Shown in pieces: positions 1 through 64,000 of a stretch of DNA of 64,000 nucleotides. This stretch comes from Armatimonadota bacterium (lineage in GTDB: Bacteria > Armatimonadota > Armatimonadia > Armatimonadales > Armatimonadaceae): contig JAYUUO010000305.1 in NCBI GenBank assembly GCA_043754515.1, positions 1 through 64,000 on the forward strand. The letters are read 5' to 3'. The notes under the pieces were generated by a model, which saw only the letters and a program-made list of their open reading frames with translations, was not told where the DNA came from and ran no database searches. Numbering within the stretch: the stretch's first letter is position 1; each line of letters starts with the position of its first letter. The position numbers and the translations under genes were made by a program.

Positions 1-145
1 TAGGAGTTACGCGGTTGGCGTCAATTGTCGCCCGAACTTGTCCGTCCGAAGGACGTCCGGCGCGGGACGCGCCTAGACAGGCAAAACGTGTTTTGCCGAT
101 GACGTGGGTTTCAACCCGTGTTCTTAACGAACCGCGCAACTCCTA
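1..145. mobile_element. candidate MITE (non-autonomous element with terminal inverted repeats)
   Basis: TAGGAGTTACGCGGTT (1-16) and AACCGCGCAACTCCTA (130-145) form a 15/16 inverted repeat around a non-coding interior with several hairpins. The left flank is outside the window, so no target duplication can be checked. Confidence 0.55.
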
Positions 146-260
146 ATATAAATGAAATCCATCTGTTGTCAAGCCGCTTTCGAGTGATATTTAACTGTGT
201 AGGAACTGTCGCCAGATCCGCCCGCTCACGCGGGATACCACGCCGCTACCACAACCCGGA

Positions 261-1178
261 CTAGCCTTTGTATATGGTGATGATCTCTCCCAAGAGCCGT
301 ATCGCATCGGCGCGGGGCCGTTGGAATGTGTTGCGCCCCATGATCGAGCCGAACCCCTCGCCAGCCTGGATGTCACGCGCCTCCTGCAACAGTGACTCCT
401 CAGTGCCGAAGGCTCCCCCGCTGAAGATTACGATGCGGCGACCGTCGAACGCGCACTGCTTGACGTGCCGAATTCGGTCGGCGGCAGTCGCGATGGGCAC
501 TTTTTGCGCCTCGTACACCTTGCGCGCCTCGTCCTGCTCCACATAGTCGGTCGGTATCTTAACCTTGACGATATGCGCGCCGAGTTGGGCGGCTATCTGC
601 GCGGCGTACCCACAAATGTCAATCGCGGTCTCGCCCTCCTTGCTGATCTCCGAGCCGCGCGGGTAGGACCATATCACTACCGCCAGGCCGTGTTCTTTCG
701 CTTCGGCGGCGAGTTTGCGTATCTGTTCGTACATCTCGAAGCGATGCGCCGAGCCGGGGTAGATCGTGAAGCCGATGGCGGCGCAGCCCAGGCGCAGGGC
801 GTCCTTCACGGAGCCGGTGAGAGCCTGATTCGGGTCGCGCTCGTTCATCGTCAGGTCGTGATCGTTCACCTTCAGAATGAGCGGCAAACCTGAACCTGCG
901 AAGTCGCGCGCCCCGGCCTCCAGAAAGCCGAGCGGCGCGGCGTAGGCATTTAACCCGGCGTCGAGCGCGAGGCCGAAATGGTAGCGCGGGTCATATGCGG
1001 GCGGGTTCGCCGCGAAGGAGCGGGCCGGGCCGTGTTCGAAGCCCTGATCCACCGGCAGGATGAGCAGCTTGCCGGTGCCCCCCAGATGCCCGTGATTCAG
1101 GATGCGCGCCAGGTTGGCTAGAGTGCCGACGTTGTCCGCGCCGTACCAGGAAAGAATCTCGCGTACACGATCCGTCAT
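261..1178 (-). CDS. fbaB: class I fructose-bisphosphate aldolase (DhnA/FbaB type)
   Basis: LILPVDQGFEHGP, WSYPRG and GAHIVKVK (Schiff-base Lys) motifs, plus FSGG and GSIMGRN. Confidence 0.93.
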   Translation of the reverse strand: MTDRVREILSWYGADNVGTLANLARILNHGHLGGTGKLLILPVDQGFEHGPARSFAANPPAYDPRYHFGLALDAGLNAYAAPLGFLEAGARDFAGSGLPLILKVNDHDLTMNERDPNQALTGSVKDALRLGCAAIGFTIYPGSAHRFEMYEQIRKLAAEAKEHGLAVVIWSYPRGSEISKEGETAIDICGYAAQIAAQLGAHIVKVKIPTDYVEQDEARKVYEAQKVPIATAADRIRHVKQCAFDGRRIVIFSGGAFGTEESLLQEARDIQAGEGFGSIMGRNTFQRPRADAIRLLGEIITIYKG

Positions 1179-2068
1179 TGTTTTAGCTCCTTCGATTCGC
1201 CACGGATCGCCCGCGGCAGGATGATGTTATTCACGGCCTCGGCGAAGCCTTCCGCCGTGTTCGCCGCGACGGTCTCGTGCGCGGCATGCTTCACGAAATC
1301 GTTCGCGTTGCCCATCGCGATAGACAACCCGCTCGGGATAAACATCGTCACGTCGTTCGGCTGATCTCCGATAGTCGCTATCTGCTCCGCAGGGATGTTT
1401 TGGGTGCGCGCGAGGTAGGCGACGACCAATCCCTTGTTCGCCTCGGGGTGCGTCACGTCCAGATAGTAGGGTTGCGACAGCGCGGCGGAAACGCAGGTTC
1501 CGAGCATCGCATGCACGGCCTCGTCGGCGTGCCGGATCGTCGCCGGGTCATCCGAAACGCCGACCACTTTTGCGATGTTGTCACCCAAACCGCCGGGCAG
1601 TTCGTCGAGGCCGCCGGGCACCATTACGGGCGGAAATTGCACGGTATGTTCTTCCCGATCCACGTGCGGCCCGTGCCGGTCCGCATCGAGAACATACCAA
1701 TCAGCACCCCTGTAAACCCAAACCTTCAAGCCGTGATCGGACATGATCTGAACCGTCTGGCGCGTCACGGTCGCGGGCAACGTCTTCGCGCCGTCAATGA
1801 TGCCGTCCGGACTGATATACAGGCCACCGTTGAAGGCGGCGATCGGCGCGGTGATGTGGAGATCGTTAACCAGCATAGCGAGGCCACGCGGCGGGCGCCC
1901 ACTCGTGATGGTGAACATGATTCCGGCGTCGTGTAACGCACGCACCGCCTCGCGCGTCTTGTCAGTCAGTTTCTTCTCGGCGTCCACAAGTGTCCCATCC
2001 ACATCAGCGAGGAAGAGGGCGATCTGGTCGGACGCGGGGCACGTGGGACTTATCTCATCGGAACTCAT
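1175..2068 (-). CDS. Cof-type HAD-IIB family hydrolase/phosphatase
   Basis: Motif I DVDGTL, TSGR, ANKG and motif IV GDQPND...AMGNA. ATGA overlap with fbaB. Confidence 0.9.
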   Translation of the reverse strand: MSSDEISPTCPASDQIALFLADVDGTLVDAEKKLTDKTREAVRALHDAGIMFTITSGRPPRGLAMLVNDLHITAPIAAFNGGLYISPDGIIDGAKTLPATVTRQTVQIMSDHGLKVWVYRGADWYVLDADRHGPHVDREEHTVQFPPVMVPGGLDELPGGLGDNIAKVVGVSDDPATIRHADEAVHAMLGTCVSAALSQPYYLDVTHPEANKGLVVAYLARTQNIPAEQIATIGDQPNDVTMFIPSGLSIAMGNANDFVKHAAHETVAANTAEGFAEAVNNIILPRAIRGESKELKQ

Positions 2069-2137
2069 CGGGCAAGGTATCTTTCGTCTCTTAAGATACC
2101 CGTAACCGGCTCGTTCTAATGCGCGACTTCAAGCACG

Positions 2138-2178
2138 AAAAAAGCCGGGCCGTGACAGAGAGGTGTCACGGCCCGGCT
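2138..2178 (-). terminator. intrinsic terminator
   Basis: 15-bp stem AGCCGGGCCGTGACA/TGTCACGGCCCGGCT with a 6-nt loop and a U-run on the minus strand, downstream of the 2198-2758 gene. Confidence 0.8.
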
Positions 2179-2197
2179 CCGGCTTTTCGTTACAGCA

Positions 2198-2758
2198 CTA
2201 CCGGGCGATTTTCCCGATGGCGGCTACCAATTTCGGCGAGTCGGAAGATTGCAGGTTGACGAACGTGTTGTAGACTTTCCAGTTCTTATACACGAACACG
2301 GTGTTCTTGACGTCGGACGCTGTGTTGACGGCGTAGGCTTTCACAGCCTCATTAGTCTTGTCGAGAACCGCCATATCAACGCCCTCGGTTCCGGGGGTTT
2401 TCGCGGCTTCCTTCACGAACGCTTCGGCGGCGGGCATGTTTTTCGCGTCGGTCAGGACGACGATCATCGCCTTGTAATCCTGCGCCTTGTGCGCCTTGAT
2501 CTGCGCGCCAAGGGTTTTGGCGAGCGCGACGACGTTCGCCTTATTATCACCGTTGATCCAGACCTGCGTCTGAGGCCGCTCCTGGAACGTGCAGGGGAAG
2601 CAGTTGGTGGTACCGGCGAGGGGGCCGGAAAGATGCTTCGGATGGAAGGGCGTGACGGAATCCCCCGCCTTGAGGCCGGAGAGCGGCGCGGCAAGCACCG
2701 GGAGCGCGACGGCGACGGTGGCCGCGAGGAGACCCAGGAAAATGTTTCGGCGTGTCAT
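2198..2758 (-). CDS. exported hypothetical protein, possibly thioredoxin/redoxin-like fold
   Basis: Start chosen at MTRRNIFLGLLAA (signal peptide). LKAGDSVTPF followed by CFPC resembles a redoxin N-terminus. Confidence 0.6.
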   Translation of the reverse strand: MTRRNIFLGLLAATVAVALPVLAAPLSGLKAGDSVTPFHPKHLSGPLAGTTNCFPCTFQERPQTQVWINGDNKANVVALAKTLGAQIKAHKAQDYKAMIVVLTDAKNMPAAEAFVKEAAKTPGTEGVDMAVLDKTNEAVKAYAVNTASDVKNTVFVYKNWKVYNTFVNLQSSDSPKLVAAIGKIAR

Positions 2759-2898
2759 AATTTGATGCGAACCTTTCTGCGAACGGAAAAATTTGTCAGA
2801 CGATAAACACATACCGCCTCACCGTAGATACAAATCAGGGCCTTCGGTTAGTTCCCACGGAAAGGAGAAACAGTCCGATCCGCCGAATATTCTTCCCA

Positions 2899-3999
2899 AT
2901 GAGCTACCTCTCCGTAGGCGAACCTGGCCTTTTCACCCGACACCCCGAAAACCCCATCGTAGTCCCCGGCATATACCCGTGGCGACAAGCAGTCACCTTC
3001 AATCCCGGCGTACTCCTCGATGACGACGGCCGCTTCTACCTCTATGAGCGAACGGCGGGTCAGTTCCGCCCGTTCTTCTGTTATATCGGTATGATGGACT
3101 CGGATGACGGCGTGCATTTCACGCACACGAGGAGCGAGCCAGTGTTCACGCCGGAGATGGCAGGCAGTATCTACGGCTCGGTGCAAGACCCGCGCGTCGC
3201 GAAGATGAACGGGCAATACTACATGACCTACGCCTTCCGCCCCTACGCCTGGTCATCAAACCCGACCGGGATTGGGGTTCCCGAATCGCATGAGTCGGAG
3301 TTCCCGGACATGAGCCGACCTGTGTACGCGGAGGCAGGCGTCGGTTCATCAAACGTGGTCGGCGGACGCCCCGACAACATGACGCGCACGGGGCTCGCGG
3401 TGTCGGAGGACCGGGTCACCTGGAAGCACCACTCGTGGATAACGCCGGACACGATGGACGACCGCGACGTGATCCTATTCCCCGAGAAGATAAACGGTCG
3501 GTACGCTGTGCTACGCCGCCCACTCCAATACGTCGGCCCTCAATTCGGCACGCCCGGTCCGAGCATCTGGCTTTCCTACTCCGACGACCTTTCCTCGTGG
3601 ACCGAGCCGGAACTTATCGCGACCGCGCTATATGAGTGGGAGGATAACCGAATCGGCGGCTCGACCCCGCCGATCAGGACCGAGGCCGGATGGCTGACGT
3701 TCTACCACGGCGTGCAGACCGAGGACAAAGCGACGAAGCGCGTAGTGTATCGCATGGGCGCGTTGCTACTCGATCTCAATGACCCGAGCAAGGTTCTCGC
3801 GCGGACGACTTCGCCCTTGCTGGAGCCGACCGCCTACTATGAGAAGTTCGGCGCGTACATCCCGAACGTCATATTCCCGTCAGCCAACGTGGTCAAGGAT
3901 GGCATTGTATACCTGTACTACGGGGTCTGCGACACGGCAATCGCGCTCGCGACGGCGAAACTGAGCGACGTGATGGAGCACGTTCTGAGCGGAAAGTGA
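2899..3999 (+). CDS. GH130 family glycoside phosphorylase/hydrolase (beta-mannoside phosphorylase-like)
   Basis: FNPGV, QDPRV, DRDVILFPEKINGRY, RIGGSTPPIRTEAGWLTFYHGV and PNVIFP motifs. Confidence 0.88.
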   Translation: MSYLSVGEPGLFTRHPENPIVVPGIYPWRQAVTFNPGVLLDDDGRFYLYERTAGQFRPFFCYIGMMDSDDGVHFTHTRSEPVFTPEMAGSIYGSVQDPRVAKMNGQYYMTYAFRPYAWSSNPTGIGVPESHESEFPDMSRPVYAEAGVGSSNVVGGRPDNMTRTGLAVSEDRVTWKHHSWITPDTMDDRDVILFPEKINGRYAVLRRPLQYVGPQFGTPGPSIWLSYSDDLSSWTEPELIATALYEWEDNRIGGSTPPIRTEAGWLTFYHGVQTEDKATKRVVYRMGALLLDLNDPSKVLARTTSPLLEPTAYYEKFGAYIPNVIFPSANVVKDGIVYLYYGVCDTAIALATAKLSDVMEHVLSGK

Positions 4000-4033
4000 T
4001 GCCGCGGGCGAGGCGCGAATCGCCTGATTCGTC

Positions 4034-4062
4034 TTGACAGGTGTCACCAAGCGCGATAATAT
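4034..4062 (+). promoter_or_regulatory. sigma70-type promoter of tRNA-Leu
   Basis: TTGACA (4034-4039), 17-nt spacer, TAATAT (4057-4062), ending 16 nt before the tRNA. Confidence 0.7.
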
Positions 4063-4078
4063 AACGCAGTTCACTTTC

Positions 4079-4159
4079 GCCCAGATGGTGAAATGGTAGA
4101 CACGCCAGTCTCAGGAGCTGGTGCCGCAAGGCATGGGGGTTCAAGTCCCCCTCTGGGCA
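4079..4159 (+). tRNA. tRNA-Leu(CAG)
   Basis: Acceptor stem GCCCAGA/TCTGGGC, anticodon loop CT-CAG-GA, long variable arm TGCCGCAAGGCA, T arm GGGGG-TTCAAGT-CCCCC. CCA is not encoded. Confidence 0.95.
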
Positions 4160-4218
4160 TCCCGAAGGCCGATCGCTTCTTAACAGAGCAGTCGGCTTTT
4201 CTGTTTCAGGCGACTAAC

Positions 4219-4866
4219 TCATTGCAGTCGCCGCGTCGCGTCCAGTGTGTCCGAGGTCGAACCCGCCTTCCCATCGTTCGTAATCGTGATGCGATGACCG
4301 TCTGCTTCACTCTCGTCATCCGCCAGGGCGGGGTCGAACGGGTCGCTTTTCATCATCGCCTTCATCGTCTCGTCCCGGTTGTATTCCGTCGTGTCGGTGG
4401 CGTCCGCTCGTAAATCGCCCGCGTCTTCCGGCTCGATGATCTGGAAGCCATCCGCCCCGAGATCCAGCGGCGAATGGGTGCCCATGCCCGGTGCCAGCCC
4501 GCGCACGGTACCGGTAATGTCCGGTGCCCGATTCAGCCCCGCGCCGGTGATCATCTCGTCTCCGAAGTCGCCCGCGTCCTCGTCGGGGTCGGTCGCGAGC
4601 ATGCCGCTCTCCTCGAAGTCGGCGCGGGTCATATACGAATCGTCATTGTCTATGGCGTCATAGGCTGACTTACCGGATGCGCCTTCCTCGCGCCCGTCTT
4701 CCGCTATCGCGCCCGTGGATCCCTCGGTGCGCGCCTCGATCAGGTCACCTAGCGTGCGCACATCAGCATTGTTCTCGAAGAGGGGGTGGCTCGCCGGAGG
4801 CATATCCTGTGGCAGAAGTCCAGTTTCCTTCGCATACTCTTTCATTTCGGGGGTGATGTTTTTCAT
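4219..4866 (-). CDS. acidic hypothetical protein, probably disordered
   Basis: 215-aa ORF very rich in Asp/Glu with AAGGAAG upstream. No family recognised. Confidence 0.7.
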   Translation of the reverse strand: MKNITPEMKEYAKETGLLPQDMPPASHPLFENNADVRTLGDLIEARTEGSTGAIAEDGREEGASGKSAYDAIDNDDSYMTRADFEESGMLATDPDEDAGDFGDEMITGAGLNRAPDITGTVRGLAPGMGTHSPLDLGADGFQIIEPEDAGDLRADATDTTEYNRDETMKAMMKSDPFDPALADDESEADGHRITITNDGKAGSTSDTLDATRRLQ

Positions 4867-4982
4867 GGGTGTTGTCGCTTCCTTCCGTAAAGCATGATTG
4901 GTTTACCCGCTTCCGGTCGGCGATTAACCCGCTATGAGCCGGGTAGAACATGACGAATCTGTGCGCGAATAAGGAGAATGTC

Positions 4983-5767
4983 ATGGGAATCTTAGGCGGA
5001 AAAGTCGCCCTCATCACCGGAGGCGCGTCAGGCATCAGTAAAGGAACCGCTATTCGGTTCGCGCGGGAGGGGGTGAAGGTGTCGCTCGCGGATGTGGACG
5101 CGCGGGCTGGCGAGGCCGTGGCCAAGAGATCAGCGATACGGGCGGGGACGCGCTGTTCACCCCGTGCGATGTCAGCGACGCGGCGCAGGTCGAGGCACTG
5201 GTTAAGGCTACCGTGAATCGGTTCGGTCGGCTTGACGTGGTGTTCGCGAACGCGGGCATCAACGGCATCTAGGCACCGGTCGAGGAGATCACGCCCGAGG
5301 AGTGGGACCGCACCCTCAACATCAACCTACGTGGGACATTCCTCACGGTCAAGTGTTCGGTGCCGCGCCTCAAGGAGAACCCGACGGGCGGCAGTATCAT
5401 GATCACCTCCTCGGTGAACGGCAACCGCACATTCAGCACGCCCAGCGCGTCGGCGTACTCGACATCGAAGGCGGGTCAGGTCGCGTTCATGAAAATGACC
5501 GCGCTGGAACTGGGTCGGCACGACATCCGCGTGAACGCCATTTGTCCGGGCGCGATCCACACCAACATCAACGTGAACACCAGGCAAAGGCATACGGACG
5601 CGATTGGCATCGAAGTGGAGTTACCGGCGGGGCCCCCCGCGCTGAATGAGGGACAGAGCGAGCCTGAGGATGTCGCGGGCGCGTGCGTGTTCCTCGCGTC
5701 CGATCTGTCGCACCACGTCTCTGGGGTCGAACTCTACGTGGACGGCGGCGCGTCGTTGCTCTGCTAA
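4983..5767 (+). pseudogene. SDR family oxidoreductase pseudogene
   Basis: [11 protein letters not shown]-binding motif, frameshift near 5125, NAGING followed by in-frame TAG (5270-5272), then YSTSK catalytic motif and IRVNAICPG. Confidence 0.88.
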
Positions 5768-5908
5768 CGTGTTTCACAGCGCGACGCCGCCTGACGAGGT
5801 GGCGTCTCGCGCTAAACGTTTCGCTCCAACACTCCCTTTATCGTCTTATCGTCCTACAGCAGGTACAGTATATAGTAGCTGATAGACGTCTCAGGAAATC
5901 GAAGCCCC

Positions 5909-6217
5909 ATGGATGAAACGCTTGCTCCAACTTTGAAAGAGATCGCGGATCCTCTTCACCGCTCGCTGGAACAAGGCGAGAGGTTATGGATAGCTCGGGA
6001 GAACGACCGACGGGAGTCGCATGCCGCCTCCGACGCATTTGGGGAAGGGCGGGACGAATTTCAGGAAAAGATGGAGGCACGGCGCGAAGCTACCTTGCGG
6101 AAATCCGACAAACAGTATCAGGAGCAACGCGAGTTTGAGGCAAAGTTGCTACTCGAACTGGTACGCCATAATGAAGTCATGGAACGCGTCGCTCGACACC
6201 TGGAGGGCCAACTTTAG
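5909..6217 (+). CDS. hypothetical coiled-coil protein
   Basis: 102-aa E/R/Q-rich helical ORF that abuts the next gene. Confidence 0.55.
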   Translation: MDETLAPTLKEIADPLHRSLEQGERLWIARENDRRESHAASDAFGEGRDEFQEKMEARREATLRKSDKQYQEQREFEAKLLLELVRHNEVMERVARHLEGQL

Positions 6218-6769
6218 ATGTTAGTGGACCAAAAACATCCCACTCGACCGATTCTCCTTTGCCTGATGCTACTGGCGACAGGGGGCGGACTTGCCTCCTT
6301 AACATTCAGCCGCTTATGGGTAACCCCTACTTTCATCCCAAAGGGCTATTACCGCGTCGAGGTAATGCGGCGGGTTTCGGTTAACTCCGAGGAAGGCGGC
6401 ACGCTCCGAATAAGTGTTAACGAGCGTGAGCCGAGGCCGCTTACGCTCGCCGTTGGTGGGATGAAAGACTCAATCGCGCCGACACACCCCGGCATGAAGT
6501 CCTACTGTACTATCCAGCTCAAGCCAGTGAGCGAGGGTGGCAAGGAGTTCACCAAACTAGTGATGGAGTCGGATCAGACAAAACTAACGGGAGCGTGGCC
6601 CGACAACGGGCTAGGGAGCGTACGTTGGATTCATATGAATGTCGGCCCCATGCGACAGCCGTTCCGCTGGGCGGCGCGGAGCGGCGACTACCGACAAGGC
6701 ACGCCTGTATTACTAGGCACGGCTGGCGGCAAGCCGGTGACACTTGTGGTGGGCGGTACGCGACGATAA
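6218..6769 (+). CDS. hypothetical membrane-anchored or exported protein
   Basis: N-terminal hydrophobic segment ILLCLMLLATGGGLASL. TAATG coupling to the next ORF. Confidence 0.6.
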   Translation: MLVDQKHPTRPILLCLMLLATGGGLASLTFSRLWVTPTFIPKGYYRVEVMRRVSVNSEEGGTLRISVNEREPRPLTLAVGGMKDSIAPTHPGMKSYCTIQLKPVSEGGKEFTKLVMESDQTKLTGAWPDNGLGSVRWIHMNVGPMRQPFRWAARSGDYRQGTPVLLGTAGGKPVTLVVGGTRR

Positions 6770-7059
6770 TGAAACAAGTTTACATGCCTGTGACCGAAAG
6801 TGACACCGCTGTGATCGGCTTGAGAAATAACGGTGATTGGCCGACGATCAAAAAGGCGTTGGGTAGGTCAGCACTAAGCACTTGGACCCCGCCAGAAGTT
6901 TTCGTCGCAAGAAACGGTCGCTTTCTATTCAACGTAAAGGAGAACCGCGAGGACATGTTCTGTTCGTCCGAGTTCAAATTGCTCGTTGAAGAGAACAGGT
7001 TGTCGAACTTACGTTTCGTACCAGTCCCGATGCGACGGAAGCTGATCGGCAGGCAGTAG
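6769..7059 (+). CDS. small hypothetical protein resembling an internally deleted DUF1629/Imm11-type immunity protein
   Basis: ATG overlaps the upstream TAA. The C-terminal MFCSSEFKLLVEENRLSNLRF resembles the DUF1629 C-terminal motif. Only 96 aa. Confidence 0.4.
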   Translation: MKQVYMPVTESDTAVIGLRNNGDWPTIKKALGRSALSTWTPPEVFVARNGRFLFNVKENREDMFCSSEFKLLVEENRLSNLRFVPVPMRRKLIGRQ

Positions 7060-7151
7060 GCAAGCCCGAACGAGCGCACCCGGCGACTGCGAAAAAACGT
7101 GTCGCCGGGTGCACCCGCCTCTATCCTTGACCTGCACCTCACATGACCCGA

Positions 7152-8522
7152 TCACACGCTCGAAAGCATCGGCATGATCGGCTTTGGGGCCGCCTCAATC
7201 GCGGCAAGTTCCGGTGCCGCCACGGGGGCAACTGGTACCTTAGTTGCCGCCGGGTCGTACTCGTCTATGCGCAGGAAGACCTGACGAATCACATCCTCGG
7301 GACTGGTTAACCCCATGCGCATCTTCAGTAATGCGTCTTCGCGCATCGGCACCATGCCCGCCGCCTGTGCCGCGCGGCGTAGGTCAGACGACGGGGCACG
7401 GTCCATAATCAGGCGTGAGAACTGTTCGTCCACCGCGACGACCTCATGCACACCAATACGCCCGCGGTAGCCGGTCCCCTCGCACGCCTGACAGCCCACC
7501 TGATGCCAGATCTTCTCGTCGGGCGCGATGCTCAAAAGCGCGGATTGCTGCGGCGTCGGCGCGCCCTGGCGGCGGCACTGCGGGCAAAGGCGGCGCACTA
7601 GCCGCTGGGCGACCATGCCGATCAGGCCGGACGAGATCAGGAACGGCGGCACGCCCATATCCGTCAAACGCGTGACCGCGGTCGGCGCGTCGTTCGAGTG
7701 GAGCGTTGATAGCACCATGTGCCCGGTCATCGCCGCGCGGAACGCGATCTCCGCCGTCTCCGCGTCGCGTGTCTCCCCCACCAGAATCACGTCCGGGTCC
7801 TGGCGCAGGATCGAGCGCAATTGCCGGGCGAACGTGAGACCGATCTTCTCGAACACCTGGCTCTGATTCACGCCGTCCATGTCGTACTCAATAGGGTCTT
7901 CGCAAGTGACGATGTTATTCGCCTTGCTCCGTAGCACGTTCAGCGCGGAGTAGAGCGTGGTCGTCTTACCGGAGCCGGTCGGCCCCGTGACGAGTAGCAG
8001 ACCCAGCGGCTGATGGATCAGGTTCTCGAAGGCGGCTTTGTTGTGTGGGGAGAAGTCAAGGCCGTCCAGCGGGCGGAACGACATGCTCCGGTCTAGAAGC
8101 CGCATAACGACCTTCTCGCCGTACATGATCGGGAGCGTGGAGATACGTAGGTCAACGGAACGCCCGGAGAAGGAGATGGAAATACGACCGTCTTGCGGCA
8201 ACCGCTTCTCGTTGATATCAAGTTCCGCCATGACCTTGATACGAGCCGCACAAACATCCTGTAAGTCTTTGGGCAGATCGCGCCAGTTGTGTAACACGCC
8301 GTCAATGCGGAAGCGAACCTCGACTTTGTCTTTGCGCGGCTCGTAGTGGATGTCCGAGGCCCCGACACGAACCGCCTCGTTGATCATGGCGTTGACCATC
8401 TGCACGGCGGGACCTTGCGCCGTTCCGCCGCTGGTGTTCACGGTCGGGTCAGAGCCGCTGGGCGCGCCGGGGAACATCGGTGTCTGGGGCGGTGTGTTGA
8501 ATCGTGAGTTTCCGAAAGCCAT
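7152..8522 (-). CDS. GspE/PilB family assembly ATPase lacking the N-terminal T2SSE_N domain
   Basis: ASDIHYEP, PQDGRI, GPTGSGKTTT, EDPIEY, LRQDPDVILVGETRD, TGHMVLSTLH and CPQC...CQAC zinc motif. Confidence 0.92.
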   Translation of the reverse strand: MAFGNSRFNTPPQTPMFPGAPSGSDPTVNTSGGTAQGPAVQMVNAMINEAVRVGASDIHYEPRKDKVEVRFRIDGVLHNWRDLPKDLQDVCAARIKVMAELDINEKRLPQDGRISISFSGRSVDLRISTLPIMYGEKVVMRLLDRSMSFRPLDGLDFSPHNKAAFENLIHQPLGLLLVTGPTGSGKTTTLYSALNVLRSKANNIVTCEDPIEYDMDGVNQSQVFEKIGLTFARQLRSILRQDPDVILVGETRDAETAEIAFRAAMTGHMVLSTLHSNDAPTAVTRLTDMGVPPFLISSGLIGMVAQRLVRRLCPQCRRQGAPTPQQSALLSIAPDEKIWHQVGCQACEGTGYRGRIGVHEVVAVDEQFSRLIMDRAPSSDLRRAAQAAGMVPMREDALLKMRMGLTSPEDVIRQVFLRIDEYDPAATKVPVAPVAAPELAAIEAAPKPIMPMLSSV

Positions 8523-8639
8523 GCGGGTTTGCTCCAATGCGGTTGGGGAGATTTGAACTCATTTTACCAGAACGCGATCAGGGATGGCAATGTCCGCGCG
8601 GTATGACACCAACATTTCGCGTGGTACAATCCGCGCATT

Positions 8640-9953
8640 ATGGCTAAATACTTCGCCCCGAAGGGCACCCACGATATTCTGCCCCCCGGTCGGGATCGCG
8701 CGGCGTGGGTGGACGACATCAACAAGTGGCACTGGCTGGAAAATGTCGCGCGGGAAGTGACGGCGTTGTACGGCTACGAAGAGATCCGTACGCCCGCTTT
8801 CGAGCAGACCGACCTGTTCCACCGCGCCGTCGGCGAGGGATCCGACATTGTCACCAAAGAAATGTACGACTTTGAGACGAAGCCGGATAAGGACGGCAAG
8901 TCGGACCCGTTCACGCTCCGTCCCGAGGGCACCGCGCCGACGCTACGCGCCTTCGTCCAGAACCGCCTTTATATTGATAAGCCGGTCACGAAGCTTTACT
9001 ACCTCGCGGCGATCTTCCGCCACGAGAAGAGTCAGAAAGGGCGATACCGCCAGCACCACCAGTTCGGCGTCGAGTCGCTCGGCGCATCCGGCCCTGAAAT
9101 GGACGCCGAAGTAATCGCGCTCGCGATGGCGTTCTTCCGCCGCCTCGGAATCGCCCGTCTCACGCTGAAGATCAACTCGGTCGGCTCGCCGGAAAGCCGC
9201 GCCCGCTACGTGGAAGCGTTGCGCACATATGCCGAACCGCTCCTTCCCGAAATGAGCGAGGACAACCGCCGCCGCTACGAGACGAACGCGCTTCGTATGC
9301 TCGACAGTAAATCGGCACGGGATCAGGAACTTCTCGCCGACTCGCCACTTTTGACCGACTTTCTAGACGACACGTCGCGGGCGCATCACGAAAAACTGCT
9401 CGGCTATCTCGGCGATTTGGGCATAGGGTACGAACCGGATCCGCGCCTCGTGCGCGGCTTCGACTACTACATCAAGACGGCGTTCGAGATACAGTCCCCC
9501 GACGTCGGCGCACAGTCCGCGCTCGCGGGTGGTGGCCGGTATGACCGATTGGTCGAGGATCTGGGCGGACCGCCGACGCCGGGGATCGGGTTCGGACTCG
9601 GGATCGAGCGGACCCTGATCGCGCTAGAGGCACTCAATGCGGTCGTCCCCCCCCCCCCCGGCGTAGCGGCGTTCCTGTGTCCCATCGGCGACGCGGCGCG
9701 TTCGGCCTGCGTGCGAATCCTCGCCGACTTGCGGGACGCGGGAGTCGCCGCCGACTCCGATTACACCGGGCGGCGCATGAAGGCGATGCTCGAACAGGCG
9801 GATGCGCTCGGCGCGCGGTACGCCGTGATTCTGGGCGATGATGAACTGGCGAGCGGGGCCGTGGGCGTCCGCGATATGACGAGTAAGGCACAGGAGAGCG
9901 TCGCGCTGTCCGCGCTTGCGGAGCGGCTCGTAGTCGGCACGGGCCTGCGGTAG
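8640..9953 (+). CDS. hisS: histidine--tRNA ligase
   Basis: PKGTHDILP, TLRPEGTA, GRYRQHHQFGVE, LVRGFDYY, GGGRYD and GFGLGIER motifs. Confidence 0.97.
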   Translation: MAKYFAPKGTHDILPPGRDRAAWVDDINKWHWLENVAREVTALYGYEEIRTPAFEQTDLFHRAVGEGSDIVTKEMYDFETKPDKDGKSDPFTLRPEGTAPTLRAFVQNRLYIDKPVTKLYYLAAIFRHEKSQKGRYRQHHQFGVESLGASGPEMDAEVIALAMAFFRRLGIARLTLKINSVGSPESRARYVEALRTYAEPLLPEMSEDNRRRYETNALRMLDSKSARDQELLADSPLLTDFLDDTSRAHHEKLLGYLGDLGIGYEPDPRLVRGFDYYIKTAFEIQSPDVGAQSALAGGGRYDRLVEDLGGPPTPGIGFGLGIERTLIALEALNAVVPPPPGVAAFLCPIGDAARSACVRILADLRDAGVAADSDYTGRRMKAMLEQADALGARYAVILGDDELASGAVGVRDMTSKAQESVALSALAERLVVGTGLR

Positions 9954-9993
9954 AAGGGCGTACAGAGATCGTTGATCCTCGCCCCGACGAACG

Positions 9994-10028
9994 AAAGGAG
10001 CCGCCGACATCACGTCGGCGGCTCCTTT
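9994..10028. terminator. bidirectional terminator between convergent genes
   Basis: AAAGGAGCCGCCGAC-ATCAC-GTCGGCGGCTCCTTT perfect stem. Confidence 0.8.
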
Positions 10029-10055
10029 CCTTAATCACACTCCGACAAGACCGGA

Positions 10056-10676
10056 TCACGGCAGGATGATGTACCCGTTCGGTCCGGACACGGCGGCGAG
10101 CACCATGTCCGGTGTCATGGTCGAGTCAATCCCGTTGTTGTCGAGAGCGAGCGGCGCAGTCGGGTTGCGCGTACCGAACAGCGCGTTCTGCGTCGCGGTA
10201 ATTACCGACGTGTGTCGCGCTTCCGTCGCCTGAATCCCACCCGCTACCGCAAGGTACTTATTCGTGGCGAAGAACGGGATCGCGCCCAGGTAGGCTTGCG
10301 CGCCGGTCACTTCGACGTTGCGGAGCAGATCAACTATACCCGCGCGATCCAGGGTACCGATCTTGAAGTCGAACGTCGCGCCGCTGAGCGCGGTGAGCGT
10401 GATCGCCTGCGAGCCTAGCACGCTAGCGAGAAAGTCGCGGTGCTGGTTCTCGACAAGCGCGAACTGCGTGATGTACTTAACATCCGGCTGTTGGCTGTCA
10501 ACGCCTAGACCAGCGACGACGACGCCGTTTATGGTTCCGCCCGTCGTCAGACGGATGAGTGCCTGACGGTACAGGTCGGCCTCGGTCGCTTCGAGGGCGA
10601 GGGCATAGTTGAGAACCTTGATGTCAGCATTCGAGCCGGGGATCGCGGCGAACGTCAGGGAAGGTTTGGTTGGCAT
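10056..10676 (-). CDS. ferritin-like domain protein (Ferritin_2 type)
   Basis: LNYALALEATEADLY, ENQHRDFL, EVTGAQAYLGA and TEARH diiron-type motifs. No signal peptide. Confidence 0.88.
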   Translation of the reverse strand: MPTKPSLTFAAIPGSNADIKVLNYALALEATEADLYRQALIRLTTGGTINGVVVAGLGVDSQQPDVKYITQFALVENQHRDFLASVLGSQAITLTALSGATFDFKIGTLDRAGIVDLLRNVEVTGAQAYLGAIPFFATNKYLAVAGGIQATEARHTSVITATQNALFGTRNPTAPLALDNNGIDSTMTPDMVLAAVSGPNGYIILP

Positions 10677-10708
10677 AATGTTTTCCTTTGTTTATCTTTC
10701 TTCTTCGC

Positions 10709-11617
10709 TTACGCCCCGACGATGAACGGCTTGACCGCGGCGAGAACGGCGGACGGATCCGCATAGTACTGGAACGTGTTTTCGGACAGCCCCGTGCCGC
10801 TATTAGGCGCGGCGGCTCCGTCCGTCACCCGCTTGCCGACTACCGCGCCGGGTACAGAGTAGACCGGACCCGTGTCGTTACCCAACACGTAGGCGATTCC
10901 CGCCGTGTGACGCGCCTCCGTGGAATGTATGGCGACGGCCGTCTGCACGAAGCTCTTGTCCTGCGCCGTGTTGAAGTCCATAAAGCCCGCCGCGCCCAGG
11001 TAGGCGCGAATACCCGTCTCCTCGACCGCGTAAAGCAAATTGAGAATGTTTAGGAGGCTACCGCTCGCGCTAGCGGGCAGTTGATACCCTCGCGGGTTCG
11101 GCTGGGTCACTGGGGCCCCGATGCTAGCAAGCACGGTGCGCAGGAAGTCGCGGTGCGCAGCCTCGACGTAGGCATACTGCGCGAGATACAGAAAGCCAGG
11201 GACCGTGAAATTGCCGGATAGACCGCTACTAATCGCCAGTGTGTACGCCCCCGTCGAGGCACCCACCGGCCCCGAACCCGCGTCAAGAGGGGTACCGACA
11301 GCGCGGCCCGAGGCGAGGTTTAGTGCCTGGCGGTACAGATCCGCTTCCAAGATCTCCAGAGTCAGCGCATAGTTCAGGACGATCTCATTCGCGCTCCGAC
11401 CGATGACACCGGGGAAGTTCGGGTTGCCAACCGTGATTGGCGCCGGTAAGCCCAGGTTCGGGTCGTCGTTGTTGCCACCGCCACAAGCGATGTTCGTCGA
11501 GGCGAGCAACCCTGCCGCCGCCACTCCCAGTCCGGCGGCGGACATGCGCGTCAAAAACGCGCGGCGCGACACCGGGTTTCGACGCAGTTCGTCGAGATCG
11601 TAAGTCGTTTCGTTCAC
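10709..11617 (-). CDS. ferritin-like domain protein with twin-arginine signal, possible lipoprotein
   Basis: SRRAFL Tat motif and IACGGG, then LNYALTLEILEADLY, EAAHRDFL, EETGIRAYLGA and TEARH. Confidence 0.88.
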   Translation of the reverse strand: MNETTYDLDELRRNPVSRRAFLTRMSAAGLGVAAAGLLASTNIACGGGNNDDPNLGLPAPITVGNPNFPGVIGRSANEIVLNYALTLEILEADLYRQALNLASGRAVGTPLDAGSGPVGASTGAYTLAISSGLSGNFTVPGFLYLAQYAYVEAAHRDFLRTVLASIGAPVTQPNPRGYQLPASASGSLLNILNLLYAVEETGIRAYLGAAGFMDFNTAQDKSFVQTAVAIHSTEARHTAGIAYVLGNDTGPVYSVPGAVVGKRVTDGAAAPNSGTGLSENTFQYYADPSAVLAAVKPFIVGA

Positions 11618-11877
11618 TACGGTTCCTTTCGCTCCCGCGCGATTCGCTTCGCCGCGGGAGGTTTCCTAACATGATGGAAATAAAAGAGATCGCTCGCGTC
11701 TGTATTGCGTTGGTAGCGATCCACCGATACGGTGTTCCCAATCCCATGGGAGATCAAACACGGTACGATTCGCGTAGTGTGTCCGATACCCACCCATTTT
11801 CGTCGCTCGAAAGTGCCGCATTGTTGGCGTACGGCCCATTTTTGGGCTACACTTCCCGTAGAACAGGATACCTCACG

Positions 11878-13056
11878 ATGGCTGAAAGTCCGCTACACTC
11901 CGCCGAAGGCACCCGCCGCCTCTCACCCGACGCGCTCCTCGTCGCGAGCCGTCTCCACGATCTGAAGCCGTACCAACCCGGCAAACCGATCGAGGAGGTG
12001 AAGCGCGAATTCGGGATCACCGGCGAGGTGGTGAAGCTCGCCTCGAATGAGAACCCGCTCGGCCCCTCCCCCGCCGCGCTCAAAGCACTCGCCGAAACTC
12101 TGCCGCGCCTCGCCCTGTACCCCGACGGCGGCTGTCACGACCTGCGGCTCGCCGTCGCCGAGAGCCTGTCGGTGTCGCCGGACATGCTCGTGTTCGGGAA
12201 CGGGTCGGACGAGATCATCCACCTGCTCGGGCTGACCTTTTTGGAAGAAGGGGACGAGATCGTGCTCGGCGATCCGACCTTCGTCCTTTACGAAGCGGCG
12301 GCTACCCTCGCCGGCGCGGTGTCGGTGAAGGTGCCCCTCACGAAGCCTGGATTAGTACACGACCTCGGCGCGATGGCGGACGCGATCACCGCGCGGACCC
12401 GGTTGGTATTCGTCGCCAACCCGCATAACCCGACCGGTACCATCGTCGAGGACCGCGCCGCGCTCGACCATCTGATTGGTCGCCTCCCCTCGCGCACGCT
12501 GTTGGTGCTGGACGAGGCGTACGCGGAGTACGTTTACCACCGCCCCGGATTCCCGAAGGCACTCGACTATATCCGCGCGGGCGCGCCCGTTATCGGGCTA
12601 CGAACATTCAGCAAGATGTACGGACTCGCCGGGTTGCGCGTCGGATTCGGTGTCGCGGACCCGCGCCTGATCGCGCTTATGAATCAGGCGCGGTCGCCGT
12701 TTAATGTCAACCTCGCGGCGCAGGTCGCGGCGACGGCGGCGATAAGCGACCATGCGTTCGTGGAAAAATCGCGTTGCACGAACGAGGACGGGTTGCGGCA
12801 GTTCTACCAGGAGTTCGAGCGGATGGGCCTGCCCTATATCCCCTCCTTCGCCAACTTTGTGCTCGTTGACACGAAACAGCCGTGCCGGGCGGTGTTCACC
12901 GCGCTCCTGAAGCGCGGCGTGATCGTGCGCACCGGCGACGTGTTCGGGCTGCCTACGTTCCTTCGTGTGACGGTCGGAACCGCCGCGCAGAACAGGCGAT
13001 TTCTCGAAGCATTGGGAGAAGTGCTTGCCTCGCTCTCGTCGGGAACCACGGCATGA
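11878..13056 (+). CDS. hisC: histidinol-phosphate aminotransferase
   Basis: KLASNENP, GNGSDE, NPHNPTG, DEAYAEY and RTFSKMYGLAGLRVG motifs. Start set at MAESP, which has AGGA upstream. Confidence 0.95.
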   Translation: MAESPLHSAEGTRRLSPDALLVASRLHDLKPYQPGKPIEEVKREFGITGEVVKLASNENPLGPSPAALKALAETLPRLALYPDGGCHDLRLAVAESLSVSPDMLVFGNGSDEIIHLLGLTFLEEGDEIVLGDPTFVLYEAAATLAGAVSVKVPLTKPGLVHDLGAMADAITARTRLVFVANPHNPTGTIVEDRAALDHLIGRLPSRTLLVLDEAYAEYVYHRPGFPKALDYIRAGAPVIGLRTFSKMYGLAGLRVGFGVADPRLIALMNQARSPFNVNLAAQVAATAAISDHAFVEKSRCTNEDGLRQFYQEFERMGLPYIPSFANFVLVDTKQPCRAVFTALLKRGVIVRTGDVFGLPTFLRVTVGTAAQNRRFLEALGEVLASLSSGTTA

Positions 13057-13562
13057 GCACGGACGTTGCGGACGGGGCCAAGACATCCAAACCGGTGCCC
13101 CACCCGCTATCGTTTTTCATCCGGGTGTTGCTCGTGCCTTCTCTCCTAGGTGCCCTGTTGACCACTGCGTTCTTCTATGTGCCGGTCGCTGGTTGGAGCA
13201 CGAACGACGTCACCACGGGTGAGCATCCCGGCTACCCCGACCTCAAGCCGCGCCGCTACGACGCCTCCCCGACGAACACCCTGCAATACGCGGCGGCGGC
13301 GGCCAGCGGAATACGTAACTGGAAGGTGACGGGGCGCGACGAGAACACCGGAACCTTGCGCGTGGAAGTGACAACGGCTCTGCCGCTCTTCACGGACGAT
13401 GTTCTCGTTACTGTCACGCCTACCGGTAAAAACAACGATTCTTCGCTGGTGATGATCCGTTCGCATTCGCGGGTGGGGCGGGCCGACCTCGGCGAGAACG
13501 CGCGGCATATCCACGCGTTGCAGACCGCGATGGATCAGCGACTGCCCGCGCTAGAGCGGTAG
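13053..13562 (+). CDS. DUF1499 family membrane-anchored protein
   Basis: TM segment, NDVTT, FTDDV and IRSHSRVGRADLGENARHI signature. Confidence 0.8.
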   Translation: MSTDVADGAKTSKPVPHPLSFFIRVLLVPSLLGALLTTAFFYVPVAGWSTNDVTTGEHPGYPDLKPRRYDASPTNTLQYAAAAASGIRNWKVTGRDENTGTLRVEVTTALPLFTDDVLVTVTPTGKNNDSSLVMIRSHSRVGRADLGENARHIHALQTAMDQRLPALER

Positions 13563-13571
13563 GATATAAGC

Positions 13572-14420
13572 GTGCCAGAGGCAATGAAGGAAGAGGGCAT
13601 GTCGCGACCGGCGCGCGTCGTGGCCGTCGGCAGGGGCGGGTTCCAGACGCGCGCGGATGACGTCGCTACCGAGGAGCCGCTCGAAATACGCGTCGCGGCG
13701 AACGGCGGCCCCGCCGAATCGGTCGCGATCACGATGCGCACCCCCGGACACGACGGCGAGCTTGCGGTCGGGTTCCTCTGGAGCGAGGGACTTTTGACCG
13801 GCGAATCGCGCGTCGTCTCCGTCTCCCCCGGCGGTCCGTTACAGCCCGGCGGCTTCCGCAACGTGGTCGTCGTAACACTCGAAGGCGCGTTCCCCGACCT
13901 CTCGTCATCCGCGCGGCGGTTCTACATGACCTCCTCGTGCGGCGTTTGCGGCAAAGCATCGCTCGAAGCAATTGACGTCGCCCGCGCCTTCGACCCGCCG
14001 CGCGGCTCGCCCCGGTTCGCGCCCGAAACGGTCTATCTGTTGCCGGGAACGCTCCGCGCGGCGCAAGAGACGTTCACTCGCACCGGGGGATTGCACGCGG
14101 CGGGCTTGTTCAACGAGGCGGGGGAACTGATCGCCCTGCGCGAGGACGTCGGGCGGCACAACGCCGTGGATAAACTGGTCGGGGCTTCGGTGCTTGCGGG
14201 GACACTGCCGCTCTCCCGCGCGCTCCTTTTGGTGAGCGGCCGCGCCTCGTTTGAATTGGTACAAAAGGCGGTGATGGCAGGCATCCCGATACTCGCGGCG
14301 GTCGGGTCACCCTCGTCGCTCGCCGTGTCCCTCGCCAGAGACGCGGGCGCTACATTGCTTGGCTTCGTGCGCGACGAGCGGTTTAATATCTATTCGGGTG
14401 ACGAACGGATTATGCAATGA
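13572..14420 (+). CDS. fdhD: formate dehydrogenase accessory sulfurtransferase
   Basis: EEPLEI, TMRTPG, SSCGVCG, TGGLHAA and EDVGRHNAVDK motifs. The true start may be ATG 13584 or 13599. Confidence 0.95.
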   Translation: MPEAMKEEGMSRPARVVAVGRGGFQTRADDVATEEPLEIRVAANGGPAESVAITMRTPGHDGELAVGFLWSEGLLTGESRVVSVSPGGPLQPGGFRNVVVVTLEGAFPDLSSSARRFYMTSSCGVCGKASLEAIDVARAFDPPRGSPRFAPETVYLLPGTLRAAQETFTRTGGLHAAGLFNEAGELIALREDVGRHNAVDKLVGASVLAGTLPLSRALLLVSGRASFELVQKAVMAGIPILAAVGSPSSLAVSLARDAGATLLGFVRDERFNIYSGDERIMQ

Positions 14421-16735
14421 TGAGTGAACTTTTAGCTAACGACGAGACTTTCGGCGAGCCGCCCGCCGAGCAGACCGAGCCGCGCGTGGGCGAACGGGAA
14501 ACGGTAGCGAGCGGAATCCCCGCCATCATACAGACGATTCGATTCGGATTTGGTGAAATGGGTGTTGGACGTACGATGAAGACGCTCACCACGATCAACC
14601 AGAAAAACGGGTTCGACTGCCCCTCGTGCGCCTGGCCCGACCCGGACGACCACCGCTCCCCGACCGAGTTCTGCGAGAACGGCGCGAAGGCGGTATCCGA
14701 CGAGGCAACTACCGCCCGCATCACGCCGGAGTTCTTCGCTCGGCAATCTGTGGCGGAACTGGCAAAGGAGTCGGACCACTGGCTCGGGAAACAGGGACGT
14801 TTGACGGAGCCGATGGCGCGCGAGCCGGGGAGCGAGTACTACCGCCCGATCTCGTGGGACGACGCGTTCGCGCGGATCGCCGACGAACTGAACGCGCTCG
14901 ACTCGCCGAACGAAGCGGTGTTCTACACGTCGGGGCGAACCTCAAACGAAGCGGCGTACCTATACCAGTTGTTCGTCCGCGAGTTCGGTACTAACAACCT
15001 TCCCGACTGCTCGAACATGTGCCACGAATCCAGCGGCGTCGCCATGATGGAGACCGTCGGTATCGGGAAAGGCACCGTCAAGCTCGAAGACTTCCGTCTA
15101 GCCGACACGATCTGGGTCATCGGGCAGAACCCCGGCACCAACCATCCGCGCATGCTCAGTGCCCTTCAGGAGGCAGCGCGGCGCGGCGCGAAGGTCATCT
15201 CGATCAACCCCCTTCAGGAAACAGGGCTGATGCGATTCAAGCACCCGCAGGAGGTCTGGAACCTGCTCGGGAGCGGCACCGCCATTGCCTCGCTCTTTCT
15301 GCCCGTGACGATCAACGGCGATGTCGCGCTACTGAAAGGCATCATGAAGGCGATGCTGGAGGAAGACGACCGCACGAATGGGCAGGTACTGGATCACGCC
15401 TTTATTGCCGAGCGGACGGACGGATTCGCCGAGTTCGCCGCCGACCTGCGCCGAATTTCGTGGGAGGAGATCGTGGACTGTTCCGGGATCGCCCGCGAGC
15501 GGATCCTTGAGGCGGCGCGGATCGCCGCCGACTCCAAGCGGATGATCGTTTGCTGGGCGATGGGACTGACCCAGCATAAGAACGCTGTCGCGAATATCCA
15601 GTCGGTGGTCAACTTCTGCCTCCTCGGCGGGCACATCGGTCGCCCCGGCGCGGGGCTGTGTCCGGTGCGCGGGCACTCCAACGTGCAGGGCGACCGGACT
15701 ATGGGCATCTACGAAAAGCCGAGCGACGCGTTTCTCGACGCGCTACAAGCCGAGTACGGGTTTGATCCGCCCCGCGATCCGGGCTTCGACACGGTGGAAG
15801 CGATCCGGGCGATGCACAACGGAACGGCGCGGGTCTTCTTCGGCTTGGGTGGGAACTTCCTATCCGCGACGCCTGACACGGAGTTCACCGCGCGGGCACT
15901 GCGCCGATGCCGTCTGACGGTGCATGTCTCTACGAAACTGAACCGAGCGCATCTGGTCACCGGCGAGACCGCGCTGGTTCTGCCTTGCTTGGGCCGCACG
16001 GAGCGCGACATTCAGGCCGGCGGCGAGCAGTTCGTCACCGTGGAAGACTCGATGGGTGTCGTCCACGGATCGCGCGGCGGTCTTGACCCGGCCTCTACCT
16101 CACTTCTCTCCGAACCGGCTATCGTGGCGCGGCTCGCGCAAGCAACCCTCGGTACGCGCTCCCGCGTGGACTGGGAAACTCTTGAAACGGATTATGACCG
16201 CATACGCGACTCCATATCGCGGGTGATCGGGGGGTTCGACGACTTCAACCGGCGGGTGCGCGTGCCGGGCGGCTTCTACCTGCCGAACGGGCCGCGCGAA
16301 GGCACCTTCAACACGCCGGGGGGCAAGGCGCGATTCACGGTTCATGTCACGCCGCGCTACCACCTGAAGCCGGGCGAGTTTCTGCTGATGACGATCCGGA
16401 GCCATGACCAGTTCAACACCACGGTTTACGGACTTGATGACCGGTATCGCGGCGTGTACGGGGGGCGGCGGGTGGTGTTCCTGAACCCCGACGATATGGC
16501 GGAGTCGGGTATTCACGCGGAGCAGTGGCTGGACATCACCAGCCATTTCGAGGGCGAGTCCCGAATCGGACACCGCTTCAAGGCAGTGCCGTATGACCTG
16601 CCCCGCCATTGCGCCGCCGCCTACTTCCCCGAAGCGAACGTACTGGTGCCGGTGAACCAGACGGCAGATCGGAGCAACACCCCTGTTTATAAATCAATCC
16701 GGGTCACCCTCGCGCCGCACGCTGAAGCCGGATAG
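14417..16735 (+). CDS. FdhF/YdeP family molybdopterin oxidoreductase
   Basis: GFDCPSCAWPD, EFCENGAKA, NNLPDCSNMCHE, PVRGHSNVQG and TIRSHDQFNTT motifs. Confidence 0.93.
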   Translation: MMSELLANDETFGEPPAEQTEPRVGERETVASGIPAIIQTIRFGFGEMGVGRTMKTLTTINQKNGFDCPSCAWPDPDDHRSPTEFCENGAKAVSDEATTARITPEFFARQSVAELAKESDHWLGKQGRLTEPMAREPGSEYYRPISWDDAFARIADELNALDSPNEAVFYTSGRTSNEAAYLYQLFVREFGTNNLPDCSNMCHESSGVAMMETVGIGKGTVKLEDFRLADTIWVIGQNPGTNHPRMLSALQEAARRGAKVISINPLQETGLMRFKHPQEVWNLLGSGTAIASLFLPVTINGDVALLKGIMKAMLEEDDRTNGQVLDHAFIAERTDGFAEFAADLRRISWEEIVDCSGIARERILEAARIAADSKRMIVCWAMGLTQHKNAVANIQSVVNFCLLGGHIGRPGAGLCPVRGHSNVQGDRTMGIYEKPSDAFLDALQAEYGFDPPRDPGFDTVEAIRAMHNGTARVFFGLGGNFLSATPDTEFTARALRRCRLTVHVSTKLNRAHLVTGETALVLPCLGRTERDIQAGGEQFVTVEDSMGVVHGSRGGLDPASTSLLSEPAIVARLAQATLGTRSRVDWETLETDYDRIRDSISRVIGGFDDFNRRVRVPGGFYLPNGPREGTFNTPGGKARFTVHVTPRYHLKPGEFLLMTIRSHDQFNTTVYGLDDRYRGVYGGRRVVFLNPDDMAESGIHAEQWLDITSHFEGESRIGHRFKAVPYDLPRHCAAAYFPEANVLVPVNQTADRSNTPVYKSIRVTLAPHAEAG

Positions 16736-16736
16736 G

Positions 16737-17162
16737 CTACCGTTTCAGCCACTCGCGCTGGATCGTCTCCATCGTCTTGCCGCCGCTTCTCTGGGCGGCG
16801 AGCGTGGTCACTAGCCGCCCTATCTCGCTTCGTAGCGCACCGACCTCGGCCCGTAGCAGGGCGATTTCGCCCCCCTGGGCCTCAATCACGACGAGGAGTT
16901 GCGCGTCCCGGTCTTCCTGCGTAACAGCGCGTTTGCGCTCGCGCGGCTCGCTGGACCGGGCGAGACCCTGCCGAATCGTCGCGCCACTCGCCCCGGCCTT
17001 CTTACCCACGAGTATTACCCTTAGAGTCTCGGCGGCGGGCGCGTCGTAGCGTCGCCTACGCCCCTCCCCTGTCGCCGGTATGAACTCGGCGAACTCGTCT
17101 CGGTACAGGCGGAGCGTGCTCTCCGGCGCGCCCAATTCCTTCGCTATGTCTTTGAGTGTCAT
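16737..17162 (-). CDS. MerR-type HTH protein with C-terminal coiled coil
   Basis: MTLKDIAKELGAPESTLRLY...GRRRRY HTH followed by LRAEVGALRSEIGRL heptads. Confidence 0.8.
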   Translation of the reverse strand: MTLKDIAKELGAPESTLRLYRDEFAEFIPATGEGRRRRYDAPAAETLRVILVGKKAGASGATIRQGLARSSEPRERKRAVTQEDRDAQLLVVIEAQGGEIALLRAEVGALRSEIGRLVTTLAAQRSGGKTMETIQREWLKR

Positions 17163-17244
17163 CGGGTCATTATGCCCCGCGCGACCGTGCGTTGCACGGC
17201 GCGGGGTACCAGATGTAGACGGGCCGCGTCGCGCCGATGCCCTT

Positions 17245-17865
17245 CTAAAGCGAGTCCTGGAATATCCGCGCCATGTTTACGATAAGTCCCGGAAGCTCCG
17301 GGTCTCCGCCCACCATCGCCGGGTCGGACAGGGTTTCTACCGCGACGCCGTGGCGGTAGGCATACACCGAGCGGTTCGCCCGGTCAATGAGCCAGCCGAG
17401 GCGAACGCCACTTTCCGCATATTCATCCATCTTCTCCTTCGCTTTCGGTAACCTGTCCGACGGCGACATAATTTCTACGACGAAGTCGGGCGCGATGTGC
17501 GCGAACGGGAAGCGAAGGGGCGCAGGTAGGGCGTTCCATCGGTCGGCAGAAATCCATGCGACATCGGGAGAACGCACCGCGCCGTTCGGGAGCGTGAACC
17601 CCGCCGACGGCCCGAACGCGATGCCCAGCGTCGGCAGAGCGTTGTTCCAGTTGCCGACATATAAGCCGAGTTCGAAATTTCGGTTATCGCCGAAACTGTC
17701 GGCGGGCATCGTCACTAAAATATCCATGTTTTTGGTGCGCTCGATCGGAAGCATCGGGTTGTCCCGGCAAAACTCGTAAAACCCGTCGTCCGTTAAGTTG
17801 GGAGCATGGATCCATATCTCGCCGTCTTTCGCGATCGCGTCTTGCAGTTCAATCGTAAGCGTCAT
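17245..17865 (-). CDS. Uma2 family PD-(D/E)XK endonuclease-like protein
   Basis: GFTLPNGAVRSPDVAW, PDFVVEIMSPSD, KMDEY and LGWLID motifs. GGAG upstream of ATG 17865. Confidence 0.92.
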   Translation of the reverse strand: MTLTIELQDAIAKDGEIWIHAPNLTDDGFYEFCRDNPMLPIERTKNMDILVTMPADSFGDNRNFELGLYVGNWNNALPTLGIAFGPSAGFTLPNGAVRSPDVAWISADRWNALPAPLRFPFAHIAPDFVVEIMSPSDRLPKAKEKMDEYAESGVRLGWLIDRANRSVYAYRHGVAVETLSDPAMVGGDPELPGLIVNMARIFQDSL

Positions 17866-18675
17866 AGCACAGTCTCCTTTGCGGGTGGCCTCACGACCTG
17901 AGTGTACCTCAACTGGTCGCGTGTCATCCTGGTTGCGCGGCGAGAGGACGAGTATCAGGCGACTATAGTAATATACCCTACTCATATTGTTGTGTTACAT
18001 ACTAAAGTTGCTTTTATACAGTTAATTTTAAATGTTTTATTTGTTTATATTGTTTTAGGTCGGATTGGGTACTGATCATATCCTGGATTTTGTGTATTAG
18101 AATAGGCATTATCGTACTCAAACGAAAAGGGACTACTTGGACTAATGAAGGATGCGGTAGCCTGCGAATCGTAAACTTGAGATGCCGAATCGCTTGATCT
18201 CGGGAGGCGACAACGCGTCCGCTGCGACGCCCTGGGATACCGTTCGGATACGACGCCGTTGTATAACTGCCGACCGATAATCAGGAATCATCCGTCCCCG
18301 GACACCGTAGACGCCCGACTGCGCGACATACTTGTACGGACGGACCTGCGGAAGGGATCGGCAATCAGTCCCCTACTCATGCGTCTGAGAGAGGCGGGTG
18401 TCAAAGTGTACGAGTCGCGCACTTCTGCATACAGACGAGTAAGCGGACCCCTGTGGAAGAATTTCTTCGTGGGGATGAGCTAAAATCTCTTCCCTGCCAT
18501 ATCTACCGCATGTGCCCGAACAATCCCGGAAAGCCCTGCCATTAATACCTGTTTCCGCGACCGACAACGGTTTTCAATTGACGGCGGTAAGACTGGTGTG
18601 GTACTGTTGCATAGTCGCGCCGCGATTGAATCGGTTTCACCAGACAAACAATATTTTTACCAAGGAGGGTAGATC

Positions 18676-20168
18676 GTGCGGAATGAATCATCTCGTCGTG
18701 CCGTTTTCTCGTTCCTGCTGATAGGTATCACATACCTTCTAATCAACTCGACTGCCTATGCAGGGCACTACGCGCTCAGTTCTAAGACCGGAGGGACTGA
18801 TTCCTCCTCCGGCTACGGGTCTCTACTTCGGGGTACGGTACGGTCAAAGTCAACCCCACATTCACCTTCACGTACACATGGGTGCCCGATCCAGGGAACT
18901 CGAATGATCTACCGCTAGAACAGGTGACGGTCGTTGAGCCGTGTACTGTAAGCGCACAGAGTTTCGGGATGGCTAACGGTTCCGCAACTGTGTCGAATGG
19001 GTTAGACTCCCCCACGGTGGACAAGAGCGACCCTTCCAAAATACTGAAGATATCGGACGGCTTGAAGATGGAGGTGAAGCCGGATGCGTCTCCAGTGGTT
19101 GTTACATTCACCGCATCGGCGTCGGTATCGCCGGTCAATATGCCGGGGGCCGCATCCGCTTACGCATCATGCGGTACGCCAGTTCCGGCCCCGTAATACA
19201 GCGTGACGGAGTTCCATTGACGGATGCCAGCCGAAAATGCCTCCCTGGCGAGGCGATTAATCTGTCTGTCTCCGGCGCGGACGCGAACTCCACGTATACT
19301 CTGGAACCCGAGCGGCTCCCTTTTTAGCTACTTCAATCCCTCCCAATTGAACACGGGGTCGCGAAACTTACAGTTCGGAGGAGCTGACAAACTCGTTCTC
19401 TCCAAACCGACAGTGACGTACCGCTACATAAAGGGAGATAATACGGATCAGAGCGTCACGTGCACTGTTCAGGTGGGGGGGTACTCCGCGACCGTAAAAA
19501 GCAAACTCACTGTCGGGAAGCCCGATTGCATGTTCACGACGAAAAGCGTCGGCAAGATGAGTTTTGATGTTGCTGATCCGCGCTACAGCACGCCCACTGT
19601 TTTCGGTCTTCGGGCAAATCCGTATCCGGGAGCTGGGGCAGGGATCATTTGGTCATACATGGTGACATTGTCAGCAGGCTTCGATACCATATGCGGGGTG
19701 TGTGCTCTCGCTCAGATAGTGACGCTCAACAAGACGGTCGTCGTCGGCACTACTACATACGTCCCCACCCTGGGGAACGGCACCGTTGCTCTTGATGGGG
19801 CGTTCCCGTACGCCTCATCCGTTGCGTTAGGCGTCCCGGAAGAGACACAGGGTGACACCCCGAACGTCTCACTTACGACGGCCGGTGGGACGCGCCTCAA
19901 TAACGCCAAATATAATGGCCAGTCGTTCGACACGTATGTGATGTTCAAAGCCGGTGGTGCCAACGCGACGAGTAACTGGATTCCGCTAAAAAAGTTGACA
20001 TGGTCTATAGGTGCCGAGGCGTACTGGTTCAACGATCATCTGCTCAACCGCTACCGATGGGCAATAGACGGCGGCGTGCCTATTGCACCTACAGTAGGGA
20101 GCGCACAGGACGCCACAGTACATCCGACATGGGGTTTCGTCAACGACGGTTCCATGAAGGCTCAGTAA
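18676..20168 (+). pseudogene. large secreted beta-rich protein gene broken by frameshifts
   Basis: AAGGAGG then GTG and a signal peptide ending STAYA. Protein-like sequence continues across frame changes near 18820, 19175 and 19300 to TAA at 20168. Confidence 0.65.
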
Positions 20169-20215
20169 GCGATAGCCCTCCGAAGGGTTCGGTACGAAAA
20201 GGAAAGAAGAAAGCC

Positions 20216-21070
20216 ATGTTTTTCAAGCACTATCAACCGACTCCGGTGTCGCCTCGCTCGCTCAAATCGCGGCGATGCTTCACCCTCGCCGCTCTAGGCG
20301 TGGCCGTCCTGCTCGGCGGCGGCGTCACCGGGTTCGCGCCCCCCGCTGCTAAGGAAGTGATTATTTCCAGCGGCAACAATGAGTGGGTCGGCGGGACCCC
20401 CGAGGAAACCGAGTTGCTCAACGAGTCCGTTGCCGTCGGGAACAAAGGGAAGCGGCTACTCTTGAAGGGCGACTTGGACGGAGCGGAGAAGGCGTTCCTG
20501 CGTTCGCTCGACCTGGATCCCTGCTACGCGAAGAGCGGGGTCGTCGCCTCCGCTTCGCTCGACTTGCTCGGCGACATCTATTTCCGCAAAGAGATGTGGA
20601 AGGAGTCGGCGTTCTACTACCAGCGTTTCTTCGCCGCCGAGACGGGCGTGCCCGGCGGCGCGGGCTTCGCGGGCGACTACATCCGCTATAGCATGGCCCT
20701 GATGAAGACCGGCGAACGGGAAAAGGCACTACGGTTCTACAACCTCGGGATGGCGCGGGGGCAGAACGGCGAGAGGGATCTGGATGACCAGGTTTTGACG
20801 GACTGGGGGAACCGCCGGCGCATGGAGGCCGCAGCCCGCACCGCCGTCGCCGCCACGGAAGGGGTTAGCCACGCGTTCGCCGCGGAGCAGTGCCGTAAGG
20901 CGCTGGAGTGCCTACCCGACTACGCTCCGGCGCACCTTCTGCTGGGTAACTACCTGGACGCAACAGGTAAGAAGGCGGAAGCGCGTCAAGAGTGGCTCCA
21001 GGCCGCCCGGCACGGCCGCGCGGGTGGCAAAGTGGCTGCTGAGGCGCGGCGGAAAATCAGCGGCGAATGA
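20216..21070 (+). CDS. TPR-repeat exported or membrane-anchored protein
   Basis: N-terminal hydrophobic segment, then TPR-like helices (GDLDGAEKAFLRSLDLDP; PDYAPAHLLLGNYL). Confidence 0.78.
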   Translation: MFFKHYQPTPVSPRSLKSRRCFTLAALGVAVLLGGGVTGFAPPAAKEVIISSGNNEWVGGTPEETELLNESVAVGNKGKRLLLKGDLDGAEKAFLRSLDLDPCYAKSGVVASASLDLLGDIYFRKEMWKESAFYYQRFFAAETGVPGGAGFAGDYIRYSMALMKTGEREKALRFYNLGMARGQNGERDLDDQVLTDWGNRRRMEAAARTAVAATEGVSHAFAAEQCRKALECLPDYAPAHLLLGNYLDATGKKAEARQEWLQAARHGRAGGKVAAEARRKISGE

Positions 21071-21097
21071 CGGCTATCCGGGGCGGGAAGGATGTAA

Positions 21098-21128
21098 CGG
21101 ACAGTCCGCTATGGACTGTCCGGTCTTT
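21098..21128. terminator. hairpin terminator between the convergent TPR gene and amtB
   Basis: CGGACAGTCC-GCTAT-GGACTGTCCG followed by GTCTTT. Confidence 0.6.
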
Positions 21129-21133
21129 CACGA

Positions 21134-22537
21134 TTATCCGTGCGACGGGAGTGCGGAGTCCGTTCCCGCCATACCGTTGTAGGCTTCCTCGCCGTGCTGT
21201 GTCTGATCGAGACCCTGTTCCTGCTCGGTTTCGCTAGCCCTCAGCACTCCCATTGCTTTCAAGGTGCCGCCGATGATCAGCGTCCCCGTCACCGCGACGC
21301 TGACGGCGATGCCTACGCTGATGAACTGTGTGATCAGAAGGTGCGTTCCCCCACCGACGAGCAACCCTTGCGCGGTGACCGAGCTATTGACACTGGTCTT
21401 CGCGAGCAGCCCGGTTGCGATAGCTCCCCATATACCACCCACGCCGTGGACCGCGAACACGTCCAGCGTGTCGTCGTAGCCGAAGCGCGATTTCAGCTTG
21501 ATCGCGAAGAAGGATATGAACGCCACCCCTGCGCCAATGATCAACGCGCCCGTCACGTCCACGTAGCCGGAGGCGGGCGTAATCGCGACCAGTCCCGCCA
21601 CTGCCCCCGTCGCGAAACCGAGCGCGGTCGGTCTTTTGATGGTAATCCACTCGATCATAATCCAGACAAGTCCCGCGGTCGCCGCGGCGACGTGCGTCGC
21701 GACGAACGCGGAGCCGGCCAAGCCCCCCGCCGCGCCCGCCGACCCGGCGTTGAACCCGAACCACCCGAACCATAGAAGCGCGGTCCCGATCAGCGTCATT
21801 GGCAGATTATGCGGGCGGGTATCATCCTTGTGCGTGAGCGTGCGCTTGCCCAGCAAGATGGCAAGCACAAGCGCGGAAACGCCCGAGGAGATGTGTACCA
21901 CGAGACCGCCCGCGAAATCGAGTGCGCCGAGCTTCAGAAGAAAGCCGTCCGCGCCCCAGACCATGTGCGCGAGCGGCACGTAGACCAGGAAGTGCCATGC
22001 CGCTATAAAGACTATGTACGCTCCGAACTTCATCCGGTCGGCGATGGCCCCGGAAATCAGAGCTGGGGTGATCACGGCGAACATCAACTGATATACCATG
22101 AAGACCTGATGCGGGATGGTGGATATGGTGCCGTTCAGGGAGAACACCCCCTGCCCGACGCCGTTCAGCAGGAAGAAGTCGCCCGCCCCGTAGAACGGCG
22201 AACCAGGAGCGAATGAGAATGAGTAGCCAGCAACGACCCACAGGATCGTGATGGCAGAGAGAGCGATGAACGACTGCATGAGGGTGTTCAGAACGTTTTT
22301 AGTTCGGATCATGCCGCCGTAAAAGAGCGCTAGAGCGGGTGTCATCAGCATGACCAGGGCGGTGGAGACCAACATCCAGGCTGTGTCACCGGAGTCGGGT
22401 TTCGCCTCACCCAGCGCGGGGAGCTGGCTCTGGGCACTCACCAAGGTGGGGAGCGCGGCGATAAAGATCGCCAGTAAAAAACGGGAGAAGAACCGACACC
22501 CCTTCGATGGGTGGCACGGTTCGCGGGTGAATCGCAT
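21134..22537 (-). CDS. amtB: ammonium transporter
   Basis: DSGDTAW, FYGG, DFAGGLVVH, LWFGWFGFNAGS and DDTLDVFAVHG motifs. Confidence 0.97.
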   Translation of the reverse strand: MRFTREPCHPSKGCRFFSRFLLAIFIAALPTLVSAQSQLPALGEAKPDSGDTAWMLVSTALVMLMTPALALFYGGMIRTKNVLNTLMQSFIALSAITILWVVAGYSFSFAPGSPFYGAGDFFLLNGVGQGVFSLNGTISTIPHQVFMVYQLMFAVITPALISGAIADRMKFGAYIVFIAAWHFLVYVPLAHMVWGADGFLLKLGALDFAGGLVVHISSGVSALVLAILLGKRTLTHKDDTRPHNLPMTLIGTALLWFGWFGFNAGSAGAAGGLAGSAFVATHVAAATAGLVWIMIEWITIKRPTALGFATGAVAGLVAITPASGYVDVTGALIIGAGVAFISFFAIKLKSRFGYDDTLDVFAVHGVGGIWGAIATGLLAKTSVNSSVTAQGLLVGGGTHLLITQFISVGIAVSVAVTGTLIIGGTLKAMGVLRASETEQEQGLDQTQHGEEAYNGMAGTDSALPSHG

Positions 22538-22652
22538 CTTAAGAATCCTACTCGGGAGAAAAAGTAATCGCGAGCCACGTCGCTCGCGATTTTATAGGGG
22601 GTCTGTCCCGTCACTTAACGGGAGGGTGTGAATCAGCGGTTTGGGGGCGCGG

Positions 22653-23048
<396 letters not shown>

Positions 23049-23152
23049 TCAGCCAATCGCGGCGTAGCGAACGGGCAGGTGAGTCTCAAGAGAAAGAGCG
23101 GAGGGCGGTGAATCCCGATTCACCGCCCGCGCTAGTAGTGACGCGCCTTCCG

Positions 23153-24331
23153 TTAGAAGGAATATACCTGACCGATGGTGATCGTGGTCTGGTTTTTCTT
23201 CCCGTTTATATTATCCTTGTCGGAGAACTCTTTCGCGTTCGAGTAATCATAGCGTGCTTCGAGGATTGTCCGCGTGTTCGGGAACAGGCCGGTCTTCGGC
23301 TCGAAGGAGAGCGTCACCGATCCGAGGTTCACTTTTTTATTGGGGTCGTTCGGGTCGGCACCGAGGATGAAGTTGTTCTTGGAGTCCGTCAAGTACTCGG
23401 CGCGCAGACCGATGGGGCCGAAGATCCCATACCCGGCGAAGCCGTAGAAGTCGTACGAATTGTTCGCCAGGTCCTTACCTGTTCTGTATAGCCCTTCCGC
23501 CACGAACCGCGTTTTGGCGTTCGTTTGCAACGTGTAGATAGCGTCGAGCACGGTCTGCTGCTTGCTGTTCGCGGTAGCGGCCGCGCCGGACGGATCCAGG
23601 TTCTCGCGGGAACCGAGGGCATTCAGCACGAACGACGCTTTCGGGGAGAACGTGTACGCGATTTGGAAGCCCGGCGCGAGGTCGCGGTTTGCGTTATCGG
23701 TGCGGCCGTTGTAGCGGTTGTAGATGTAGCCGTTCAGAGTAAGCTTCGGTGACACCGGGTAGGACGCGCGGACGCCGGCATTATAGAACGGCGACGGGAT
23801 CGCGAACAGGAAGTTATGCGAGAAGAAGTTGTTGGTTCCGATCTCGATAGTCTCGTACCCGACATGCGTCTCGAACTGACCGGCGTCGAACTTGAGTTCC
23901 CGCTTGCCGATGGGGATCAGTAGAGTGCCATAGGCTTCGAGGACGTTAGACGTGCTCGCATCCTCAAGGATGAAGTTCAGGCGCTTCACTTCGCCCTCGA
24001 TCAACTTCACGGTGAACCCGGCGCGCGAATCCGAGGTAGCCGCTTTCGCGATCTGGATCTCGGCGAGGTTCAGCGCGAACTGTCCTTCTTTCTGGTTGAA
24101 GAGGTAGCCGGGGCTGTTCTGGTGGGAGATCGGCTTATTTATGTTTGCCGTGTAGTTGACTTCGAGTAAACCTGAAACCACGATGCCGGGTACCGGGGCC
24201 GTGACCGGGGCCACCGGGGCGGGGGTAGCCGATGCGGTCGGTTTCGTGGTGTCCTGGGCGAGCGCGATGTGGCTCGTCATTGCGAGCGAGGTCAGCGCGA
24301 TGGCTGAGAGAATAGAGCGTGTCTGGCGCAT
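23153..24331 (-). CDS. outer-membrane beta-barrel porin (BBP2/DUF1597-like)
   Basis: Signal peptide, GQFETHVGYE and NFFSH...PFYNAG motifs, alternating beta strands and C-terminal Phe (VYSF). Confidence 0.85.
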   Translation of the reverse strand: MRQTRSILSAIALTSLAMTSHIALAQDTTKPTASATPAPVAPVTAPVPGIVVSGLLEVNYTANINKPISHQNSPGYLFNQKEGQFALNLAEIQIAKAATSDSRAGFTVKLIEGEVKRLNFILEDASTSNVLEAYGTLLIPIGKRELKFDAGQFETHVGYETIEIGTNNFFSHNFLFAIPSPFYNAGVRASYPVSPKLTLNGYIYNRYNGRTDNANRDLAPGFQIAYTFSPKASFVLNALGSRENLDPSGAAATANSKQQTVLDAIYTLQTNAKTRFVAEGLYRTGKDLANNSYDFYGFAGYGIFGPIGLRAEYLTDSKNNFILGADPNDPNKKVNLGSVTLSFEPKTGLFPNTRTILEARYDYSNAKEFSDKDNINGKKNQTTITIGQVYSF

Positions 24332-24524
24332 GTGTATGTAAAAGCCTCCATAGGGATTCGGGTATGAGTTGGGATTTGAGAACCGGACAAACGGGCCATC
24401 CTGACTGTTACAGATCAGGATGGTAGGTATAACCTTGCGGTTACAACTTCTTAAAAACCAGAGCCTCTCGACGGCGAGTTAGCCAGTCGCGGACGGCACC
24501 GTATTCATATCTGTTCTTGAGCGA

Positions 24525-25109
24525 CTAACCTGCTAGCTCGCTCGCCGTGATAATAGCGCGCGCGATCTCGTGGGAGGGCTTGTTCAGCGCGGTACTCTGC
24601 GTCTGGATCCGATAGAACGCTTCGCGCTCGGTAAGCCCGTGCTTCTCCATCAGAATCGCCTTCGCCCGTCCGACTAGTTTGCGCGCCTCCATCCGCTCGT
24701 TCAACGCTTTGATCTCGGTCTCGAGCGCGACGAACTCTTTGAACCGAGAGATTACGATGCCGAGCGTCGGGCCCAGGTCACTGGCGCGGAGCGGCTTCGA
24801 CAGGAATGCCATTCCCCCGCTGGTTTCGAGTGCCCCACTCGCTTCCGTTATAGCACCGCCCGCGAAAAGAATGACGGGAGCTAATCGCTCGGTCGAAAGC
24901 GTCCGCGTGACATCCAGGCCGGACATCGCGGAGCCGAGCGAGACGTTCATCAGCACCACGTCCGGCTTCAAGGATCGGGTCAGCGAGAGTGTCTGCCCCC
25001 CGGTATCAGCTTCGCCGACGACCGAGTGGCCTAGTCCCGACAGGAGCACGCGTAGTTCGAGGCGGACGGCGGGGTCATCGTCCACAATCAGCACATTGGC
25101 AAATCGCAC
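24525..25109 (-). CDS. ANTAR-domain response regulator (AmiR/NasT/PdtaR type) with atypical receiver
   Basis: VLIVDDD...FLSKP receiver and ANTAR signature RKLVGRAKAILM...LTEREAFYRIQ. GTG start at 25109 is inferred. Confidence 0.9.
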   Translation of the reverse strand: MRFANVLIVDDDPAVRLELRVLLSGLGHSVVGEADTGGQTLSLTRSLKPDVVLMNVSLGSAMSGLDVTRTLSTERLAPVILFAGGAITEASGALETSGGMAFLSKPLRASDLGPTLGIVISRFKEFVALETEIKALNERMEARKLVGRAKAILMEKHGLTEREAFYRIQTQSTALNKPSHEIARAIITASELAG

Positions 25110-25437
25110 GTTGATAAATAGTTTCCTAACCGGATCCGAGGTCAAATGATGTTCCCGCCCTTTTGAGGGAGGGCAAGCCATGTGCAACAGGGAGCCAACG
25201 CGCGGACGGGCATTTCATCAGTCCGGCAAACCGACGGCGACAGCGGAGCAACAAGACATGCGGCGATGCCGCATCGAAAGGTACCCCAGTATTTTAGAGA
25301 TGACAGCACTGTCGGCGGTGTTGCCCGTGTATCGGGGAGGGAATGGCGCGGGAGAGCGCGCCACCGCGAGCACATAAGGTTCGCGCCGCTCTAGTTCCTA
25401 GCGAAACTGCAAGGAGGCGGCGATTTAGATTTCGCCC

Positions 25438-25466
25438 ATTATAGGAGCCTATTTCGTCCATGTCAA
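25438..25466 (-). promoter_or_regulatory. consensus sigma70 promoter for the ANTAR-porin-glnK-amtB unit
   Basis: Minus-strand TTGACA (25466-25461), 17 nt, TATAAT (25443-25438): a perfect consensus match. Confidence 0.8.
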
Positions 25467-25606
25467 GGGGTTCGCGGGGTTAAATAAGTAGGGAGAGGAA
25501 TAATGTCCGGCGCGACCTTATCATCGAGTGTCCCGCCGGAAAACCTCCTGCCCCGGTTGCCTCGGCCAGCTTACCATGCTACAATCGGCACAATCCTGTA
25601 CCCATT

Positions 25607-26524
25607 GTGACTTCACCCCTCGCCGCTAACACCCACCCCCCCACCCGTTCGCCACTGGGAGCTTCGTCCTCGCCGGTGTTGATGGCCTCCCCGACCCCGA
25701 TGTTCCTCCCGCAACTCCAGTTCGGTTCGTTCGAGGGTCCCCTTGACCTGATGCTTCACCTAATCCGGCAGGGACGAATGGACATTTTCGACCTGCCTAT
25801 CGCGGTGCTTTGCGACCAATACATCGGCTACCTCAACGAGCGGGCAGCCTTCGATCTGTCGGTCGCGGGGGAGTTTATCGTGACGGCGGCGACGTTGCTT
25901 GAGATCAAGAGCCGCCTGTTACTCCCCGCCCCCCCGAAGCCCGATCCGACGGAGGTCGCGCCGCCGGAGGACCCACGTGCTGCTCTGGTGCGCCAGTTGC
26001 TCGAGTACGCTCGCTTCCAGTCGCTCTCCGACTCGCTACGTGACGGCGAGGGCGAGGCGCGAAAACTATACTTCCGCCCCCGCGTCGAGCTTACGGGTGA
26101 GTACCGCCCCCCGCCCCGATGGGGGGAACTTTCGGCGGACGCCCTGCTCCGGACGCTGGAGCGGATGCTCGCCGGGGTCGGCGCGGGGGAGCGGCAGATC
26201 ACCAGTGTTCGAAGACAGAAGATCACGCTACGGATGAAGATGCGCGAGATAATCACCGCGACCGAGCGCGCCGGAGGACATGGGGTCACGCTCGACTCAC
26301 TCCTGCCCCCCGCGCCGTTCGCGCTACTGGATGTCGTGCTCCTTTTTCTCGCCCTACTCGAACTGCTCAAAGCAGGCAGCGTGCGGGCGATCCAGGAAGC
26401 GTTCTGCGGCGAGATACTTCTGTTTCATGTCGCGGACGGGGAATACAACGCCGCCGATCAAACGCTAGACGAAAACGGGGTGGGCGATTCGTCGGCCGTG
26501 ACTGGTGACAATGCTCTCCTTTAA
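25607..26524 (+). CDS. scpA: segregation and condensation protein A
   Basis: FEGPLDLMLHLI, AATLLEIKSRLLLP, EDPR and FLALLEL motifs. Exact start uncertain. Confidence 0.93.
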   Translation: MTSPLAANTHPPTRSPLGASSSPVLMASPTPMFLPQLQFGSFEGPLDLMLHLIRQGRMDIFDLPIAVLCDQYIGYLNERAAFDLSVAGEFIVTAATLLEIKSRLLLPAPPKPDPTEVAPPEDPRAALVRQLLEYARFQSLSDSLRDGEGEARKLYFRPRVELTGEYRPPPRWGELSADALLRTLERMLAGVGAGERQITSVRRQKITLRMKMREIITATERAGGHGVTLDSLLPPAPFALLDVVLLFLALLELLKAGSVRAIQEAFCGEILLFHVADGEYNAADQTLDENGVGDSSAVTGDNALL

Positions 26525-27101
26525 TGAATCCGTACGGGTCATAGAGGCTTTGCTGTTCGCGTCGGGCGACCCGCTCACCATGAAGGAACTGATGAAGGCC
26601 ACCGACACCGATTCCGAGACGGTGGCTCTTTCGATTTCCGCCCTACGTGACCGCTACGCGGGTTCCGAGTCGGCGTTGCAGGTGATCGAAATAGCCGAAG
26701 GTTTCCAGCTCGCAACGCGGCCCGAGTACGCTCCGTATATAGGGAAGCTACTCGCGCCGCACTCGAACCGCCTTTCCAAGCCCGCCTTAGAAACCGTGAC
26801 CATCATCGCCTATCGGCAACCCTGTACGCAAGCGGAAATCGAGGCGGTGCGCGGGGTAGGCTCGGACGGCGTGCTCAAGACGCTGGTGGAACGGGAGTTG
26901 ATCGCGGAGGCGGGGCGGAAACAAACTCCCGGTCGCCCGCTCCTATATAAAACGGCACCGCGATTCCTGCATTATTTCGGGATGGCGTCTCTATCGGAGT
27001 TGCCCGCGCTGGAAGAGGACGAGGAATCACTCGCCGGAGAGCGAGAAGCGACTCGTACCGTGCTCGCCGCCGCCGGGGTTGAGTCCGAACACGTATCATG
27101 A
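26511..27101 (+). CDS. scpB: SMC-Scp complex subunit ScpB
   Basis: IEALLFASG, LSKPALETVTIIAYRQP, IEAVRGV and PGRPLLY motifs. Confidence 0.95.
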   Translation: MLSFNESVRVIEALLFASGDPLTMKELMKATDTDSETVALSISALRDRYAGSESALQVIEIAEGFQLATRPEYAPYIGKLLAPHSNRLSKPALETVTIIAYRQPCTQAEIEAVRGVGSDGVLKTLVERELIAEAGRKQTPGRPLLYKTAPRFLHYFGMASLSELPALEEDEESLAGEREATRTVLAAAGVESEHVS

Positions 27102-28513
27102 AACATTCATTACTAGTCCCCCTGTTGCTCGGAATGCTCATCACGACGGCACCGGGGGCGCACGCCAAACGTCCTCCACGTGCCAACGCGGCGAAAATAG
27201 CGGTTGCGAAGTTTGGCGACCCGACAAAGCTCCCTGCCGACAAAGCGCAACTGCTGGTTGACACGTCCCGCATCCCGGCATTCTACGACCCGGCGAACCT
27301 GGAGCGGGAGCCGGTTGTGTCCGCGCGGGGCGCGGTGCTGATGGATGTCGCCACGGGACAGATCGTCTGGTCTAAAAACCCGGATCTCCAACTATACCCC
27401 GCCTCGACAACCAAGATCATGACCGGCTTGTTGTTCGCCGAGCGCACTCAGCCGGAGGACGTCGTCACCTGTACCGACGTCAAGATACGTGCCATTGAGG
27501 AGAGTTCGCTCCATATCCAGCCGTGGGAGAAGTTCACCAGTAGCGATCTGCTTTACGGGACACTGTTGCGGAGCGCGAACGACGGATCTGTTCTAATCGC
27601 GGAACACGTTGCGGGATCTGTCGCGAAGTTCGCCGACCTGATGAACGAGCGCGCGGCGCAGGCGGGGGCGACTCATTCCCACTTTCATAATCCAAACGGC
27701 CTCCCTGACCCCCTGCACTACACGACTGCGCGCGACCTCGCCTTGATCACCCGCGCGGCCCTCGCGAACGAGCGGTTCCGCGACGCGGTGAAGATTCGTA
27801 AGCGGGTCATAGCCCGCTCCAAGAGTAGGGATGTTGTCGTCGCCAGCAAGGCGAGAGATTTTTATGAAAAGTTTCCCGGCGCGGACGGCGTAAAGACGGG
27901 ATTCACGCACGCCGCGCGTCACTGCTTCGTGGGTTCGGCGACGCGCAACGGGCGACAGTTGATAGGCGTCGTTCTTGGCGCGGCGAATAACGCTACTGGC
28001 GAGGTAGCGAGTGTTATGGGATGGGGTTTTCGACGGTACCCGACCGTGGTCGCGCTCAGGAAGGGGGCGCTCGCGCCGCCTCTTTCGGTGAACGGGGGGG
28101 CGAAAGACACCTTGCTAGCCGTCGCCGGGGCGGATCTGATCACCTTCAGTGACGTCGGGAAGGCCACGCCCGTAGTGCAAACGGTAGCCAAGCCGCTTCC
28201 CGCGCTGTCAGCCCCGATCACGAGGGGACAGGTTGTCGGGCGGCTCGTCGCGCGGGTTGACGGCGCGGATCGGGGGAGCGTGCCTCTCCTCGCAGCGGAA
28301 GATGTGCCGGTCGCGTCGGCGGTCGCTATCACCGCGAGAGCAGGAACCGTGCAGGGGAAAGCCTTCCGGATCGCGCTGTGGGCGGTGGGCGCGGGTGCCG
28401 TCTTTCTGATAGGATTAGCCTGTTATGGAACAACGACTACAAAAAGTGCTCGCCGCCGCCGGAATCGCTTCTCGCCGCAAAGCCGAGGAATTGATTACGG
28501 GGGGCCGCGTTAA
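27098..28513 (+). CDS. D-alanyl-D-alanine carboxypeptidase (peptidase S11)
   Basis: Signal peptide, PASTTK (SxxK), SAN (SxN) and KTG motifs, C-terminal TM helix. Confidence 0.92.
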   Translation: MKHSLLVPLLLGMLITTAPGAHAKRPPRANAAKIAVAKFGDPTKLPADKAQLLVDTSRIPAFYDPANLEREPVVSARGAVLMDVATGQIVWSKNPDLQLYPASTTKIMTGLLFAERTQPEDVVTCTDVKIRAIEESSLHIQPWEKFTSSDLLYGTLLRSANDGSVLIAEHVAGSVAKFADLMNERAAQAGATHSHFHNPNGLPDPLHYTTARDLALITRAALANERFRDAVKIRKRVIARSKSRDVVVASKARDFYEKFPGADGVKTGFTHAARHCFVGSATRNGRQLIGVVLGAANNATGEVASVMGWGFRRYPTVVALRKGALAPPLSVNGGAKDTLLAVAGADLITFSDVGKATPVVQTVAKPLPALSAPITRGQVVGRLVARVDGADRGSVPLLAAEDVPVASAVAITARAGTVQGKAFRIALWAVGAGAVFLIGLACYGTTTTKSARRRRNRFSPQSRGIDYGGPR

Positions 28514-30497
28514 GGTGAACGGCGAGACGGTCATGGCTCAGGGGACGAACGTTGACCTGGATCGCGACGAGGTAACCGTTGACAACCAGAAGGTTTCCGT
28601 CGCCGTTCAGCGACACTACATCGCTCTGCACAAGCCGCTTGGCTACGTCTCCACCGTTTCCGACCCATACGCGGAGCACAAGGTCGTTGACTTAGTGAAG
28701 ATAAACGGGGCGCGCTTGGTGCCGGTCGGTCGCCTAGACGCCGACTCGGAGGGGTTACTCTTGATGTCGGACGACGGCGATTTCGTCTTCAAGGTGACAC
28801 ACCCCAGCCAGAGTATGGGCAAGACCTATATCGCGACGGTGCGCGGGAAGCCCGACCCAGACGCGATGAACCGCCTCTCCCGCGGCTTGAAACTCAGCGA
28901 CGGCTACGTGACCGCTCCCGCCGGGGCGACGCTTCTTTCCCGCGGGCACGAGCCGGGCACCTCTATTCTGGAACTGGTCCTGCACGAGGGCAAATACCGG
29001 CAGGTACGCCGCATGCTCGACACCATCGGTCACCCTGTGCTCCGACTGGTGCGCACCCGCGTCGGCCCCGTGATGCTCGGCGAGTTGCAACCGGGCGAGT
29101 GGCGTCCGCTCACCGACCATGAGTTGACTCTGATCGCGGATGGTAAGAACGCCCCCGAAGCCGAGCCGGAAGCGGATGCGCGGCGCGGCCAGCGCGGACA
29201 TTACGACGGCGACCGGCGTGACCCCCAGCGCGAGCGCACGTTCACGCAAGTGACACGCCGCCCCGTTTCGCGCGGCGAAGGGGCGTTCGCACCGCGTCCC
29301 GGTGTCCGGGACGGCGGCAACGGTCAACGGCCCACGGGGCGACCCGCCCCGCGCCCGATGGGCGGACCCGCTCCGGGCGGACGACCCGCCTTCGGGAATC
29401 GTCCCGCGCCCGGCGGGGATCGCCCGTCATCTGGCGGCCGCCCGCCGCAAGGCGACCGCCCTTCTTTCGGAAACCGCCCGCCTCAGGATGGTGACCGTCC
29501 TTCCTTCGGGAGCCGACCGGCGCAGGGCGGAGATCGTCCCTCGCCGGGCGGCGAGCGTCCACGCTTCGGGCAGGACCGCCCGCAATCTGGCAATGACCGG
29601 CCCCGCTTCGGCGGCGACCGCCCGCGACCGGATGGCCCACGACCCGGATTCGGCGGGAGCCGCCCCGCCCCCGGTGGTGGCGACCGCCCCCAGTTCGGGA
29701 ACGATCGCGACCGACCAGGCGGTGACCGCCCTGGATTCGGTGGCGACCGACGTTCGCAAGGGCCGCCGCGTGACGGCGGTGCCCCGCGCTTTTCCAGCCC
29801 GCCGCGTGACGGCAACGAGCGACGATTTTCGGGTCCGCCGCTGGGCGGCGGTAGTCGGCCCAGCGGCGACACGCCGCGCAGGCCAGCGGGCCAGAGTGAC
29901 AGCGGCGGGCGACCACAATCCGGTGGAGATCGCCCGCGTTTCAACAGCGGCGGTGACCGGTCTCCTTACCGCCCAAGCGGGGTTCGTCCCCAGTTCGGTG
30001 GCAACCAACCGGCACAGGGTAACGACCGCCCCCGGTTCGGCGGGGATCGTCCAGCACCAGGCGGCGAGCGCCCGCGTTTCAATAGCGGCGGCGATCGGCC
30101 CCGATTCGGCGGCGGAGATCGACCCCAACAGGGCGGCGAGGCACCACGGCAGGGCGGCCGTCCCCCACAGGGATTTACCGGTAGCGGCCCGCGCCCCAAC
30201 AACACCTTCCGGGGAGGCGGCGACATGCCGAACCGACAGTTTAGCGGTGGCGGGAGCCGTCCCCCGTATCGCCCCATACCAAAACCGAGGGATGTGAGAC
30301 AAGGCAATGAAACTGGTAATAGCGGTTATTCACGACCGGGATCGGGGTCGGATCACGGAAGGCCTGCTCCGGGGCGGGTTCAAACTGACCAAAATCGGTT
30401 CAACCGGGGGGTTTCTCCGGGAGGGCAACGTGACGCTCCTGATCGGCGTGGAGGAGAAGGACGTGGACCGCGTCCTGCACCTGATCGGCGAAGCTAG
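28425..30497 (+). CDS. rluB: RluB-like rRNA pseudouridine synthase with long low-complexity C-terminal tail
   Basis: S4 domain RLQKVLAAAGIASRRKAE, GRLDADSEGLLL and EGKYRQVRRM motifs, then about 450 aa of G/R/P/D-rich sequence. Confidence 0.9.
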   Translation: MEQRLQKVLAAAGIASRRKAEELITGGRVKVNGETVMAQGTNVDLDRDEVTVDNQKVSVAVQRHYIALHKPLGYVSTVSDPYAEHKVVDLVKINGARLVPVGRLDADSEGLLLMSDDGDFVFKVTHPSQSMGKTYIATVRGKPDPDAMNRLSRGLKLSDGYVTAPAGATLLSRGHEPGTSILELVLHEGKYRQVRRMLDTIGHPVLRLVRTRVGPVMLGELQPGEWRPLTDHELTLIADGKNAPEAEPEADARRGQRGHYDGDRRDPQRERTFTQVTRRPVSRGEGAFAPRPGVRDGGNGQRPTGRPAPRPMGGPAPGGRPAFGNRPAPGGDRPSSGGRPPQGDRPSFGNRPPQDGDRPSFGSRPAQGGDRPSPGGERPRFGQDRPQSGNDRPRFGGDRPRPDGPRPGFGGSRPAPGGGDRPQFGNDRDRPGGDRPGFGGDRRSQGPPRDGGAPRFSSPPRDGNERRFSGPPLGGGSRPSGDTPRRPAGQSDSGGRPQSGGDRPRFNSGGDRSPYRPSGVRPQFGGNQPAQGNDRPRFGGDRPAPGGERPRFNSGGDRPRFGGGDRPQQGGEAPRQGGRPPQGFTGSGPRPNNTFRGGGDMPNRQFSGGGSRPPYRPIPKPRDVRQGNETGNSGYSRPGSGSDHGRPAPGRVQTDQNRFNRGVSPGGQRDAPDRRGGEGRGPRPAPDRRS
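29330..30270 (+). repeat. degenerate coding repeat (GGDRP / RP.FG units)
   Basis: Recurrent GGDRP, GDRPSFG and RPRFGG peptides encoded by variants of GGCGGCGACCGCCC. Confidence 0.75.
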
Positions 30498-30636
30498 CAA
30501 GACGCGCAAGCAGTTCGTGAACGTTTTGCCGCCGGACGCGGGTCCCGTCGGCACGTTCATCCCGTCGCCGGTCGAAGTCGAAGTCGGCGGCGCGGTTACG
30601 TTCGTGATCGACGTCGAGCGGTTCGAGCGGTTCTGA
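30307..30636 (+). CDS. darA: cyclic-di-AMP receptor, PII-like (DarA/PstA, DUF970)
   Basis: MKLVIAVIHDRD, TKIGSTGGFLREGNVTLLIGVE and VEVGGAVTFV signature. Confidence 0.92.
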   Translation: MKLVIAVIHDRDRGRITEGLLRGGFKLTKIGSTGGFLREGNVTLLIGVEEKDVDRVLHLIGEASKTRKQFVNVLPPDAGPVGTFIPSPVEVEVGGAVTFVIDVERFERF

Positions 30637-30682
30637 GAAACGTGTTAATCACCGCGAGAGGGGTAGTCGCGTAAGCCTTCGC

Positions 30683-31090
30683 ATGGAAGTTCAAGTGACA
30701 GACGTCCGGCACGAGTTGTCGGGGCGCACAGTGGTGAGTTGCGTTTGCAGACATGGCGCGGCGAAGGCGTCCTGGACGGGAGTCCCGCCCGTTAAAACCG
30801 AGTCTTACTGGGTGGAGACGGAGGTTTACGCTGTGCTGAAGTGGGGCGATAACATAAATTCGAGCGAGACCGACGAACCGGGGATCTGGCTCGAAGGCGA
30901 TATGTGCCACGCTCAGGGTAGATTTCACATCCTGTTCGCCGATGTGGATGATGTGGAGACTCAATATTACGTTCGAGTTGGACATGGAATGTTTAACCTC
31001 GGTGTCATACATGACCCGCCGACGGAGGAACAACCCTGCGTGCTGGCCGTTCCTCATCGCGACATTCGTCTCTGGCAATACAACAGCTGA
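30683..31090 (+). CDS. hypothetical protein
   Basis: 135-aa ORF that fills the gap between darA and holB. No family recognised. Confidence 0.55.
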   Translation: MEVQVTDVRHELSGRTVVSCVCRHGAAKASWTGVPPVKTESYWVETEVYAVLKWGDNINSSETDEPGIWLEGDMCHAQGRFHILFADVDDVETQYYVRVGHGMFNLGVIHDPPTEEQPCVLAVPHRDIRLWQYNS

Positions 31091-31104
31091 GCACGCAACT
31101 TCCA

Positions 31105-32175
31105 ATGGCACTAACTTCCGTAATCGGTCAGGAGACCGCGACCACTGCGCTCCGCGCCTTCCTACTGCGCGACGCCGTGCCACAGTCAATGCTGTTCGTC
31201 GGCTCGGAAGGCGTCGGCAAAACCACGACTGCCGTCGAGTTCGCCAAGGCGTTGATCTGCAAAAGTCGCACCTCCACCGGCGATGCGTGCGACGTCTGCG
31301 CCAACTGCCGCCGCGTTGACGCGGGCGAACACCCGGACGTCAAGCGGGTCGCGCCAGACGGCGAGTTTACGCGCATGTATCAACTCTGGTCGCGCCCCGG
31401 CCATCCCCCCGGTATTCTCGAATCGCTCCCCTACGCGCCCGTCGCCGCGACGACGCGGGTTATTATCTTCGAGCGGGCGGAGACATTCAATGACGAGTCC
31501 GCGAACTCGCTACTTAAGGCATTGGAGGAGCCGCCGCCGTATGTACAGTTCGTGCTGTGCGCCCCGGCACCGTCATCCGTTCTGCCGACGATCCTGTCCC
31601 GTTGCCAGATGATCCGCTTCCGGCAGGCACCCACCGACGCCATCACGCGCGGCCTGGTGGAACGCGCTCACATCCCCGAGGGTGAAGCGAGGATCATCGC
31701 CGCCTACGCCGAGGGCGCGCCGGGGAAGGCGTTCCGTCTCGCGAACGCGCCCGAGGTACGCACGCAACGCGAAGGGTTGCTCGATGTCGCCGCGCGGATT
31801 GCCCTGTGCCCACTTATCGCCGCGTTCCGCCTCGCCGAGGATTTCCGCAACGCCGCGAAACCGGGCAAGGCGAAGAAAGGCGATATGGAGGACGAGGGGG
31901 AAAAGGCGGCTCGCGGCGACTTGGGACGCGCGATTGATGTGCTGTGCGCGTGGCACTCCGACCTCCTGGCGGCGCAACTAGGCGGTAATGACGCGCGTCT
32001 GGTGCATGACGAGCGGCGCGGTGCCGTCATGGAATCGGTTCGGCGGTATACGCGCCCCGAGCAGATTGCCGAGAACCTGGAAACCCTTTTCACATTTCGG
32101 CGACACCTCGCCCGCAATGCCAACGCGCAACTTGCCACCGAAGTGCTGATGGCGAAACTGGTGCCACATCTTTAG
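31105..32175 (+). CDS. holB: DNA polymerase III subunit delta'
   Basis: GSEGVGKTT, CDVCANC zinc motif, HPDV, ANSLLKALEEPP and LPTILSRC motifs. Confidence 0.93.
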   Translation: MALTSVIGQETATTALRAFLLRDAVPQSMLFVGSEGVGKTTTAVEFAKALICKSRTSTGDACDVCANCRRVDAGEHPDVKRVAPDGEFTRMYQLWSRPGHPPGILESLPYAPVAATTRVIIFERAETFNDESANSLLKALEEPPPYVQFVLCAPAPSSVLPTILSRCQMIRFRQAPTDAITRGLVERAHIPEGEARIIAAYAEGAPGKAFRLANAPEVRTQREGLLDVAARIALCPLIAAFRLAEDFRNAAKPGKAKKGDMEDEGEKAARGDLGRAIDVLCAWHSDLLAAQLGGNDARLVHDERRGAVMESVRRYTRPEQIAENLETLFTFRRHLARNANAQLATEVLMAKLVPHL

Positions 32176-32186
32176 ATGTCGCGCCG

Positions 32187-33224
32187 CTAGCCGAGATGCG
32201 CTAGACACCAGAACAGACGCGCCGTACTAGCGTTCGCCATCAATGTGGCATGGGCCTCGTTCGTGTTCCGCCAGTCCCTCCAGGAGGAGCGATACCCGCC
32301 ATCCTTCTCGCGGAGACGCGTCGCCGCGAACACGCCGTTCGCCTCCGCGCGGGCGCGGAGCCAGGGCTGTTTCGTTTCACGCCACAGCAGAAGATACGCC
32401 TCGCAGAGCAGGTGCGAGAAGTTGGCGTCGTCACGGAACGCGCCCGTGTCGGCCACGACGAACATCTTTTCGGATGACTCCGCGATTCGGACCGCCTCGT
32501 CACGGTGCGCACACTTACCGGTAAGAAGCCAGAGATCTAGATACGCACGGAGCATGAGGGCACTATTGTAGGTCCATTTTGACTTCTCGATCTTGCCATC
32601 CGCGATCGTGATGTTATCCCAATATAATCCGTCACTCGGGTCACGTAGCGTTTTCCGGGTCCAGTCAATGATCCGCGTTGCCTGGACTATATGTTCCTCG
32701 CGACGCGTCTGTCGGGCGAGCGCGAGCGCGGCGGTAGCGGCAGGCGCGTTCGCGCAGGTGTTCTTGCTCCGGTGATCCTCGCGCCAGTAGATCCCCCCCC
32801 CCGCCTTATCGTCCCATCCAGACAGTACGAACCGCAGTGTCTCTTCCGCGCGGCCACGGTAGATCTTGTTCCGCGTCACGACGCAAGCTTCGGCGAACGC
32901 GATAGCCATCCAGTCGTTATCGTCGTAGTACCGGTCATCTCCGGTTTTTGAAAGGTAGGCGTTGTAGCCGTACACGCCGCCTCTTTTGCACCAGTAGCCC
33001 TCCATGCCTTGAAAAAAGGCGTCCAGATACGGACGGTACACGGTCGGCGCGTGGCGCGTGGCTCCGACGAGCATTGAGAACGCAACCCCGTTCCCCCACA
33101 TGAATTCCCACGGTAAACTCTTTGCATCAGGCGGGCTAGCAGGACGGAAAAGTTTTGCGTCGCCATCCCAGAGCGTTCTGAGGCACCACTGCGTCGCCCC
33201 TTCCGCACACTTGTTCCAGTTCAT
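32187..33224 (-). CDS. glycoside hydrolase family 76 (alpha-1,6-mannanase-like)
   Basis: YYDDNDW catalytic di-Asp, GGGIYW, SKNTCANAP and WTYN motifs. No signal peptide. Confidence 0.88.
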   Translation of the reverse strand: MNWNKCAEGATQWCLRTLWDGDAKLFRPASPPDAKSLPWEFMWGNGVAFSMLVGATRHAPTVYRPYLDAFFQGMEGYWCKRGGVYGYNAYLSKTGDDRYYDDNDWMAIAFAEACVVTRNKIYRGRAEETLRFVLSGWDDKAGGGIYWREDHRSKNTCANAPAATAALALARQTRREEHIVQATRIIDWTRKTLRDPSDGLYWDNITIADGKIEKSKWTYNSALMLRAYLDLWLLTGKCAHRDEAVRIAESSEKMFVVADTGAFRDDANFSHLLCEAYLLLWRETKQPWLRARAEANGVFAATRLREKDGGYRSSWRDWRNTNEAHATLMANASTARLFWCLAHLG

Positions 33225-33276
33225 CGTATATTCTTCCCTAATTCTCAACAAAAGCCTATCACCAATCCCCGTTTTA

Positions 33277-33378
33277 GGAAAGCCCTTTCGTAAAATATTC
33301 GTGAAAGCGTTGAATCCCGTTCGTCTGACTCTTGACAGAACATAAAACAGGACGTATCATTCTACGAAAGGGCTTTCC
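33277..33378. promoter_or_regulatory. paired LacI-family operators and sigma70 promoter between the divergent GH76 and LacI genes
   Basis: 19/20 inverted repeat (33277-33296 and 33359-33378), each arm holding GAAAG-SS-CTTTC. Plus-strand TTGACA (33332-33337), 17 nt, TATCAT (33355-33360). Confidence 0.78.
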
Positions 33379-33413
33379 CAAAGCAGGGATTGCCATCATC
33401 AAAGAAATAAACG

Positions 33414-34514
33414 ATGCCTTCTATCAAGGATGTAGCGGCGGAAGCCAAAGTCTCACCCGGCACAGTATCTAAAGTGCTGAATATGCGCTCCGACGCGAAT
33501 ATTTCCTTCGCGACTAGCGAGCGCGTCCGCTCGGTCGCGCGTCGCATCGGGTATCACCCGTCCGCGCTGGCTCGTGGCCTCGCCGGGAAGCCGATGAATA
33601 CCATCGGGGTCGTCATGGCATACAGCCAGGAGTCGGTGACATCGGACCCCTACCTCGGACCTTGCCTGGATGGAATCCTTGCGCGAAGCAAGGAAAGACA
33701 GCAGAAAGTTACACTGTTTCTCGAGGGCGATTGGGATGCCGCACTTCGTAGCGTGCCCATCTACGGTGAAGGGCACTGTGACGGCCTTCTGGTGATTATC
33801 CCCCGTCTAGGAAGTCCTTTCCTCGAATGTCTCCAAATGCGGCGCCCCCGCCTCCCTTTCGTTCTAGTCGGTGACAGCCGCGAGGAGGGTGGAATGCCTT
33901 GCGCTGATTTAGACAACCATGCGGCGGCCCGGATGGTTACTTCCCATCTCATAGCTTTTGGACATCGGCGGATCGCGGCCTTTTGTGGGAATGATGACTT
34001 CTGCTCGAATACGCAACGTCTAGAGGGATACAAGGCGGCGTTGACTGACGCGAATCTCGCTATAGATTCGGATCTGGTGTTCGAGGGCCAGTATCACAAC
34101 GAGTGGGGCGCGAGAAACATGGCGCGGCTACTCGATACGTTCCCGAGCGCGACACGACCAACCGCGGCCGTCGGCTTCTGTGACTCGGTAGCAATAGGTG
34201 CTTTGGATGAGATGGAGCGACGTGGTATCACCGCGTCGGATGTTGCAGTCGCGGGTATTGACGATATTCCCGACGCGGCCCGTCGCGGACTGACCACCAT
34301 CCGTCATTCCATCCGTCGAGTTGGTGAAAACGCCGTGGAGACGCTCCTGGGGATCATCCATCCGGAGCGGGGAACACCTGATCGTGTGTTGCTTGCGCCG
34401 GAGTTAATCGCGCGGCAATCTACCGCCGTGGCTCGTCGTCCCGACGTCGCGCCCATCAAAGGAGAACACGTGACCTATCTTAGAAGGAGCAGTGCCATCG
34501 GAAACAAACAGTAA
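33414..34514 (+). CDS. LacI family transcriptional regulator
   Basis: SIKDVAAEAKVSPGTVSKVLN HTH, YHPSALARGL hinge, GHRRIA and VAGIDDI motifs. Confidence 0.95.
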   Translation: MPSIKDVAAEAKVSPGTVSKVLNMRSDANISFATSERVRSVARRIGYHPSALARGLAGKPMNTIGVVMAYSQESVTSDPYLGPCLDGILARSKERQQKVTLFLEGDWDAALRSVPIYGEGHCDGLLVIIPRLGSPFLECLQMRRPRLPFVLVGDSREEGGMPCADLDNHAAARMVTSHLIAFGHRRIAAFCGNDDFCSNTQRLEGYKAALTDANLAIDSDLVFEGQYHNEWGARNMARLLDTFPSATRPTAAVGFCDSVAIGALDEMERRGITASDVAVAGIDDIPDAARRGLTTIRHSIRRVGENAVETLLGIIHPERGTPDRVLLAPELIARQSTAVARRPDVAPIKGEHVTYLRRSSAIGNKQ

Positions 34515-34713
34515 ACATTGTCACACCCTGCTGCCCGACCCCTGTAATCCCGTGGAAAGACATCCGGGCTGACGACGCTGACGGGCCAATATCCGTGGTC
34601 ATGATCAGCACAAAGAGGAAATCGAGACGGTGCCCTACAAATCATGGGGTGCCAAAAAGCGGCTATCATTCATTGCCGAAACGATAGGGTCGTCCCTAGA
34701 AAGAACCAAGTTT

Positions 34714-35604
34714 ATGAAACAGTCTTCCGTACAACAAAATCGTCTTAGTGGATTCACACTGATCGAGTTGCTTGTTGTCATCGCTATCATCGCGATTCTC
34801 GCCGCCATCCTGTTCCCCGTTTTCGCCCAGGCGCGTGCCAAAGCGCGTCAGATCACCTGCATCTCGAACGAGAAGCAGTTGGGTCTCGGGATGATGCAGT
34901 ATGTCCAGGACTACGACGAGACCGCGCCGCTGTTCCGGATCGTCAATAGTTCGTGGTGGACCGCCAAAATGCAGAACTGGAAAGACCTGATCTACCCGTA
35001 CATCAAGAACGGCGGACGCGACTACAACGGCGGCGTCGCTAACACCCAGGAGGGGAGCGGCGGTGTGTTTTCCTGTCCGGAGAACTCCGCGACCTGGTCA
35101 GGTGCCCCGGTGTGGTGGGATCCTTATAATGGCTCGGGTGGGATTGGCGACGAGACTACCCGGTTCCCTCGCGGCTACGCCGTTAACACCGATGCCGGTG
35201 TGAATGAAAAGGGATCAAACGGGAAGTTCTGGCCCTGCTCTGGTGACGGCAGTTGTGAGAGCAACACTGGCGCGTTCGCCGACCTGCAAACCCCGACAAA
35301 CACGATCATGATAGCCGAGTCGCGTCTCCCTTTCCCCGACACGAGTTCCCAGTTCGCGACTTACCAGTGTACGGCATTAGGCGTACCCGCGGGTGGACAG
35401 ACGACCGGTTGCATTCAGGGGCACCGGGGCGGCTTTACAAACTTCGTGTTCTTTGACGGACACGCAAAATCGGTGCGCCTGACGAACTCCATTTCGCAGG
35501 ACATGTGGGGCGTCTACAACGGGCCGAAGGGCTACGGCGCGGCGCAACAGGCGTCTGACCTCTCTGCGGTGAATCAGACGAAGGAGTGGAACCCCGGCTT
35601 TTAA
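34714..35604 (+). CDS. DUF1559 prepilin-type N-terminal cleavage/methylation protein with H-X9-DG-like motif
   Basis: [42 protein letters not shown]...QDYDE and C-terminal [11 protein letters not shown]. Confidence 0.93.
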
Positions 35605-35624
35605 TAGGACACTGGTTGGAAGAT

Positions 35625-35653
35625 ACCCGCCCGCGCCAGCCGCGCGGGCGGGT
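35625..35653. terminator. GC-rich hairpin after the DUF1559 gene
   Basis: ACCCGCCCGCGC-CAGCC-GCGCGGGCGGGT with no U-tract, so it may stabilise the mRNA rather than terminate it. Confidence 0.45.
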
Positions 35654-35714
35654 GAGTACATCGCCGTCTGCCAGATGAGACGACGAACTTAATCGCATCT
35701 GGATAGTCAACACC

Positions 35715-36011
35715 ATGAAAATAAGAATCACAAGAGTGGTAGGCGATAAAGAAGGTAGCACCGCTACTGTATGCGGGGCACTAGCGGTCGCTACGCTCTG
35801 CATCCTCTCGGCCGGCTGCTCGCCGTCCCCGGACGCGCAGGGTGGAGGATCACAGGCCGGGGGGACGAAGGCGGGTACCGTCGTCGCGCCGATGGCAAAG
35901 CCCGGCGCGAAAATCGGCGAGAACAACCCGCCGCCGGGGCAACCCAATCACATGTCGCCGGAGATGGAGGCGCAGATGAAGAGCTACCAGGAGAAGGCCG
36001 GAAAAAAGTAA
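35715..36011 (+). CDS. small putative lipoprotein
   Basis: Hydrophobic stretch ending in lipobox LSAGC, then a G/P-rich mature part. Confidence 0.65.
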   Translation: MKIRITRVVGDKEGSTATVCGALAVATLCILSAGCSPSPDAQGGGSQAGGTKAGTVVAPMAKPGAKIGENNPPPGQPNHMSPEMEAQMKSYQEKAGKK

Positions 36012-36121
36012 CCGTATGGTGCTCCGTGGTTTCATTATTCCACTCTCTTCACACTAATAATTAGTCCGGCGGTGAAGAAACTGCCCTGTTTACGCGTTAT
36101 TAAGGTGAAAGAAATAACGCC

Positions 36122-36691
36122 GTGAATGAACCGACGGGGCAATGCTCCGACACCGACGACGAAATCATGAGTCGCGTCATCGCAAGTAGCGACGCGGCGG
36201 CGTTCACGTGTCTGGTGCGCCGACACCAGGCACGCGTCATCGGGTTCGCGGCGCGGATGTTCGGCGGTGACCTGGATACCGGTGCGGACATCGCCTAGGA
36301 CACGTTCGTGCGGCTGTGGGAGACGCGGGGGCGGTATGTCCCGAATGGCAAACTACGCCTGTACCTGTTGCGGATCGCGCATAACCTGTGCGTGTCACGG
36401 CTTCGCTCCCCTGAGTCGAAGGTTGGCGCGCTGGATACGCGGGAGCCGGATCAACGAATTACTTCCTCCTCCGACATAGCAGTCGCGGTTCGCTCGGCTC
36501 TCAGCCGACTTCCGGACGATCAGCGGGTCGTGTTTCTGCTTCACGAGTACTCCGGGCTTTCGTATGCCGAAATAGCCGACACCCTCGCTATCGCCCCCGG
36601 CACCGTCGCGTCACGCAAGCATTCCGCCGTACAAGCCCTGAGTAAACTGCTCGCGCCATTGTACGGACGGAAAGAGGGAGGCCGCAAATGA
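36122..36691 (+). pseudogene. ECF sigma factor interrupted by an in-frame TAG
   Basis: Region 2 DAAAFTCLVRRHQARV...ADIA*DTFVRLW (TAG at 36296-36298) and LRLYLLRIAHNLC. Region 4 LSRLPDDQRVVFLL...GLSYAEIADTLAIAPGTVASR. Confidence 0.88.
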
Positions 36692-38250
36692 CACAAATGC
36701 CTACTAAAGAAATCGAAGCGGAAGCCGTACCGGTGGCCGAGGAGCCGCAGGAGTTGTTCGACAGCACCGTCTCACGTCTAGCGGAGTCGTGGGCGGTCGC
36801 TGCTGACACTGTAGACATTTCGGCGCGTGTCGAGGCCGCCATAACATCGAAAACATCACCGCAACCGCGCTCCGCTAAGACAATCGTCGAACTTGTAGAA
36901 CGGGAAGCCGAACTCCGCACGAGCCAGGAGTGGCGCGCCTCGCGCTCGAAAAAAGCGAATGCAGGTGTTCCAACAGTCGCTCTGCCGGAACGAAAGGCTA
37001 ACACGGCGAAGACATTGTTCAACCACATCGTTGGAATGAGCGCCACAAAGGTAGACGTATCTATCACCCATCCCACGGCCGACGCGCTCGCGATGCTATC
37101 CGCGGAGGTAGCCTTCGCCCACTTCGCCCTGCCGATGAACAAGAACGGGCGAAAGCTCTACGTAGCGTTCGCCGACCCTGTCGACACCGCCTTGGTAGAC
37201 GCGATCAGCTACGCGACAGATTGTGACGTCCAACCGCTCAAGGCGGATCGCGGTGAACTCGCGGTCGCTATCGCTTACGCCAAACCCCAGCCTAATGTTG
37301 ATGCGGAGGAACAAGCGATGAGCTATGAAAGCGGAAGTTCTAACCAGAGCGGTGGGGATGAATTCGCCGCTTACTTTTCTACCCGGCATTCCGCCACTCC
37401 TCTGCCATTGCTTACCGTTGAACAGGAGCAACGTCTTGTTCGAGATATAAAGCGCGGACATATTTGGGCTAGGAAAGTGCTCTTTCGGGCGCACCTTTAT
37501 CTTGTCAACTCCGTCACGAAAAAGTACGCATCGCGCGGTTTATCAGTTGAGCATTCGGCACAAGTTGCAACTTCCGCCCTGGACGAGTCGGTCGAAACAT
37601 TCGACCGACGCGAATCTCGATTCTCAACATATGCCATGTCTCGCATCATACAGGCGTTAAATCGCGCTGTCGAGGCGGCTGAGCGAGAAGGAGCTAACGG
37701 TGTCGGTACCATTGTATCCAGAGATATGGACAACGCCTTCCCTTTCGTGGATCTCGATAAGAACACCCCCGAGCGGGACGCAATAGAAACACTGACGTCG
37801 GAGGAGGCCCATGCGTACCACGCCTTGCCGGTGAAGAAGGAAGCGCGAAAACTCTGGGTTGCTATGCGCGATCCGAAGGATGTCGGGGCAACAGATGCCA
37901 TCCGAATGGCGACGGGATGTCTCGTACAAGCGATGTACGCAAAGCCTGAACTTCTCGACGCGGCTATCTTAGCGACGTACGGGCGCGGTCTAATGCCACC
38001 GCCGCCCACCCCGCCAACCGCCGTCGGGGCACCCGCTCCGGAGCCGGGGCCGAATGACAACGGTGAGTCGGCACATCTATTGCGCGACATAATCGGCGAA
38101 CTTCGCGGGTTACACAGCGAGATCGCCGCGCTCCGTGCCGAGGTCGCGCAGATGCGCCGGGAACGCGCGGCGAACGTCCCGCATCCCTCGATCGAACGTC
38201 GTCTGTTCCCGTCCACGCCCGCCGAAAACGCCGCGCGGCGTGACGCCTAA
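36688..38250 (+). CDS. multidomain protein: T2SSE_N, degenerate sigma70 r1.2/r2, T2SSE_N, Pro linker, coiled coil
   Basis: Two PilB N-domain-like blocks (ALP...KLYVAFADP...DAI; FVDL...ALPV...KLWVAMRDP...DAI) flank PLLTVEQEQRL...HLYLVNSVTKKYASRGL...FD...RFSTYA..IIQAL.RA. Confidence 0.8.
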   Translation: MTQMPTKEIEAEAVPVAEEPQELFDSTVSRLAESWAVAADTVDISARVEAAITSKTSPQPRSAKTIVELVEREAELRTSQEWRASRSKKANAGVPTVALPERKANTAKTLFNHIVGMSATKVDVSITHPTADALAMLSAEVAFAHFALPMNKNGRKLYVAFADPVDTALVDAISYATDCDVQPLKADRGELAVAIAYAKPQPNVDAEEQAMSYESGSSNQSGGDEFAAYFSTRHSATPLPLLTVEQEQRLVRDIKRGHIWARKVLFRAHLYLVNSVTKKYASRGLSVEHSAQVATSALDESVETFDRRESRFSTYAMSRIIQALNRAVEAAEREGANGVGTIVSRDMDNAFPFVDLDKNTPERDAIETLTSEEAHAYHALPVKKEARKLWVAMRDPKDVGATDAIRMATGCLVQAMYAKPELLDAAILATYGRGLMPPPPTPPTAVGAPAPEPGPNDNGESAHLLRDIIGELRGLHSEIAALRAEVAQMRRERAANVPHPSIERRLFPSTPAENAARRDA

Positions 38251-38267
38251 CACATCAGGAGAATATT

Positions 38268-39320
38268 ATGAACGTACCGGAAGAATTGATCGCGCTCTTC
38301 GACGCAGCCCTCGCCGCGCAAGCCTCGGACATACACCTGGTCGCCGGGGAGATGCCGCGGTTGCGCGTACGCGGCGAGCTGGACCCGGTGACGAACGCGT
38401 TCCGGTTAGAACCTGTCCAACTGGAAGAGATGTTACTATCGCTATTCGCGCCACACACTCGGTCTAAGTTTCACACCGGGGTACGCACCTGCGCCGAGGT
38501 GTTGCTCGAGCACCGCGAGTTCAACTTCACCCTATTCGCCTACCGGAGCACGGGCGGACTTGCGGCCACTGTACGTATCATAAACGCTAAAATACCTACT
38601 CTCGCCGAGATCGGCGGCGATTGCGTCACGCCCTTCGCGAAATTAACCGGGTTACCCCGTGGGTTGGTGCTGATAACAGGGCCTCACGGATCCGGGAAGC
38701 AAACTACTTCTTTCGCGGTGGTACAGAAAATCAGTTCGCGGTCCTCGCGGCGCGTGCATCTGCTGGAGGAGTCGCTGGCATACCGGCTCAAGAGCGAGAA
38801 AAGTTTGATTTCACAGATAATCATCGGGCAGGACGCGCCGGATTACGCGCCCGCGATGCAGTCGCTCTATCGCGGGGCGGACCCGGACGTCGTGTATGTC
38901 GCCGATCTACCGTCGAGTGACGCCGCACAAGCAGCGCTCATGCTCGTAAGGTCCGGTCATCTGGTGATAGCGAACGCGAACGCCGCGTCAGCGGCTGACG
39001 CGCTCGCCATCCTCTGCGCCGCGCTCCCCGACGACTCGCTCGCTCTGCTCGCGGAGCACCTGGTTGCGGTCACCAACCAGCGACTGATGCCGAAGGCGGA
39101 TGGGAGCGGAAGAATCCCCGCTTACGAAATCCTGCGTGCCAGCTCAGAAATAAAGTCGGCTATACTCGATCGCTCCGATCAGGCAACATTCGCCCGTATT
39201 ATGGAGTCGGGGGTTGACGGAATGCGAACGATACCGCAAGTGGCCGCCCAACATATTCCGGAGGGCGCGGTGTCTAAGGACGCAGCCACGGCGCTTCTAC
39301 GCGATTATTCTACGACTTGA
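38268..39320 (+). CDS. PilT/PilU-like ATPase with degenerate catalytic motifs
   Basis: ASDIHLVAG..PRLRVRGEL, IPTLAEIG, GLVLITGPHGSGKQTT, DPDVVYV, SGHLVIA, GRIPAYEIL and GMRT motifs. Confidence 0.85.
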   Translation: MNVPEELIALFDAALAAQASDIHLVAGEMPRLRVRGELDPVTNAFRLEPVQLEEMLLSLFAPHTRSKFHTGVRTCAEVLLEHREFNFTLFAYRSTGGLAATVRIINAKIPTLAEIGGDCVTPFAKLTGLPRGLVLITGPHGSGKQTTSFAVVQKISSRSSRRVHLLEESLAYRLKSEKSLISQIIIGQDAPDYAPAMQSLYRGADPDVVYVADLPSSDAAQAALMLVRSGHLVIANANAASAADALAILCAALPDDSLALLAEHLVAVTNQRLMPKADGSGRIPAYEILRASSEIKSAILDRSDQATFARIMESGVDGMRTIPQVAAQHIPEGAVSKDAATALLRDYSTT

Positions 39321-39981
39321 CGCCGGTGTATTTAAGGCGGCAGTTGAGGAACCCGGCTACTTCACTGGCGAGAGAAAGTAGTTCCCGTTCCTCATAGCCG
39401 TTGTAGATCAGGAGCTCGTATCCGTCCGTGTGGAGCACTTCGAGAAGGTAGAGATACCGGTCATCTGGGTCCTTCGTCTCGCGGATTGCGATGCACTCGA
39501 CGCGGCGTAACGACACCAGACGTTTCTTGTTTTCGTAAAGGTAGCCTGACTCCTTATCGAACAAGAAGATCAGAGCCGCGCCGTAGGACTTCTTGATGTA
39601 AAGGGGCACGCCAACGAGAAGCGCCAGGATCCCGATGATCCAGAATAGAGCGAAGTGATTTGTGGTCGGCGAGAAGGCGCGGGTGGCTTCGACACTACCG
39701 GTCGCTTGCGCTGACTGTCCGCCCTGCATCATGCCGAGAAAGCCGATCAGCGTGATGGCAAGCATGGCCACCGCGAAGAAGATGTAGACCTCGACGCCCA
39801 GGCCCCCAGCGTTCTCGCGGCGCAAGGAGAGTGATTCCAGGTCGCGATGGACACTCAGCGGGCCGATCTGTTTGGGGTAATCCTCGTAAGGATTGAGACG
39901 GGGCAGGGAGAGGATTGATTCCTCCCGTTCTTGTTCGCGCCCCTCCTCGCCGCGGGCGAAGTCTTCCGTGCGGTACGCCAT
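39310..39981 (-). CDS. hypothetical membrane protein (2 TM)
   Basis: Two hydrophobic helices followed by a soluble C-terminal domain. Lies directly downstream of the CtpA gene. Confidence 0.7.
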   Translation of the reverse strand: MAYRTEDFARGEEGREQEREESILSLPRLNPYEDYPKQIGPLSVHRDLESLSLRRENAGGLGVEVYIFFAVAMLAITLIGFLGMMQGGQSAQATGSVEATRAFSPTTNHFALFWIIGILALLVGVPLYIKKSYGAALIFLFDKESGYLYENKKRLVSLRRVECIAIRETKDPDDRYLYLLEVLHTDGYELLIYNGYEERELLSLASEVAGFLNCRLKYTGVKS

Positions 39982-39990
39982 GGTGTAACC

Positions 39991-41331
39991 TTATCGTGCT
40001 TCTAACTGCTTTCGCAGGATTTCGAGGGCAGTTTGCATCTGCGGGTCGAGCCGGTCCGGTGCGAGCCGATCACGCGGATTGGAACGCCGTGCTTCGCGCA
40101 TATGCTCCCAATCGGAGTCGGTTAACTCCATCGTCACATCCGGGATTATACCGCCGCTGATGCGGGCTCCGGTTAGCGGATCATATTTCTTGTTGATGTC
40201 GGTTTTGTTCGGCGTGAAGTAATGTTGCGTAGTCACCTTCACGGCGGAGTCATCGTCGAGCGGAAAGATGGTCTGCACCAGTCCCTTCCCGAACGTCCGT
40301 GTACCGACTAGCGTGCCTACCTCGTGATCTTTAATCGCGCCCGCGACGATCTCCGCCGCCGACGCGGAGTTGCCGTTCACGAGCACCACGACCGGATACT
40401 TACCCGAGGACAGGCCGCCCTGGTGCTTGCCCCGCTCCACCGAGAGCGGCGACATCTTGCCGCTTTTCTCCTGTATCCAGACCACGGTTCCCTCGGCGAC
40501 GAAGCGCGACGCGAGGTCCTGCGCCACCGTCAGCAGCCCGCCGGGATTGTCACGTAGGTCGAAGATCAACCCCCGCATCTTTCTACCTTCGAGTTTTGCC
40601 AGCGCGGACGCGAACTGAGTGTCGGCCGTCTCGCCGAACATTGAGAGGGAGATGTATCCGATGTGTGAGGGCTCGTCCTCCATGCGCGACTCGACCAGGG
40701 GGGTCGCGACCAGAGCGCGAGTGAGAAGCACCTGCATCGGCGCGGGGTGGTTCGCGCGCGCGATAGTGATTCGGACGGTGCTACCGGGATCACCTTTGAT
40801 GCGCTCGATAGTGGCGTCCAGCGTTTTGCCGCTGACCGCGACGCCATCCACCTGAGTCACGATGTCGCCGGGAAGTATGCCCATCTTTGCCGCCGGGGAG
40901 TCTGTGATGGTGTCCATGACGACCACCTTCTTGTCACCCGAAATGTCGAGGGTGGCACCGATACCGGCGAAGACGCCGCTGGTCTCCTCCATGTTGCTGG
41001 CATATTCTTTAGGCGTCCAGAACTCGGTGTACCTATCATGGAGCGTCGCCAGCATGCCGTCTATGGCGGCGTAGGTGAGGGCAACGGCATCCGGCGTTTT
41101 GGCCCCCTCTTTCTGCGGCGCATATTCCGAGCGGATGATGTTCAGCACCGCGAGGTAAGTCTCGGTGGGCTTCAGCGTTTGGATAGGGGGCACCCCCCAG
41201 CCCGCGCGTGCCCCCCCGAGACTACTACCTAAATTATCCGAGACGGTGTCGGCCTGCGTCCCACAGGCGAAACCGGCCACCGCGAGAGCGACTAGAAACA
41301 CGACTCGTCGCGTGAGGTTCGGGTTCCTCAT
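39991..41331 (-). CDS. ctpA: carboxyl-terminal processing protease, S41A (CtpA type)
   Basis: PDZ domain FAGIGA, DLRDNPGGLL, SASAAE (catalytic Ser) and TFGKGLVQ (catalytic Lys). Confidence 0.92.
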   Translation of the reverse strand: MRNPNLTRRVVFLVALAVAGFACGTQADTVSDNLGSSLGGARAGWGVPPIQTLKPTETYLAVLNIIRSEYAPQKEGAKTPDAVALTYAAIDGMLATLHDRYTEFWTPKEYASNMEETSGVFAGIGATLDISGDKKVVVMDTITDSPAAKMGILPGDIVTQVDGVAVSGKTLDATIERIKGDPGSTVRITIARANHPAPMQVLLTRALVATPLVESRMEDEPSHIGYISLSMFGETADTQFASALAKLEGRKMRGLIFDLRDNPGGLLTVAQDLASRFVAEGTVVWIQEKSGKMSPLSVERGKHQGGLSSGKYPVVVLVNGNSASAAEIVAGAIKDHEVGTLVGTRTFGKGLVQTIFPLDDDSAVKVTTQHYFTPNKTDINKKYDPLTGARISGGIIPDVTMELTDSDWEHMREARRSNPRDRLAPDRLDPQMQTALEILRKQLEAR

Positions 41332-42782
41332 CGTTTCTCCCCTTGCCCATGTCGGCGGGTTGCCACCACGACACCCCCCACGCGTCCGGCAACCGCTGTC
41401 GCCCGCTCAACCGTTTGAGCGTCGGTGAGTCCTGGAGGCAGGAGCGAGCGCGGCGTCAACCCGACCCGCTCCCACCCCGTCCCCTTCGGGCTGATTAACC
41501 TACCCGTCGTGAGAACAAACGCCGACCCGTCCGCGAGCGGGTACCGCGTCTGCGACCGGCCGTCGCCCCACGTCCGTCGCGCGCCGACGATGGTGGCACC
41601 GCTGTCCGCCAGATACGCCGCGAGTGCCTCTGCAAGTCCCGCCGTTCCCCGGTCGGTGAGTACCGAAACCCGAAGCGGTTTGGGCGACACTTGCCGGAGC
41701 GCGATGGGCAGAGGCGACAACCTACCCCTGGCCCCGATTTCTATCACGAACGGGCCACTCGGGCGGGCGAGGTCAGACGCGATGTTTTCCGCGATGTCGA
41801 GTAGCCCGATCCCGGCGTTCTGCCGAAGATCGAGGACTAGGCTCTCGCCCACCCCGGCGGAACGGATCGCGTTCCCAACAGCGGCTCGCGAGTCGGGCGT
41901 GAAGGCACCGACCCGGACGTAGAGGGATGGCCTACCCGCCGCCATCTGATGCCGTATCAGGGCTTGGGGGGCCACGGTAATCGCGTCCGTGACCGCGACG
42001 GAGAGCGGCTTGGCGACGCCCTCACGCCGGACGGTGAGAATATGCTTCTCCGACAACCCCTCGCGTAACTGCGCGCGAGCGACGAGGAGACCTATCCCGT
42101 CACGGATGGGGATGTTCCTGCCCGTGCCGGACGTATCGTCGGTAGGAACCGGTGCCGGCGTCGCTAACTTATCTACCGCCAAATATGGGTTATCCGCCAG
42201 GATGTAGTGGCCGTCAATGTGGGTGATCCTGTCGCCGGTACGTAGCCCCGCTTTTGCCGCCGGGGATCCCGGTATTGGGGCGACTACGAGGAGTCGCATT
42301 TCCGTGTAGCCGCTCCCCGTCTTCTCGGAGCGGACCGCCGTGACGGCACCGATCCCGGCGAAACTGCCCCGGCTCTCCCCGTCGGCGAGGCGACACTCGG
42401 CGGGACTCTGGTAGGAAGATTGCTCGTCCTCGAGCGCGGCCAACATGGATTGGACCGCGCCTCGGCTCATAGCCGCGTCAGTCGGAAGGGAGTCAACGTA
42501 TTCGCTACGGACGAGGTCGTGGACCTGCGCGAAAGTTCCGGCCGCGGCGCGCAACCGCTTATCCAATAAGGCAACTCTTGACTTATTTAGTTTTGCTCGG
42601 AGCCGCGTTACGGACGGTTGTCCCGTCTGGGCAACCCGGTCCTCTGGCGAAACGACCGGGCGCGGCACCGGGATGCTCCGATGCCAGTGATCGCCACCCA
42701 GAAAACATAGGCCGAAAGCGGCGACAGCCATTAACGCGAACCACGGGGAGGGTTTAGGGGACGATGTTGGGGACCTTGTCAT
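41328..42782 (-). CDS. S41 peptidase homologue, predicted catalytically inactive
   Basis: PDZ FAGIGA and LVLDLRQN are present, but TAGLAE replaces SASASE and TWGDG replaces TFGKG. Confidence 0.82.
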   Translation of the reverse strand: MTRSPTSSPKPSPWFALMAVAAFGLCFLGGDHWHRSIPVPRPVVSPEDRVAQTGQPSVTRLRAKLNKSRVALLDKRLRAAAGTFAQVHDLVRSEYVDSLPTDAAMSRGAVQSMLAALEDEQSSYQSPAECRLADGESRGSFAGIGAVTAVRSEKTGSGYTEMRLLVVAPIPGSPAAKAGLRTGDRITHIDGHYILADNPYLAVDKLATPAPVPTDDTSGTGRNIPIRDGIGLLVARAQLREGLSEKHILTVRREGVAKPLSVAVTDAITVAPQALIRHQMAAGRPSLYVRVGAFTPDSRAAVGNAIRSAGVGESLVLDLRQNAGIGLLDIAENIASDLARPSGPFVIEIGARGRLSPLPIALRQVSPKPLRVSVLTDRGTAGLAEALAAYLADSGATIVGARRTWGDGRSQTRYPLADGSAFVLTTGRLISPKGTGWERVGLTPRSLLPPGLTDAQTVERATAVAGRVGGVVVATRRHGQGEKR

Positions 42783-43039
42783 TGGGTTGGTTTGCCGTCG
42801 AAAATCGGTGCGCGATCAGGGTTGCTAGGAACGATCCCGTCGGTTGATTATACCACCGAGGGGAGACGTATCCCTCAGGCGTGATATTATCCGCGGAGAG
42901 AAGTAGCAACGGCCCCGCTTATTAATCACTTTTCGGGTTGTTTAGGTTTGGTAAAAAACTGGTAATCCGGCGGGGTAGTCTAGCATGATTCTTGCAAGTG
43001 CCAGATCTGGTTGGCGCGGAAAAGGATCACGACTCGCTC

Positions 43040-44392
43040 ATGCACATGATTGCTTGGATTTTATTAGCTCTCGCGGTGATCGCCGCCCTTATCGGTTTTG
43101 CCGGGCAGAGGGATCTCAAGAAACGTCTGCGAGAGGCGACGGCAAGGATCGCGGAACAAGAAGCCACGCGGGGCGCGCCGGAGAAGTGGCCCGTGGCACT
43201 CGCTACCAACGGCGTCGCAGTCCCGGTGCCAGACGTTGCGGTGCTAGCGGATGCAGAGAAGAGACTCGCCGCTACCTTGTCCGACGTGAAGCGTCTGGAA
43301 AGCGCGGTCACGGAAGCGCATCAACATCTGTCGGCAGAGCGGGAGAAAACCGAGGTGGCCGTCGCCCGCGCGAACGCCGCCGATGGCAAGGCCGCGCAGG
43401 CCCGATCCAAATCGGCCGAGGCCGGGTACAGCGCGGTGCTGGACGCCCGGAAAGAGGCGGATCTGGCGCGGGAGAAACTGTCCGACGCGGAGAAAAGGCT
43501 CCTCGCTGTCGCCGACGCAGAGAAGCAGATACAGGAACTCTCGGACGCCGCGCGGCTGGCTAGCGCGGCGGTGACCGCTAGTGAAAAACACGTTGCATTA
43601 CTTCAAGCCGAGACGGAGGAGCTACGAGAGTCACTCCGACAAGCCGAGACCCACGTGAGCATGGCTTCGCAAGGCGCGGTGGCAGAACGGGCAGCGGCGG
43701 AAGTCATCCTGCGTGACGGGTATGAGGCGCGGTTACGCGATGCGAGGACGGTTTTCGAGAGCGATCTCCGCACGCGGCTCGAGGCGGAGCGCGAGCGATT
43801 CGAGGGGGAGCAACGCCGATTGTCGCTGGAGCTAGAGAAAGCACGTTTAGACGCCGCGAACCGTGCCACAGTCGCCTCTCCCGCCCATGAGTCCATGGAA
43901 CCCCCGCCCCCGATACGTGCCCGCCCCATAACTGCCAAAAGCGCGGAGATAGACGGGGGAACCGAAGACCGACCGCTCGTGATCATAGCCGACACGGACG
44001 CGAACGCGGTTAAGATAATCGCGAAATACCTGGAAGCGGGCGGCTACCGAGCGCAATCGGCGGCCTCGTTCGCCGACGCGCTGGAGGCGGCACGAGCCAC
44101 CCCGCCGGTCGCCCTGGCACTCGACGGCGCGAATCTACCGGACGGTGACTTCTGGGAGGTACTCGCCTCTTTGAAAGAAGACCCGGATCTCAAGGAGATA
44201 CCGATCCTCCTGTTCGCGCCTGCCAAGGATCGGGAGCGGGCATTGGAGATGGGCGCGGCGGGCTGTTTCGCGAAACCCGTGGACAAGTCAGTGTTTATCG
44301 CCACGATCAAGCAAGCTATGGTGAAACGTAAACAGCGGGCGCGCCTCGCGGCGGTCTCGGTCGGGTCGCGGCGAACGACGCCCGCCCCTTAG
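43040..44392 (+). CDS. membrane-anchored coiled-coil protein with C-terminal receiver domain
   Basis: N-terminal TM, long A/E/R heptad region, Pro-rich linker, then REC domain (VIIADTD...LALD...LPDGD.WEVL...FAKP). Confidence 0.8.
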   Translation: MHMIAWILLALAVIAALIGFAGQRDLKKRLREATARIAEQEATRGAPEKWPVALATNGVAVPVPDVAVLADAEKRLAATLSDVKRLESAVTEAHQHLSAEREKTEVAVARANAADGKAAQARSKSAEAGYSAVLDARKEADLAREKLSDAEKRLLAVADAEKQIQELSDAARLASAAVTASEKHVALLQAETEELRESLRQAETHVSMASQGAVAERAAAEVILRDGYEARLRDARTVFESDLRTRLEAERERFEGEQRRLSLELEKARLDAANRATVASPAHESMEPPPPIRARPITAKSAEIDGGTEDRPLVIIADTDANAVKIIAKYLEAGGYRAQSAASFADALEAARATPPVALALDGANLPDGDFWEVLASLKEDPDLKEIPILLFAPAKDRERALEMGAAGCFAKPVDKSVFIATIKQAMVKRKQRARLAAVSVGSRRTTPAP

Positions 44393-44581
44393 AGCGGGCG
44401 TCAGTGTCCCCCCGCGGCGAAGCGGGCGACGCTATCGAAGTCGGCGGCGGGCGTCGTTCGCCGCGATCCGACCGAGACCGCCGCGAGGCGCGCCCCGGTA
44501 TGTGAGGCACTCCAGAGCGGGGGCTACCGAGGTGGCACGCGGGGCAAGTTCCCCGGATATAGTCGGGAGGCCCGCCATCCG

Positions 44582-45601
44582 CTACAATCCGCTACCCCCG
44601 AACCCAGGCATGTCGCCGGTTGGGAGCGAGCCGCCACCCGGCACTGCGACTCCGCCGCCGGGACCCGCCTTGCGCGGCTCGCTGACGGACACGATCATGC
44701 GCTCGAAAGCGGGCTTCAGCTTAGGCCAATCCCGTTCAGAGCATTCACAAACCACGTTCACGATGTAGTTATTACCCCCGACCGTTGTGCGATAGCCATG
44801 CCGCTTACCGCCGAATCCGTACTGATTCCCGCTCGCCGTCCACTCGCTCCAGCGCAGGTCAGGCAATAACTCCCGGTTGTTCTCGTCGGGCACGATGCCG
44901 GTCATCCGGGGGATCATCTCCGGGGTAGGCTCGACCCGTTTCGACTTGTAGTGCGCGAACCGCTTCTTGAAAACGCGCCCGTGCGCTTGATAGATGGGCG
45001 TGGCGCGGGAATGAGCGAATCCCGATGGGATCGGGTCGTCGCCGAACATGAGTTGCGCTTTAATCAGACCTGTAACACTACTTACCGACACCTCGACGTC
45101 GGCGTCCCCCCTTTTTGCGGTAACGCCATCGCTGATTGCCGCTTCCGTACTCGTGGACGCGTTCCCTTCCGACTTGATTTCCCACTTCTTGGGCAGTTCG
45201 CACGCGAATGATTGGTCGCTCGCGGTGAAAGTGGTCCACTCCGTCGGCGCGTCAACCGGCGCCGAAGGTATGAACAGCGTGCCAATCCAGATAAGGATCA
45301 CGGCCGCCACGCCGCCACCGATGTAAGTTGGTAAGCGACTCGGCACTTCCGCGTCGTCCTCGGGAGGAGCGGGGTAGGATGTCGGGCGAGTCGGCAACGC
45401 GCCCGTCGGCGGTGGCATGTTGCCGCCGGGAACAGGCGGGACGTACGGGCTACCCGGGGGCAACGGTTGCACGACGCGGGGAGCGTATGGCGCGGTGCCG
45501 GGTTGCACGGGCGGTGCTTCCGACTTAGGTGTTAGGGCGGCCTCGCCGCCGAGCGGCTTCAGACCGCCAATCTGCGTCAGTTCATCGGCAAATTTGCTCA
45601 T
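44582..45601 (-). CDS. hypothetical bitopic membrane protein with Pro-rich N-terminus
   Basis: GGAG SD, Pro-rich N-terminal segment, one TM helix and a soluble domain. Confidence 0.7.
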   Translation of the reverse strand: MSKFADELTQIGGLKPLGGEAALTPKSEAPPVQPGTAPYAPRVVQPLPPGSPYVPPVPGGNMPPPTGALPTRPTSYPAPPEDDAEVPSRLPTYIGGGVAAVILIWIGTLFIPSAPVDAPTEWTTFTASDQSFACELPKKWEIKSEGNASTSTEAAISDGVTAKRGDADVEVSVSSVTGLIKAQLMFGDDPIPSGFAHSRATPIYQAHGRVFKKRFAHYKSKRVEPTPEMIPRMTGIVPDENNRELLPDLRWSEWTASGNQYGFGGKRHGYRTTVGGNNYIVNVVCECSERDWPKLKPAFERMIVSVSEPRKAGPGGGVAVPGGGSLPTGDMPGFGGSGL

Positions 45602-45739
45602 ACCATCTCCTGTCGTACGTGATGGATGTATATTCGCCGTTTACTCCCTTCGCTCCTGCACCGGGGAAAATTAAAGCGGGAATGGCGCGGCACAATCGCG
45701 CGGCACCTCGATCACCCGACGATTCCTATAACCCCGCCG

Positions 45740-46405
45740 CTATTTATTGCCTTCTTCGATCACCGCCCGATCTTCCGCGTCGAAGAACTTGCCCTTCTGC
45801 TCCTCGTTCTCCCCCAAGGATCGGGACCGGAACTTACTCATGGCCTGGGAGACCCCTCTCATCGCGGACCTGTGTCCGAGAGGCGAGGCGGCATATGTCG
45901 CGCTACTATCGCGAGTGAAGCCCATTGTCTCCCCCGTCGCGATAGCGTCCTGGTTCGCCGCGAGGAACACGAACTCCCAAGAATAAATGTCGCGCTGATG
46001 CGTGATCTTATCCGAGATGCTCGCGCGGGAGAACCGATGGGACGCGTTTTCCATCCCGTCCGTGAGCGTCACGAACAGCACCTTCCCCGGACGGTCCGCC
46101 TCCGCGAGCGTCGCGAGGCGCGCACCCGTCTCGTCTATCGCCTGACCGATGGCGTCGAGAAGCGCGGTGCTCCCGCGCGGGACGAACGTCGTCTCGTTCA
46201 GCGGCGCGACGGACGCGAGCGGCGTGAACTCAGATAGCTTCTCGTACTGATCATCGAACTGAACCAGAGTCAGCGTGGCCGCTCCCGGTTCGGCTTGCTG
46301 GTCGCGCAAGAACGTGTTGAAGCCACCGATGGCGTCGGAGCGCATGCTCTCCATCGAGCCGGAACGGTCCAACACCAGGGTAATGTGGGTGTAGTCTGCT
46401 TTCAT
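45740..46405 (-). CDS. von Willebrand factor A domain protein
   Basis: MIDAS motif DRSGSM, plus TALLDAIG and TDGMENAS. GGAGG upstream of ATG 46405. Confidence 0.9.
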   Translation of the reverse strand: MKADYTHITLVLDRSGSMESMRSDAIGGFNTFLRDQQAEPGAATLTLVQFDDQYEKLSEFTPLASVAPLNETTFVPRGSTALLDAIGQAIDETGARLATLAEADRPGKVLFVTLTDGMENASHRFSRASISDKITHQRDIYSWEFVFLAANQDAIATGETMGFTRDSSATYAASPLGHRSAMRGVSQAMSKFRSRSLGENEEQKGKFFDAEDRAVIEEGNK

Positions 46406-46463
46406 GTGAATCCTCCCGTACAAGTAATCACTACGTGAAAGACGAACCGGAAAGTGTCCCCGA

Positions 46464-47000
46464 TTATTTCGCGGGGTGTTTGAGTAGTGCGATGAGATTG
46501 CTCGCCTGCACGGAGTCGAACTCGCCCGCCTCTAGACGTAGCACGATAACGCTCGGGGGGGTGTGAGCGAATGTGATGGTTAACCCTCCTTCGGGCAGCA
46601 ACTTCACGTGTACGCTCTCGCGCGGCGAATCGGCATCGAGAAGTTTAGCACTGTCCCTCGCGGCGACACGCAACCAGGAAGCACCGACGGCGATCAACGC
46701 CGCGAAGAACAGCACTACATACCCCCATAATGCCCGCCGCTTCAGGACGAGGGCGGTGCCGACCGCCGCGACACCCATGAACCCCGTCGCGCCGTACATC
46801 AGGGCGGCCCGGTCAACGCGGTTGGCGGTGTCCGCGAGGCGGCCCCGCAACACGTCGCCTGCTCGGAGCCGAACACTACCGTCCCCGTGCAGGACGACCT
46901 CGCCCCACTCGTCAACCCCGGCGTCGAGCTTTTGGAAGCACAGTCTCGCCAGCACGACCGGCTCGTCTGTGTCTATAGTTGATTGCGGGGTGGATGCCAT
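46464..47000 (-). CDS. hypothetical membrane protein (2 TM)
   Basis: 178-aa ORF with two central hydrophobic helices. Confidence 0.65.
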   Translation of the reverse strand: MASTPQSTIDTDEPVVLARLCFQKLDAGVDEWGEVVLHGDGSVRLRAGDVLRGRLADTANRVDRAALMYGATGFMGVAAVGTALVLKRRALWGYVVLFFAALIAVGASWLRVAARDSAKLLDADSPRESVHVKLLPEGGLTITFAHTPPSVIVLRLEAGEFDSVQASNLIALLKHPAK

Positions 47001-47061
47001 AATCTGGTGATTTCATGTACTCGCTCGGAGTAGTCGCCCTCCCAAAGTGTCGGACGACATC

Positions 47062-48429
47062 CTACGAGGGTTGGCCTTTCCCGTCCTCGCGTTTGTCGTC
47101 GGCTTTACGCGCGAACAGCCGTATCGGCGTCCCCTCGAACGGGTAAACCTTGCGGATCTGGTTCTCGATATACCGCTTGTACGAGAAGTGTAGCATGTCA
47201 GGGTCATTGACGAACATCACGATGGTAGGCGGTTTGACCGCCGCCATGGTCACGTACCGGACCTTGAACGTGCGCCCCTTATCGTTCAACGGGTGCGCAT
47301 CTACCGCGTCGCGCACGATGCGGTTCAGTTCGCCGGTCGGAATGCGGAACGCGTGCCCTTCCGCGGCGGCGAGCATCGTCTCCACCGCCGCGCCGATTCC
47401 GGTTCCGAGTAGCGCGGAGCAGTAGGCGACCGACGCGTAGGAGACGAACGGCATTTCGTCGCGCAGGTGTTGCGTGAACGAGTGAATGGGATTCTGACCT
47501 GGGTTGGCTTCCAGCACGTACTGCTTGCCTTCGTCCCATTTATTCGCCACCAGTACCGCCGCGCGTCCGGCATCGTGTCCCATCCCCGCGACACGTTTGT
47601 CGCCGTCGAGAAGCCCTTCGATGGAGTCAATCACCGTTACGGCGACATCCGCGCGCTCGATGGCACGCTGCGCCCGTAGCACGGAATAGTATTCCACGGT
47701 GCCCTGGATCTTCCCGGATCGCCTTATACCCGCCGTGTCAATCAGGGTCAGGTCGTTCCCCTCCCACACGAGTTTAGTGTCAATCGCGTCGCGCGTGGTT
47801 CCGGCGATGGGCGAGACGATGCACCGCTCCTCGCCCAGAATCGCGTTCAGCATGCTGGACTTGCCGACGTTCGGGCGGCCGACCAGCGCGATTTTGATCG
47901 AGGCGTCTTCGGCGTCCTGCTCGCCGGTGTCTGGCGGGAATGACTTGACTACCTCGTCCAACAGGTCGGCGACGCCGCGCCCGGACAGGGCGGAAACCGA
48001 GAATAGTTCGCCGACGCCAAGCTGATAGAAGTCGGCGGCGTTCATGTCACGCTTCGCATTGTCCGCCTTGTTAATCACCAGGAAAAGCGGGGTGTCGGTG
48101 CGGCGCAGGTGATTCGCAAGGTCGCGGTCGGATTCCGTGATGCCCGTCTCGCCGTCCACGAGAAACAGGATCACGTCAGACTCCTCCATGGCGACTTCGG
48201 CTTGCAACCGGATCTGTGTCAGGAGCGGGTCGGCGTCATCCATCATGATACCGCCGGTGTCAATCAGGGTGTAGCCGCGCCCGTTCCAGTCGCCGTCCGC
48301 GTATAAGCGGTCGCGGGTGATGCCGGGCTGATCCTGGACGATAGCGATGCGGCGGCCTGTCAAGCGGTTGAAAAGCGTGGATTTGCCGACGTTCGGGCGG
48401 CCGACGACGGCGATTATAGGTTTTGGCAT
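47062..48429 (-). CDS. der: ribosome biogenesis GTPase Der (EngA)
   Basis: Two GRPNVGKS G-domains, DTGG/DTAG, NKAD/NKWD and a KH-like C-terminus. Confidence 0.97.
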   Translation of the reverse strand: MPKPIIAVVGRPNVGKSTLFNRLTGRRIAIVQDQPGITRDRLYADGDWNGRGYTLIDTGGIMMDDADPLLTQIRLQAEVAMEESDVILFLVDGETGITESDRDLANHLRRTDTPLFLVINKADNAKRDMNAADFYQLGVGELFSVSALSGRGVADLLDEVVKSFPPDTGEQDAEDASIKIALVGRPNVGKSSMLNAILGEERCIVSPIAGTTRDAIDTKLVWEGNDLTLIDTAGIRRSGKIQGTVEYYSVLRAQRAIERADVAVTVIDSIEGLLDGDKRVAGMGHDAGRAAVLVANKWDEGKQYVLEANPGQNPIHSFTQHLRDEMPFVSYASVAYCSALLGTGIGAAVETMLAAAEGHAFRIPTGELNRIVRDAVDAHPLNDKGRTFKVRYVTMAAVKPPTIVMFVNDPDMLHFSYKRYIENQIRKVYPFEGTPIRLFARKADDKREDGKGQPS

Positions 48430-48569
48430 GTGTTGCCTCCTTCAAAGCGGGGCGAGGACTCGTCCTCGCGGGGTACATCTATATGTTGCGCGACAAGTAG
48501 TGTACCCCGGATGCGCCGTGCCCGCCCGTGCCGGTCGTCGCGTCGAAAGTTGCCGCGTGTCAGGCGCGA

Positions 48570-49901
48570 TCATCTCGCGGTGTCGGTATATATCTTTATA
48601 ATGTCGTGCGCGAGCCGGTCGGAATCGTGCCGCACGACCTCGGTCTCGCTCATATATTTGCCGGTGACCGGCTGATAACCCAGGTCCTGAATCGCCTCCA
48701 AATCCGGCTCGACGAAGTCCGCGCCAGCCTCATGATACCGCTCCAGCATCTCTTCGGTAGGACGCCCTTTATTGACCATCACGATGTCGAACACGCGCCG
48801 ACCGGCGTGCGCCTCGATCATCTTCACGTGATCCGACGCCGTGTAGCCGTCGGTCTCGCCGCGCTGGGTCATCACGTTGCACACATACACGCGGAGCGTC
48901 GCCTTCGATTCTCCTATCGCCTCCACGATCTCTTTGACCAGAAGGTTCGGAATAACCGACGTAAAGACGCTACCCGGCCCCATGACGATGATGTCCGCGC
49001 TTTTAATAGCCGAAAGCACTTCAGGGATCGGTTTCGGGTCGCGCGGGCACAATTTGATGCGCCGGATCGCCCGCTCGTCGCCCGCGATCAGAGACTCGCC
49101 GGTCAGCTCCTCACCGTCCTCCATCTCGCCGATCAGTACCACGGATTCCACTGTGGACGGGAGCACGCGCCCGCGAATGGCGAGTACGCGGCTCGTCTCC
49201 TCGACTGCCTGCTCGAAATCGCCCGTGATATCCGCCATCGCCGCGATCAGGAGGTTTCCGAAGTTGTGTCCCGACAGGCCGTCTTTGTCGTCAACCGTTT
49301 TGAACCGGTACTGGAACAACTTCTGCATCATCGGCTCGGCGTCCGCGAGTGCCACCAGGCAGTTGCGGATGTCGCCGGGCGGTAGCATTCCGCCCGACAA
49401 CTGTTTCTGCAACTGACCGGAAGACCCACCATCGTCCGTCATGGTCACCACGGCGGTGAGGTTCCCAGAATACTGCTTCAACCCGCGCAGAAGCGTCGAG
49501 AGTCCCGTGCCCCCGCCGATCACCACGATCTTCGCGCCTTGCGAGAGCGTGCGTTTGCGCCGGATCAGATCGGGCAGGTCCGACAGGCTTTCCGGAGAGA
49601 TGGCGGACACGATGGAGCGGTTAACGGCGATCAGCGCGTACAGCACGACGCAAAGTCCGAGGAAGACAAGGAGCGCGCCCAGGGGGCGGTTCACCATGGG
49701 GTTATCGAGTTTCAGCCCGGACGCGTCGCGAAGGATGTTATATATCGCGTCCGTGTAGTTGATCGTGTCAAGGTAGAGATAAATCGCCACGCCCAGTAGC
49801 ACGAGGAAGATGCCGACCGGCACGAGCAACAGGAAACGCTTGACGCGCATGTCCGGCTGGAACCAGCGTATCTGTTTGCGGAAACGCGCGCCGACACTCA
49901 T
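48570..49901 (-). CDS. yvcK: YvcK/GlmR (CofD-like) UDP-GlcNAc-binding protein with N-terminal TM extension
   Basis: GGGTGLS, DDGGSSG, PPGDIRNC, GHNFGNL and GPGSVFTSVIPNL motifs. ATG overlaps the rapZ stop codon. Confidence 0.92.
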   Translation of the reverse strand: MSVGARFRKQIRWFQPDMRVKRFLLLVPVGIFLVLLGVAIYLYLDTINYTDAIYNILRDASGLKLDNPMVNRPLGALLVFLGLCVVLYALIAVNRSIVSAISPESLSDLPDLIRRKRTLSQGAKIVVIGGGTGLSTLLRGLKQYSGNLTAVVTMTDDGGSSGQLQKQLSGGMLPPGDIRNCLVALADAEPMMQKLFQYRFKTVDDKDGLSGHNFGNLLIAAMADITGDFEQAVEETSRVLAIRGRVLPSTVESVVLIGEMEDGEELTGESLIAGDERAIRRIKLCPRDPKPIPEVLSAIKSADIIVMGPGSVFTSVIPNLLVKEIVEAIGESKATLRVYVCNVMTQRGETDGYTASDHVKMIEAHAGRRVFDIVMVNKGRPTEEMLERYHEAGADFVEPDLEAIQDLGYQPVTGKYMSETEVVRHDSDRLAHDIIKIYTDTAR

Positions 49902-50791
49902 TGGCTTTTCCCCCACTGCGCCGAATCCCTGTGCTGCACGAGAACCCGGTAGCCGCGCTCCCGCAGGAACGCGCCCAGTTTCTCCGCTACCACCACCGAC
50001 CGATGCTTGCCGCCCGTACACCCGATCCCGATGGTCAAATACGCCTTGCCCTCGGCGACGTAGTGCGGCAGACTCCAGCCGACCAGATCGTAAAGGCGGT
50101 CCAGAAAGCAACCCGTTTTTTCATCCCCCATCACATACCGCTCGACCTCGTTATCGAGTCCCGTGAACGGCTGTAACTCCGGCTGATAAAAGGGGTTGGA
50201 CAGAAACCGGACGTCGAACATCAGGTCGGCGTCCTGCGGCATGCCGTGTTTGAACCCGAAGGAGGCGACAGTTACCGTTATGGGATGCTGTTTTCGCTCC
50301 GCGCTCGCGTACTCGTCCATCAACAGCCCGCGTAATCCGCCCGGCGTCAGCGCGGATGTATCTATCACGCGGTCTGCACGCTCTTTGATTGGGGCTAGGC
50401 ACGCCCGCTCGCGCTCGAGCGCGGGGAGTATACCTCCGGTCTCGCCGAAGAGCGGGTGCGTGCGCCGCGTCTCCTTGAACCGCCGCAGAAGCGTCTCATC
50501 GGAGGCATCCAAGAAAAGCAGTACCGGACCGGCACCCGCCGCTACCAGCACCTCGAACGCGGACAACAAGTCGGCGACGGGTCCGCCGCGGACATCACAG
50601 ACGAGGCAGAGCGGCTTGTCCTCCCCGCCCGTGCTCTCGGCGGCGACCATGGGAAGTAGCCGCGGCGGCAGGTTATCCACCACGCGCCACCCCAGATCCT
50701 CGAAGGTACGCGCCGCCGCCTGCTTCCCCGAACCGCTCATGCCAGTAAGCACGACTATGCGCGGTCGCCCCCGCCCGTCGCTAGTGCTCAC
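49898..50791 (-). CDS. rapZ: RapZ/YvcJ P-loop nucleotide-binding protein
   Basis: TGMSGSGK, VDNLPP, RRFKETRRTHPL, SFGFKHG, DVRFLSNPFY and GCTGGKHRSV motifs. Confidence 0.95.
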   Translation of the reverse strand: MSTSDGRGRPRIVVLTGMSGSGKQAAARTFEDLGWRVVDNLPPRLLPMVAAESTGGEDKPLCLVCDVRGGPVADLLSAFEVLVAAGAGPVLLFLDASDETLLRRFKETRRTHPLFGETGGILPALERERACLAPIKERADRVIDTSALTPGGLRGLLMDEYASAERKQHPITVTVASFGFKHGMPQDADLMFDVRFLSNPFYQPELQPFTGLDNEVERYVMGDEKTGCFLDRLYDLVGWSLPHYVAEGKAYLTIGIGCTGGKHRSVVVAEKLGAFLRERGYRVLVQHRDSAQWGKSQ

Positions 50792-51164
50792 GCTTGGCGT
50801 CCCCGCTGAAGAACGTATTCATCACCCCGAACAGCGCACTCGTTACGAGCGAGCCGAACAACGCTGGGAGGAAGCCGTTCACCCGCAACCCGACGTGCAA
50901 CTCGCCGACCAGGTAAAACATCAGCGCGTTGATTACCAGGCCGAACAAACCGAAAGTGAGGCACGACAGCGGCAACGTCAGTAGCTTGACCACGGGGCGC
51001 ACGAGCGCGTTCACCAGCGTGAGCGCGAGAACCGCAACCAGAGAGGCGACCATACTTTGCGGCCCCCCGTGCGCGAAACTCAGCCCTAATCCGAGGCGTT
51101 CCCCCAGGAAAACCGTGAAGTACAGTGCCACCGCCCCAACTGCCCAGCGTATTAAAAGTCTCAT
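50781..51164 (-). CDS. YvlD/DUF360 'phage holin family' membrane protein
   Basis: LVNALVRPVVKLLTLPL...TFGLFGLVINALM signature and about 4 TM helices. Confidence 0.88.
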   Translation of the reverse strand: MRLLIRWAVGAVALYFTVFLGERLGLGLSFAHGGPQSMVASLVAVLALTLVNALVRPVVKLLTLPLSCLTFGLFGLVINALMFYLVGELHVGLRVNGFLPALFGSLVTSALFGVMNTFFSGDAKREH

Positions 51165-51353
51165 GATCGAATCGCCCCCGCCTATTATACGAATAATCCG
51201 CGCTTCTTCGCTCCCTTTGTTCAGCCACACCATCCACCGATGGCATTTTCGCGCCGACCTCTGCTATAATGATCCGAACGGATCCGCGCCTCATCCCGAA
51301 TCGCTATGTTTGACGGAACCCCGTCCGGCGAAAGAAGCGTATCACTTAAAGCC

Positions 51354-53732
51354 ATGAACAGTCACCAAAATTTATCGTCTTCGGCGCGTCGCTTCTCCTG
51401 GGGCGCGGGCCTGTCGCTCGTCGCGGGCACCGTCGGCGTCGTCGGTTTGCTCTCGGGGTCGGCCTGCGAACCCGCCGCTACGAGATCGGGCGGATTCACG
51501 GGCGACCGTCTGGTCACGGGAACCCCGAAGTTACAGGTGGCGGCGCGCGAGCAGGTGGCGAACGGCACTGCCCCGAAGACGACCAGAGACGGCGTGCGAG
51601 TCGGCACGGTCTCGGCCGAAGACGACGCCAAGATCGCACGCATAACGTCACGCCTGCTGGAAGCCCGCCACTACGCACAGGTGCCCGTGGACGACACACT
51701 CTCGCCCAAGGTGTTCGGCGCGTTCCTGACCACACTCGACCCCCAACGCATCTTCCTGTTGCAGAGCGACGTAGACACTCTAGCGACGGAGTACCGGGAT
51801 AAGATCGTCGGATTGACAAAGGATAAAGGCGATTTCACGGCGGCGCAGAAGATGTACGCCCTGCTCCTAAAGCGCGCCGAGGAGCAGACACAGTATGTCA
51901 ACACGTTGCTCGGCGACCCCACCGCGTTCACTTTCACCGGTGACGACACCTATACCATCAATCGGGAAAAGGCATCGCGGCCGACGTCGGCGGACGAGTC
52001 GCACGCCATATGGAAGCAACGGTTGCGCTACGAGTATTTGCAGGAGAAGTTGGCTAAGGAAAAGTCGGCCGACATCGTAAAGACGCTCGGTCGCCGCTAC
52101 GAGCGGTCTCTCCGGTCACTCCGCGACCTCGACAGCGATGACATCTTCGAGTTGTACATGAACTCCATCGCGCATTCACTCGACCCCCATACCGACTATT
52201 TCGGTAAGGCGACGGCGGAGTCGTTCTCCATCTCGATGAAGCTCTCTCTTTTCGGGATCGGTGCCACCTTGCGCTCGGAGGACGGCTACACCGTGGTTGA
52301 GGAGATCAAGCCCGGCTCCCCCGCTCAGGCGACCCACAAACTCAAGGCGAAAGACAAGATTGTCGCCGTCGCGCAGGGCAAAGACGGCCCCTTCGTGGAC
52401 GTCGTGGACATGAAACTGAACCGCGTCGTGGAGCAGATACGCGGCGAAAAAGACACCCTAGTGCGTCTCCGATACATACCGGGCGACGCGTCGGACCCCT
52501 CCAAGCGCGAAGAGGTGACCATCGTGCGCGACGAGATCAAACTAGAGGAATCGCAGGCGAAAGCTCAGATTATCACTCAGCCGCAACCCGGCGGGAAGAC
52601 ATTGCGCCTGGGTGTGATTGATCTGCCGCTGTTTTACCAGGACACTGACAAAGGCAAGAGTTGCACCAAAGACGTTAACACGCTCCTGCAGAAACTCAAA
52701 GCGGAAAAGGTAGACGGCGTAATACTGGACCTACGCCGCAACGGGGGCGGGTCGCTCCCCGAAGCCATCAGCCTGACCGGGCTGTTCATCAAGTCAGGTC
52801 CGGTGGTGCAGGTGCGTGACTTCGACAAGACGGTGCGTATTGACGAGGATAAGGACCAGCGCATCGCGTATGCCGGCCCGTTGATAGTCCTGACGACCCG
52901 CAACTCGGCGTCCGCATCCGAGATCGTCACCGGTGCCCTTCAGGATTACGGGCGCGCGCTGGTCGTCGGCGACGCCACCACGTTCGGCAAGGGGACGGTG
53001 CAGGCGGTTTACGATCTGGGACCGGTCATGGATCGCAACGGTTCTGCGGTAGCCGATGATCCAGGCCAGTTGAAGCTCACGATACAGAAGTTCTACCGCG
53101 CGTCCGGTGCCTCCACGCAGTTGCGCGGCGTCGCCGCCGATGTCGTGCTCCCGAGCGTGTTCGACGCGCTGAAGGTCGGCGAAAAGGACCTCGAAAATCC
53201 GTTGCCGTGGGACGTCATCCCGTCCGCAAAATACACCCCGTTCAATGAGGTGGCACAGTTCGCGCCCGAACTGGCGCGGCGTAGCGCGGCGCGGCTTGCG
53301 AAGGACCCGGACTTTGTTTATTTACGGAGCAATATCGTCCGTATCGCTAAGTTACAGGCGCAGAAGACCATCTCGCTGAACGAGGCGACGCGACGCACCG
53401 AACAGGACGCGGAAGACGCGCGGTCTGATGCGCGGCAGAAGGTACTCGCTTCACGCCCCGCCCCCGGTATGACAATCTACCCACTTACATTGACCACGGC
53501 GGTGAAGGCTGGTTTACCGAAACCGCTGACTCCCGAACAGATCAAGAAGGGTATGGTCACGGCGAACGACGTGGCGACCGCCGAGACGGATACGGAAACG
53601 GCGACCAAAAAGAAGGCTAAATCGCGCCTGCCGGAACCCGATGCCGCGCTCATTGAGGCGGAGCGGGTGATGGCCGACTATGTGAAGGTGTTCAACGTCG
53701 GGCCGAACGTGCCGCTCGCGAGGCACCAGTGA
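51354..53732 (+). CDS. prc: tail-specific protease Prc/Tsp (long S41A), possible lipoprotein
   Basis: LDPHTDYF, LFGIGATL, DLRRNGGGSL, SASASEI, TFGKGTVQ and KFYRASGASTQLRGV motifs. LSGSAC lipobox-like sequence. Confidence 0.92.
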   Translation: MNSHQNLSSSARRFSWGAGLSLVAGTVGVVGLLSGSACEPAATRSGGFTGDRLVTGTPKLQVAAREQVANGTAPKTTRDGVRVGTVSAEDDAKIARITSRLLEARHYAQVPVDDTLSPKVFGAFLTTLDPQRIFLLQSDVDTLATEYRDKIVGLTKDKGDFTAAQKMYALLLKRAEEQTQYVNTLLGDPTAFTFTGDDTYTINREKASRPTSADESHAIWKQRLRYEYLQEKLAKEKSADIVKTLGRRYERSLRSLRDLDSDDIFELYMNSIAHSLDPHTDYFGKATAESFSISMKLSLFGIGATLRSEDGYTVVEEIKPGSPAQATHKLKAKDKIVAVAQGKDGPFVDVVDMKLNRVVEQIRGEKDTLVRLRYIPGDASDPSKREEVTIVRDEIKLEESQAKAQIITQPQPGGKTLRLGVIDLPLFYQDTDKGKSCTKDVNTLLQKLKAEKVDGVILDLRRNGGGSLPEAISLTGLFIKSGPVVQVRDFDKTVRIDEDKDQRIAYAGPLIVLTTRNSASASEIVTGALQDYGRALVVGDATTFGKGTVQAVYDLGPVMDRNGSAVADDPGQLKLTIQKFYRASGASTQLRGVAADVVLPSVFDALKVGEKDLENPLPWDVIPSAKYTPFNEVAQFAPELARRSAARLAKDPDFVYLRSNIVRIAKLQAQKTISLNEATRRTEQDAEDARSDARQKVLASRPAPGMTIYPLTLTTAVKAGLPKPLTPEQIKKGMVTANDVATAETDTETATKKKAKSRLPEPDAALIEAERVMADYVKVFNVGPNVPLARHQ

Positions 53733-53744
53733 GAAGAGGACCCG

Positions 53745-54221
53745 ATGGCAAAGGAAGATAAAACAGGGGAAAAGCGCATCGTCCTGCAGAACCGCAAGGC
53801 GAGGCATGAGTACTTCATTGAGGATTCGGTAAAGGCGGGCCTGGTGCTGGTCGGCACCGAGGTCAAATCGCTGCGGTCGGGCCAAGCGAGCCTGAGCGAG
53901 TCGTACGCGCGGCTGGATAAGAACGGCGAAGCGTGGCTTCACAACATGCATATCAGCCCGCATGAGGAAGGCGGCCGGTACAACGTGGACCCGATCAGGC
54001 CGCGCAAACTACTTCTGACGCGGCGCGAGTTGACCCGTCTCAGCGCGGTGACGGAGCAAAAGGGGTTAGCACTCGTGCCCATGTCGCTATTCTTCGAGCA
54101 TGGGTTCGCCAAACTCGAACTCGGAGTCGGGCGCGGCAAGAAGCTATACGACAAGCGCGAAGCCATCGCCGACAGGGACCGAGAGCGTGAAGCGCGGCGA
54201 GAAGTGTTCGCCAGAGTTTGA
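53745..54221 (+). CDS. smpB: SsrA-binding protein
   Basis: NRKARHEY, GTEVKSLR, RKLLL and GKKLYDKRE motifs. Confidence 0.97.
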   Translation: MAKEDKTGEKRIVLQNRKARHEYFIEDSVKAGLVLVGTEVKSLRSGQASLSESYARLDKNGEAWLHNMHISPHEEGGRYNVDPIRPRKLLLTRRELTRLSAVTEQKGLALVPMSLFFEHGFAKLELGVGRGKKLYDKREAIADRDREREARREVFARV

Positions 54222-54441
54222 CGCGGGGCGGGCCTAACCGGAGCGGGGCGGATGACGGGACGCGATGCCCTCCGGGTAGTTAATGCCCGGACCGGTCGGG
54301 TACGCCCCATTCGCGTGTATATGTCAACAGCAGTTCGCGAAGTTCGGCAGGAAAAACACCGGCGCGTGCCGCAATGGTACCGACGTAAGACTACCTCGGG
54401 TACCGCGCACAACAGAATCGGTCCCACGACACTTTAGTAGG

Positions 54442-57234
54442 ATGACAAAGATGACACTGGATAGACACCGCTCGGAAAACGTTTTCGCCTTCAGCACGCT
54501 CGCGTTCGCCACCTTGCTACTACCCGCTGGTTGTGCCCTCGCTCAGCCGCCTGTTATTGGTACCGCGCCCGCCGCTAAAGACAGGATCGCGCGGTGGACG
54601 AAGATTCCGATAGTGACGGCAGCTCAGAAAAAAGCGGGCATATTTCCCGGCGGCGAAGGGTGTCAATGGCCGCGTGAGCTGGTCATCTCCGACGCCGACC
54701 CCAATTTCCTCCTACTCAGCATAGACGTTGGTGGCCTATATCGGACGCTCGACGGTGGCAAGAACTGGGAGCAGGCCACGGTCGGCTGGGACGCGCGCGG
54801 TTGCAACGGGGTGGCTATTGACCCGAAGAACCCGTCGCACCTGATCGGACTCGGGGGCAATGGGTCGGACTGGAACGAGACGTGGGGCGCGTCGCCGCAT
54901 GGGATATATGTCTCCGGTAACAAAGCCGCATCCTGGAAGCACGTCTCGGCTCTACTCGAGGGCTACGGCAACAGTGTCGCGTTCGACCCCGCTTCTTACG
55001 ATAAGGCTTCAGACATGTGCCTCGTCGCCTACGTCGCCTCGCCGAAGTCGGGACTGCTAAAAACGACGGACGGGGGAGAAACGTGGAGTGTAATCAGCGA
55101 CGTTCCCGCCGTGCTCGGGCAAGTCACGGGTGGCGTCCCGGTTCGCGTGCGTGTCGCGCCCACTGGTGGGGTCATTTACGCAGGTGGGAAGAAGGGGTTT
55201 CGGTACAGCACCGACGGCGGAAAGACATTCAACAAATCACGCGACGGCGGCGTCTCGAACATAGCCGTCGTTGCCTCCGCCCCCGATACCGTGTGGGTGT
55301 CCGGCGCGGAGGGGTTGCTTGTATCGCGGGATCAGGGAAAGACGTTCACCGCGCTTCCCGCCAGAGGTATTGACCGCGAGGCTGACAGCAAGATCGTCCA
55401 ATTTGTCTCCGTCAGTCCCGCCGACCCGAAGCGGATGTCGGCGTGGGTCGAGGGGGGGAACTGGAAGTGGGTGCGGTATTACAGCCATGATGGCGGCGAG
55501 ACATTCGCGGCAACCACTGTCTCGAAAACCGAGTCGGCGATGCCTGTCAACGTCCGGAACGGCTACAACGCGTGGCACCCCAAAGACCCGAATATTATGT
55601 ATGGTCTGGGCGGCGACTTCGTGACACGCTCCACGGACGGGGGGAGAACGTTAGTCTGGTACAACAACGGCTACAACGGGGTGATGCTAGGCGGCATGAT
55701 GAATTTTTCCGCTCACGCACCGAAGGCCGTTTTCCTTGCGTTTCAGGATTACAACGCGGCGGCGACGCGGGACGGCGGCGCGACGTGGGAATACCTTGAC
55801 GCTTCGGGTAAGGGCTGGGGCGGATACTGCTACGGCGGGCATGCCGTGGATGACCGGACGTTTTTTTACGGCGACGCCGAATCATGGGTGGCACCGCGCC
55901 TCCTGCGCATCACTCACGACGGCGGCAAGACATGGGTATTTCCTAAAGGAGAGGATGGGAAGCCGATCACGCTCGGCGGCGCGAACATCTCGCTCTCCGA
56001 CCCGACCGACGTGAACGTCCTGTTTTGCTTTGACCACCGCTCCACGGATAAGGGAAAGACGTGGCAGAAAATGTCGGATTGCGAGGGAGTTTTTACTTAC
56101 TCGCCCGCCACGAAGGTGCTCTTCGGATGCTCCGGTAGCTTCGTAGTTCGCTCGAAAGACAAAGGCGCGACGTGGGAAAAGATCGCGCAAACCACTGGCA
56201 CCATTGAGGATATCGCCGTTGACCACAGGACGGGACGCATCTATGTCGCCTCCGAGGAGAAGATGAAGGTCTATCAGGCTGGGAACTGGACGGTTCTGGA
56301 GACGCCAGCGGATCAATGGGGCAACCCGGTGCGTTGCATGACGGTGGCGACCGACCCGCGAAATCCGTCCGTCATCTATGCGGGTGGCCCGCGCAACATC
56401 TACGCGACTCACGCAACAGCGGTTCGTAGCACGGACGGCGGCAAGACGTGGCGTAACCTCACGGTGACCGCGCCGCTCAAGCCAGGCATCGGCAACGGCC
56501 CGCATGAAGTTTCCTGTATCCGCGTCAACCCGGTGACGGGCGACGCGTGGGTCGCGGGTCAGTGCTACGGGATGTGGCGCATAGCGGCACCCGCGCCGGG
56601 CGAATTGGGCACTACGGCACTCCTAGCGTCCGCGCCCAAATCACCCCGCCCCGCCCTTGTGCCCACCTCGCCCGTGTTCCTCGCGGCGCAACAGGTCGCG
56701 AACGCCGGGTTCAAGATCACGATCCAGAACGGCGATATGGAAGCCGGCGGTGACGTGCCCGACGGCTGGGGCGAGAAATGGGAGGGTCGCGCAAAGGTTG
56801 TTACATCGCGTGACACGACGCAGAGCAAATCCGGCAAGGCGTCGCTCAAAATCAAGACCATAGGCGACGCGCAGGGGCAGGGGGCGCAATCCGTGTGGGA
56901 TGCACCGGCGGGCGCGACATTCACGATCAGCGGTTCTATGAAAACGAAGGGCAACATTAAAGCAAACTTCGCGGTGCAACCGCGCACGGCGACATGGACC
57001 CCGATAGGGTTTCTGCAGATCGGGTACGCGCAGAACAACACGGATTGGCAAACATTCTCTAAGACCGTCACTCTCCCGGCAGGCTCCGTACATGCGGCGA
57101 TCATCCTGTATGTCGAAGGGGACGGCGAGGCATGGCTTGACGACGTAAAGGTTACGGACGCCAAACCGGACGGCGCGAAGGTCACGCTACGAGCCACGGC
57201 CCAACAGGCGATTCGGGTATCGGCACGCGAATGA
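54442..57234 (+). CDS. secreted BNR/Asp-box beta-propeller protein (GH74/sortilin-like) with C-terminal CBM4/9-like domain
   Basis: Many S/T-x-D-G-G-x-T-W/F Asp boxes, a signal peptide, and a C-terminal NGDME...W...SGKASL...AWLDDV module. Confidence 0.8.
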   Translation: MTKMTLDRHRSENVFAFSTLAFATLLLPAGCALAQPPVIGTAPAAKDRIARWTKIPIVTAAQKKAGIFPGGEGCQWPRELVISDADPNFLLLSIDVGGLYRTLDGGKNWEQATVGWDARGCNGVAIDPKNPSHLIGLGGNGSDWNETWGASPHGIYVSGNKAASWKHVSALLEGYGNSVAFDPASYDKASDMCLVAYVASPKSGLLKTTDGGETWSVISDVPAVLGQVTGGVPVRVRVAPTGGVIYAGGKKGFRYSTDGGKTFNKSRDGGVSNIAVVASAPDTVWVSGAEGLLVSRDQGKTFTALPARGIDREADSKIVQFVSVSPADPKRMSAWVEGGNWKWVRYYSHDGGETFAATTVSKTESAMPVNVRNGYNAWHPKDPNIMYGLGGDFVTRSTDGGRTLVWYNNGYNGVMLGGMMNFSAHAPKAVFLAFQDYNAAATRDGGATWEYLDASGKGWGGYCYGGHAVDDRTFFYGDAESWVAPRLLRITHDGGKTWVFPKGEDGKPITLGGANISLSDPTDVNVLFCFDHRSTDKGKTWQKMSDCEGVFTYSPATKVLFGCSGSFVVRSKDKGATWEKIAQTTGTIEDIAVDHRTGRIYVASEEKMKVYQAGNWTVLETPADQWGNPVRCMTVATDPRNPSVIYAGGPRNIYATHATAVRSTDGGKTWRNLTVTAPLKPGIGNGPHEVSCIRVNPVTGDAWVAGQCYGMWRIAAPAPGELGTTALLASAPKSPRPALVPTSPVFLAAQQVANAGFKITIQNGDMEAGGDVPDGWGEKWEGRAKVVTSRDTTQSKSGKASLKIKTIGDAQGQGAQSVWDAPAGATFTISGSMKTKGNIKANFAVQPRTATWTPIGFLQIGYAQNNTDWQTFSKTVTLPAGSVHAAIILYVEGDGEAWLDDVKVTDAKPDGAKVTLRATAQQAIRVSARE

Positions 57235-57941
57235 CAGGCTCAAATCAGGGTGTGCCGATGCCGCCCCCGTGGGAGGAGCAGGACCCACTCCTCCCCTACC
57301 CCGGCTACTTCCCCGATCTCCCGGAGGGCTGGCTTAAGCACCGTCATCGCGTGGACAAAGCGCGGGCGCGGGCAAAGCGAGCCAGCATCCGCTCCGTATT
57401 CCTCGGCGATTCGATCACGGAGGGCTGGGACACTACGCTATGGAACATGCACTTCCTTCCCTACGGGGCCATCAACCTCGCCATCGGCGGCGACAAGACG
57501 TGTCAGATATTATGGCGGATTGCCGACGGACTGCTCGAAGGGTTGGCACCCGAGGTCGTTTACCTCGCTATCGGTGTAAACAACATCTGGTCGGGCGTGT
57601 ATTCCCCCGAGCGAATCGGGGACGGCGTGCTAGCCTGCGTCGCCTCAATACAAGCCGCCTGCCCCGCCGCGAAGGTGCTGGTTAGCGACGTCCTGCCCTG
57701 CAACGAATCGCCGGGGCACCCCTACCGCACCGTCATCCGGGGGATCAACGCCCGCATCGCGCCGGTAGCGGATGGAAAGGTGGTGCGATTCGTGGATGCT
57801 GGCGCGGCACTCCTGGAGCCGGACGGGAGACTCCCACCCTCCGTCGCTCCGGACGGGGTGCATCTGTCCTTCGAGGGGTACATACGGATCGCGACTGTGA
57901 TCGCCCCCGCCTTCAAGGACTGTTTCGTTACACCGCCCTGA
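57231..57941 (+). CDS. SGNH/GDSL esterase
   Basis: FLGDSIT, IGGD, IGVNN and DGVH blocks. ATGA overlap with the upstream gene. Confidence 0.9.
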   Translation: MTGSNQGVPMPPPWEEQDPLLPYPGYFPDLPEGWLKHRHRVDKARARAKRASIRSVFLGDSITEGWDTTLWNMHFLPYGAINLAIGGDKTCQILWRIADGLLEGLAPEVVYLAIGVNNIWSGVYSPERIGDGVLACVASIQAACPAAKVLVSDVLPCNESPGHPYRTVIRGINARIAPVADGKVVRFVDAGAALLEPDGRLPPSVAPDGVHLSFEGYIRIATVIAPAFKDCFVTPP

Positions 57942-58066
57942 TGACTCAGTTTATCTTCACGAGGTGCAGAGGAGAGACATTGTTTATGCTCTCATCATGG
58001 CACATCTAACGCCCGACCAGGCGTCCACGGTTGACATGTCCTGCGCGCCCCCCTTATAGTAGACCC

Positions 58067-58471
58067 ATGTGCGCCGCGCAATCCACCAACACTGATCTAC
58101 CTGTTGTAGTTCGGATTGCCGAAGCCTTCGATGCGCCCGCCATCCGCATCGTCCACGAGCGTGCCTTCGGGGACCGCCCGAACGAGGCAGATCTGGCGGA
58201 GTCGCTGACGAAAGTAGGCAAGGCAACTATATCCCTAGTTCCTATTAAAGAAGGTCAAATCATCGGCCACATTTTCTTTTCGCCTGTGACGCTGAAGGCA
58301 AACGCACCCGACCTCCGTGCAGTCGGACTAGACCCACTCGCCGTGTTGCCTGGTTGCCAGCGGTGGGGCGGCGGTCGTTCTCCGACACACCTACTAAAAA
58401 TTTCCGACCGCGAACGGACGAATACAAATCGGCCATCGTATCCCCACTTGATCACGGTGGTCACAACGTGA
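58067..58471 (+). pseudogene. truncated GNAT acetyltransferase (YhbS-like)
   Basis: AF...EADL..., IIGHIFFSPV and GLDPLAVLPGCQRWGGG. Similarity stops at the acetyl-CoA motif and the C-terminal half is missing. Confidence 0.7.
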
Positions 58472-59933
58472 TGGTGACGGAGGTTCCCAAGCCGACGGTG
58501 CTTTCTATCTTCATCGTGCCGCCTAAAGAGGTGACAATCCCCCGGCAGAGCGACAAGCCCAGGCCGGAGCCGCCCGATTCGCGGCCGCGGGCGGTGTCCG
58601 GGCGATAAAAAGGCTCGCCGAGACGCGGCAGAACGTCCGGCGCGATGCCCTCTCCTGTGTCTTGTACCGCGACCCGTAGCCGCCCGCAGACAACGCCCGC
58701 AGACACGGTTACCCGCCCCTGCCTCGTGTGCCGGAGCGCGTTCGCGAGCAGGTTTTGGAGGAGACGGCGCAGATGATCGGGGTCAGTTCGGAACGTCATC
58801 CCCTCGGGCATTTCCACGACAACCGGCACCACGCTGTCCCCCAGTTCTTCGACTACCTCACGGGTGAGCGCGGCGATGTTGACCAAGGACAGCCGCGCCG
58901 GGAGCGTGCCGTTCTCGGTGCGCGTCAGCGTCAGAAGATCGGTTATGAGACGGTTCGCGCGGTCGGCAGACTGGTCGGCGCGATCCAGCGCACGCTGTTG
59001 GAGCGGCGTCAGTGACTCGGGATCCTCAAGTAGTAGGCTCGTCGCGCCCTTGATGACGGCGAGTGGGGTGCGTAGTTCATGGGATGCGGACGCGCTGAAA
59101 CGCTTCTGCCGCTCGAAGGCCCCCTCAAGACGACGCAAGAGGGCGTTCATCAGGCGGGCTAGCATATCGAAGGAGTCGCCTCCGCCTGGCTCCGGTAGCC
59201 GCGCGGACAGATCACCCGGCTCGATCCCGCCCACGGCTTGCGCCAGACGTCGGACTGGCCGAAGCGCGAGTTCGGTTAAAAAGGCACCCAGCACGACGGC
59301 GAAGATGACCAGCGGAAGTAGCAACCCATATAAAGTGGCGGTGATCTCGCGCAGGGTGGCGTCCGTCGGCTCCAGAAGCGCGGCGGTCTGGATCACACCC
59401 CCGCCCTCAGACGACGAAGTGGGAAGACGTAGCGAAACCACGCGGATGTGCCTCCCGTCTTGCGTCACCTCGTCGCGCTGATCGGTGTCCCCGCGAATGC
59501 TGGCGTCGTAGCCCCCTTGAGACCAGAGCCGCTCGCGGTTCGCGCCGCCCGGAGACACGAAGCGTGGGTGTAACAAGGAGATCATCCCGAAACGGAGCGG
59601 GCGTTGGCCACGGGGGGGGCCCCCACCATGTGGTTCTTCTCCGAAAGGCGGCGCGCCGTCGGACCGAGTCCGCAGTGCGGGCCCCCCTCCATCGCCGAAA
59701 TCATCAGGGGGCAGTCCGTAGTGATCCGGGGGAGGCGCGTACGGCGGGTAGTCGGGCGGGCGGTGATCAAACCCTCGCGCCTGCTCGTATAATGTGCGGT
59801 CCAGAGCCGCGTACAGCACCACGCGGATGCGCACCTGCGCCAGCACCACGAGCGCGGTCAGCACCCCGGCGGTGAGCAGTCCGTTCAGTACACGGGTTTG
59901 CCAGGTGATCGAAAGGCGGAGCGGAGGTTTCAC
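58461..59933 (-). CDS. two-component sensor histidine kinase
   Basis: 2 TM helices, HAMP domain, ASHELRTPL, NLLANALRH, DTGEGI and GSGLGL motifs. Confidence 0.95.
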   Translation of the reverse strand: MKPPLRLSITWQTRVLNGLLTAGVLTALVVLAQVRIRVVLYAALDRTLYEQARGFDHRPPDYPPYAPPPDHYGLPPDDFGDGGGPALRTRSDGAPPFGEEPHGGGPPRGQRPLRFGMISLLHPRFVSPGGANRERLWSQGGYDASIRGDTDQRDEVTQDGRHIRVVSLRLPTSSSEGGGVIQTAALLEPTDATLREITATLYGLLLPLVIFAVVLGAFLTELALRPVRRLAQAVGGIEPGDLSARLPEPGGGDSFDMLARLMNALLRRLEGAFERQKRFSASASHELRTPLAVIKGATSLLLEDPESLTPLQQRALDRADQSADRANRLITDLLTLTRTENGTLPARLSLVNIAALTREVVEELGDSVVPVVVEMPEGMTFRTDPDHLRRLLQNLLANALRHTRQGRVTVSAGVVCGRLRVAVQDTGEGIAPDVLPRLGEPFYRPDTARGRESGGSGLGLSLCRGIVTSLGGTMKIESTVGLGTSVTITL

Positions 59934-60631
59934 GCGGGCATCTCCTCCCGCTCCCGCGCGGGGTCGCGCAGCACATACCCGAAGCCGTACACGGTGTGTA
60001 TCAGTTTGCGGTCCGTGGGGCGGTCCGCGTCGAGCTTGCGGCGTAGCGCAGCGAGGTGAACTTCGACCGTGTTCGGTAGACTTTCGGTGTCACCCCAGAG
60101 CGCGAGGATCATCTCTTTGGCGACGGCGTGCCCCTCGCGACTCGCGAGGGCAGACAGGAGGTCAAACTCACGGGCGGTTAGGGAAATGAGTTTCCCATCA
60201 CGGGTAACCTCCCGCGCGTCGGTATCAATCGCGAGGTCTGCTATGCGCAAGATGCGCCGCCGTTGCGCACGCGCGCGCCGGAGTAGCACCGATATACGCG
60301 CCTTGAGCTCCGCGAACGCGAACGGCTTCGGCAGGTAATCGTCCGCGCCCATTTCGAGGCCGCGCACGCGATCTTCTACTTCGTCGCGGGCGGTGAGCAT
60401 CAGTATTGGGGTGGTGTCTCGGCGGTCCCGCAAACGCCGACAGATCGCCCAGCCGTCCATACCAGGAACCATTAAGTCAAGCAGGATGACCCCGTACTCT
60501 CCGGCGCAAGCCTCCGTAAAACCCTCGGTGCCGTTCTGAAACCAGGTCACTTCGTAACGGGCGGCTTGCAGGCCATCCACGATCATCTGCCCGAGTAGCG
60601 TCTCGTCTTCAATCAGCAACAGGCGATTCAT
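59930..60631 (-). CDS. OmpR/PhoB family response regulator
   Basis: LLIEDE, ILLDLMVPGMDG, GADDYLPKPF and winged helix IHTVYGFGY. Confidence 0.95.
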   Translation of the reverse strand: MNRLLLIEDETLLGQMIVDGLQAARYEVTWFQNGTEGFTEACAGEYGVILLDLMVPGMDGWAICRRLRDRRDTTPILMLTARDEVEDRVRGLEMGADDYLPKPFAFAELKARISVLLRRARAQRRRILRIADLAIDTDAREVTRDGKLISLTAREFDLLSALASREGHAVAKEMILALWGDTESLPNTVEVHLAALRRKLDADRPTDRKLIHTVYGFGYVLRDPAREREEMPA

Positions 60632-60687
60632 GCCCGCATTGTACCGCCGAACGCTGAAGAGATACTGAAGCGGTCGCTGGTGTCACG

Positions 60688-60718
60688 AAAAAAGCGGCGG
60701 GATTAATCCCGCCGCTTT
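60688..60718 (-). terminator. intrinsic terminator of cysK
   Basis: AAAGCGGCGGGATTAATCCCGCCGCTTT palindrome followed by a U-run on the minus strand. Confidence 0.8.
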
Positions 60719-60740
60719 CAGGACCACCCATAATGCCTGG

Positions 60741-61706
60741 CTACGCGTCGCGCAGATCCTGGAACAGGATCGTGGACAGGTACCGCTCAGCGTTCGATGG
60801 GATGATCACCACGATCATCTTGCCCGCGTTTTCCGGCCGCTTCCCGACCTCCACGGCGGCGTAAACGGCACCGCCGGCGGAAAGTCCGATCGCGATTCCC
60901 TCCTCGCGCATAACCCGCCGTGCATACATCACCGACTCCTCATTGGTAACCTGGAATACTTCGTCCACGTTCTCCGTGTCGAGAATATCCGGGATGAAGC
61001 CGGCACCGATGCCCTGGATCTTGTGGGGTCCCGGATGCAACGGCTCATGGTTTTTGAACTGGGTGATCACAGGCGAGGCGGTAGGCTCCACGCCGACGGT
61101 TCGGAACGACGGCTTGCGCTGCTTGATGATCTGCGCGACGCCGCTGATCGTGCCTCCGGTCCCGATCCCCGAGACGAGGATGTCCACTTGTCCGTCAGTG
61201 TCTTTCCAGATCTCCTCGGCGGTCGTGTTGCGGTGTATCTCCGGGTTCGCCGGGTTCTTAAACTGTTGCGGCATGAACGTGTTTTCGGGGTCGCGGGCGA
61301 CGATCTCCTCGGCGGAGGCGATGGCCCCCTTCATCCCTTTGGGCCCCTCGGTCAGAACGAGTTCCGCGCCGTAACCGCGTAAGAGTAGTCGCCGCTCCAT
61401 GCTCATGGTCTCGGGCATGCAGAGGATCAGTTTGTAGCCCTTAGAGGCGCACACGAACGCCAGCGCGATGCCGGTGTTGCCTGATGTCGGCTCGACGATG
61501 GTGGTTTTACCGGGCGTGATCAGCCCCGCTTTCTCGGCGGCGTTGATCATACTGACGCCGATCCGGTCTTTGACAGACAGGCCGGGGTTCAGGTACTCCA
61601 GTTTGAGGACGATGTCGGCGACGACGCCCTCCGCCTTCGGGACGCGGTGAAGCCGCACGAGCGGCGTGTTACCAATCAACTCGGTCGGGTTATCGAAAAT
61701 TCGCAT
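60741..61706 (-). CDS. cysK: cysteine synthase A
   Basis: [30 protein letters not shown] and [10 protein letters not shown] motifs. Confidence 0.96.
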
Positions 61707-61721
61707 TGTTTTCTCTTTCTG

Positions 61722-62189
61722 TCAGATGTGCATCATGAAGCCGATGTCACCCGCATGATGACTTCGACGCTCCAGTAAATCCTGCACGGTGGTCTCGTCA
61801 CAGACGACGCGGAGCGCGGAGCGAACCGTCTCCCAGAAGTGGCGCACTACTTTCGTCTCCGGAAGATCCGCGATGACCCGCTCTTCACCCTCGCCAGTCA
61901 CCAGTTCTGTCGGCACCAGCGGGCCGGATAGCGCGCGGAGCACCTGACCCACGGTAATCCGGTCCGCAGGCGCGGCGAGAGTGTAGCCCCCGCCCGCGCC
62001 CCGCGTCGAGCGAACGACTTCGGCGCGGCGTAACGAGGCGAGCAACTGTTCCAGAAACTGCTCCGGGATGTGCTGGCGCGAGGCGATCTCGCGGGTCTGC
62101 ACCGGTCCGTTCCCGCCGTGCGCCGCGAGGTCCAGCACCGCGCGCATCCCATAGTCTTCTTTCGCCGTAAAATTCACGCCCGCTCCCAC
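61722..62189 (-). CDS. Rrf2 family transcriptional regulator, CymR-like
   Basis: YGMRAVLDLA, FLEQLL and STRGAGGGY motifs. No IscR Cys triad. Directly upstream of cysK. Confidence 0.9.
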   Translation of the reverse strand: MGAGVNFTAKEDYGMRAVLDLAAHGGNGPVQTREIASRQHIPEQFLEQLLASLRRAEVVRSTRGAGGGYTLAAPADRITVGQVLRALSGPLVPTELVTGEGEERVIADLPETKVVRHFWETVRSALRVVCDETTVQDLLERRSHHAGDIGFMMHI

Positions 62190-62317
62190 TAGACCCCGAA
62201 TGGGTACTTAGCTTATCGAAAATGTAATGTATGGATTATACCGCTTGCGACGCTGGATTAAAAGCGGTTGTATCCACTTTTCAAATCGGCGCACACATGG
62301 TAGAATGCCGTTCGCCG

Positions 62318-62390
<73 letters not shown>

Positions 62391-62438
62391 TGACGGGAGA
62401 AGGCGGGCAAGTAGGACACCCCCCGAGTCCGCCTTCCT

Positions 62439-63170
62439 TCACGGAAACCTCTCCCCCGTCCCCATGCTACGCAGAAACGACTCGTATTCCGCGCGTAGGT
62501 CGCCGTCCGTCTCGTTCAGTAGCACCGCGCGGATGAGCGTGCTCGCCGCTTCGGCGGTCGCGTCGTTGACGAGCATTCGCAGTGCCAGAAACGCCTGCCG
62601 CCGCACAATCGCCTCGCTATCGCCGAACGATTCCCCGAGTTGATCCCAGTCGAGTTCGTCACCCAATCCAGCCCGCCCGTAAACGCACCACACCCGGACC
62701 ATTGAGGAAGGGTCAGTGTCCTGCGCATCGCGAAGTGCTGTTAGCGCGTCGCTCCCTTGCCCGACGTCGCCGAGCGATTCCGCCGCGTAGCAACGCACCA
62801 CTTCGTCCTCGTCGTTCAGGAGCAACAGGAGTGCCCGCGTGACTTCCGGCGAGCGTACCCCTATCCAGCCCAGTGCCTCGGCAACGTTCGCGCGTACCAG
62901 TTCGTCCCCGTGACAGTCGAGCTCGATCAGGGCGGGCACGGCGTCCCGCGCCCGGAGAACGCCCAGCGTCTCCACGACCTCGGCGAGCACTTCGTCGTCC
63001 GTCTCGTCTTTGAGCCGGGCGATCAGTACCGGAACGGCTTTAGACGAGGGCAGTTTCCGCACCATCTGCGCGGCGAGCAGGCGCACCTCCGCCTCCGGCG
63101 CGACCAGCGTCGCCAGCAGATGCGGCGTTGGGTCCGAGTAAGGGTCGGTGAAAGTGAAAAACTCGTTCAT
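62439..63170 (-). CDS. HEAT/PBS-lyase repeat protein
   Basis: Repeated D-x-x-VR-x-x-AA-x-x-LG units. ATGA overlap with the upstream gene. Confidence 0.85.
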   Translation of the reverse strand: MNEFFTFTDPYSDPTPHLLATLVAPEAEVRLLAAQMVRKLPSSKAVPVLIARLKDETDDEVLAEVVETLGVLRARDAVPALIELDCHGDELVRANVAEALGWIGVRSPEVTRALLLLLNDEDEVVRCYAAESLGDVGQGSDALTALRDAQDTDPSSMVRVWCVYGRAGLGDELDWDQLGESFGDSEAIVRRQAFLALRMLVNDATAEAASTLIRAVLLNETDGDLRAEYESFLRSMGTGERFP

Positions 63171-63940
63171 ACGGCACCCCATAATTCCCGCGCCTTGTCC
63201 AGCGAGTAGCGAAGTAGGTCCGCGTCCCCATAAAACACCTCGAGCGTGATCGTGTCATCGTAGCCCGTCGCCTTCAGGAGGCGTAGTTCCCGCTTCCAGT
63301 CAATCGTCCCGGCACCGATGGCGAGGTGATCATCTGATTTGCCTTTGTTATCCGAAAGATGCACATGTAAGAGGCGATCCGCGTACCGCTCTAAAAGATT
63401 CGCCGTGCTGGATTTGCGGCCGCGAACCCCGATGTTGGCGTGACCGATGTCAAGGTGCAACCCGACGCCGGGAAGCGCGTCTAACACGGGGGCGAGCGAT
63501 TCGGCGGTATCACCTTCGACGTTCTCGACCATCAGGCGGATGCCGTGTTCGGAGGCGACTCCCTGTAATGCGTTTATCGCGCCGATATTGCGGTCATTGA
63601 TATAAGGCGGCCCGTAGCCGGGGACGTGGCAGTCGAGGTGCAGGTTCATGCGGTCGGCACCGACAGCGGCGAAGACTTCCAGACACCGCGACGCCTCCGC
63701 GACCGCAGCCTGGTGAATGGCGTCGAAAGCCGACGCGAAAGGCAGGTAATACGCGGTGTGCCCCACGACGCCGAGGTTCCGACTCAGGAGTGCGGCTTTA
63801 ATGCGATCCGCCTGGACGTCCGACGCACGACACGCGGGCGGTTCCAGCGTCAGGTCTAAGAAATCGAACCCGAGATCCGCCGCGCGGGCGATCTCTTTGA
63901 GCGGGTCGCGGGCGGGGTTGTTCATCATGCCGAGGCGCAT
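63167..63940 (-). CDS. sugar phosphate isomerase/epimerase family TIM-barrel protein (AP endonuclease 2-like)
   Basis: MVEN, HLDIGH, HVHLSDN, DDHL and TLEV metal-binding motifs. Confidence 0.88.
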   Translation of the reverse strand: MRLGMMNNPARDPLKEIARAADLGFDFLDLTLEPPACRASDVQADRIKAALLSRNLGVVGHTAYYLPFASAFDAIHQAAVAEASRCLEVFAAVGADRMNLHLDCHVPGYGPPYINDRNIGAINALQGVASEHGIRLMVENVEGDTAESLAPVLDALPGVGLHLDIGHANIGVRGRKSSTANLLERYADRLLHVHLSDNKGKSDDHLAIGAGTIDWKRELRLLKATGYDDTITLEVFYGDADLLRYSLDKARELWGAV

Positions 63941-64000
63941 GGATTTATTATACGGCGTAATGCCGGATGTCGGAGGCAACGCGTAGTATTGACGACAACT

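Follow-up and report, generated by a model that had tools for sequence, protein, structure and literature searches.

A three-gene ECF sigma factor cassette with a PilT-like third gene

The window, a stretch of 64,000 nucleotides from an Armatimonadota bacterium, carries three genes in one orientation which encode an ECF sigma factor, a 520-aa protein and a PilT-like protein (Table 1). The sigma gene overlaps the 520-aa ORF by ATGA, and a 17-nt gap with an AGGAG separates the latter from the PilT-like gene, in agreement with the layout given in an earlier note on this DNA. That note had described the 520-aa protein as lacking a transmembrane helix and the module as cytoplasmic, and both statements held (maximum 19-residue hydropathy of 1.26). 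It made no mention of an anti-sigma helix-4 remnant, of the C-terminal coiled coil and tail, or of the promoter at 36073-36098.

Table 1. Features of the cassette in the window
Positions	Strand	Feature	Remarks
36073-36098	+	Putative autoregulatory ECF promoter	-35 TGAAGA(AA), 16-nt spacer, -10 CGTT
36122-36691	+	ECF sigma gene	GTG start; pseudogene in this strain via in-frame TAG
36296-36298	+	In-frame amber TAG	Codon 59, region 2 of sigma
36688-38250	+	Soluble anti-sigma-family protein with captured inserts	520 aa
36745-36852	+	Class I anti-sigma domain remnant (end of helix 3 and helix 4)	Zinc motif no longer present; hhalign, AlphaFold
37045-37278	+	MshEN C-terminal subdomain, copy 1	More diverged; 46% identity to copy 2, 32% to own PilB
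37354-37698	+	Captured sigma-70 region 1.2-2.4	From group-2-like sigma of host lineage; core- and DNA-binding residues eroded
37723-37980	+	MshEN C-terminal subdomain, copy 2	Lacks a c-di-GMP motif; 43% identity to N-domain of own PilB (C254)
38065-38247	+	Family-defining coiled coil and Pro/hydrophobic tail	hhalign probability 94.5% to compact family
38257-38261	+	Shine-Dalgarno-like AGGAG	Inside the 17-nt gap
38268-39320	+	PilT-like protein ORF, 350 aa	Cassette-specific PilT family

The sigma factor is interrupted by an amber stop

With the stop read as X, the sigma factor matched Pfam Sigma70_r2 (residues 31-96) and r4_2 (122-173) above cut-off, and TIGR02937 was above cut-off as well. Its 189 codons, including the X, comprise regions 2 and 4 without region 3, which is the size of an ECF (group 4) sigma factor (below about 200 aa). 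Region 4.2 bears the family motif GTVASRK, and in a tree the protein falls in the cassette sigma clade. The supplement of the Casas-Pastor 2021 ECF classification, in its accessible part, showed no match to PilT, T2SSE or twitching.

The reading frame is not open, as TAG breaks it at codon 59. In this genome TAG serves as an ordinary stop, ending 826 of about 2,060 long ORFs, and amber read-through was rejected. The source-like run X1 showed no variant at the amber codon, runs X5, X7 and X8 had no coverage there, and a search for an intact, near-identical sigma allele found none, the next match being 64%. The sigmas of five aligned relatives are open at the amber column, which bears out the suggestion of local decay. 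The stop puts the sigma factor out of action in this strain and would leave the proposed switch off; as neither of the other two genes is damaged, it looks to be of recent origin.

The middle protein is related to soluble anti-sigma factors of class I

The 520-aa protein had been presented as a hybrid of MshEN (T2SSE_N) and sigma70-derived domains. Both are present, as two MshEN stretches and one Sigma70_r2 match at residues 265-332, but they are not the essence of the module, since most cassettes encode a compact anti-sigma factor with neither insert. Judged from its sequence, the protein is a member of a soluble class I anti-sigma family, whose core consists of a zinc domain (often lost), helix 4, a coiled coil and a tail, 85-200 aa in most relatives. 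The family profile aligned to RsiW (5wuq) over positions 4-76, through helix 4, and the class I remnant of the window protein aligned to that profile with an hhalign probability of 40% and an E of 3e-4; AlphaFold placed helices at residues 20-34 and 45-55 in this region. Like an ASD, the protein thus combines a helix-4 remnant that aligns to the family with a gene at +1 of the sigma gene, here with the ATGA overlap, and we infer that it binds and inhibits its cognate sigma. The ZAS signature (Hx3Cx2C / zf-HC2) is absent from it and present in 23 of 29 compact relatives. Among all 37 cassettes the zinc motif is kept in 26 and absent from 11, and neither coiled coil nor PilT-like gene is missing from these 11. 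Across cassettes, conservation is higher in the coiled coil than in the zinc domain; together with the tail, the coiled coil forms the most conserved block of alignment A7 and contains a predicted AlphaFold helix at residues 460-496.

Both the MshEN and the sigma-2 parts are insertions confined to certain lineages and derive from the host's own PilB and a group-2-like sigma. The sigma insert shares 46-47% identity with the sigma encoded on contig C150 of this genome and groups with group-2-like sigmas, with eroded inserts on long branches, and MshEN was seen in 5 of 29 genome loci. The tandem RLGxxL(L/V/I)xxG...LxxQ pattern of MshEN c-di-GMP receptors is lacking: the best match in the 520-aa protein covered 4 of 11 motif positions, compared to 8 and 9 in two PilBs, and a c-di-GMP receptor reading of the window copy was rejected on this ground. 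No full-length relative of the 520-aa protein was found among 8000 scored candidates; a profile search with MshEN-bearing anti-sigmas, in which 6 candidates were scored per genome, mainly recovered PilB.

The PilT-like protein keeps nucleotide-binding residues and loses catalytic ones

The third protein has the two-domain PilT fold (TM-score about 0.8) and scored 178.5 bits against TIGR01420, compared to a cut-off of 319.1, consistent with the earlier description of a PilT homologue with eroded motifs. Walker A K144, Asp-box E167 and R103 are retained, and the residue set of an intact retraction ATPase is broken by D213 in place of the catalytic Glu, N238 in place of the second His and T88 in place of the first Arg finger; the AIRNLIRE motif is likewise replaced. 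Across the 37 cassette PilT-likes, the nucleotide-binding residues are nearly constant (R97-equivalent 37/37, Walker A Lys 36/37, first Asp-box Glu 35/37) and those for hydrolysis and cooperativity are less strictly kept (catalytic Glu 23/37, second His 14/37). Of the AIRNLIRE motif, the last Arg survives in 3 of 37, with four rows gapped. All six core residues persist in 4 of 37, the other 33 lacking or being gapped at one or more, so that the label 'non-catalytic' holds for the lineage of the window but not as a general trait.

The cassette PilT-likes form one clade (37/37, SH-aLRT 96, quick tree). A scan of genome contigs for PilT-likes returned mostly ordinary PilT, with three Armatimonadota records above 40% identity among the matches listed. 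The dN/dS of the PilT-like gene was 0.14-0.28, and all three genes proved to be under purifying selection, a check that the earlier note had proposed.

The cassette is conserved and preceded by its own promoter motif

The neighbourhood recurs beyond this strain, as had been asked of it: ECF sigma, anti-sigma and PilT-like genes occur together in 28 of 401 Armatimonadota genomes, from 5 families. A PilT-like gene lies behind the anti-sigma gene in 27 of 29 loci, and in the remaining two its absence is accounted for by the length of the flank and by the end of a contig. Distances among the sigmas correlate with those among the PilT-likes (rho 0.61 over 36 pairs, with 0 of 2000 permutations as high), kin among these pairs not being independent. 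No conserved fourth gene was found at the cassettes, and a convergent gene usually closes the operon.

The motif YGAA-N18-CGTT, with a constant length of 26 nt, precedes the sigma gene in 27 of 29 genome cassette loci and in 0 of 25 loci with the fused-type sigma described below. The window promoter was the second-best site genome-wide for a matrix trained without it. This fixed spacing is that of a conserved autoregulatory -35/-10 motif, and we infer that the cassette sigma recognises it. A scan of the own genome for a wider regulon, with a matrix of 31 promoter sites at 16 bits or more, gave 43 matches compared to 21 and 16 in two shuffles, and the top match (C309) had no clear gene behind it. 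The exact pattern gave 20 matches in five genomes compared to 15 for the reversed control, with no target in common, and a generic scan for sigma-70 promoters and terminators stayed at chance level. In one genome alone (G019, locus L210), a promoter match precedes a pilin-like gene.

Complex prediction and a proposed switch

The PilT-like protein and the 65-residue tail of the anti-sigma factor were predicted as a complex with a score of 0.40, compared to 0.00 for the best control; runs of the same pair agreed in at least 38% of contacts, with a partner pLDDT of at least 51. Of 157 solved pairs, 116 attained the score mark, as did 2 of 215 mismatched ones; scores at or below 0.60 accounted for 18 of the 157 solved pairs and both mismatches. 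The value of 0.40 lies in a band more often wrong than right unless an interaction is likely beforehand. The pairing of hybrid and PilT-like protein, which had been put forward for modelling, thereby gained weak support. In our best reading, held at about even odds, the coiled coil of the anti-sigma factor is the binding site of the PilT-like protein, which thereby controls the release of sigma.

We put at evens the proposal that the cassette works in Armatimonadota as an ECF switch with three components, self-contained and autoregulated. In such a switch, sigma would transcribe its own operon from the GAA...CGTT promoter, and the anti-sigma factor would hold it through helix 4 on region 2, and also on region 4 where the zinc bundle survives. 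The dedicated PilT-like protein would attach to the conserved C-terminal part (coiled coil plus tail), and sigma release would depend on its nucleotide state or on whether another partner occupies it. It would act as an anti-anti-sigma factor and not as a pilus motor, with hydrolysis dispensable in many lineages, and the MshEN and sigma fragments would be optional linker inserts that may tune localisation or affinity. A wider and somewhat doubtful extension is that pilus motor ATPases were twice recruited as ECF regulators in Armatimonadota, the PilB type by fusion and the PilT type in trans. In the PilT form, a nucleotide-binding pseudo-ATPase would serve as anti-anti-sigma factor through the coiled-coil contact and connect the state of the pilus motor, or the energy state, directly with transcription. 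The anti-sigma linker would repeatedly have captured N-domains of the host's PilB, and pieces of sigma, to serve as built-in tethers or decoys.

Two other accounts give the pilus itself a part. In the first, which develops the earlier note's idea of coupling pilus status to transcription, the PilT-like protein could dock on the type IV pilus platform or co-assemble with PilT, with MshEN tying the anti-sigma factor to the alignment complex and motor state being relayed to sigma. Both borrowed parts do derive from pilus motors, the genome encodes PilC and PilM homologues plus intact PilB and PilT, the pairing of ECF sigma and pilus ATPase recurs in the phylum, and an ATPase-dead PilT is reported to scaffold PilU in Vibrio (PMC6762196). 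However, none of 318 ORFs at 36 cassette loci is a PilC or PilM homologue, and 2 are prepilin-like, compared to 31 of 4605 in the background; the AIRNLIRE Arg is rarely kept and MshEN is present in few loci; and, with PilB-type N-domains present in 378 of 401 genomes, their co-occurrence with the cassette is uninformative. We consider this account unlikely. Also improbable is an output role, in which an ordinary redox- or zinc-sensing ECF/ZAS pair would induce the PilT-like protein as a weak or dead PilT to brake pilus retraction under stress. The scans that revealed no regulon beyond the operon fit this possibility, as do the usual closure by a convergent gene and the zinc motif of most compact anti-sigmas, which in 26 cassettes could sense redox alone. 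For Vibrio, an overproduced Walker A mutant PilT is described as dominant negative, but a Walker B mutant, with the same lesion as here, is not (PMC6762196). The 11 cassettes that lost the zinc motif and kept coiled coil and PilT-like gene also speak against an output role, as does the weakly predicted binding to the anti-sigma tail.

The four PilT-likes with all six core residues, and an unstructured Pro/hydrophobic tail that resembles an engagement tag, would suit an active remodeller, a hexamer that pulls the tail through its pore by ATP hydrolysis and strips the anti-sigma factor off sigma. Since the other 33 lack or are gapped at core residues, and the window copy is under purifying selection despite having lost its catalytic Glu, one Arg finger and the second His, we regard this as very unlikely. 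That the genes form a chance association or a decaying, functionless relic is scarcely credible: the amber stop and the long branches of the eroded inserts point that way, but gene order is kept in 5 families, promoter spacing is fixed and dN/dS is well below 1. Decay is refuted for the family and true of this strain's sigma only.

Under the proposed switch, the commitment of one dedicated PilT clade to a sigma operon would represent an input of a new type, and the natural series from intact to eroded ATPases would show which residues a non-motor role needs. 'Extra PilT paralogues' in annotations need not be motors. As three short genes behind a known promoter, present in single-contig genomes (G042, G043 and G250), the cassette lends itself to reconstruction in a laboratory host.

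Comparison with known systems

ECF control with soluble anti-sigma factors is described in the accessible part of a review as working in three ways, by conformational change, by a partner switch based on sigma mimicry and by a mechanosensing complex, none of them with a pilus-type ATPase. We found no published description of a three-gene switch of ECF sigma, soluble anti-sigma and PilT-like protein, and the cassette may control transcription as such a switch. ECF254 of Clostridiales resembles it as an ECF group with pilus-related neighbours (Tad/T2SSF gene context), and differs in its Firmicutes hosts, its membrane anti-sigma factor and its other gene set, in which the available text names no PilT (PMC7826278). 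Closer by host is a fused two-gene form in Armatimonadota, in which one protein joins the anti-sigma domain and a PilB-type ATPase (23 of 25 loci of a separate ECF clade). It differs from the cassette in gene number, ATPase type and sigma clade and shares no promoter with it, and the two types coexist in G004 and G009; a tree gave no proof that the two sigma clades are sisters, so the fusion is an analogy only.

The inserts share the MshEN C-terminal subdomain fold with the c-di-GMP receptors MshE and the PilB N1 domain (5htl), in which the N-terminal RLG motif is reported to bind c-di-GMP (PMC12943098), whereas this motif is absent in the window and partial (4-7 of 11 positions) in 13 scored relatives. 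With PilT/PilU (TIGR01420; 5fl3, 3jvv, 6ojx), the PilT-like protein shares the two-domain fold, the Walker A Lys and the first Asp-box Glu. In contrast to them, it belongs to a separate clade tied to a sigma operon, scores below the family cut-off, variably lacks the catalytic Glu, second His, Arg residues and AIRNLIRE, and is not encoded beside pilC or pilM.

EcfG-NepR-PhyR (ECF15) likewise unites a soluble anti-sigma factor with a dedicated third partner and has a sigma-like domain in the system (PMC8999054). The cassette has neither response regulator nor kinase, and its sigma-like piece is optional, lies inside the anti-sigma factor and, without a receiver domain and grouping with group-2-like sigmas, is not a PhyR-type mimic. 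The anti-sigma domain is closest to RsiW (5wuq) and DdvA (8rlz). As in the class I soluble ASD/ZAS pairs RsrA-SigR and ChrR-RpoE, an ECF gene overlaps a +1 anti-sigma gene with zf-HC2 and helix 4 behind an ECF-type autoregulatory promoter; the cassette departs from these pairs in a coiled coil and tail that take the C-terminal place of a TM or cupin domain, in the loss of the zinc motif from 11 of 37 members, including that of the window, and in its PilT-family third gene.

A conserved three-gene cassette that is broken in the window strain

The three co-oriented genes, encoding an ECF sigma factor, an anti-sigma-family protein (the "hybrid") and a PilT-like protein, make up a genuine ECF switch that is conserved and has its own PilT-family partner; we infer its mechanism, and it is broken in the strain of the window. 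Their layout is as an earlier note on this DNA had described it (see table). Codon 59 of the sigma gene is an in-frame TAG; TAG is a normal stop codon in this genome, and the amber codon was present with zero variants in the source-like sequencing run X1. Because this column is open in all five aligned relatives' sigmas, the sigma gene of the window strain is, judged from its sequence, a pseudogene, which bears out the suspected decay. Among the matches listed, the window's closest relatives belonged to Armatimonadota, one of them to Armatimonadaceae.

Features of the window and of its own genome (G000)
Feature	Position (strand)	Observation
ECF sigma	36122-36691	Pfam regions 2 and 4
Hybrid, 520-aa ORF		start overlaps sigma stop (ATGA)
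PilT homologue, 350 aa		17-nt gap after hybrid; AGGAG inside gap
In-frame 6-nt insertion	37266	in sequencing runs X5 and X7
Third PilB/GspE-type ATPase	7152-8537 (-)	motifs intact, without N-terminal MshEN domain; 28 kb upstream; adjoins histidyl-tRNA synthetase-like gene
Pseudouridine synthase-like gene	28425-30497 (-)	ends in a long, low-complexity Gly/Arg/Pro tail; counterparts of the same kind in genomes G001 and G002
LacI-like regulator, DUF1559 prepilin-like gene, small secreted protein	33414-36011 (+)	between glycoside-hydrolase-like gene and sigma; absent there in G001, so looks like insertion or loss
Two tandem S41-like (tail-specific) peptidase genes	39991-42782 (-)	past convergent neighbour; also in G002
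Second, unrelated degenerate PilT	L006:4489-5493 (contig C1)	eroded at Walker A, Walker B and His box; shortened N-terminus; groups with intact PilT of contig C254; no adjoining sigma gene seen
CRISPR-like repeat array	contig C143, first kilobase	
cas-like genes	contig C138	

A profile of five intact sigmas (E <= 1e-45) recovered at least 29 loci, spread over at least 28 of the 401 genomes searched in the phylum and over five families (at least 8/23, 9/29, 5/32, 3/47 and 2/20 genomes, plus the window's own); eight candidates were scored per genome, so all counts are lower bounds. The 29 loci were chosen by the sigma alone, and a PilT-like gene lay downstream within the fetched flank in 27 of them, the exceptions being G002, whose locus meets a contig end and has its anti-sigma tail and PilT-like gene on another contig, and the window itself. 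The three-gene neighbourhood is thus conserved. An anti-sigma was called at 28 of the 29 loci and recognised by translation at the remaining one, and MshEN was called at five. G001, outside this draw, likewise carries the cassette. The full cassette was present in 7 of 17 metagenome loci; another three end too soon, five have a different anti-sigma and no PilT in view, one is an anti-sigma/PilB fusion and one a weak match. Across 36 extended loci, no further gene family recurred in more than four, a convergent gene mostly closed the operon, and no PilC or PilM homologue was found among the 318 ORFs. G002 has two different cassette copies (L166/L034 and L190), one with an eroded and one with a more intact PilT type.

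A putative promoter motif initially noticed at six loci (relaxed form YGA[AT][GT][AC]-N15-CGT[TC]) preceded 27 of the 29 genome loci; of the 24 that had played no part in its discovery, 22 have it. Its span was a constant 26 nt despite an allowed spacer of 14-16. It was missing upstream of all 25 sigmas fetched with a query of the fused type, in which, in the same phylum, a separate ECF sigma accompanies an anti-sigma domain joined to a PilB-type ATPase. When excluded from the training set, the site in the window ranked second in its own genome, and no target beyond the operon emerged from the regulon search. In one genome, the pattern also matched 56 nt upstream of a pilin-like gene (L210, G019:C36).

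An anti-sigma with optional inserts

No full-length relative of the hybrid was found among the candidates scored; a representative search returned proteins having an MshEN domain and the C-terminus in common. A zf-HC2 match was present in 18 of 27 Pfam-scanned relatives (16 over cut-off), and their alignment runs from a zinc anti-sigma domain through a W-x-V...D-x-x-x-R-V helix, a variable middle and a coiled coil to a Pro/hydrophobic tail. In cassettes of other families the anti-sigma is only 85-200 aa long and insert-free, and the profile of these compact proteins aligns to RsiW through helix 4, which contacts sigma region 2 in class I anti-sigmas (PMC7406223). The window hybrid has lost the zinc motif and retains a weak helix-4 remnant (probability 40%) and a coiled coil and tail that clearly match the compact family (94.5%). 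Its AlphaFold model, read at domain level only because of a mean pLDDT of 74 and a pTM of 0.39, predicts remnant helices, a sigma 1.2-2.4 bundle with MshEN copy 1 before it and copy 2 after it, and a long helix. Each of the two copies corresponds to the C-terminal subdomain and is nearest to the genome's own PilB, and the c-di-GMP motif described in PMC12943098 was found in neither. Among 40 of the 61 differences in low-depth contigs of X5 and X7, five in MshEN copy 1 are non-synonymous and one is synonymous, and those in the PilT-like gene are mostly synonymous.

On sequence grounds, the sigma insert descends from one of the host lineage's own sigmas, a conserved group-2-like factor. A quick tree (32 rows) placed two inserts with the sigma of one lineage (98) and a third with that of another (97), which suggests two captures or more; the insert of the window sat unplaced on a long branch. 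Missing from this insert are residues through which sigma-70 contacts core polymerase and the -10 element. In two further relatives, the sigma pieces are of ECF type. As the earlier note had it, MshEN and sigma-derived pieces are both present; however, given the compact insert-free proteins and the differing captured pieces, they are optional additions to an anti-sigma and not the system's core. Among related fusions, family member P0019 (687 aa) is an anti-sigma with a whole sigma factor inside it: its helix 4 and coiled coil are separated by a group-2-like sigma that is nearly complete and by a further region 2 and 4. P0010 (883 aa), another anti-sigma-like fusion to pilus-motor domains, joins HAAS, Clp_N, three MshEN and the initial portion of a PilB ATPase.

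A dedicated PilT-like clade and its proposed role

All 37 cassette PilT-like proteins fell on one side of a branch (SH-aLRT 96) in a quick tree with 24 other PilT and three PilB-type rows. The genome's second degenerate PilT fell outside, which speaks against mere long-branch attraction. We assigned the Arg fingers, and all residue labels but K136, E204 and R206, by assumption. Three residues were kept throughout or almost so: the second Arg finger in 37/37, the Walker A Lys in 36/37 and the first Asp-box Glu in 35/37. Four were relaxed, namely the catalytic Glu (23/37), first Arg finger (19/37), second His (14/37) and second Asp-box Glu (10/37). Each relaxed residue was kept by 23 or 24 of the 24 other PilT rows; those rows had been picked for their Walker A and Asp-box patterns, and a few of the cassette rows are incomplete. 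All six core residues were intact in four of the 37. Motif roles follow PMC5424180 and PMC6762196. The catalytic Glu was Asp in 8 of 11 zinc-less copies versus 2 of 26 with zinc; the two losses thus tend to coincide, but the lineages concerned are related. By the Nei-Gojobori method, rough near saturation, dN/dS was 0.14-0.28 for the PilT-like gene (13 of 14 pairs), 0.16-0.54 for the anti-sigma (9 of 10) and 0.07-0.33 for the sigma (4 of 6); the remaining pairs, and both sigma-insert comparisons, were saturated. The comparison that the earlier note had proposed thus gave values not near 1 in any gene's unsaturated pairs.

The PilT-like protein would act on the anti-sigma, a reading that we hold to be evenly balanced. 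It is suggested by the conserved translational coupling together with the dedicated ATPase clade, by a coiled coil more strongly conserved than the zinc sensor, and by retention of nucleotide-binding over hydrolysis residues. Complex prediction for the window's PilT-like protein with hybrid residues 456-520, with alignments for both, supported the pairing weakly, at 0.40 versus 0.00 for the best of three controls; its contacts agreed to at least 38%, and the pLDDT of the partner was 51 or higher. Of 157 solved pairs, 116 reached the mark, as did 2 of 215 mismatched pairs; those reaching it with a score no higher than 0.60 were just 18 of the 157 solved pairs, but they included both mismatches. 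Two other readings, a sensor of pilus status and an output that brakes retraction, are less probable, and equally so; in these data, only ancestry links the unit to pili. Action of the PilT-like protein on the anti-sigma remains our preferred reading.

Comparison with known systems

In 23 of the 25 loci fetched with the fused-type sigma, the anti-sigma domain was fused to a PilB-type ATPase. These sigmas formed their own clade (98), apart from that of the cassette (89), in a tree of 39 rows, three of them (short contigs) labelled by assumption; the tree leaves a sister relation unsupported. Both types stand side by side in genomes G004 and G009. A full-text literature search, which covered papers outside subscription, returned no published ECF/anti-sigma/PilT unit; the main text of the ECF classification preprint mentions no ATPase or Armatimon*, and the covered part of its supplement no PilT, T2SSE or twitching. 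As to the suggestion of an undescribed system, the unit was not found in print in this search; the cassette is ordinary in its sigma/anti-sigma core and new in its third component.
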